In this document: positions 1-45,385 of the stretch, in pieces
How the letters are laid out: each line of letters begins with the position of its first letter
Position numbering within the stretch: the stretch's first letter is position 1
Origin: Xylographa opegraphella
Taxonomy: Eukaryota
Length of the DNA: 45,385 nucleotides
Reading direction: 5' to 3'
NCBI GenBank assembly: GCA_022813865.1
Contig: JALDZX010000028.1
Coordinates: 248,001 to 293,385 of the forward strand
Position numbers and translations under genes: made by a program
The notes under the pieces: generated by a model
The model's database searches: none
Told to the model about the DNA's origin: nothing
Seen by the model: only the letters and a program-made list of their open reading frames with translations

Positions 1-1
1 C

Positions 2-2122
2 TGGGAGATCTACAGTTATGTTTTGGTACACTTGCCATCTCAACTCAGCAATCCGGCTCTCTTTCTTACTGCCGGCCCTCACATTCATCTGCTACGGAAT
101 ATTGTGGTCTCTCAGCTGATGGGTGGGACGTTGAGGACTCCTCCTGCAACTACAGGGGTCAAGAAGGGCGACGTGGCTTTTTGTCTCTACAATACTCTTG
201 TTATGCTCCTGGGGTACTATGAACGTTTTTCACACAGCGAACAGGACGATATGGTTCGAGCAATACTAGATGGTATAAGCTCTTGGGATCGTGTAGCAAA
301 GGTATGTATCCAAGCTTTGGGTATCTGTTGCCATGTGATACCTATGGCAATTGCCAAGTCGCTTGGTCCAATTCTGCAGAAATTGTCGCAAATGATTACA
401 CAGACTCATCTAGCCATGGACATATTGGAGTTCCTGGCGGGATTAGCGAGACTTCCGGACGTCTATGTCAGACTGAGAGAAGATGAGCTTAGAACTGTCT
501 TTGCTATCTGTGTTCGTTACCTGGAACACTCCCGAGATCAACGAACCAAGCAACGAGCGGGGACTGGTATCGATTCAGCACAAGCATTCAACCGTTCTAG
601 TGGTGTTTCCGGGAATTCGGGGGCTGCATCTGAGTCGAGCAACATTTTCGAAGTGGAGAGGGACCTCCCTCAGTATATCTTTGCGCTTGCGTACCATGTC
701 CTCACCATCTGGTTCCTCTCGATACGATTGGTGGATCGGCCGAAGCATGTTGGGTGGATCACCACCAATCTTGCTTCCAGGGATGATCAGGGTAACAATG
801 TCCTTGAAGAGCAGAGTCAGGTCACCCTTGACATGATGCATCGCACAGCTTATCTCGACCTCGGAGAAACAATTCCCAGCAAGGAATTTTCAAAATTGGA
901 GGGCCCGGTTTTCAAGAAATCCTGGCTATTGGGCCTGAGTATCGTCACCGTAGAGACTGCATCAGGCAATGGTCTGACTCACCTTGTCAAGAGGCAGGCA
1001 TCCGGGACTACATACGCGATATATCTCCAAAACACTGCACGTTTACCTCCACACCACGTTCGTGGTCCCACCGATGTCAACACCTTGCTTCCTGGGGCGC
1101 AGTCGCATGTCAACGTCTTCCCAAACCATGTTTTCCTCCAGCTTACATCTACTATTGCTCCAACACCTTCGCCGATGGAGCCAATCTGTCTGCCAGACGA
1201 CGAAGCCACACGGCGTGCTATAGCAACATTTGATCGTAATGATACTGTTGATGGCTTCAAGGTCGGCGTGATATATGTAGGAGCCTATCAGACCGAGGAA
1301 GCTGAGATACTTGCGAATTCGGAACACTCTGAAGCTTTTGAACAGTTGCTTGCAGGTTTAGGGACGAAGGTCGAATTGAAAGGCGCTATTTTCAATACCC
1401 AAGGATTAGATAAAGCGGACGGTACGGATGGGACACATACCTATGCTTGGCGCGACCGTATCACGGAGATCGTCTTCCACGTGCCGTCGATGATGCCGAC
1501 TAACAAGGAGAGCGATCCAGCATGCGTGAAAAAGAAAAGCCACATTGGTAACGATTTTGTGAATGTCATCTTCAATGATTCAGGCATGCCATTCAAGTTC
1601 GATACCTTCCCATCTCAGTTCAACTACGTCAATATCATCATCACGCCGGAGTTCCCACTTGGACGAAAGAACCCGGGGGCGGCATCACTCGCTGTCGAAG
1701 AGCAGATACGCCTACAGAAACAGATCTTCTTCACCATCCAGACCCAGTCACATCCATCGTTCCCCGACCTCTCACCCGCCGCGTCTTACAAGCTCCTCCC
1801 ACTCCAGCACGCAGCTGGTTTAGTGCGCCAGATTGCTCTCAACGCGTCTGTGTTCAGCAATGTATGGGCCAACCGCGAAGGTGGCGAACATATCTCAAGC
1901 TGGCGGAATCGACTGCGTGAAATCAAGAAGCTTCGAGCACGCTTTGCGAATAGTGGCACGAGCGTGAGTGAACGGTATCCTGGCGCCAAAGGCACCAAGA
2001 CGTATGTCGAGGGGGACCCCTTCGCCGGTCTGGTAGTCATGGGCGGCCTGGCAGAAGACGATGGTATCCTGTCCAGCTTGGATTTCTCTCGCTGGGCCGG
2101 ACCAAACCCGGCACTTGACTAA
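2..2122 (+). CDS. TSC2: Tuberin / TSC2 Rheb GTPase-activating protein, 3' portion (5' end outside window)
   Basis: Open frame from base 2 (WEIYSYVLVHLP..) to TAA at 2122; tuberin-domain region followed by a Rap-GAP domain (FKVGVIYVG, EIVFHVPSMMP, KKSHIGNDFVNVIFN, FPSQFNYVNIII). Confidence 0.95.
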   Translation, partial: WEIYSYVLVHLPSQLSNPALFLTAGPHIHLLRNIVVSQLMGGTLRTPPATTGVKKGDVAFCLYNTLVMLLGYYERFSHSEQDDMVRAILDGISSWDRVAKVCIQALGICCHVIPMAIAKSLGPILQKLSQMITQTHLAMDILEFLAGLARLPDVYVRLREDELRTVFAICVRYLEHSRDQRTKQRAGTGIDSAQAFNRSSGVSGNSGAASESSNIFEVERDLPQYIFALAYHVLTIWFLSIRLVDRPKHVGWITTNLASRDDQGNNVLEEQSQVTLDMMHRTAYLDLGETIPSKEFSKLEGPVFKKSWLLGLSIVTVETASGNGLTHLVKRQASGTTYAIYLQNTARLPPHHVRGPTDVNTLLPGAQSHVNVFPNHVFLQLTSTIAPTPSPMEPICLPDDEATRRAIATFDRNDTVDGFKVGVIYVGAYQTEEAEILANSEHSEAFEQLLAGLGTKVELKGAIFNTQGLDKADGTDGTHTYAWRDRITEIVFHVPSMMPTNKESDPACVKKKSHIGNDFVNVIFNDSGMPFKFDTFPSQFNYVNIIITPEFPLGRKNPGAASLAVEEQIRLQKQIFFTIQTQSHPSFPDLSPAASYKLLPLQHAAGLVRQIALNASVFSNVWANREGGEHISSWRNRLREIKKLRARFANSGTSVSERYPGAKGTKTYVEGDPFAGLVVMGGLAEDDGILSSLDFSRWAGPNPALD

Positions 2123-2710
2123 CACCACGTATTTACGGATGCACATTTTCATGACCCTTGATGTATTTAACGACGGCACCACAGGCACCTGGGGACAGGT
2201 GTGCCACCAAAAGTTTTTTTTGATTTTTCTTCACTACTCTGATGAGCTTGCATTTGACCATGGTGGAAAAGTGACAAGCTGGCACATTTTTGAGACAGGT
2301 ACCTGGAGTATCAGGCAGGACTAGGGCGGATCACTACTTGGTCAGGAGGATACCCAGCTGGATAACGAGCCATTCCAGGGAACGGATGTGACATGGTTTT
2401 GTGGGCTTCGAAGCCTAGGACGAAAAGCTGCGAGTCCTCTTCTACTTGTCTTTCACTTGTGAGCTCTACCTTCCTGCCCGTCAGCGAGACATGGTAGATG
2501 CCGTCTGCAACAGTGCGTGTTGTCTGTGCACATGGACGTCGACTACTTAGTATCAGTGCTATCGGCAGATGCAGCTGCAGCAGCTGATGCGCATGCACTC
2601 TAACGACTCTCCCTACTTTATTAGATGTCCCAATTTGCAACGTGATGTTCATGCCGATCGCGGAAGAGGCGCTTTCCGTAGAGTCGATCATCTTCCGGAA
2701 ACAGCTCTCC

Positions 2711-2870
2711 CTTGACCTCCCTTGACCTCCCTTGACCTCCCTTGACCTCCCTTGACCTCCCTTGACCTCCCTTGACCTCCCTTGACCTCCCTTGACCTCC
2801 CTTGACCTCCCTTGACCTCCCTTGACCTCCCTCGACCTCCCTTGACCTCCCTCGACCTGCCTCGACCTCC
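2711..2870. repeat. 10-bp minisatellite (CTTGACCTCC)x16
   Basis: 12 perfect copies 2711-2830, then 4 copies of which 3 are variant (CTCGACCTCC, CTCGACCTGC); explains the spurious GQGRSREVKG ORFs. Confidence 0.98.
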
Positions 2871-4141
2871 CTCCCTGTGTGTTGAATACAGTTTCGCAAT
2901 TGACAGTGCCTTCTTGCGTCCACAAAGACCCTCGCTCGGAGTAATCTCCTTTGCGCAGGACGAGCTGCCCAACTCCCTCTCACAGAGAAGAAGCACCAAG
3001 CCCAGCCAATCTGGGAATTTGTCACGCAGTACTAAGGTACACGGACCACCCAGTGCTCCGCACCTTATTCCGGTTAGCTTTTATCCCACGGTTCCCGCAT
3101 CGAGATGCGACCGCTCGATCGCAGCCATGTTATTGAGTTAGCGCAAAGCGGGAAACGTTCGATGCCGCTAAGATCGACGGCGGCACTGTGAACCAATCGC
3201 ACGCGAGGCATTTCCAACTATTGGGGAAAAGCTCAATCACTAGATCCGTGCTAAGCTGATGTGGAGATACTGCAGTACAAGGAGCACCCGTACTGTACCT
3301 ATACGTCGTGTCCGTTACATGCACTTGGGGTAGGTAACTAGGTACCTTACCTACCGTACCTCACCTACTTAGGTAAAGTAGCACTCCCGACCTGAAGCAC
3401 ATGAAGCGCACAAACGTACGTTGATTATGAGGCATGCATTCCTCTGGCGATAATAATAATATCGGTAATTGCGCAGTCAGGTAAGGTACCTGAGCCATCG
3501 ATCTTCGGGCGTATCGGCAGACCTGCGCCGATGAAACACCGTCCACGCGAAACTTCCCCAGATGCACAGTGACACATCCCTCCCAGAGAGGAGCCCGAAT
3601 TCCCCACCAGGCGGCACTGCAGCTCCCACTAAGCCTACCTAGGTACCTTAAGCAAGACACCCCAAATAGGTCGTCCCCGCTACCAGCGATCCAGCCACTT
3701 CCGGAAGCCTTCAGTCCGAGCACCAGGCTCCAAAAGGCTCAACTACCTTACCTAGGTAGGTACGTAGAGAGCACTCACACCACTCTGCCGTCATACACGC
3801 TGCGTGGGACGCACAAGCTAAGGTACGGCCTGGCGAAGCGCTGCAGGGAAAACGAGAGTCACGGCAGGCTGGATGCCTCGGAACTTTAGCAAGTCTCTAA
3901 AGGCACCCGACGAGGCGTGCTAGGCTCGATCGAGGATTGAGCTAGACATCAGGGGAGATGAGGATGGGAAGGAAGCATTCCGGCTCAAAAATGGAAACAA
4001 ATAAAGGCCCCCTCTCTGCCGCTCTGCCTGCTCCTTCTTCTCCTGTCTTCGCCTCCCCGTCTTTTGCTCCAGTAGTCAATCAATTCCTGCAACGATCCCC
4101 TCTCCCCTTTCTTAAACCGAGTATTGGAACAGAACGTCAAG

Positions 4142-5169
4142 ATGCTCTTCAAGCTCGCAACCTTCGCTCTCGTGGGCTCCGCGCTCGCGCAGCGCCCAAC
4201 CAACACCTCAATCTGCGACTACTACACCACCGCGCTGCTGAAGGAGAACACAGCCGCGAATCAGGCGACGCTCCTGACGCTCGTAGTCAATACCGCCGTT
4301 ATCGGAAATTATACTAAGCCGAATGTCGGAATCGCAGTGCCCGGTATCCTTGCTGCAGGCATGTACAACGGCACCATGGTCAACCTGCTGCCGTACTTCG
4401 ACGGCGGGCTTGCCAGCTCGAACAACGGCACTGCCGCCGTGGCGATGAACTTCCTCGACGACGGCGGAGCGGTGCCATTGATGATGAACATGCCTGCCAA
4501 CGGCACGACGTCAAACCAATAGTGGGTCGCCTGCATTGCGTGCTTCTTCCTGTTTCTGGACATCGTGTCAAGCCGAGTTCGAAACATCCGCTAACCCGTT
4601 CCCACAGCTACCTCCTTACTCACCTATACCAATACTTCGGCGTCCTCCTTGGCTGCTCCATGCAAGGACCCTCGGCGACCTCCACCTTCCCTTCCTACCA
4701 GGGTGAAGCGTCCCAGTACTCTGTGCACAAGTACATGGATCTCTCCGCCGCAGAGGTCGGATACTTCATCACGCAGGTCGGTCTCGCGGCCGCCTCTTTC
4801 GGTGTCGCGACCGCCGATGTCACCGCCGTTGGCATGGCGCTCGCCTCCCTCTTCGACTACAGCTGCTCACCCCCGACCACCGTCGTCCCAGCCCAAGGGC
4901 CCCAGCTCCAGGCCATCTGCATCGACAGCACCTGCCCGGTTTCTCCCAACGCAACTTGCGCCGCTTATCCGATGGCCATGCAGCCCCTTGTCGCGAACGT
5001 CAGCTTGGCAATGGGTGAGGGTGTCAACTCAACGTCTTCAATGATGTCTGGGAGTGCGACGGCCACGGGCACGATGATGCCGACCATCACACCGGCGAGT
5101 GGGGCTGCAAAGTCGATCGCGGGCGGTATGATCGCTGTGGCTGCTGGCTTAGTGGCTATGGTACTGTAA
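4142..5169 (+). CDS. Secreted, probably GPI-anchored protein (313 aa) with a truncated-globin-like motif pattern; intron 4522-4607
   Basis: Signal peptide MLFKLATFALVGSALA; intron GTGGGT..GCTAAC..CAG joins ORFs 4124-4522 and 4522-5169 in frame (..SNQY|YLLTHLYQYFG); Ser/Thr-rich linker and hydrophobic C-terminal tail. Confidence 0.85.
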
Positions 5170-6375
5170 GCGGGATGGACGAGATGGGGAGATGGGCGAC
5201 TTGGGCCAAGACGGTGTGATGTAGTAATAAAGTCCAGTATCGATGGTTGTGGGTAGTTGTCTATGAGTATTCGCAGTGTTATGCTGAATGTCAAGAACAT
5301 CAATTGACGTGTTGACTTCGCTTCACTCTTGTAATTTGATGAATGCCAAGAGGGTAGTTTGGAAAATAAACAATCATATCTTTACCACGTAATACCTGAC
5401 CTCGGCTCATCCAAGTTTGCTGGATTATTCTTTCACAAGTCCGAAAGGTGCGACGTATGATATATTTCAATCATACGACATTGGACATACCAATCTATAT
5501 CGACAGATGTTTCCACAAGGTATTCGAACTTACAACAAGTTGGACAGCCTGGACAACCTGGAAAGCGAATATATGAGTCTTGGCTGCCAAATCACCATGC
5601 ACGTATGGAAAACTCTGCCTCGGCCTGAGTACAATGGCCAGGGCTCTTGAATGATATCTTCTCCCAACTGTGATAAGGCATGATATTCTGCTTAAAGACC
5701 CTTCTTCGACTCAAAAAAATCCTCTGTCAGTGAATGACACCAGTAATGAAGTCGTCAATGGAGAAGCCAAATCTGATAGCCGTACTGAAACCCACAACGC
5801 AGTATGTAGCAGGATTAAACACGCCACGATGATTGCATCGGTCTTCAGCTTAAGTTCCTCACACGAACGCTTTAGGATGAGATCTATCTATGCACAGGAA
5901 TAAAGTAGAGGCTCCGCCAGCAACGTGGATATCAAAGTGCTTGATGTAAACATTGCATTACAAGGAGAGGCAGACAGTTTTTTATCGGACGGGTTCGAAT
6001 CTCGTATGCTCATGAGGCTGAAGATGAACCTAGCTCTAGCAGGTCAGCTATCATTGGCAGACCAACCGATTGATTTGCACATGTTGCATGCCGTTAGGGA
6101 TCAACAACGGCTTGTACACATTGGAACAACTTGAGAACATCCTCACTACACTTCAGCAGTAGGTTGCTTCACCGTATTTGTGCTTTCGATAACTCACCGA
6201 GCTCGGTGACGGAATGAAAGTTGTGTAACAGCAATGCCATCATAAATTGTTGGCACAATGTAGGACTAAGCGTACGCCTAACAATACACTTCGAGATAGG
6301 ATATATTCACACAAACTGTTCGCAGATCACCGCAAAGTAAAACGCCTTACATTTAATTACCCGCGTGATCTGACC

Positions 6376-6900
6376 ATGACATCCCAACAATCGACCTCCC
6401 GCATAGCAACTAGCAGTGCCTCACACGTCCGGCGAAACCTCTTTCATCACAGCCTGTCTCGCAGGGCCCCAAGCGCTTCGACGTCCACCTCAGCCAAGTC
6501 TCTGCACGACTCACCACAGGAGGGGAGCAGCTCGGAAATAGTGGTCCGCAATCAAGATGGAGATTACCAAGTCTCTGTACCGTCTTTGCCAGCAGATGAA
6601 GATGAACAAGCAGGAAATGAAGAGGATAAGGAGGCCAAGAGTATGCGAGTGTACAGTTGTTGTGTCGGAATTCTTCAGCTGATGAAGAAGTAGAGCTCGA
6701 TGCGAGGATAGCAGATCTTTGCAGGAACAGAAGCAGGCAGTCGAGCGAACCATCAGGTAGAATTGTTTGTCGTGATAATATGGCCAGAGCTGACGGTTAC
6801 AGAGCTGTTTGTGGAAGTCCAAGCGAGTTTACGGCGCCGAATTGCCGCTCTTGAAGATGACAATTGGATGTTCGAAGCAGAGAAGGCATCTGCAGGATAG
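6376..6900 (+). CDS. Small conserved-looking protein (141 aa), possible APC16/Apc9/Apc14-like; exons 6376-6640, 6694-6756, 6803-6900
   Basis: Two GT..CTGA(T/C)..YAG introns restore a continuous frame MTSQQ..RRNLFHH..ELFVEVQASLRRRIAALEDDNWMFEAEKASAG*. Confidence 0.7.
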
Positions 6901-7002
6901 TTACTACGCTAAGGGCTACCAGACAATGGAGCTGTCCTAGGGAAATGTGCAGAGCATTCTGTTTCTATATGGCGTTAATTTCCTGGTCTATATACGAGAG
7001 GC

Positions 7003-8165
7003 TCAGTCTAAATCTGCGGGTGGCGGTGGTGCCTCCACCGTCTTCGGTTTCGGCTTCGTCAAAGGCTTCGGAGATGCTCCTCCGCCACCAAACAGCATGC
7101 TTCCCATCATATCGAATAATGGGTTACCCTGCTTGGGAATCTTTATGCCAAAGTACAGCTCTCCGATCTGTGCCAGAGCGTCATCCCACATCCCAACGTC
7201 TCTGATATGTACTGCATAATGCTTTGCGAGCTGCCGGTACAGGTCCGCCCCGCCGCGCTGGATTGCTAGCAACAAGAGACCAAGGAAATTCATCAACGGG
7301 AGGACGGGAAAAACTCGTATATCAGAGCTCGTGCTGCTGACTTCTTGGACACCCAGAGACTTGTTGGACGATGTGAGGCGGGAGTTGAAAATGAGGAGAG
7401 CCTTGTTAGCCGATCTCAAGTTCCCTGTGAGTAGATATGGGAACACAGCACGAGCCGCATATTGGGCGGCTGTATGGGAGTCGTCCTGGGTATACCACTC
7501 ATACTCTACGAGCGCGAGCTGCTCCGGGGAGTCCTTATTGCCAAGTGCTAGATGGCGCTCGGCTTCGTATGGTTCGGATTCTAGGATGTTGAGCTCTAGC
7601 ATTATAGGCAGAGCGATTCCTGTCCATACCTTCTGCATACAATGTGCCCGCAACGTGATGCAGTTCTGGATCTCCGTTCTCGTAATCCCCAAACTTTGCT
7701 GACCACGCCATCATTTCATCTACAAATCTCTTCTTGGTAGGCTCTTCTGGTGGAAATGCCCTCAGCAGCGCCAGCAGTTTGCCTGAAGCAAAATATCAGC
7801 CGCCCTTCGTGCACCCCCTTTCCGCATCTCACCTCCCATGCATACCATGAAACTTACCTTTACTCTCTGCCCCTACGTCCACCGCTCCCTTCCCGTACAC
7901 ATCCACCATGTATAGACATAAGTCACCTCCGCTGCCCCCTTGCCCCGCTTTCAACAGTGCAAGCGCACCGCCATAAAGAATGTCGATCGCTGCAACCCAT
8001 TTATCTTGCTTGATGTAGCGTGAGGCTACGACACGTAGCTGTTGATGCGCTTCGTAGAACTGACCTTCGGAGATTCTGTTCGAAAGGTTATTAGTGTGGG
8101 TGTTAATGGGATATAGAAGTGTACTTTTCTTGCTGGCGAGCGATGGTCTTTTCGATTTTGGACAT
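7003..8165 (-). CDS. GET4: GET4 (Golgi-to-ER traffic protein 4); exons 8165-8125, 8075-7858, 7782-7630, 7580-7003
   Basis: Spliced product MSKIEKTIARQQEKISEGQFYEAHQQLRVVASRY..GDPELHHVAG..YEAERHLALG..PLMNFLGLLLLAIQ..IGELYFGI; canonical introns. Confidence 0.95.
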
Positions 8166-8707
8166 GATTGAAAAGGCGTAAACTTCGTAGGGCAGAACAG
8201 AGGTCCTTTAGGAGCACGGGTTAGAGGCAGGTAAGGTGGTCGTTTAGTGGGGGATGAGATCATGGTAAGCTAGCGATTGAGGCTCTGCGGGATCTACTCT
8301 AGTAGGATAGCTTGGCCGTACATCGTGGCGGTAAGCCCGTAGATAACCTAAAGGTAAGTACCGACCTTATGTAGTGGCGAGAAATGGGTAGGTAGTTTCC
8401 CACGACACCTGCAAGGTCCTTCCAACAACAGTCTTAATGGGTCACATCCTCTTATCTAGTCTTCCTTCATCGTCAGCGGTCTTCCAATTCTACTTTTTTC
8501 GGGATAGGCCATTTACTTGCAGGTTCATCAGCTGTTCGGCTCTCAGTATCTCCGCAATGAGTTATGCCAATCGACTGGCCTACCAAGGTTCTGCTCTATA
8601 TCCACATGTCGCCTACGGAGACTGGGCTACCTATCGCAATGATGGTGACCGCTCTGAGATTACCAGATGTCCGACATCAATACGCCTTGTTTCCACATTC
8701 CGGTCCA

Positions 8708-8742
8708 TGCGGATCTGCGGATCTGCGGATCTGCGGACCTGC
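8708..8742. repeat. 8-bp tandem repeat (TGCGGATC)x3 plus a variant copy
   Basis: TGCGGATC TGCGGATC TGCGGATC TGCGGACC TGC read directly. Confidence 0.9.
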
Positions 8743-9195
8743 ATCGAGTCAACGACAGCTCTCCTGCATGTCATCCCAGAAGTCCAGTCCGCGCTGCTGC
8801 AACGAATCACACTTGTGCCAGAAGCAATCTCCATGCTAGAGGGCACTCATGTACCTTGACGAACTCTAGAGTGATTGCGCCTCAGCCATATAGCTGGCAT
8901 TCAATCAGTCGGCAAAATGGGGAGAAATTTGCCGTTCACAGCCTCCCGCTATAAATCTCATCGCCGTTGTCTTCGTACGTCAAGGGTTGAGGAAGTATTC
9001 CATCATGTCTTTTATCTCTTCTCGGAGCTTTTCTTCACTATTCTCGCCGCTGTCTCTGTTGAGGTTCGATTTAACTTCCGCGATTAAAAGTGCCTATCAA
9101 TTTGACAACTAAGCAGAGATTTCGGAAATGTATAACCGAGTCCAGTGATTCTGTCTGCCATAACAAATCCTCCTTTTAGACTGCCTCTGAATTCT

Positions 9196-9740
9196 CCTAA
9201 ACGAGGAGCAAAGGCCTGCACCTCTTGCAGACAGCTAAAGCTGAAATATAATGCAAGAGTTCAAGAGAGCTACGACCGGCGCCGTGCTCGAGATTGAGAA
9301 CGCACGAATTGGGTTGCCAAATAGGTTCGAGGTGCCCGCATGACGCAACCTAGAAGAAGTCTTCACTATAGGCATGCTGCCCGATGGCTGTCTTTTTATC
9401 CTTCGTGGTGGGATCAAACAACTGTCAACGCTCCAGAGATCGTATCTCGTGACATACTGTTCGTAAATGCTGATAGTAAGCTTCTGGCAGATGTATGATT
9501 CGTGAAATCTCCTCAGACACAAAAGGTCTGCCCGCCCTAACATTTCGTTGGACGGCATACTTGCGCCCGAGTTACGTTACTTAGACTTCTGTGGCTGCTT
9601 TGATTATGGACATTGTCGCCCTGGCCATCTCTTTCGTACCGAAAGGCTTCCGACAGCGCCAAAGCTAGTTGGAAAATTACTGCCAATATTAGGAAACGCA
9701 GGTATATCCGTGCAAGTCTTGTATTGGGTACATTCAGAGT
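9196..9740 (+). pseudogene. Degenerate Zn(II)2Cys6 transcription factor relic (Leu3/Sef1-like N-terminus); 3' extent uncertain
   Basis: PKRGAKACTSCRQLKLK(Y)NA, frameshift, then PAPCSR(L)RTHELGC: C-x2-C-x6-C..C-x2-C-x6-C spacing kept with two Cys lost and stops nearby. Confidence 0.6.
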
Positions 9741-11792
9741 CGTCTCTGTTGGTGCTTATCCAAGACGTATGCTGACGAAGCTAAGGTCGTTGCGAACGCT
9801 ACAATTTTGATACTCTGACTGCAGGGCGTGGCTAGTAGAATCAAAATGACTAAGAGTGATTGCCATATTGGCATAAGCAGCCGAAGGTTTGAGCTAAATG
9901 AACACATGAGAAGAGGTAGGCTCAAGTGGACCCAGCATGATTAGGCAACTTCGTGCTCAGTCAATTGTACGCATCACTGGATAACTTGACGCTGCAAGCA
10001 TCAGTTGGCCATCAGCAGATAGAACCTCGATCGGTGCCGCCACTGATCAAACTGTACTTAACTATCTGGAAAATTTTGATGCAGTGCAGGGCAGGTCACT
10101 CGCGGGTTATGGAGGAAGCAGTTCGATTTGGCCTACGACTGCAAGGACACAGTTATGATTCGCGTCAATCCGTTGGTTGATCCAGAACTTGCTGAGTTTG
10201 CTTCATCTGCTTGGAGAGGTCGGCTCTTGACTTGAAATTTGTGTGAGTACCGCTGAAGAGTCTGACCCAGAGCGAATACTAACCATTTCCAAGTTACTCA
10301 AGATCAACGAAACTCCTGCTGTACTTATGGATTGTTGCACTCCATATCTCACCACGGAGGAGTTACGAGACCTCTCGATGGTACCGCCTCAAATACAATT
10401 GAAGAAGTCAAGAACAGCAGGTTTGGTCCAGGATAACGGGTGATCCTTGACTTGCTCGAAAAGTCCTCACGCAGCATGTCATCGCAAAAGACCCAGCTGC
10501 CGACGATTTTGAAACGGAGACAATGTGACATGCAAAAGCAGGTCCGACCTTGGTAAGATTGATTGGCGTAAATGACCCACGTCGACATGATATTCCGAAG
10601 GTAGCAGCACTTTGCGTCGAGCGGTAATTCAGATCATCCTGTGACTGGAGATTTCAAACATACCGCGCAGGCAATTGCTCAAGATTATGGTATCATTACA
10701 TACACTATGACAAACGTCCACAGGATCTTGTTCCTGTTAAGAAACTAGCTACCAACGTAACGGTCAGCCTTCAAGGGTGGAAGTTCTCCAACTCAGGACG
10801 GATACGACTTAGCCCTGCCAAGGCCGCTACACTCCGACCCGTTTTGAGGGGAAATTATTCGCTTTGAACGAGAATCAGTGTAATACTCTTTGTGTCCGTT
10901 TTCCGTACATACAGCAACCGAGCAGAAGCTTCGTATAATTGAAAGTAATCAAGCACGCGATCATTTTGGTAGGCATGACTGGAGACAGGGTCAACAATGC
11001 GCCGGCCCTCAACCAAGCCGATATCGATTTGTATCAGGAAGTGGATACGACATAGCGGTCGAGGCCACATACTGATGTAATTCTTCTGGATTTTTCTCTG
11101 GAGTCGCTGACGCAGTTCTCCACGGGCGTGCCATGTTTAAGTATTTTTCGACAACTCCTGCCTTCAATACAGCCACGCAGAATCTCTGCCTTGTCCCCGC
11201 CATCCTTTTCACCTTTTTCGCCTTCGTCATGATTTTCCTTCCCAATTATCCCCGGGTCTACAGAGTACGCCCGGGACAAGCAATATCCCCTTATTTCCTA
11301 CTAACAGCATTCAAGATCGGGCTACTATTCTTCAATACAGCAAGGCAATAGGCCATATGAAGGTGGTCGCACGCGGCGTTGGCGAAATTCGCGTGGTACG
11401 AACGCAAGAGTACTTCAGAGGAACGCAGTAATAGGTTGCCCTAGTTGATTGGATATGATTTTGCTACCATTACTTTAGATGACGCAATGAGATGGTTAGA
11501 GATCACTCCACATCGACCCAATGTACAGATGACTGCTATCGAATCTATAGAATTGGTACCTCGCGATCTCGTGCACGAGTTTCGCCCCTGGTGCAATTAC
11601 TCTCGATGACGGAAGGCCCCGGCTCGTATAAAGTGGCTCTGTTGTCAAACGTAGCGCCCAAAACACGCCAAACACCAGATACCTGGGTCCTCGCTGTCAC
11701 CATATAATGTATTGTAGCCCGCTATATCGGAACATCTCAACAAAGTACCTATTTACATGATCGGCAAATCCCGGGCCCGCTCGCAATCCGGT

Positions 11793-13715
11793 CTATAGCT
11801 CTCTCCCAAGCCTTGCTTCGACCCTCTCCTTGAGCTCCTCTCCCTTCGGCATAATCACGCTCCCGCCCCTCTGCCGACGGACCTCCACCTCCTCCCGCAC
11901 CTCCCTCACTGCTTCATCCACGTCCCGCCCCAAATCGTTCGGCAACCCAAGCAGCGGACTGCCCAGCATTTCTTCGCTCCGTCTTTTGGCCAAGGTGGGC
12001 CGGTTTCGCTTGTCCAGCTCCCGAACCAGCCAGTCTTTCGCGGGAGAGGCGAAGAACGCCATCGAGGCGGCAATCATCACCACGGCGTAGAAGTACACGC
12101 GCGTCCACACGAGCAGTGACCCGGAAAAGGTCAGTAACACGAATGGTGCGGTCGTGAAGCAGAACACGCTCTGTGTGGCAAAGTATGTGGCCAGGTCGTA
12201 ATAGCGCTTCGCGGGCATAGAGCGCTGCCCGTCAGCGGTGAGGAAAAAAGGACGGATGTAGCGGCGGGCGTTCTTAGCGGTCGTTTGCACGAATGCTGCT
12301 AGTACGAAGGAGAGGTAGTAGCCCGGGTAGAAGCCATGCCAGAGCGCGCTTGTGACGAAAGTCGCCAGGCTAGCGCGAAAGCCGGGTTTCTTGCCTTTAG
12401 GAGTCACACGCAAGTACATGTAATTGCGCAGCCAGACGTTGGTGTTCATGTTCCAGTTCTCGAGGTAAGCGCGCGAATTCTGCGCGGATTCGATGCCCCA
12501 GGGATTGACGTTCTGCAGGCGATTCCATAGCACGCGCCCGGTCTTAGGGTCGATACCTTTGTAGCCCAGGCCAGAGAGAATGCACGCCCCTTCTGTGAGT
12601 GACCAGACGCCGTAATACTTCAGGCGGGTGGAGAAGCCGAGCATTTCGAGGATCCAGACACGTCGAAGGAAGCTGTACTGCATATATTGGTTGCCGAGCA
12701 CGAGATCGATGTTATACCAGGCGGAAAATTTGAGAAACAGGAAGATCCAGGCGAGGCCAGCTATGGCTTTCATGGCGGCAGGTGTACCGCTGCGGGGGAT
12801 TTTCCGCTTCTTGCGGGTCTGGGGCGCTTTTGAAGGATCGGTACCGGGCGGAATGGTGAACATGCTGGTTTCGATCCAGCTTCTGTAATCAACATAGTCG
12901 AAGGCTGGTCCAGCGAAAAGCGCAGGGAAGAAAAGCACGTAGCCAGTATAGTCGAGGAGGGCGGGGAGTTGTCGAATAGCGCGTTCTCTTTGGATATCGG
13001 CAAGGTCTTGATCGGGGAGCCGGCCATCCTGCACGTTCCAGCAGAACGCAGTGAGCTACGAGTGTCAGTATTTCTACACCGTGCTTTTGGAGTGGCATTT
13101 CGAACTTTCATGACAAGCACCATTTGCGCGCCTTTGGAGTATCTTTTAGCCTACAAAACAGGTCGATTCGGGCAAGTAAGACGGACCTGTGATATCGACC
13201 TTCTCTGGTGAAGCCGCGAACTGGCGATAAACATGGCTGACTGACATGTGGCCCATAAGAAACACGAAACCGACCCATGGCATGAAGGGGCTCTCAATGT
13301 ATGCTGCGATAATATATGCTCCAACGGAGCTTATGAATAGGGTCCGAATGCCTGTCCATAAGTCGAAGAGGCCGACGAGGTAAAATAGGGAAACTCTACA
13401 GGGTGCTCAGTAAGAGCACTTCAGGCTGGAATAGTCTTGGTTTCACACGCTATTATAAATAAGTTCTTCTGATATGGTTTGCTGTCAGGTATGCGCTTCA
13501 ACACTCCTGCTAAAGGATATGAGAGGAGGAACGACGAGATCAGCTTGACTGGCGAGCATCAGCTACTAGTAAAGGTTTGGCGAGTGGGCAGCCTGACGCT
13601 CATCGATTGAAGTCCCTGTAGCATCGGCGCCATATTCAAATGCTTGAAGGAGTGAGCTCAGAACCAATATAGCAAGTTCGAGATGCTGCTCACGGATGTT
13701 GATGTAGGGCAACAT
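11793..13715 (-). CDS. ALE1: MBOAT lysophospholipid acyltransferase (multi-exon)
   Basis: Start MLPYINIP at 13715; GAQMVLVMK|LTAFCWNVQDG; GPAFDY; WNMNTNVWLRNY; catalytic SALWHGFYPGYY. Confidence 0.93.
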
Positions 13716-13992
13716 GTTGCGCTACCTCCTACAAGCAGAACATATCTCTGCTAACTTCGAGTAGCCAGGTCTGACCTCCAGTCATGTGCAACGAAGGAGA
13801 TTGCAGAGAGAGTCGACGGGTTTGCGGGCAACCTTCAGCCCTACGAAGTTCTACCCCCAGTCCAAGGAGCCACAGCAGAACCCCCTTCTGCTCCAGTTGC
13901 TCTCATACATGCTGCAAAGTATGACTATATCCTCCTGACAACTCCTATTGCCCCTGTAGGCTCAGGCTCAGCTGTAGATTTCTGCTGCGAAG

Positions 13993-15988
13993 ATGGATGT
14001 CGTCTCGGTTGTGTCGGGGTACATCTCCAAGATGGTATCCGCCGGAGACATAGCCATCGGATCATCCTCAGCAAAAATGAAGATTCTTTTGCTTGATAGT
14101 GAGACAGTGCGAGTCTAAGGAGCTTGTGACGGAGGCGATACACAGGCTCATGCCAGCATAGGTCCCCATTGTATCGACAGCCATAACCCAGTCCGCTTTA
14201 CTCAACCACGAAATTTACCTAATAGAGCAAGTTGGAACTACGAGGTTCACCGGCACTCAACACTGACAATTCATGCAGTCGTCTTGATAATGCCAATCGC
14301 GAAAAAATGCGCCATTTGCGATGTTTGTGTTTCGTGCGACCTTCTCCTGATTCTATACAGCGATTGATCGATGAGTTTCGTGAACCGAAGTACGGAGAGT
14401 ACATGATCTGTTAGTCATACTAGATTCTCAAAATCATCGGTTACGAAGAATTGACTCTTTAGACTTCAGTAACGTGATTCGGAAATCTTCCCTTGAAAGA
14501 TTAGCAGAAGCAGACGACCACGAGATTGTCAGAAGTGTTCAGGAATATTTTGCGGACTATATCGTGGTTAATCCAGATCTTTTTGTGATTAACCTTGGCT
14601 TTCCCAAGCAACGGTTATGGTCTAATAGCCCGGATTTATGGAACCCAGACGCCCTGCAACGTTCAACAGAGGGAATCATAGCATTGCTTTTATCTCTCAA
14701 AAAGAAGCCTCTGATACGATACGAAAAAAACAGTCTAATGTCGAAGAAACTTGCTACCGAAGTTCGTTATCAAATGGCTCAGGAAGAGCAGCTGTTCGAA
14801 TTCCGCAGAACCGACACACCACCAGTCCTCCTCATCCTCGATAGACGTGATGATCCTATAACGCCGCTGCTGACCCAGTGGACATATCAAGCCATGGTCC
14901 ATGAAGAGCTCGGAATCTTCAATGGGAGGGTCGACTTAACTGATGTACCTGACATAAGACCTGAGCTTAAAGAGATTGTCCTTTCTCAAGATCAGGATCC
15001 TTTCTTCAAAAAGAACATGTACCTCAATTTTGGTGATCTAGGCGGCAGCATCAAAGAGTATGTTGAACAATACCAATTGAAGACAAAGAGCAATGCAAAC
15101 ATCGATTCCATTGAAGATATGAAGCGTTTCATAGAGGATTTTCCGGAGTTCAGAAAGCTATCTGGCAATGTCAGTAAGCACGTGGCGCTTGTTGGGGAAC
15201 TTAGCAGGAAAGTTGGTGCCCACAACCTGCTGGACGTGAGTGAGCTTGAGCAAAGTCTGGCTTGTAGCGACAATCATGCTACGGACCTTAAGGTATAAAG
15301 TGCTTGCTCCGGAAATCTCAAAATGGATCAATTGACGTCATGTTAGACTTTACAAAGACTTATTCAATTGGGTGATATGCCATCAGATAACAAAATCCGG
15401 CTGGTTGCTTTGTATTCTCTGCGATATGAGAAGCACCCATCAAGCGCTTTGTCCGCCCTTCTCGACCTGCTCAACATCGCTGGTGGCTTACCACAGCATC
15501 GAACTGACCTAATCAACAAATTGCTGATTTATCACCACTCTTTACAGGCCTCGCCAGCAGCTGGTGGTTTTACGGATATGTTTGAGTCAGCATCCATATT
15601 CTCTGGAGCTCGTGACCGGTTGAAAGGGCTCAAGGGCGTGGAAAATGTCTACACACAGCACTCTCCTCGTCTAGAAGTCACAATCCAGAACCTCATTAAA
15701 GGCCGGCTTAGGGAACAACAGTATCCCTTTGTCGAAGAGGGTGGTACCACGAAGGACAAGCCTCAGGATATTGTGGTCTTCATGATCGGGGGTACAACGT
15801 ACGAAGAAGCAAAAATGATTGCTCAAGTGAACGCTAGTTCTCCAGGTGTCAGGGTTGTCCTTGGAGGCACCAGCATCCAAAACAGTATAACATTTCTTGA
15901 AGAGATGGAAGATGCAGTGTCTAGTTGGCCGGACTCAAGGTCAATATCAGCAGCGGAAAAGCTAAGGAGGGAGGGACGCAGGCGGTAG
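13993..15988 (+). CDS. VPS45: Sec1/Munc18 family vacuolar sorting protein (multi-exon)
   Basis: MDVVSVVSGYISKM..KMKILLLDSET; LLILDRRDDPITPLLTQWTYQAMVHE; ENVYTQHSP; MIGGTTYEE. Confidence 0.96.
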
Positions 15989-16295
15989 AATTGTGCAGGG
16001 CCCTCGCGTTCAATACCAGTCGTTGAAGCCTCAGTGTGATTTGTAAAAGGTATCATTACGTAGATTAGATACGCTCAAATACTCTGATTTTCTCGGATCC
16101 AACAGCTTTATCAGCACTACAAACCTGCCTTACGTATCGTCCGTGTACCTACCTATCATTCCCTCTCATGCTGCATAATTTCGCTTATTTCATTAGGAAC
16201 TTCACCCGCAAGAACGCTAACTACCGTTAGGGCGTCGAGGGCGTGACCATCATAAGCTTCTAAGGTCAGCTTTCTTTCCAATCATGATATTGATT

Positions 16296-18406
16296 ATGTT
16301 GCGATTTTTGAAGTCACCGGCACTACAGTGCTGGGGCCATATTCCGCGATGTAGGTCCAGTCACGGAAACATGTGCCAAGGATTTGCCACATTCACAGAG
16401 ACTGCAATGTAAGCTTCGTGGTAGAAATACTGTTACATTCTGGAGTATAAATACTGATACAATGTTTTCGTAGGCAGTATGATGTAGTCGTCATTGGGGG
16501 AGGTCATGCTGGCACTGAAGCCTCCAGCGCTGCTGCTCGCTCGGGCGCAAAGACGGCGCTTGTGACACCCTCAATATCAAACTTAGGCGTTTGCTCGTGC
16601 AATCCTTCGTTCGGCGGAATCGGAAAGGGTACGATGATTCGAGAAATAGACGCTCTTGATGGTCTTACAGGGAGAATGGTGGATAAAGCCGGTGTGCAGT
16701 TCCGAGTCTTGAACAAGAAAAAGGGACCCGCAGTATGGGGACCCAGGGCACAGATCGACAGAGAGCTTTACAAAAAGGAAATGAGGACAGAAATTCTGTC
16801 AACAAAAGGTCTGTGTGTCGTTGAGGGTAAAGTTGCGGACATCGTGATGTCTGAAGGACATGATAGGATGGAAACTGTGGGGAAAAGGGTTACAGGTGTA
16901 AGATTAGAGTCAGGGGAAGTACTTGAATGTGGAAAAGTGGTCATTACAACAGGGACATTCTTAGGAGGCGAGATACATATTGGACTTGACGTCTTTCCCA
17001 GTGGAAGAATAGGCGAAGCTGCCACGCTTGGGCTCAGCAAATCTCTTCGGCGTGCTGGCTTCAAACTCGGACGGCTCAAGACTGGGACACCTCCGCGATT
17101 AGATCGCAGATCCATCGACTTTTCTAAACTGGACGTACAGCCTGGTGACGATCCTCCAGTACCGTTCTCATTTCTAAGCGACACAGTAACAGTCAAGGAC
17201 CAGCTCGATTGTTACAGTACAGAAACAAATCCTATAACGCATGATATCGTTAGGGAGAATCTGTCCAAGAGCATACATATACGAGAGACAGTCAAAGGGC
17301 CACGATATTGCCCTTCATTAGAAGCAAAGATTGTTCGCTTCCAGGATAAAGACCACCATATAGTCTGGCTTGAGCCCGAGGGCTTTGATACAGATGTGAT
17401 TTATCCAAACGGAATATCAATGACTGTGCCTGCTGACGTACAGCGAGCTATGCTTCGAACTATCAAGGGCCTTGAAAACGTGACAATGCTCGAGCCAGGA
17501 TATGGAGTGGAATATGATTACGTTGATCCACGGAATTTACGCGCAACCCTAGAAACCAAACTTATATCAGGATTGTACTTGGCAGGGCAAATCAACGGTA
17601 CCACAGGATATGAAGAGGCTGCCGCCCAAGGTATCATCGCTGGTATCAATGCTGGTCTCGCTGCGCAAGGGAAAAATGAAATGGTAATCAGTCGAGGAGA
17701 CGGCTATATTGGGATTATGATCGATGATCTCATTACGAAAGGTGTTAGTGAGCCTTACAGAATGTTTACCTCAAGGAGTGAATATCGTATGAGTGCTCGT
17801 GCAGATAATGCCGATCTGCGTCTCACTGCCAGAGGAAGACATGCAGGCGTTGTTGGCGACAAGCGCTGGAGGCACTTTGACGATCTCTCAGCTGAAATGC
17901 GCTCCCTTAAGTTGTTGTTACAATCAACCAAAAAAAGCTCCTCATCATGGATAGATCACGGTTTCCAAGTCCACCAGGATTCCACTCATCGATCTGCTTT
18001 CGACCTTTTGCGTCTCCCTGGTGTTTCAATCGAGTCACTTTCACCACACATCTCTACAGTCTCATCATTTTCAAAAGTTGCCAGACAGAGGGTAGGTATC
18101 GAAAGCATATACGCACCTTATGTTGAGCAGCAGAAAGCAGCGATTCGTATTTTCGAACGTGATGAGCAGCTGAAACTTCCGCCTGACCTGGACTACAGTA
18201 TTATTCATGGGCTAAGCACGGAAGAGAAACGAGTCTTAAAACTCGTACGCCCAGAAAGTGTAGGGATGGCCAGGCGATGCGAAGGTGTCACCCCTGCTGG
18301 AGCACTGAGACTTCTTGCCTTTGTTCGCGGGGCTCGAGAGAAGGAAAGGCGGCATACTGCTTGGCAAGAGCTGGAAGTGAGGCAAGAAATGATCCTTAGT
18401 ACATAA
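16296..18406 (+). CDS. MTO1: Mitochondrial tRNA U34 modification enzyme (GidA/MnmG family); intron 16409-16473; alternative in-frame ATG at 16284
   Basis: Presequence-like first exon, [18 protein letters not shown] motif, [40 protein letters not shown]. Confidence 0.96.
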
Positions 18407-19642
18407 AATACAGATGCGCGAAGACTCTGGGCCTCCGGGATTGACTGTTCTACCCCACTCGGATCTGGTAACATGTCTTGCCTCGAAAAATTGACGACAT
18501 TTGTTGAGAACTCCTCACGGTCAGCATGACTCAACTCACCGAACGGGAGGCAGTGCACTGTAGATTCTCAGCAACGAAAGCTGAGACTTACGATGACAGG
18601 GGGGTTTCACGGAGTGACGCATATACTCATTTGCTCTTTTCGAAGGCTCTACGACCCTTGACCTGGGGTAATGCATCGTCAACCCTGCGGGTAGAATGCG
18701 AGATGGACGGGCGGGAGTATGCAGAAGATCAGTTGGCTCACGACCATTTTGACCGCATTTGTGGAAACTACATCTGCAGCTGAAATTCTGTACTGCATGG
18801 GATTGGGTGATCGTTCTTAAGTACCGTCCGGAAACCGACGGATTGTCTGAACACCATACCCGGCACGGCTTCGTTAAGTTGACAGCTCCTGTGTCTGGGG
18901 TCGCTAATATAGGTACCTCTGCGAAGCGCCTATCGCAAATAATCAGCTTGCGCAAGCACCGTGCGGCTCCCAGCACGCTTTAGCACCTCAATTTCCGGAT
19001 CGATACTTGTAAAGTTCGGATGAACTTCGTGTGATCGAGACCGTTGTATTGAAGCTGTCTTGACACTCAGATAATCTTGTGTCGCAGTTTCAATATTCGC
19101 GCTTGCTCTAGTACTCCTTTGTAGTACAGCCGTGGTGGAATGCACAGACGTAAGTACCTTGTTCCTTGGTATCCATTGTCCATATAAGCTGCTCAGATAG
19201 CAAAGCGGCGGCTAGAACAACGCTTCATCGCCTTAGAAAATGCCTGGTCACAATTTCTCTGGTAGTTGTTTCTCTGAATCGACTGCAGTATACACCCGGC
19301 CCCATAACCAGATCTCACAGGATATATCTGCATCACGTTTCACTTTTACCTGAAAGAATATACCTCTCTGGTTAGGCGCACCATTACATACCTTACCCGC
19401 TTGCATCAATACTACTCAGTAAGACGATCTTCTCCGCACTTTCTCCACATCTTCATAGTCCATAAAATCTCCGACGGAGCTGTTCTTCTCAGAATATGCT
19501 TTCCTCGTTGTATTATGCCTTTGATCTTTTTTAATCTGTTGATACGTTGAGTTTCCACACGTTCTTTTGCCCTCCGCAGTCAAGAATGCAGACATCTTCC
19601 AAATCCTCGGCCACCCTTGTGCCCACTCGCCCAGCCTCAACA

Positions 19643-20119
19643 ATGTACTATCATACTGGTATAGGAGGTGCCGGTAATTACCACAAGCACTGCACGGACG
19701 CTACTAGAGGCTCATCACCACGACACCACAATCGCGCCCATCTCTCCCAGTCGATACGCTCATTTTTTGGTGGGATAGGTGGTGGCGGAAACATACACGC
19801 CATGTCCAGTATAGACGCGATTGCCGAGCAAGAGGAGGCTGTTCGAGTCAAGGCAAGAGATCGAAGCTATACACTTCGACGCTTCGTTGGCATAGGAGGT
19901 GCTGGAAATCGAACCGCGAGTCGGATGGCTCATGACAAACATAGAGAGATGGAGGAGGATGCTTCAGGTCACAGTGGACAAGCTTTGCCATTCGGAGCAG
20001 CCGATGTTCTGAAATGGAGGATGGGTGCAGTACTTGGAAGGAAGAAGTTCAGGGACGAAGACAGTGCCGATATGGATCGTGCATTTTTTAAAAGCTTGCA
20101 AGATGGAACACGAGCGTAA
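19643..20119 (+). CDS. Par32/DUF3602-like protein with three G(I)GG(A/G)GN motifs (158 aa)
   Basis: First likely start ATG in CAACAATG context; motifs TGIGGAGNY, GGIGGGGNI, VGIGGAGNR resemble the GRGGAGN repeat. Confidence 0.7.
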   Translation: MYYHTGIGGAGNYHKHCTDATRGSSPRHHNRAHLSQSIRSFFGGIGGGGNIHAMSSIDAIAEQEEAVRVKARDRSYTLRRFVGIGGAGNRTASRMAHDKHREMEEDASGHSGQALPFGAADVLKWRMGAVLGRKKFRDEDSADMDRAFFKSLQDGTRA

Positions 20120-20361
20120 TATGGGTCTTCGTATTTATTTTGATGAGTGTATGGGAGTCTACAAAAGTCCGGGGCACATCGATCCCTATCGACGAGCATT
20201 GGGAAAAGCAGGCGCTTGATTCTCTCCGGTGACACGACACATAGAATGACGGTTTCGAGGAGGTCGTTGACTATCGTCAGAATTCGCACCCTACCACTAT
20301 TAATCATTTCATTTTCGCAATTTTCCGTGAGGTCTTGTGATCACCTATCGCTATATCGTCC

Positions 20362-20659
20362 TCACTTCTTCGATTCGGAGGGATTATACGTAGATCCTCC
20401 AGCGCCGTCGTTGTAATATGTCGAACCATTAGGGTTCGAATAATAGTAGCTACCATTCGTATTCGAGTAGTGATACGAATTGTCGTTGGTGGGAGTATAG
20501 GATGAAGAAGAGTAGTCACGCGAGCAATAGTGATTACCCTGTTTTATTCAGTCAAACTCCTCAATCGAAGCACTATAAATACGAAAGTACCTGGTCGTTG
20601 GTGCCTGATGATTTCACATCGTAGCTCTGGCCCTGGCTGGACTGAGTTGACTTGGACAT
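20362..20659 (-). CDS. 81-aa Tyr/Ser/Asn/Gly-rich microprotein; exons 20659-20591 and 20538-20362
   Basis: MSKSTQSSQGQSYDVKSSGTNDQ|GNHYCSRDYSSSSYTPTNDNSYHYSNTNGSYYYSNPNGSTYYNDGAGGSTYNPSESKK*; 52-nt GTACTT..CAG phase-0 intron; absent from the ORF track. Confidence 0.85.
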
Positions 20660-21108
20660 GCTGGAGAGTAACTAGTTCAGTCTACGTGTTACAACACCGT
20701 TAGTAGAGAGCCTATTTAGACAATACCCAGTATAAGTTGGTGAGCTCACGGTGGATTGTGATATTGACTGTTGTTCACAAGAGTGGAGATAAATGTTGGC
20801 AAGTCGAAGCAGTGTTTACGCGGGAAAGAAAGTGGGGTCCGCGTTTGCCCTCAGACGTGGCGCACTAAGCCCCTGCGGCTTAGTGCGCCATGTCTGAGGT
20901 ACTGAGGCAAGGTCCGCGTACGGAATGTCACAGATTGATCTGATGAGCGCAAAAGGTTTGCTACTGCCATGCACCCAAATGAATGATGAGAAAGCTGCTT
21001 TGTGATGTTTCTCCTTTATTACCCGAATCAAGCTGTATCTCCCGCACCTTCATCTCACATCTTTGACTCCAATGGCAACTTGCATATGCATGCAAGACCG
21101 TGGCAATT

Positions 21109-22634
21109 ATGACTTCGTTTGATATACAGCCATTGAACCGGTTTGCCGATACCAGCGCAGCCATAAGAAGGCCTAAGGTATCAGTGTAGCGGGCTGCAGT
21201 TAAGCATGAGCGCTAACGGCTCTGAAGGAAATTGCGTACTTCTCGTACGACGATGATCATCAATACCATCTTGATGAACGTTCTTTACGCTACTACTATC
21301 CTCCTCGGCTGGGCGCGGATCTTTCCAAGGGTTTCGATACCTTCAAGCAGCTGGACGACAACGCAGATGACCATCTGGACAGCTTGCTGAAGACTATTAT
21401 GGCCTTGGAAGGCGAGACTGGCACGAGATGCGAGGCAGACATCGTTACATGGAGAGGCATGATGACAAAGGTGAGGCAGCTACCTTCGCCCAGCTGTATG
21501 CTTATGTTGACACGCTATAGATCATGACCGCACCATTCGACAATATGGGCGGCAATGGGTGCGTTTGGCTGCACCTTCATTTAGAGTGAAATCCTAATTA
21601 AGCTAGGTTTGAGATGAACGCAACGAATTTCCAAGTGTGCCTTCCCCGGTCCGACAGTGGATGACAGCGGCTGACAGTGTGAGTGAGCGAAGGGGACAAT
21701 GTGAGGTTTGCTTATGAGCTTTCTTAAGCACTTCTGATATCCCTTAGCTTCATCGAAGAGAACCGTGAACGCAAGTTAGAACAGCGCCGATATCAACATA
21801 TCCAACGTTCGCAGGCTGGCACTCCGTCACAGGAGCTTATGAGCTATTGGGGTACTTACTACATGTGAACAAATAGCAAGACCGTACTGAACGGCCACAT
21901 AGGCTATAAGTTTGAGATATTGTCACTTTTACCTGGCCCTTGGGATCGAACATCCAGAGAGTATATTGAATCGCGGGAGAACGAGATTGTGAGCAATTAC
22001 GCTCAGTACTGCTCGATTGTCAAGACCGGTATCGGCAAGGCAAAAATGATCTTGGGTGGGGAAGTGGATGCTGGTGAGTTCTGCTCACTTCAGCCGTCAC
22101 CATAGTATTCTCATTGAGTTATAGTATGGGATAGTAAGCCCGACAATAGAGATGATCTTATCAACTGGGTCGAGCTCAAGACATCTGCCATGATCGAGAG
22201 TGAGAAAGACATGATCAAATACGAACGGAAGTTGTTGAAGTTCTGGGCTCAGTCGTTCTTGCTCGGGGTTCCCAAAATCGTTGTTGGGTTTCGCAGCAGA
22301 ATGGGAATCCTGCAGAGACTGGAGGAGCTTGAGACGAAGAGTATACCTGGAATGGTAAAACGTAGCGGAAAAGCCTCCTGGGATGGGAATATTTGTATCA
22401 ATTTTGCAGCTGGTTTTCTTGATTGTTTGTCTACAAAGTCCTAAATAGACGTGAAACTGCTGACTGCCTTTAGGGCTACAGCAGACCATCACGACAGAAG
22501 GTGTTTGGCGGATTCGACGTCGGGACAGATCATCAGTGATTGAAGTCTTCAGACATGAAGATTCTGGATATGGAGATATTCTTTCGCATGAGTTCGTTTC
22601 GTGGCGTAAGAGAGGAACATCGCTTGGTGCTTGA
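21109..22634 (+). CDS. RAI1: Decapping/exoribonuclease RAI1/DXO family, about 8 introns including an 8-nt micro-exon
   Basis: EIAYFSYD, IVTWRGMMTK, YWGYKFE, ILGGEVDA, WVELKTS, KLLKFWAQSFLLGVPKIVVGFR. Confidence 0.93.
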
Positions 22635-24038
22635 ACTTTGCGATATTTCCTCGATTGGAATGGAAACTACGTGTTTATGGGTATCGAGGGCCTTCCTGTC
22701 CCTCTCAGTCGAGGTAGTCAGCCGGATAGGCTATCAACTATATTTCGATTTTCAGTGTCACCTTTTCGTGTTGCCATGTGGTTTTTTTTTTTCATTCCTT
22801 GATCATCTGATCATCTGATGGTGAAATCCGTAGCAATAGCACACGCACTTGTCACTTGTTGTATCCACGAGATTTCCCAAGCATCCAAACTGTATGTTCT
22901 ACTTCATCGATTCATCAACCCTATAGTTTATAGCCAGTGCCGCCAATAGTTCAATCTTGTCGGTCTAAAATGGCTCACTTTCTTGTTTCCTAGAATGGTC
23001 GGCTCAGCTCGCTCCTCTGGCTCATTAGTCGACTCAGCACGAAGGTCTCAAGCTTCGAATTTTTTGCTGGAATTATCGGCATGAACCGGTTCACGCTTTC
23101 AAATTCTGAGAGGGTCGGCTCGGCTTACTCCTGAGGCTTCATCTTCGCTGTAGCTTGACGGTTTCAAGCTGGCCCGTCTGCACCATTGGCGACGCTGTCT
23201 ACAATCCTTAGTTCTGTAATGAGTCGAACCAGAGAATCTTCCGTTTTGGTCCGGTCTAATCGCCATTTACCACGATTCGATGCTTGAATTTGATCAATTG
23301 AGCGCCACGGCATCAGTCGACACTGGAAGCGAAATGCTCCTGCACTGTGCCGCGGAGAAAAGGCTAAACCAGAGTGATAATTGGTGAAAGTGGATGTCAA
23401 TTTCAGGATCCAACTACAGAGGGGCCCCTTATTCCAGTTGTATCGCAGCTTTTGCATCAGGACATCTACCATCTTCAGTAAAGTTGGGATTCTCAGTGGA
23501 AACCCAGCCATTTAAGACTGACCAAGAGTGAACAGCGATGACTCTTCACAGCTCCAAGTGTCGCTGATTGGGGTGACAAAATATCCAGTTCACATCCAGT
23601 ATGGCTCGAGTGGAGAAGGCTAGCCAATGAGCAAACACTAGGTCGACAGAAAAGCGAGGTATCTCAACGGCCAAGTCTTTCTTTGGAATACTATGATTGA
23701 TCTGGCAGACAGGGTATGAAGAAATAGGAAGTGAGCTGTGGTAATGGTAGAGAATTTACTTAGATACATAATAACATGCCATGACACTCCAATTATGGGA
23801 GCCTTTATTCAGCCAACGCAAGAGTATATAGGATCATCTAGTACAATATATGATGAACCCAAGACCAATCAAGCATCTATTACCAAAAAAGCATTACTCG
23901 TTACGGGCGCAACATCGATCGCAGCTCAAGACGCTTCGGTCATACAAAAAAACATATTTCGAACGCATCAAGAAGCGAATACCAAACATTGCCAACGTCC
24001 AAAACATGGACGAGCACAAGCGAAAGGAAGTAGCGGGC

Positions 24039-24048
24039 AAAAAAGAAA
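24039..24048 (-). terminator. RNA polymerase III oligo-T terminator of the tRNA gene
   Basis: TTTCTTTTTT on the minus strand starting 8 nt after the discriminator base. Confidence 0.8.
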
Positions 24049-24055
24049 TTCATAC

Positions 24056-24178
24056 TGCGATAACGGGGACTCGAACCCCGCACTCAAGCATGGGAAGCTT
24101 GACTGCATAATTATTAGCCGGATCAACCAACAGAAAGGCGAGACGTGACGAACATTTTAACCCCTAAACTATTATCGC
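24056..24178 (-). tRNA. tRNA-Gly(CCC) with a non-canonical 51-nt intron (24153-24103) after nucleotide 25
   Basis: Spliced: GCGATAA TA GTTT AGGGGTTA AAAT|T CAAGC TT CCC AT GCTTG AGTG CGGGG TTCGAGT CCCCG TTATCGC A; acceptor, D, anticodon and T stems all pair; anticodon at 24094-24092. Confidence 0.9.
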
Positions 24179-25035
24179 CTGAGCACAAAGATCCAGTTTT
24201 TTAAAATGAAATATATAATTGTTTATTGAATCACAAAATGCAAAAAGAGGTTGTCGGATTACAAAAATCGCGAAAATGTTACGTCGATCAGTGAACTGTA
24301 GATTTATGATAGAGGAGTAGTAGGAATCAATCGAATTGTGCACCTTTCCGTATCTCGGGAGATCGGTCGAAATATTCAAGTATCAAATTACAAAAAACCA
24401 GTCTACATTTTGTCCACTTCTCGTGCTGGGGGTCGTCTAGAAAGGGAAACCCCTTGGTTTTATGATATAACCCAATACCCATGATAATAATGGCCTCAAG
24501 GATTATATTCGAAGGTCGATTGACTGCTGTCTACTTCGTGTTACAACCGACATTTGCAAAATCCTTGAACTTTTATTGCTTGACATTCCAGGTTCGATCG
24601 ATCGGTGTGGTTTGGCCCTAGGTTTGTAGTCTACAAGCTTTCACGATGACAACTTAGGAGAATCGGAAGTACTAAAATCAGGACGAAGAGGCGCAGTTTG
24701 AGCTTGGAAGGCAGAGTGAGCGGTCCACTCCTCAAATCCACGGACCGAGTTTGAGGGCTCCTGTTGGTACAATCCTAGCATTTATAATCGTTCCGCAATC
24801 CGGTTGAGGCCATAGGAGAAGATTGCGGCTGATCGGAGCGAGCCATTTTGGTTGGTTTCAGAGCGAATGGGAACCTATCTTCGACTAATATATTGTTCCC
24901 CAATAGAGCAATGGAGACTAGCAATCGTGGCTGTAGCTAAAACACAATTATCTTGCTTCCCGCATGGTATAAAGCGGCGGTTTCTGTGTCCCCGGCTGCT
25001 GAGAGGGTATCGTAAGCGTCTGTCAATATCGGCAG

Positions 25036-26508
25036 CTACTCATCACCAGCATGAATGGCATGAGCTATCTCATGATCTTGATATTCAAAGTTGCGAGGGG
25101 CCTTAAGCAGGGCTTTATGCTTCCGACTTTTGGTGTGATCGTTCCAACTTCGTTTGGTCGTTACAGTAGTGCCACATAGGTTACAGTGGCGCACGTAGTC
25201 ATCCTTTACGTCCTGGGCCACCACCTTTGCAGGATCAAGTATTGCTGACGCCGTTCGCGAGAGCGAGCGGGGTTCCCGAAGCGGCTTTCCGGCCAGAAAA
25301 TCAATGGCAACAAAGTAAGAAATTGTTTCAGCAGAATTAGCTTCATCACCGCGATCCAGAAGGAACAATCTGCCATCAGCCTGCACTTCTGCTAGTGCTT
25401 TAACAAGTTTCAGACGGATCCACCTATCTTGACGTTTGGCGTATTGCCGTGTAGCAATCTTGGTGAGCTCGGCACCAATCCGCTTGTGATCAGCCACCCG
25501 CAAAGCGTCAGCCCCGTCTCGGATAGCATCAATATAATCTTTGAATTCCTTGTAGCCGATGGCTACCCAGATTCCCCTAGTAGTGTCGACCAAGGTTCCC
25601 ACTCGTCTCTGCTCACGGTAGTCAGCATCCATGTACTCAACTTCGGCCAAGAGCCCACGAGTAATCATCTCATCTACTCGCTTATCGAGGCTTTCCTTCA
25701 GTGCCACAGGGTCTCTGTAAAGCCAAAAGACTAGCGTATCATAACACAACGATGAATGCTGGTTCGATAAGTTCTCCGGCCTTGTTCGACTGTCAAACTG
25801 GGCAATCTCAGAAGATTTTCCAACTGCACCAACCACGTCTGATTCTTTCCGTGCTGGCCGTTGTTCGGCATAAATCTCGGAAGCCTTCTTCCCTGTTTCT
25901 AGCCATATCTGTAAGCTGCGCCGGATCTTTCTCGCGTCCTTTGGATGCCATTTGCGTGCCATCGCAGGATCTACCTTCTTCAGTTCTTCCAGCATTTCCT
26001 CACCATCTTTCCCAAGAATAGGCCATCTCTGTTCTTGCTCTTCGGTAGAGATGTGGGCCTCTGACTTGTCAACCACACCGTCCTCAAAAAGCAGGGACTG
26101 TATATAGTAATGGGTACCTCCCACCAGGATCGGTAGCTTTCCCTTTCCCCTGACTTTGTCAACGACTGTTCTAGCCTCCTGCACAAATCTGTGGGCAGTC
26201 CATGGCTCATCGTATAGTCCTATACAATCTAGCAAATGATGTGGAATGTCATGCCGTTCTGCGACGGCAATTTTATTGGTTGCAATGGGCAAGCCCTTGT
26301 AAAGCTGGAGGGCATCGGCATTTATAATCTCCCCATTGAACTTCTCCGCAAGGAAGACGGCAAGCTGCAGCTCTCAGTATATAGTCGTAATACGCGAGGA
26401 ACAACGGACCTGAGACTTCCCAGTGCCTGTTGCACCCACAATTGCTACAAGTGGCTTCCCTGGGACTCCGGGCAGCATGATTGATCGGCGAAGTACGGAT
26501 TGCAGCAT
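25036..26508 (-). CDS. MOD5: tRNA dimethylallyltransferase (i6A37); intron 26409-26365
   Basis: VAIVGATGTGKSQ|LAVFLAEKFNGEIINADALQLYKGLPIATNK, ILVGGTHYYIQSLL, ATRQYAKRQ, C-terminal zinc finger CNLC..WNDHTKSRKH. Confidence 0.95.
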
Positions 26509-27051
26509 ATATTCGATGTGTTCAGAGCCATGCTTTACACGGTTTTGATCTTCCAAATCATCCTCGTGCTTCTACTTGCATTGCGAGATAAAGGTGTGGA
26601 ACACACATGTTGGAGTAATAAGGTAAGGTCAAGTAAAGTAACCAGCGAGGGTACCTTAGATATCTGAAGTAGGTATCTTAGAGTACATAAGAGACCTGGT
26701 ACGTACCCAAGCAGCTTCGTCGCCGTACTTTACCGCTTCTACGAAGTACATGCTCCTCGCTTCCTTTGACGCTCGCTTCCCACGGGAGCTAGGATATTCT
26801 ACCATACCTTACCTTTTAGGCTCTAGGTGCTCTAGGATATAGGACTAATGCAGGGACCGGAAGATGAATGCGTCATTACCTGATGCTCGAAATCTTACCT
26901 TACCTAAGGTAGGTAGGTAATAATGTAGGTAAGGCTACCTTTACCTTTGACTCACATCGAGGAAGAGGTACCTTAACGTGGGTTGAAAATCTACCTAATG
27001 TTTTCTTGATAGCTTTTTTCATCTTCATTGAACCTTTCAGTCGTTCGCTTC

Positions 27052-27958
27052 ATGATGTCTACCACTAACGGCGACGTCAAAGAGATAGCTCCCACCATCG
27101 ATGTCACTTCACTCTCTTACGCTTTTCCTGATGGCTCCTCCGGCCTCAGAGATGTGATTCTTAACCTCCCTTCGGGCAGTCGAACGCTCTTGATCGGCGG
27201 TCCGTAATAACAATCCACTCTATCATCTGTTGTCTAAACAAATACCCGCAGCCAATGGCGCCGGTAAGACCACTCTCCTCCGTTTGCTCTCCGGCAAGCG
27301 GCTTGCTCCCACTGGTACTGTCTCTGTCGCCGGTATTGATCCTTTCAAAGACGGTCTCGAAGGCGTTACCTATCTCGGTCTTGAGTGGGTTTTGAATCCT
27401 ATCGTTCGGACCGACATTGACGTCCCCACGCTGCTTGCCTCGGTGGGCGGAAACTACTTTAGCGAGCGTCGGGACGAGCTCGTTGAGATCCTGGATATCG
27501 ATTTAGCATGGCGGATGCACGCCGTAAGCGATGGTGAAAGGCGGAGAGTGCAACTCGCAATGGGTCTGTTGAGACCCTGGACTGTGCTTCTACTGGATGA
27601 AATCACCGTCGATCTCGATCTACTAAGTCGGAGCAATTTCCTTGCATTTCTGAAGCGGGAGACCGAGATCAGAGCATGCACAATTGTTTATGCTACCCAC
27701 ATCCTGGATAACTTAGCGCAGTGGCCAACGCATTTAGTACATGTGCACGTAGGCCGGGTAAAGGAGTGGGGAAGTATGGAGAAATTTGATGTGGGCGGAT
27801 TCAGAAAAACTGGAAACAGCCAATTGGGCGAACTGGTTCTGGAATGGCTGAAGGATGATCTGAGGGAGAGAGGTCCGAGAGGCGGCAGAGCTGGTGAGGG
27901 TAAAACATATGAAAGCCTCGAAGGGAAAGGGGGTTATGGGAATGAGAAAAGAGTCTGA
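27052..27958 (+). CDS. CAF16: CCR4-associated non-transporter ABC ATPase; intron 27200-27251
   Basis: [56 protein letters not shown]. Confidence 0.93.
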
Positions 27959-28386
27959 ATAGAGATGCGACCATTAGAGAAAGAGGCAGGTCTGACCGAC
28001 ATAACCCCTCCGATGTGTTTCGACTTGCATCAGCGTTTCAACACGCATTGGTTTGTTTGTGCATATAGAAATGGCGTATGAGACTGGTTCTGTTATTAGC
28101 GTCGTTGGTTTCATTCATAAGGAGCCTCATAAGGAACATCATTGGTAGCCAATGGACTGTCTTTCTCAATCATCAAGGCTCTATATACAGACGAAGTACG
28201 ACTTCTGCTGAACAAACTAACATTCTATCTGGCCGGCAGTTGTATTGCCTCATAAGTTCCTGACAGTCCATGGGTAGAATATCTACACTTACTGGCAGTG
28301 GAGGTCATGATATGCTTGTGCCTCAGAGTAGCGACAGTGCAGGGGTATAATCCTGTATACTACAGACTTCGTGCACTTAGGCAAAC

Positions 28387-30949
28387 CTAAAGCTGAAGCT
28401 TGAGGGACAAGATCTTAAGAGAACTATCTTCGCCTGCAACAGCTAAAAGGATAGCCTGTTCTACTCCATGGTGTGCATCAGCATCATGTGAGGGAGGTTG
28501 CTGCTGCAAAGGTCGCCACGCGAGCTGATTAATAGATACCAAAGAGCAAAATCTGCCAAAGTTAGCGATACCTCATCCTGCAATTATCAATACAAACTTG
28601 ACCCACTTGCGATCGATTGTAAAGGTTCTCATTTTCTCAAAATTACTTCCGTTGATACTATGAAGAACTAGGTCTCCGTTCTCTGCTCCAACAGCTAGAA
28701 TTAATTCATTTCCCAGAGATTGAGGGAGAAACTCCACGCTTGTGACCGGCGAAGATGCCTGGATGATTGTTTTGCACCTGAACTCGTCGTCTTGAGTTGC
28801 CCAAATTTTGACGACTTTGTCCCTGCCGGCTGTTGCAAATGTACGTCCATAGGCTAATGGTGTCCATGAAGCACTCAGTATCATTCTAGAGTGGCCCTTG
28901 GTATTTGACGCGTCCAGTGCATAATTGTGCTGGCCATCTCCTCTGGCAAATATGGCCCACTGCCGATCGCGACCCACGCTAAGGAGCAGCTTGTCATCAG
29001 CGCTGAAACGTATGCAAGTTACTGTTAGCGAATGGGCAACCAGAGGAGGTTTGATTTGCCGCCATTCCTGCGTCTCGTAGATTCGGATCACCGCATGATC
29101 AGGAGAGCTTGCCTTGCATGCAGTCGCAACAAGTGTACCATCATTGCTAGCCGCAACTGATGAGATCTCGTATCCGTGTCCATAAAGTTTCTCATGCTCT
29201 GGCCACAAGGTATGTCTTGCAAGTTGATCTTCTAACGGTGGATGGGCAATATTGAGATTTGATCTTCCCAGTGTAGTAGCAGAATTTGCAGCATGGCGTT
29301 CGTCACACTCAACCGAAAGACGCTCTTCGTCATCTGAGACTTCCACGGCTTTATTAGAGAGACCTAGAACGGGGATATTAACCACTCCGGGTATCTCCTG
29401 GCCAACATTCCTCGTTATACCACAGAGCGTTTCCAGCACTTGTGCCACATCAGCAGGCTCCTTAAAAACCCTGAGAAGCTTTTCGTCTGCGCCTGAGATA
29501 AATCGTCCGCCGCGAATTGATTCAATACAATTCAGGTCATACCCATGAATCTGTGGTCGAGCGAACTCGTGCCACGACCTGTTCGTACCAGTTTTCCATT
29601 CTGCATGTAGTCTGGTTGTCTGATCCGATGAGGTAGATAGTAAATAAGATCCACCATTGGCCCAAGCAATGCCCTCCACAGGCTTGACGTGGCCGGTTAC
29701 ACCAAGACCCTGAAGCCACCGATCTTGATCTGCGCTATGGGTCCACAACCTCCAGCTGCCTGTCTTACCCAGGCTGACCACTGAAATACCATTGGGGGAC
29801 CATAGGCCAATATAGAAACCACCGCTGCTACCCGTTGCTGTTGTCAAGCCTTTCTGTACACTGATCTCGCCTAATCGAGTTGTACATATCCATATTCCAG
29901 AGCTTGGGTCTGACTCCCATATGGCAAGAGAGTTATCGGCCGATGCTGATAGCAACTGTAGCGTTTCTCCATGGCGATTCCAGATAACAGTGTAGATCCA
30001 GTCCTCATGACCGAGCAGTAAAGCTTCGAAAGTGAGAGAGTACTTGAGATCCGCAGCGTCAAATCGGTAAGTCTTATTCGATAAAGACTTCCCGATAGTG
30101 CCTTGAGATGGATTCTGCACCACAAGACCGGATTCTGGCAGAACCTCACCCTCATGCACACGCCACAGGCGGATATACATGTCCTGGCTGGCGGAAGCAA
30201 GCAGCAAGTCGCCTCTGCAACCCTGGGCTTCGTACACAAAATCCAAGGATCTGATCCAACCCTCGTGCCCTGTCAAAGTGGCTCGATTGGTAAACAGCGT
30301 GCTTTCCTCAATAGTATCAGTAACGTAGATATGGACAAAGCTTTTCGTGCCGCCCACAGCCAGTATCAATGTCGTACTTTGCTGCAGGCGGCTCAAAGCC
30401 AATGCTAGCGGGAAAAAGTATGGCAACAATGAAATTGTCTGAACCAAATTCGCGCTGGTGCTGCTTCCAGATACAGTAATCTGCCATATCTTGACTGTTG
30501 CATCTGCAGCACCAGATGCAATGAGGTTACTTCCAGCAATTGTAGCCAGGCAATTGATGGACCCTGAGTGTCCCGTCAAGATAGCTACATTCTCAAATTC
30601 GAACTTCGAGGACCGAACGCCTCGCCACAATCGGACTGTCTTGTCGACAGACCCGCTGATGAGTATTGGAATATCTTGAGATGTCTGGGGTAAGAATTTG
30701 ACAGCGTTCACTTTATCTGTATGCCCGCTAATGAGGGCTCCGAGACCCACTTGATGAACATCCTGTCTACAAAATCAGCTCATTATGGTGTTTCCATTCC
30801 TTGAAAACACAGGTATGTACCAAAGGTAGCCATAGTGCGATATTTCGGTCAGCGCCATAAGCAAGGACCCCGGTTGCAGCGTCCCAGTCAGCAGCGTTGG
30901 GATGACGATTACCTCCAGCACTGAGATACTCAGTATGTACATCCACCAT
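28387..30949 (-). CDS. ELP2: Elongator complex subunit 2 (WD40); introns 30820-30763 and about 28607-28554
   Basis: YLSAGGNRHP, EALLLGHEDWIYT, WHEFARPQIHGYDLNC, HTLWPEHEKLYGHGYEI. Confidence 0.96.
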
Positions 30950-31645
30950 GACCGTCGTTGTTAATTGCATAAGGAAATGAAACGAGCGGAACTTTGAGAG
31001 CACTATTATTAGTCATCACCTGAGGCTCGATTGCCGAATATTCATCAACATCGCTCTTCGACTCGCTTTGCAAGGTTGTAGGATGGAAGCCTCAGCGCAG
31101 GGAACTTTAGATAACAGTAGTGTAGCTATCACAGTAGAATTCACGTAAGTTTGAGATAATCCGCAGCTTCACAGTACTCATGAGGATTACAGCGGTGGCC
31201 TAGAATTGCTATTTTCGAACCAAAGAAAACACCTCCTCTCCATTCCATCCCACGATGAGGGCGGCAGGAGTGCAAATATGGATTACCTCATACGTTACCT
31301 TTGTAACGACATTATGAAAGGTGGTAGGAAGGACATGTTTATCGTCGAGGACCAGGTGTGAGTACAGCTACGACAAACAAAAATCTTTTGCTCAACAATG
31401 CTAGTCGGCCAGGAATTTTGGTACTCATCAATGATGCTGATTGGGAGCTGGAGGGAGAGGGAAGTTACCAGCTTCAACCGAAAGATAGTATACTGTTTGT
31501 CTCTACGCTGCATGGTGGATGATGGAAGTTCTATGCACTTGATTCTCATTAAGTTGTCTCACAGCCGGTACAAAAACGCGGAGGTTGTCAGACAACTGTG
31601 CCATCATCAATCGAAGTGCCACAGATAATTGACTACGGCTCTGCA

Positions 31646-33973
31646 TCAAACCCCTCGTAAAGCTCGCTCCACAAGTAAGTGTGTTCCCGAGCCAGGTTCC
31701 TTAGACGTCGCATAATCTTTATCCGGTGATCTGTTGCCCTCCATGGGGGACTGTGCGCCGCTCATGGGCGAACCGAGGCCATTCATCGGCGATACGACTC
31801 CACTCGACGCTACTGGAATCCGAATATCTTCCGGCGAAGCTGGGATAATTTCATCGGGGAGGCCTGGGATGTGGATTCTTTTTGCTTGGTTGTTGTAACT
31901 TGCTGGTATGATCTCAATGATTTCATTTCTCGGAAACGAAAGGGTTGGAATATCAGTAGCATTACACGCCATAAGATAGCCGTATAATACTCGGAGAACG
32001 CTTTCGTGAGCAATAATCAGGAGATCATTCTGCTCCCGTTCAAGCTCCAGTATGATTGGTTCCAAACGGACGGCCAGATCGTGATATGACTAATGGAATG
32101 AATTGTTAGCTTCCTAGATTGATTGTTGTGGGAATAAAAACTAGCCTCTGCTCTAGGATATCGATGATGGTAAGGGTCTGCTTCATGCTTCTGAACTTCA
32201 TCCGGGTATTCAAGGCGTATACGTCTTTCGGACATCTTCTCACAAACGCCGGGATTCAACTGACTCATCTGAGACCTTTGCCGTACCCTGTACCCTTTTT
32301 CTTGAAGATAATGGGCAGTCTCAACAGTTCGACGTCGCGGCGATGTCCAGATAGTCAGGCTCTTTAAAGGTGCCTCAGGACCTCCACGGTCTATCAGAGC
32401 CTGCCGCTCTTCTTCTCTGTGTTTAATGAGGGTATCGCCCATTTTCAGTGCGTAATCTATCCCTTGCTCTGCTAGACTTGCATCCAACTTATAGGAGTCT
32501 CCTTTCGATGGATTACCAGCCTATGACTACGTTAATCTAAAGTCTATCTCGTTTTTGACAGTGCCTACCCGTGCAAAGTATGTATGCCTTGACTTGATGT
32601 GCAGGTTAAGCAAGTAAAAAACGATTCGATGGGAAAGATATCCAAAACTACAGTTATTGACACTCAGTCTTTCCCCGGCGTTAATCATCTGGTAGATGTC
32701 AGTCAAATTTCACCAGGATAGTGTACAGCAAGCCAATCTGCTCTCCGTTCAGCCTCACCTTAATATAATTCAATTCGGGTTCGTTCATTGTCTCGAAGTG
32801 GGGTATCTTGGCCGTAATTCGTGCAAGGTAATGCTGTACAGCGTCATCCGATGTCCACCCAACATACTGCGGTGAGTCAGCAGTTTATCATACTAAAGCC
32901 AGTAGTTTCAGTACAACTAACATCAGGCGAAGATATCTTGACACTCCGGACATTTTCTTCTATTATTCGCACGTCGTCACAAGCAGACTCGATAAACAAA
33001 GTCTGCAGGAGTATTAGTATAATACTATGAATGAGACATAATGGCGTTTGCCGGCTTGATATCACATACCTGAACGTCGTGTTTCGCAAACTCTTTCGCA
33101 AGGACCCTACGTCCAGCGGCAAGAGGATTGACAGCATCATAGATCGCAATCTGACCCTTCTCTTTATCGAAGAAGTGGTATATGTCTTCGCGACATTTTC
33201 TCAAAATCTTCTGGCGTAGGAGAACAGATGATGCACTTGCTGATAACAGTAATTCGTGTTAGCCATTGAGCGCCCCAAATGTGATTAGGATGTAACGCAA
33301 TGGAAAAAAAATAAATGTTATCAGGCCAAGTCATCTCATGATCCAAACGCACCGTCGTCCAACGCCTCTGTTGAAACTTCGCAATCGCCAAGATCAGAGA
33401 TGTCCTCACCATTGACAAAGAAGTAGTCATCGGGTACATCTTGCCCAGGTCCCACTGTTGCTCTTCGATAGTCACCAAGGTGAAAGACTCGAGTCTTGAC
33501 GCCGAGCCTGATACCAGAAGTTCTGTAAGCCATGGTTACCACAGGAAAGAGAAAATATTGGTAACTGTTTACCATCTCAAGTAGCGAGCCAACGCCACTG
33601 ATATATGGCTGATGGAACAAGTTTGTCAGCAGCACCCATAGACGTTGGCTGAGTACAAACACACGTTTTACCTCTGGCAGGCAATCCCACTGTAGCGATG
33701 GCTATCTTCCCGGAGTGAAAAAGACGTCCTGACTCGGTACTATAAAGCTGGGCGGGTGCCATCTCGCTACGTTCGGGAAGGTCATGAATGGCATCGACCA
33801 TAGTACTCGATTTTCGGCGAAATCGAGGGGAATTCGCCGCTACCTCGGCCGTGCTGGTTATGTCACGTAGTCGTTAGTCATGGTTCGATATCCGAAGCAA
33901 TCATATGCATATTTAGCGGATGTTATATGCTCTCTCGCGACGACGCGATAGGTACATACAGAAGAGTATCCAT
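31646..33973 (-). CDS. 6-phosphofructo-2-kinase/fructose-2,6-bisphosphatase-like protein (YLR345W-type), multi-exon
   Basis: MDTLL|TAEVAANSPRFRRKSS, PAQLYSTESGRLFHSG, VGLPARGKT, LFIESACDD, HRYPRAE|SYHDL; phosphatase RHG motif reads RAG. Confidence 0.9.
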
Positions 33974-34559
33974 AGCTTCGGTATAAGTAGCAACACGCAG
34001 ATATTCCAAGCAATGAAACTAGCCCTACTTCGATAGGATCTATTGATGACTGAAGAAAGTAGTGGGATTCCAAGCACAGCGAGAGCAAGACGTATGTTCT
34101 TGCAATAAAGCGGTGCGAAAGGGAATGTGAGGAACAGAGAGAGAATAGTGGAGAAGGTTTGCGTATCTCAGCTTCAAACCAGGATATGTACAAGAGAAGC
34201 ACTGTACCTTGGGTTTGACTCGATAGGTACTGGAAAGTAACAAGTCAATTGCCCAGAGATAGTTGTTATCGATAAGCAAGTTCTGGGATCGGTTTACGGC
34301 CTCGCCGCCTCGGGCGGCCTTTTACGCGCCTTTGCCGCAGCCTAGGCCCTAGGCTGCAGGCTTCTAAAATTTTGGCTAGCAAGCTCGCAAGTTAGGCTCA
34401 TAAGTAATGCCATTTGCGTGAGCTATCCCATCCACGAGGGTCTTCTTATATTGACTGCAAGATCCATTTCCCTTCTGATCTCTTCGATCCTTTCTGACCA
34501 CTCAAGCCGAACACCACCCCTGCAATCTTAATATCGCCGAGAAGAAAACAGGAGCCAGG

Positions 34560-35777
34560 ATGGCCGAAGAGAAGGTCACAACGATGGGGTTCATGCAAGA
34601 CAATGCCATGATGACGGCTATACGAGATACGTACATAGCATTCTCAGAACGGCGGGAGGCCCTTGCACTGTCAAATCCAGGAACGGTTGACAATGTCGCG
34701 AGGGAGGTGCAGAAGGATGTTTTCCTCAAGAATTACATGTTCACTGGACTACGAGCCGACTTGACCAAGCCTTTCAGTATATCACCTGTGTTCCACGTCT
34801 CTCATGCTTTCGCGATGGGCTCTCAAGAAGGTTTACCTCCATACACGTTTGCGACCCTCTATGGAACACCCAAGGTTGGTCGAAACACATCCAACATGAG
34901 CCTTAAATGGCACTAATCAGCATTCAGGTTTTTCTTCAAGGAAACGTAGACAATGAAGGTCAATTTTCAGGACGCGCGAACTACAGGTGGACTGATGCCC
35001 TTGTGACAAAGACGAATGCACAGATTGCCCCAGGCCCAGGCCAGGCTATGTTCCAAGTTGACAATGACTACACCGGCAAAGACTTCACTGCGTCGCTAAA
35101 GGCACTAAACCCCTCTATCCTGGAAGGTGGTCTGACCGGTATCTACATTACCAGCTATCTACAATCAGTAACCCCCAGTCTCGCGGTCGGTCTGGAAATG
35201 ATGTGGCAAAGGGCGGCAGTCAATACCGGTCCAGATACCGCCGTCTCTTACGTTGCTAAATATAAAGGAAGTGACTGGATTGCCAGCGCACAATTACAAG
35301 CCCAAGGAGCAATAAATACATCGTACTGGCGGAGACTGACGGAGAAGGTTGAAGTTGGAGCGGACCTCAACCTACAGTTTCAGCCGGGTATGGGGGGTCG
35401 TGGTGGTTTGATGGGAAGTGGATTACGAAAAGAAGGCACAACGACCTTGGGAGCGAAGTATGACTTCAGACAATCCACGTTCCGAGCGCAGGTGGACAGC
35501 ACGGGTCGCTTAAGTTGCTTGTTGGAGAAGAGGGTGCTGCCGTATGTACAGCTGAGCTTTGCCGGAGAGCTTGACCAATTCAAGGTTGGTGTCACCCGCC
35601 TTATCGTGAATGCGTACTGCGTTCTTTCATATGCGAGGAAGTCGCTGACTATACTTCCAACCTATACAGCAACAAGCGAAAGTTGGCTTGGCCGTCTCGG
35701 TCGAAGCGCCCAATGAAGAACTCCTGGTACAGCAAGAGAACGCCATGAGCTCCACAGCTCCACCACCTCCCTTCTGA
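34560..35777 (+). CDS. TOM40: Mitochondrial outer membrane import channel; introns 34875-34927 and 35585-35669
   Basis: [66 protein letters not shown]-terminal PPPPF*. Confidence 0.97.
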
Positions 35778-37445
35778 TTCACTCCTCGACCATGTCACGC
35801 CAATGATGCGTACATCCAGGGCGTCCAGGGCGTCCAGGCGACTGGCCCCTCGACTGACCGGCTGTGGGCACGCCTTTAACCAACTCTTCTCCGCTTGTCT
35901 TAGTACGATCTCTCGATATACCGTGTGCATAGCAACCTGTGAGCGGTGTCTGCATTTCTTCTGACAATGGGACCCGGATAGAGGCGCCCTGTTCTAGACT
36001 ATGCGTATCATTACCCAATGAGCTGCACGAACTTGTACAGGGCCGGCCGTGGCACCGGAAGAGCGATTGTGCCGCGTTACCATCATGTACAAAAGTATAA
36101 GCGATAATTTTTGTGTGACTGCAATGCAAGTTCACACTGACCAACGTGAAATGTGAGTGGGCAAGAGCGCAATCGGGTGACACTTGATAAGCGGCTGTCT
36201 GTCTTTATGCTCGTGTTGGCTGCGATCCGTGCTTCAAGCCGAGACCGACGCTCGCAGACCAGCTCCAACCCATTCTTGACCCCGGTCCAGCGGAGCAGAC
36301 CCATCCCAACGTGTAAATTTTGAAACGTAGCACTTGGGATACGGCGGGAGTAGTGTCACCGGCCAAGACACTGGTACCATGTTTATCTTCAAGTATGGAG
36401 AGTCACATATGTCACTGCTCGGTAAACACTGCACGCTTGAACAAGACGAACACAATACAAGGACTGCGCCAGGTTAAATGAGATTCCTGTATATCGGCCA
36501 ACTGTCGCAGGTTGTGGTGTTCCCTGCCTAAAATGATAAGACTTGGAAACGATGAGCATAAGAATCCAACATAACGGAGGCTTACCCTCCTTTCCGAATC
36601 GACCTCCCCCTGCGTCAGCGCGCATCAATGAGGGTTATGTTGAATATAACTGTGGAGCCATTAGCGGTGTACCATCCATTCCCCAACGGCATGTCCTGAA
36701 CGAATTCACCCTGTCCTGTCCCATTGTCGTGGCCTAGCGTGTTCAGGTCATCGACAACCTCAGAGATTTTGAGCCAAGCATCCCTGGATGAATGATATAC
36801 ACCGTGGAAAACCGCCACGGAATATGAGCCAGTCTCGGTGGAGTGCTCAGAGCGAACAATGAAATACCGGTCAAGCCCATCTGATGTAATTGAGGATATG
36901 GTTGGTTGGCACATGGTGATGCGGTCGTCGGGAAACTCTTTAGGTGTCGAGTGGTTAGTAGCAATCCGAGCCTGCTACAGTAATCTGCTGGCATTGTTTG
37001 ATCACAAGTTACATGGCTAGGGAGCCGGCTTATTAGATCAAGAGCAGTAAGGCGAATGCCGAGGGAGGCCTTTCATGGCGTCGACAAAGTCCCATTGTTA
37101 TCAACAATCGCACTGTGGCACTCTTCAACGGCTCTATCCTTGACTAAAGCATTGTCCCACCACAAAGAAGTAAAGGCAATGAAAGGATCGTTGAGCGGTG
37201 GAAAGAAAAAACACTGGCAATGACGGAAACGATGAAGTCGAATCGATGGTGACTCTTTCTCAAACAACGATGCTGACGATGATAAAGATGCAGTATACCC
37301 ACTCCATTGTCTTGGTCACTCGGACTCAACACTTCGCTTTATTACTCCGGTTCACGTAATAATATCGCCGAATAGAATCATTCGATACAGGTGCATACGT
37401 GACACACGAGCGTCAATTTCCAGCCGCACGTAATCGCTTTCAAGC

Positions 37446-37628
37446 ATGGGGTGGATATGCTGCAGTTGTGACTATGACAATTCAGATGTCGACGTCTGGT
37501 GCGGACATTGCAAGCACTACACTATCAACTGCACAGGTTGTTTCACATATAAGCAGATCAGGCCAGAGGTGATCGGGCCAGAAACGTGCCTCCGGAGGAA
37601 CGCAAGCAGTCACGATGCCCTGGAATGA
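37446..37628 (+). CDS. Candidate small Cys-rich zinc-ribbon-like protein (60 aa)
   Basis: AAGCATGG start context; W-x-C-C-x-C-x3-N-x6-C-x2-C-x-H-x4-C-x2-C pattern. Confidence 0.45.
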   Translation: MGWICCSCDYDNSDVDVWCGHCKHYTINCTGCFTYKQIRPEVIGPETCLRRNASSHDALE

Positions 37629-38521
37629 ATCGATGTCGGGAAGCCAGGGGTAGAAAGAAACAGGTTGGATAAGCGAAGAGAGCTTGACATGCGGTCAAAA
37701 TCGGCAGAAAAGATCATGTCGGTGAGGAGAACGGATTTGCATAACGTTAACATCAATGACCACTTGCGCCCCGTCCCGCGGATCCACTCCCTGCATGCTT
37801 GCGAACTTGTTGTCCGTCCTGCAGTCCTGATAATCAAGCGGCAGGCGCACTCTGCATGTCTTACCCAGGGCGGCCACTTTCAGCAAAGCCATTACGGACA
37901 ACATCATCCTCGAACGAGCATCGCATTGAGCTCGGCGACGCGAACATGGTCGGCAGCAGATGTATGCAACATTGACAGCTGAATGGCGCGTTCAACGGCT
38001 TCGCGCGGTGCGGCGAGCAGGGTCGGCTCGATGGATGAGTTGATGGAAGCTGTGCTTCACGAGAGAGGCGCACATCGTGCCTGTGGAGGAACACTTGTCG
38101 GCCTACCTCCTCGCTCACCCACCGCTTCCTGCGGCCGGTCAGAGAAGATTTCTGACGTTTCCTAGCGCAGCATGACGCGCTTGGCCGCGAACGGCGGAGG
38201 CAGCACAAAAGGAAAGGACTGCGTGTGCCCAAGCGAAGTTCCGCCGGGCGACAAACCGGCATAAGGCTGCATGAGCGATTCGGATGCACCTGGTGGCTCC
38301 GAGACCGACTCTGGTATGGGAGATCTTGATGAAGCAATGTTCGTACATTGTTCATTCCTCCGGAGTAGCGTACGGGGTCGAATGACGAGCATTCGTTGGC
38401 GGAAGGTGAGGAGATTGGGACGGGGCTTTCAGGCGGACGGCGGGTGAGCGACGGACAAAGTCCTCCGATTTCGAGGGGAATCCGCGTCGAAGGGGAGAAA
38501 TCCACATCTGACACGTGACGG

Positions 38522-38582
38522 GTGGTGATGGTGATGGTGATGGTGATGGTGATGGCGATGGTGATGGTGATGGTGATGGTGA
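38522..38582. repeat. (GGTGAT)n microsatellite, about 10 units
   Basis: Read directly, with one GGCGAT variant. Confidence 0.95.
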
Positions 38583-41219
38583 AGCTATCGGCGGATGGTG
38601 CGGGTTTCGATGTTCATGCGGAGACTCGTGCAAGCCGCCCGTGGCCAGCCAGCCGCGGGGGGGCTGCCGCCAAGCTCCAACAGTGGAGCCAGCAGGCAGG
38701 ATCCGACCTTGGGGGGAGGGGTGCGAGGTCGAGTAGGACCTGCACGGGGCCGCCAGCGGTGTCCGGCCGTGCTCACCACCTCGACCGTCTCCGGATGTGG
38801 AGATGGCTGCGAGTCCAGATACGGCCGTGGCCGATGCTCGGGTCAGGTACCGCAGCAGCGCCTGGAAGCCTGGGAGGTCGTGTCCCATGCTGCCGACGAC
38901 CGCATTCATGGTGGGCGACGACCACGGGCACGAGACCGCCGCGAAGGGATCCACAGCGGCTGGAAGGCAGAGGGGCAGGGTGGGAAGGAAGGGGGGGGGG
39001 GGGCTGATGGAGTCAAATCGTAAGAGATCTGCTTTTCATGGGGGCAGGGGCTGAAGGTTACCTAAAAGGTATCCACGGTAAGGTGAGGTAAGGTAGGTCC
39101 GGTCAAGCAATCACTAAGGGAAAAGAATGCATCACGCGGCCACCACTTTGCGGTGCTTCATCCTTTCGCGCCGTGTCGTTGCCCTGGGTGGGCGACAAGA
39201 GCACCAATCGATCAAATTGTTGCATTCTCATTCTGGGGAAATCCCCGACTGTGGACGATGGAATAATACGGAGGACAGCCATCAGAATGGCCCAGGCTAA
39301 GTATAGGTGCGAGCACCATGTGAGAGCCATGTGAGCCATGGGGGCGATGAGCGACGAACAAACAACCCACTGCCACTTGGTAGATACTACAGTACTTGGT
39401 ATTTCCACTACATCCACTACACAAGTCAGTGTAGGACCTGGAATGCTTGTCAGGAAGCCGCCCCCGCTGCAAGCACCACTAAACCGCCGACCGTCGACCG
39501 CCTAACACCTCCCCCCCCTCGCACCCCACCACCGCCCCTCCCCACCCCACCCCGCGGGCTCTGAACGCAATGCAGCGGCCAATCAGCAGCGTCGGTGTCG
39601 ACGCAGACTATTGCATTGCTGGAGTGGAAGGCCTCGTCCCTGCTCGCGGTGTTGTATCGTCCTTCCGCCTAGGGGTGCATGTGCGGAGCCTACCAATAAT
39701 AATGGTTGGGGAGGGGCGAGCAGTTCCCAGCCCGCAGCCCGCAGCCCGCAGGTCGCAGCCAGCAGTCAGTCAACAGTGAGCGGTGGAGCCGTCTGTCGCC
39801 GGTCTCGTGCAGCTTCTGAATTCGAGGCGGCGCTTCGCATGCGGATTTCATCGTAGCACTTGCCTGCCGCACAGGCGATGCCTCTCTTCTTGCGTCGCGC
39901 CCGCCGACCGGTGAGATCTAATGCCCGAGAGCTATGGGGGCGAGGGTGGGGTTTCCCTTCTCCAACACCGCTGCTCCACGCCGAGAGCCTGTCACCCCCC
40001 GGTTGTCATCCGATGCGCACGAGGGGGGCGACCCAGGGCGCTGTTCTGCACCGTCTGTCAGGAGTCCGGACGCAAGTCGATATGGTTCATCCTTCCTCCC
40101 GGAATCTGAAGCACGGCCGCCAATAGCTGGCCAGCCGGCCGGGAGGGTTCAGTCCAAGCTTGCGACGGGAGTGTGCCCCCATCGTCACTGGCTGCTGCAT
40201 GACATCGACTGACGACGTCCCTTCCCTCCCCATGCCTTTCCTTCCCTTTCCCTTCACCTCACCTCACCTCACCTCACCTTCTCCACCGCAAGCCAGCTCA
40301 AGCCAGCGTCACTCACCCCTCTCTGACTGGCGGCACTCGCGAACCCGGACCCAGACGCTAGCACACTCGTAGTGGCGTCTTTAATTTACAGCCGGGGGCG
40401 GATGTCAGTGGAGGGGGGATCTGGGTGCGAAGCGTTAACACTGAGCATGATCGAACACTGAACGCCGACCTCTCCCCCTCGCGTTCGTTGGTGGCATGTA
40501 GATGGCACTTGCACTTGCAGGGAAAGACCACGGGTGACGTGCGATGGGAAGCGTCGACGGCGAGGCAGCTTCGTCGGTCGAGGAGTTCCAGGACCTCATC
40601 CGGCTGGTGCTCGCCAGCGACGCTTGACTCGATCCGTGCATGCGGCATGGGCCCCAACAGGCACCGTGACTGCTCCCTCGAACACAGTACCTTACCTTAC
40701 CTGACTTGACTTGCACAGTACTATCAGGGTAAGCTTCTGAGCTCTGAGGGCCCGCCTGGCTGGAGCTGCTAATCCGCAATCCTAATGGCCGCTTCGGACA
40801 TGCCCCTGGCAGTGGAAGCACAATACCTTCCCTTCCCTTACCTTTCTTTACCTTTACCTTTCCCCAAATGGACAATAAATTAATACCTAATGATCAGGGT
40901 CACGAGGGGAGAAAAAGCGAGGCCAGCGCTAGTATGGGGCTAACTGACGAGCCGAAAAAGCTTCCCCTCAAAAGTCGAGTCGACGCCAGGGTCAAAGGGA
41001 AAGTTGGATAGGACTGTACCTCATAATCACTCAACTCTGCATCATTGCCTCTTCTCTCCTTCATCCTTCATATCCGCTTGCCTGCCCCCCTCCCTCAAAC
41101 GCCAGATTGTCCTCTAAATGCCCCTGTCTGGTCCGTGAGCCTGCCTATCTGCGCAAAACGAGTCAAAGCTTCTCGTTCACTAGGCGCACCCGGCCGCTGC
41201 ATCTCCCTACCGTATGCAC

Positions 41220-42236
41220 ACCTAGCACCCACATACATAACACCAACCGCCCACGAATAGTTACCCACCGTCCGATCCCCATCACCACCTAGGACTTACC
41301 CCGTTCCCGCAACGTCGTCACTCTCTCGTCCCTCGAAACAACGACGACTCCCTTCCTCCGAACCTGCCTTACCACAGCATCCACCGTCAAAGGCCTTGTT
41401 GTCAACCGGCGCCGATTTATCACTGACCTGCACCGTCCACCATATTGCACCCACCTCCGCCGCCCCCTCCTCCTTCTCCCCCCACCAAGGCCGGCTGCAA
41501 ACGCACACCCACCTCGAGCCTACTCATTCTGATTCTGGCTCTGTCGTCTTCCGCTCTTGACACTTTGTCCGCGTCTTTCTTGAGAAGGGCGCTCCGATCG
41601 TTCAGCTTGTTCGGTGGCTCCGCCTGACTGGGCGCGTTGCAAGTGAGACCGTTTCACCACACGACCTTCGGGAACCTGGTTGAGAACTCCTACAATCACG
41701 CAGGCTGTAAGTCCACGCCGAGCATCCAATTGCAAATTCCTTTTTGGCCGTTCAACCTTCACACGCGGTTGAGCATCTGCTACCGACTCCGCTGCCAGAA
41801 GCGGTTGCGTCCTGGGACGTGCATTCACTGAGTCGTTGGTCTGCAGCATTCATCGAGTCTCCGCCGAGGCAACATACAAGCTCACTGATCACGACCATTT
41901 TTCACAGATCTTTTTGTCTTTCCACCGTCGTTTTCACGCTCTCCCGAGCCATGTCACTCTATTGAAGTCTCCCAGCGATCAAGACACTCAGCTGTGCTCA
42001 CTCGGACAACAAAGTAGCCGACTCAAGTCGAAACTTTTGCAAGCACCTCAGCTCAAACCGCTGCCTCGTACAGCCATTCATTTCGCCCGGCCCCGCTCCC
42101 TTCGACGCCCAGAATCGCTCCGGACGGCTTCTCTCGCGGTCCCTATCCCTATTCGTCATCGGCTCTCGGACTCGTGCCCGCCATCTTCACAATAGCAGTT
42201 TTATAACAACGTCCTCGGGGCCGTGCAGCACCAATT
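41220..42236 (+). promoter_or_regulatory. Probable long GSK3 5' leader with intron 41707-41907 and uORF MSLY* (41951-41965)
   Basis: C/T-rich; only one ATG seen in about 1 kb; GTAAGT donor, ACTGAT branch-like site, TTTTTCACAG acceptor. Confidence 0.55.
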
Positions 42237-43750
42237 ATGTCGTCAGGCAGCCGGCCGGCGGCCTTTTCGAGCTTACGTATGGGGGGTGAGACGGATACGA
42301 ACTGCTTCTCAAGTCCAGGACATAGACTAATAAGGGTACAGAAGTTGTGCGCGAAAGGGTTCAAGATGGGCTTACGGGGGAAACGAGAGAGATGCAATAT
42401 ACACAATGCAAAATCGTGGGAAATGGCTCCTTCGGTGTCGTCTTCCAAACGAAGCTGGCCCCGAACGGAGAAGATGCAGCCATCAAGAGAGTGTTGCAAG
42501 ACAAACGCTTCAAGGTAGCGGTCGCGGTCCGCGAACTGTCGAGGCGGTGCTGATACGAGATAGAACCGCGAGCTACAAATCATGCGGATCGTCAGACATC
42601 CAAATATCGTGGAACTGAAAGCATTCTACTATTCGAACGGAGAACGGGTAGGTGATCCTGTCAAATCGGGCGTGCCTGATCGAAGAACCACTGACCTTTT
42701 CGTTCGCAACCCGCAGAAAGACGAGGTGTACCTGAATCTGGTGTTGGAGTTTGTACCAGAGACTGTCTACCGTGCGTCGCGTTTCTTCAACAAACTGAAG
42801 ACCACGATGCCCATCCTCGAGATCAAGATCTACATCTACCAACTTTTCCGTTCCCTGGCCTACATCCACTCTCAAGGAATCTGTCACAGGGATATCAAAC
42901 CTCAAAATCTCCTGCTCGATCCCAGTACAGGAGTCCTCAAGCTGTGCGACTTTGGTAGCGCCAAAATCTTGGTCGAGAATGAACCGAACGTGTCGTATAT
43001 CTGCTCGCGCTATTATCGTGCTCCGGAGTTGATCTTCGGCGCGACCAACTACACTACGAAGATCGGTGAGTAAAAGTGCATTCGTTGTGCTTGAGCCGGG
43101 CTTAATGTGGTTCAGACGTGTGGTCGACCGGCTGTGTAATGGCGGAATTGATGTTGGGACAACCACTTTTCCCTGGCGAGTCTGGAATCGATCAGTTGGT
43201 CGAGATCATCAAGGTACTGGGAACGCCTACGAGGGAACAGATTCGGACCATGAACCCAAACTACATGGAGCACAAATTCCCCCAGATCAAGCCCCATCCT
43301 TTCAACAAAGTATGTGCCTCCCTGCAGCTTGGGGCAATCACGGAACTGACCCCTCCCTTAGGTGTTCCGTAAGGCCACTCCAGATGCCCTCGATCTGATT
43401 GCTGCTTTGCTCGAATACACCCCTACTCAGCGTCTTTCCGCCATCGAAGCCATGTGCGATCCCTTCTTCAACGAGTTGCGCGAGCCGACATGTCGTTTTC
43501 CGGATTCGCGACATCCGAATGGCGCCTCAAAGGAGATGCCGAGTCTTTTTGATTTTTCGAGACATGGTGCCTTGCCCAATTCCGAGTCGCAGGCATACCA
43601 CTAACATTCGTCGCAGAGCTTTCGATTGCCCCTGAGATGAACGATCGTCTGGTTCCTCCCCACGCCCGGAAGGCTCTGAAGAGCAAGGGGATAGACCTGG
43701 ATGACTTTTCGCCCATGTCCAAGGACGAGATGATGGCCCGTTTAGACTGA
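42237..43750 (+). CDS. GSK3: Glycogen synthase kinase 3 (RIM11/MDS1 family), 6 introns
   Basis: [73 protein letters not shown]; stop TGA at 43750. Confidence 0.97.
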
Positions 43751-44006
43751 CCTACGACAAACGAAATGTGTGTCACGATTCACACGTTCTTCGCGACGAC
43801 TGGATGCCTTCGTATGGCTGCTTGCATCCCAGATCGCTCGCTTGGCGTTATTCTTCCTCCTGACAGAACAATAGAAGATACACGATCTTCAGCATTCCTG
43901 GCAGCATGGACTAAAAGCACTTCCTTGGCTTATTTACTCTCTGAGCGGTAAACCTAGTCAATCGGGGTCCTGAAGGAAAAAGTTGGGGCGAGAGGCCCTA
44001 CCTGTC

Positions 44007-44008
<2 letters not shown>

Positions 44009-44058
<50 letters not shown>
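44009..44058. repeat. (TG)n microsatellite, about 25 units
   Basis: Read directly, downstream of GSK3. Confidence 0.97.
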
Positions 44059-44066
<8 letters not shown>

Positions 44067-44959
44067 GGTGTATGCAGAATTTCAATCTATGGATGGCACA
44101 GAAGAAGGGGCACCCTCTGGGGATGCAATGGTTGGGATAGCACGTACGGTTACGGCCTATGACGTTTGTTGCGGAAAGCTATGTCCCCAATAGAAGGATC
44201 GATGGCGAGGCAGCTACTGTATGCTTTTATGCTTGAAAGATAGCTTCTCCTTTCTTTCCCAGGAAAGATCTCCGAAGCCACTCCTCTCTTACTTCCACTT
44301 GTCCTGCATGCTTCGTCTTTATACCATGATCAATTCCTTCCAAGGGCGGTACAGAGAGCCGAGACACTCAAACGTCTGTGTGCATCTATGTCTACCATGC
44401 TGAGGTTCTGAGGGTAAGAACCCGTAGCAGACATCCAATCAACGGGCCACCAAGCATGGCTCAGAAACGCATGGCTCAACTCCTGTCTTCTTTCTCCGAG
44501 GTCAATTGACCGCAATCGTTTTTGCCTCCGCTCTGACCACGTGAGAGCTGGCCGAATTCCGATTTCGGGATTGCATAAAGAAATCCAGGAATAGGTAAGT
44601 TAGATGATGAAAGCCCCATTCGCAGCTGCTTGGAATTGGTCCAGCCGACGACAACAGATATGGCTCCGCATTCGTACTTGTTTTGTGAGATCAGTTGCAA
44701 CGCTTCGTGGCTTGGTTTTCGCAGTGAAAGCACGTATGAGGCTGCTAGGACTATTTTATTCTTTGTGACGTCGTAATTCGAGCGGGAGATGAAACACCCA
44801 TATGAATCAGAACCGCTAGGAGCCTTTATTTACTTAATACCTTAGTCGGGATGTGCTGTATTCGTGTTACAATGATCGTAAGCACAATATCTAAGTAACG
44901 AACTAGGTAGTTCCTAGACAGTCACGTGGCTAACCAAAGCACTAGCAAAAAGCGAGACG

Positions 44960-45330
44960 TACTAACTATATTTAAACACTAATACGGCAACGCAATATAT
45001 TAATTATTTATATATTATTTATATGCTGCGGCATGGGTTGGTTAACCCACTGGGTTATGTGTTGGGTTGGGTCTGGGTTGGGCTGGGTTGGGTTGGGTTA
45101 ACCCAGTCGCATAATTATATAAAATTATACTATACATAAAATTTGTATAATAAATTTTTACAACCATTTTTATAGTAGTCGCGAATTTTTACGCCTGCGT
45201 GGTCTGTGGGCCTGCGTGGCCTGCGCGCATTTTATTATAATGGGCGCATTCATTAGGCCTGCGCGCATATTACACGCCTGCGTGGCCTGTGGGCCTGCGT
45301 GGCGTACGCGCATTTTATCATGATTGTAAC
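44960..45330. mobile_element. AT-rich, RIP-like degenerate transposon/MITE relic with GGGTT and GCCTGCGTGG repeats
   Basis: Abrupt TpA-rich composition; imperfect inverted ends TGCGGCATGGGTT..AACCCAGTCGCA around GGGTT repeats; four GCCTGCGTGG direct repeats. Confidence 0.5.
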
Positions 45331-45385
45331 GGCGTGTTACATGGCACCTTAACAAGTGATAGACGGAACGGGACTAAAGCGCGTC

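What the first reader, a model, noticed from the sequence alone, without database searches (positions are those of the whole stretch)
24056..24178. tRNA-Gly(CCC) gene interrupted by a spliceosomal-type (GT-AG) intron at position 25/26
Seen: the minus strand reads GCGATAATAGTTTAGGGGTTAAAAT [GTTCGTCACGTCTCGCCTTTCTGTTGGTTGATCCGGCTAATAATTATGCAG] TCAAGCTTCCCATGCTTGAGTGCGGGGTTCGAGTCCCCGTTATCGCA, followed by an oligo-T terminator. The 51-nt insert has a GTxxGT donor, a GCTAAT branch site and a CAG acceptor, and matches the size of mRNA introns in this window. Excising exactly GT..AG yields a 72-nt cloverleaf. The insert has no run of 4 or more T, so Pol III could read through it. Established: eukaryotic tRNA introns normally sit at 37/38 and are cut by the TSEN/SEN endonuclease; spliceosomal introns are known in some fungal U6 snRNA and lichen-fungal rRNA genes. 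Inference: this tRNA may be matured by the spliceosome, a Pol III transcript entering the U2 pathway, possibly after reverse splicing of an mRNA intron. GGG decoding would then be tied to splicing. Odd insertions in fungal Gly(CCC) tRNAs may have been noticed before, so novelty needs a literature check. One deviation: position 48 is G rather than a pyrimidine.
Basis: partly seen in the sequence, partly recalled or inferred. Interest (0 to 1): 0.92.

Follow-up and report, generated by a model that had tools for sequence, protein, structure and literature searches.

The report
tRNA gene split by mRNA-type intron
A glycine tRNA gene of a lichen-forming fungus is interrupted, outside the usual tRNA-intron site, by a 51-base insert that looks exactly like one of the fungus's own messenger-RNA introns; if it is really spliced out, this would be the first tRNA known to need the spliceosome.

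Summary
On the minus strand, 24178-24056 is a tRNA-Gly(CCC) gene split between positions 25 and 26 by a 51-nt insert (24153-24103). Rfam's tRNA model matches exactly these ends (35 bits), and ARAGORN calls tRNA-Gly(CCC) only after excision. Two uninterrupted homologues from metagenome contigs (L092, L062) keep all 21 stem pairs. Of 15 excision registers tested, only the exact GT...AG cut restores their junction. The insert carries GTTCGT, a GCTAAT branch site 11 nt from a CAG end, and a typical local intron length. It closely resembles a homology-validated 53-nt porin intron in the same window. The chance of the full signal set is about 2e-5 per register. No bulge-helix-bulge motif is present. 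The host is a Lecanoromycete near Xylographa, a group known for ectopic spliceosomal introns in rDNA. No RNA data, whole genome or close orthologue could be reached, so actual splicing, and the rival of a freshly inactivated gene, remain open. In four reviews and a software paper (passages read) and eight full-text searches I found no report of a spliceosomal intron in a tRNA gene. Verdict: real feature, probably a new variant of a known kind, and untested at the RNA level.

The parts
24056..24178 (-). Interrupted tRNA-Gly(CCC) gene (123 nt)
   Evidence: RF00005 35.0 bits, model 1-71; ARAGORN tRNA-Gly(ccc) after excision
24154..24178 (-). Exon 1: tRNA positions 1-25 (acceptor 5' strand, whole D arm)
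24103..24153 (-). 51-nt insert, candidate spliceosomal-type (GT-AG) intron between positions 25 and 26
   Evidence: no other copy in the window
24056..24102 (-). Exon 2: tRNA positions 26-73 (anticodon arm, 4-nt variable region, T arm, acceptor 3' strand, A73)
   Evidence: 87% identical to L092 over 47 nt
24148..24153 (-). Donor GTTCGT (GTNNGT type)
   Evidence: validated local introns have GTTGGT and GTAAGT
24113..24118 (-). Branch-site-like GCTAAT; branch A at 24114, 11 nt before the insert's end
   Evidence: the porin intron has ACTAAT at the same 11-nt distance
24103..24105 (-). Acceptor CAG
24092..24094 (-). Anticodon CCC
24160..24171 (-). A-box-like TAGTTTAGGGGT (tRNA positions 8-19)
   Evidence: sequence; consensus recalled, not tested
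24067..24077 (-). B-box GGTTCGAGTCC (tRNA positions 52-62), 83 nt after the A box because of the insert
   Evidence: sequence; consensus recalled
24039..24044 (-). T6 run, Pol III terminator-like, starting 12 nt after the gene
24211..24217 (-). TATATAT at -39 to -33; L092 has TATAAATA at about -41 to -34
   Evidence: role inferred

Best explanation
This is a nuclear tRNA-Gly(CCC) gene of a lichen-forming Lecanoromycete that has acquired an mRNA-type (U2-type, GT-AG) intron between tRNA positions 25 and 26. Proposed mechanism: Pol III transcribes the whole 123-nt unit from its internal A and B boxes to the T6 run. The spliceosome recognises GTTCGT, the GCTAAT branch site and CAG, and removes the 51 nt as a lariat. 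This joins ...AAAAT to TCAAGC... and gives a 72-nt tRNA that is then end-processed and charged with glycine. The likeliest origin is reverse splicing of an excised mRNA intron into a tRNA transcript, followed by reverse transcription and recombination, as proposed for fungal U6 introns. Shown: the gene, the exact GT...AG boundaries of the insert, its intron-like signals and size, the absence of a BHB motif, and intact exons and flanking Pol III-type signals. Inferred: transcription by Pol III, actual splicing, the machinery used, and the origin.
For: (1) Only the exact GT..AG excision, 1 of 15 registers tested, restores the AATTC junction of two uninterrupted homologues. (2) The full signal set (GTNNGT, CTRAY 8-30 nt from the end, YAG) occurs in 113 of 5,000,000 random local 51-mers, 2.3e-5 per register. 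Allowing all 73 ARAGORN-tolerated registers gives at most 1.6e-3; an earlier run gave 35 of 2,000,000. (3) Size and layout match a homology-validated local intron: the porin intron is 53 nt, GTTGGT...ACTAAT (11 nt)...CAG, with flanks matching Porin_3 positions 1-61 and 67-264. The GET4 intron is 75 nt. (4) The exons are intact: all 21 stem pairs form. Against L092, 17 pairs are unchanged, 4 changed on both sides and 0 are broken. The RF00005 score is above gathering. (5) No 4-bp central helix of a BHB motif forms in either geometry within +/-3 nt; the best is 3 of 4. (6) The gene lies in an ORF-poor spacer, 858 nt beyond the Mod5-like stop, and the overlapping 137-aa ORF has no Pfam match, so the insert is not an intron of a coding gene. 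(7) The host is a Lecanoromycete (MTO1 87-89% identical to Xylographa). Lichen fungi carry ectopic spliceosomal introns in rDNA that are removed in vivo, and a 57-bp one was spliced from Pol I transcripts in yeast (PMC8527467, passages). Pol III-transcribed fungal U6 genes carry spliceosomal introns (PMC5855946, passages).
Against: There is no RNA evidence of any kind. It is a single locus in a single genome. No orthologue with the insert was found, and both homologues found are intron-less, so the insert may be recent and the intact exons may only reflect youth. I could not check whether the genome has another tRNA-Gly(CCC) gene. The window's tRNA has G15/G48 where both homologues have A15/T48, an unusual tertiary pair. 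The predicted minimum-energy fold of the precursor (-42.0 kcal/mol) pairs D-arm bases with the insert, whereas the fold that keeps the cloverleaf has -33.6. The 5' exon is only 25 nt plus a leader. From recalled knowledge, tRNA-Gly(UCC) can read GGG, so loss of this gene could be tolerated.
Confidence: 0.5

Rival explanations
1. Inactivated gene: an intron-derived or intron-like 51-nt unit was inserted recently into a dispensable tRNA-Gly(CCC) gene. The transcript is not spliced productively, and GGG is read by another tRNA-Gly or another gene copy.
For: Both homologues found are uninterrupted, so the insert is derived. No conservation or expression data exist. G15/G48 departs from the A15/T48 of the homologues. 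The predicted precursor fold disturbs the D arm. Dispensability of tRNA-Gly(CCC) is recalled from yeast, not tested.
Against: There is no decay at all in the exons (21 of 21 pairs), the B box, the T6 terminator or the upstream TATA-like element. If the insert arose by reverse splicing, the same site is by construction a substrate for forward splicing. The splice signals are complete and in the local layout.
Confidence: 0.3
2. Spliceosomal removal, but from a Pol II transcript: the tRNA is embedded in read-through from the upstream Mod5-like gene or in an independent non-coding Pol II RNA. It is spliced co-transcriptionally and then released by RNase P and RNase Z.
For: The tRNA is on the same strand as the Mod5-like gene, 858 nt downstream of its stop. 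Spliceosome recruitment is normally coupled to Pol II (established knowledge).
Against: 858 nt is long for a fungal 3' UTR (recalled). The gene keeps its own A and B boxes, an upstream TATA-like element and a T6 terminator. Pol I and Pol III transcripts with spliceosomal introns are spliced in fungi.
Confidence: 0.08
3. Non-canonical tRNA intron removed by the tRNA splicing endonuclease (TSEN) and ligase, as in archaea, Cyanidioschyzon merolae and nucleomorphs.
For: Introns at 25/26 exist in archaeal tRNAs, and non-canonical introns exist in some eukaryotic nuclear and nucleomorph tRNA genes (PMC4090602, passages).
Against: No BHB motif: the central helix pairs at best 3 of 4 in any register within +/-3 nt, and one strand would have to come from the anticodon stem. 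Fungal TSEN measures from the mature domain to 37/38 (recalled). The coincidence of complete spliceosomal signals (about 2e-5) would be left unexplained.
Confidence: 0.04
4. Unrelated insertion (filler DNA or a mobile-element fragment) that has GT, branch and AG by chance, or an assembly artefact.
For: Loose intron-like strings are common when position is free (24 sites against 18.9 in shuffles).
Against: With position and length fixed, the chance is about 2e-5, and at most 1.6e-3 under the loosest count. There is no second copy of the insert in the window. One contig of run X1 covers the stretch with 0 differences at word depth 158, though X1 may be the source of the assembly and so is not independent.
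Confidence: 0.05

Closest known systems
mRNA-type (spliceosomal) introns in fungal U6 snRNA genes (Schizosaccharomyces pombe, Rhodotorula; Tani and Ohshima 1989, 1991, as cited in PMC5855946)
   Same: A short GT-AG intron with a branch site inside a small, structured, Pol III-type non-coding RNA gene of a fungus. The proposed origin is reverse splicing. The intron is species- or lineage-specific.
   Different: The host RNA is a tRNA, which is not a spliceosome component and has no known proximity to the catalytic centre. Splicing is proven for S. pombe U6 and not shown here.
Ectopic spliceosomal introns in nuclear rDNA of lichen-forming and other ascomycetes (Bhattacharya et al. 2000, as cited in PMC8527467 and PMC5855946)
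   Same: The same fungal group (Lecanoromycetes). Introns of about 50-60 nt with mRNA-type signals in a gene not transcribed by Pol II. These introns are removed in vivo, and a 57-bp one was spliced from Pol I transcripts in yeast.
   Different: The host there is Pol I rRNA, not a Pol III tRNA. Many cases with phylogenetic distribution are known there, against a single locus here.
Non-canonical (BHB-type) tRNA introns of archaea, C. merolae and nucleomorphs (PMC4090602; PMC3728597, abstract only)
   Same: A tRNA gene interrupted outside 37/38. Position 25/26 is used in some archaeal tRNAs.
   Different: Those introns are defined by a bulge-helix-bulge motif cut by the tRNA endonuclease. No such motif is present here, and the insert instead carries spliceosomal signals.
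   Same: The same kind of claim, a spliceosomal-looking intron in a nuclear tRNA gene, in an unrelated lineage.
   Different: It is an unchecked AI note, a different isotype and organism, and I did not see its sequence. It is a lead only.

Membership tests
tRNA (Rfam RF00005), isotype Gly, anticodon CCC | Covariance-model score at or above the gathering threshold | tested here: met
   35.0 bits against gathering 29, model 1-71, on the unspliced locus with permissive filters. Missed with default filters.
tRNA (Rfam RF00005), isotype Gly, anticodon CCC | Cloverleaf with CCC at positions 34-36 once the insert is removed | tested here: met
   ARAGORN calls a 72-nt tRNA-Gly(ccc). 21 of 21 stem pairs form and 4 are compensatory against L092.
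tRNA (Rfam RF00005), isotype Gly, anticodon CCC | Eukaryotic glycine identity set (G1:C72, C2:G71, G3:C70, A73; recalled) | tested here: met
   Read from the sequence. The identity rules are recalled, not taken from a call.
Spliceosomal U2-type GT-AG intron | GT at the 5' end with extended donor, CTRAY branch site near the 3' end, YAG acceptor | tested here: met
   GTTCGT, GCTAAT with branch A 11 nt from the end, CAG. Chance 2.3e-5 per register.
Spliceosomal U2-type GT-AG intron | Length and layout as in the host's own mRNA introns | tested here: met
   51 nt against validated local introns of 53 nt (porin) and 75 nt (GET4). Only two introns are validated on both flanks.
Spliceosomal U2-type GT-AG intron | Exact removal restores the uninterrupted gene | tested here: met
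   1 of 15 registers, the GT..AG one, restores the junction of L092 and L062.
Spliceosomal U2-type GT-AG intron | Excised in vivo as a lariat, dependent on the spliceosome | not testable with these tools
   No RNA holder listed.
BHB-type (endonuclease-cut) tRNA intron | Bulge-helix-bulge motif with a 4-bp central helix at the two junctions | tested here: not met
   Best 3 of 4 pairs in any register within +/-3 nt; 1 of 4 in the canonical geometry.
BHB-type (endonuclease-cut) tRNA intron | Eukaryotic canonical position 37/38 | tested here: not met
   The insert lies between positions 25 and 26.
Introner / introner-like repeated intron family | Many near-identical copies in the genome | tested here: inconclusive
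   No second copy in the 45-kb window; the best other match is 12 nt. The rest of the genome is not held.
Pol III type 2 (tRNA-type) gene | Internal A and B boxes and a downstream T-run terminator | tested here: met
   TAGTTTAGGGGT, GGTTCGAGTCC and T6 read from the sequence. Consensus recalled. Transcription itself was not tested.

The most novel reading that the evidence does not exclude
A nuclear tRNA whose maturation requires the spliceosome. This would be the first spliceosomal intron in a tRNA gene, removed from a Pol III transcript, in a fungal group that also tolerates spliceosomal introns in rRNA. It would show that reverse splicing can seed introns in abundant RNAs that never sit in the spliceosome's active site. 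It would also tie the decoding of GGG codons to splicing capacity. Because standard tRNA finders look for non-canonical introns only in archaea with BHB models (PMC8450103, passages), more such genes could be hidden in eukaryotic genomes.
Probability: 0.45. Interest if true: 0.85.

Novelty: new variant of a known kind. Interest (0 to 1): 0.63.

Why it matters
Textbook and review accounts keep the two eukaryotic splicing systems apart: tRNA introns sit at 37/38 and are cut by a protein endonuclease, while the spliceosome works on Pol II transcripts (PMC10275265, PMC10680797; passages). Known exceptions on the spliceosome side are snRNA and rRNA genes (PMC5855946). A spliced tRNA would extend that list to the third polymerase's main product. 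It would give a natural test case for spliceosome action on a small, tightly folded, uncapped RNA. It would also bear on how new introns arise. A practical point holds whether or not the insert is spliced. Such genes are invisible to ARAGORN and to default Rfam filters and would be missed by tRNAscan-SE's eukaryotic mode, so tRNA sets of lichen fungi may wrongly appear to lack Gly(CCC).

Tried and rejected
(1) Whole genome: none held, so other tRNA-Gly(CCC) copies and other split tRNAs could not be sought. (2) Sequencing runs: no RNA holder listed; one DNA holder, possibly the source. Laying X1-X3 at 80% likeness gave only the X1 contig (0 differences) and a 40-nt fragment of X2 in the Mod5 gene; X3 gave nothing. 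(3) Metagenome scan with a strict exon-2 core: 0 loci. Of these, 108 are contiguous by ARAGORN and 7 are not (mostly 3' halves with bacterial-type ends); my tally gave 92 bacterial-like, 21 eukaryote-like and 2 other. That tally misfiled L062 as bacterial-like because CCA follows its end by chance. None has an insert like the window's. (4) The same strict pattern in genome contigs and viral contigs: 0 and 0. (5) Indirect route through mechanically called ORFs that read across the locus: the search of protein representatives gave 0 hits at E<=0.001; the search for homologous proteins found no candidate of 31-100 aa sharing three words. I did not verify that such spurious ORFs are in those libraries, so this says nothing about relatives. 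(6) genome search on L092's record: not held, so synteny of L092 could not be tested. No window protein matches any fetched locus. (7) Absence of T-runs as a sign of Pol III adaptation: rejected, 2 of 24. (8) ARAGORN as a boundary test: rejected, 73 of 81. (9) The de novo ORF-joining intron catalogue was noisy: 1,502 raw candidates and 12 with all signals. At least one of these (27650-27700, minus strand) is antisense to an ABC-transporter gene, so only the two introns with Pfam support on both flanks are used. (10) An Ire1/HAC1-type loop at the junctions was considered by eye and not seen; not computed. (11) Earlier notes of this scan by place and by sequence: nothing.

Full report
WHAT IS THERE. 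It consists of 25 nt (24178-24154) holding the acceptor 5' strand and a complete D arm, a 51-nt insert (24153-24103), and 47 nt (24102-24056) holding position 26, the anticodon arm with CCC (24094-24092), a 4-nt variable region, the T arm, the acceptor 3' strand and A73. ARAGORN finds no tRNA anywhere in the intact window, and Rfam with gathering thresholds and default filters finds nothing. On an 801-nt stretch with permissive filters, Rfam's tRNA model matches exactly 24056-24178(-), model positions 1-71, at 35.0 bits (gathering 29), E 1.7e-5. It treats the anticodon arm plus insert as one 68-nt local block. When the 51 nt are removed by coordinates, ARAGORN calls a 72-nt tRNA-Gly(ccc).

THE HOST AND THE NEIGHBOURHOOD. 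The window is eukaryotic: Pfam finds tuberin/Rap-GAP, MBOAT, MTO1/GidA, a Mod5-type IPP transferase with a zinc finger, and WD40; RAI1 in three consecutive pieces and an ABC ATPase; and porin, GET4 and 6PF2K. The MTO1 homologue is 87-89% identical to proteins named from Xylographa parallela and X. trunciseda, followed by many other lichen-forming Lecanoromycetes at 72-84%. The host is therefore a Lecanoromycete near Xylographa. The tRNA lies in an ORF-poor spacer between the RAI1-like gene (+ strand; last Pfam-matching piece ends at 22444) and the Mod5-like gene (- strand; stop at 25036-25038), 858 nt downstream of that stop on the same strand. The only sizeable ORF across it (23735-24148, +, 137 aa) has no Pfam match. 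The insert is thus not an intron of a protein-coding gene.

ARE THE BOUNDARIES REALLY GT...AG? ARAGORN cannot say: 73 of 81 excision variants (start +/-4, length 47-55) still give a tRNA call. Two of these, L092 (on a 369-kb contig) and L062 (on a 237-kb contig, beside a GAG-pre-integrase fragment), carry uninterrupted, eukaryote-type tRNA-Gly(CCC) genes of the same family. L092 is identical to the window's spliced form at 60 of 72 window positions. All 21 stem pairs are kept: 17 unchanged, 4 changed on both sides, 0 broken. Both homologues read AATTC across the D-arm/anticodon-arm junction. Of 15 excision registers tested (shift -2..+2, length 50-52), only shift 0 with length 51, the GT...AG cut, restores a 72-nt product with that junction. 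The insert is therefore a discrete unit bounded exactly by GT and AG, and relative to these homologues it is a gain.

DOES IT LOOK LIKE A SPLICEOSOMAL INTRON? It has GTTCGT at the 5' end, GCTAAT with the branch A 11 nt before the end, and CAG at the 3' end. My first de novo catalogue of local mRNA introns was noisy, and at least one candidate is antisense to a real gene. I therefore kept only introns whose two flanking frames match consecutive positions of one Pfam profile. These are the porin intron 34875-34927 (+), 53 nt, with flanks at Porin_3 positions 1-61 and 67-264; and the GET4 intron 7783-7857 (-), 75 nt, with flanks at positions 1-50 and 52-103. The porin intron reads GTTGGT...ACTAAT (branch A 11 nt from the end)...CAG, almost the same layout as the tRNA insert. 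The full signal set occurs in 113 of 5,000,000 random local 51-mers, 2.3e-5 per register. Even allowing all 73 registers that ARAGORN tolerates, the bound is 1.6e-3. An earlier run that counted up to three registers gave 35 of 2,000,000. One caution applies. When position and length are free, such strings are no commoner in the window than in Markov shuffles (24 sites against a mean of 18.9). The signals carry weight only because the tRNA fixes where the insert starts and ends.

IS IT A tRNA-TYPE INTRON INSTEAD? No arrangement within +/-3 nt of either junction gives the 4-bp central helix of a bulge-helix-bulge motif. The canonical geometry pairs 1 of 4 and the best pairs 3 of 4, and that best case would need one strand of the anticodon stem. 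The position is 25/26, not 37/38. Known non-canonical tRNA introns in eukaryotes (nucleomorphs, C. merolae) are ascribed to BHB-recognising endonucleases (PMC4090602, passages; PMC3728597, abstract).

IS THE GENE OTHERWISE ALIVE? All stems pair. The B-box GGTTCGAGTCC and an A-box-like TAGTTTAGGGGT are present, a T6 run starts 12 nt after the gene, and TATATAT lies at -39 to -33. L092 has TATAAATA at about -41 to -34 and a T6 run downstream. The box consensus sequences and the tolerance of TFIIIC for an 83-nt A-B spacing are recalled, not tested. The insert has no T run longer than 3, but only 2 of 24 local intron-like strings do, so this is uninformative. Several points count against full function. 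The window has G15/G48 where both homologues have A15/T48. The minimum-energy fold of the precursor (-42.0 kcal/mol) pairs D-arm bases with the insert, whereas the fold that keeps the cloverleaf has -33.6. Intact exons may simply mean that the insertion is young.

WHAT COULD NOT BE DONE. No whole genome is held. No RNA run is listed and only one DNA run holds the locus, possibly the source itself. Contigs of the two other runs of that study do not cover the locus. Strict exon-2 patterns found nothing in metagenome, prokaryote-genome or viral contigs. An indirect search for mechanically called ORFs reading across the locus in relatives found nothing, and I did not verify that such ORFs are in those libraries. 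L092's contig could not be read beyond 632 nt, and no window protein matches any fetched locus, so orthology by synteny is untested. Expression, splicing, the age of the insert and the presence of a second Gly(CCC) gene are all open.

MECHANISM AND RIVALS. The best reading (0.5) is a functional tRNA gene whose Pol III transcript is spliced by the spliceosome, with an origin by reverse splicing. Pol III- and Pol I-transcribed fungal RNAs with spliceosomal introns give precedent. U6, and also U1, U2 and U5 snRNAs and rRNA, are listed in the U6 review (PMC5855946, passages). Lichen rDNA carries ectopic spliceosomal introns that the mycobiont removes, and a 57-bp Cladonia grayi rDNA intron was correctly removed from Pol I transcripts in yeast (PMC8527467, passages). 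The main rival (0.3) is a recently inactivated, dispensable gene. Lesser rivals are splicing within a Pol II read-through transcript from Mod5 (0.08), endonuclease-type splicing (0.04), and a chance insertion or artefact (0.05).

NOVELTY. I found no report of a spliceosomal intron in a tRNA gene. Eight full-text searches turned up none. I also read passages in two tRNA reviews (PMC10275265; PMC4090602), the U6 review, the permuted-tRNA review (PMC3978253), two intron papers (PMC11782384 and PMC13149111) and a Mucorales tRNA-ligase preprint (PMC10680797). The library lacks most subscription journals, so this is not proof of absence. tRNAscan-SE 2.0 describes non-canonical intron search only for archaea, with BHB models (PMC8450103, passages), so such genes would be missed in eukaryotes. 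One earlier, unchecked note of this scan (e1-4091646) reports an mRNA-type intron in an alga's tRNA-Ala gene. It is a lead that the phenomenon may recur, not support. I file the finding as a new variant of a known kind: ectopic spliceosomal introns in non-coding RNA genes, here in a tRNA.

VERDICT. The feature is real and precisely delimited, and the sequence evidence clearly favours a spliceosomal-type intron over a tRNA-type one. Function is unproven. Interest is 0.63. If splicing is shown, it would deserve about 0.85.

Noticed in passing
window 16451-18406 (+), 21210-22444 (+), 25036-26373 (-): The split tRNA sits among three genes of tRNA or RNA metabolism: MTO1/GidA (tRNA U34 modification), RAI1/Dxo1-like nuclease, and Mod5-type tRNA isopentenyltransferase. 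This is probably coincidence. I recall that Mod5 is linked to tRNA-gene-mediated silencing in yeast.
   Followed up: no
L092:272-345 and L062:2987-3060: These are uninterrupted eukaryote-type tRNA-Gly(CCC) genes on 369-kb and 237-kb metagenome contigs, the closest relatives of the window's tRNA that I could find. L062 lies beside a GAG-pre-integrase (copia-type) fragment. Their organisms are unknown.
   Followed up: partly
L108 (whole locus, 436 nt), compared with L029 and L035: These are tRNA-Gly(CCC)-like repeat copies whose 5' end does not pair with the 3' acceptor strand. L108 has about 27 extra nt in the D region relative to its siblings. They look like tRNA-derived repeats of an unknown aquatic eukaryote.
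   Followed up: no
window 23735-24148 (+): A 137-aa open frame runs antisense through exon 2 and most of the insert and has no Pfam match. An automatic annotation could call it a hypothetical protein and so mask the tRNA gene.
   Followed up: partly
window 27650-27700 (-): A 51-nt string with all splice signals that joins two open frames lies antisense to an ABC-transporter gene (27194-27958, +), so it is very likely a false intron. It shows how easily such signals arise by chance (24 sites against 18.9 in shuffles).
   Followed up: yes
window 5989-6005 (+): A T-arm-like string (5-bp stem around TTCGAAT) is present, but no tRNA is found within 400 nt upstream, even when ARAGORN allows introns.
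   Followed up: yes
L017, L036, L037, L112: Loci from record series related to those of L092 and L062 carry a bacterial or plastid-type tRNA-Gly(CCC). This suggests mixed fungus-plus-phototroph or bacterial samples.
   Followed up: no
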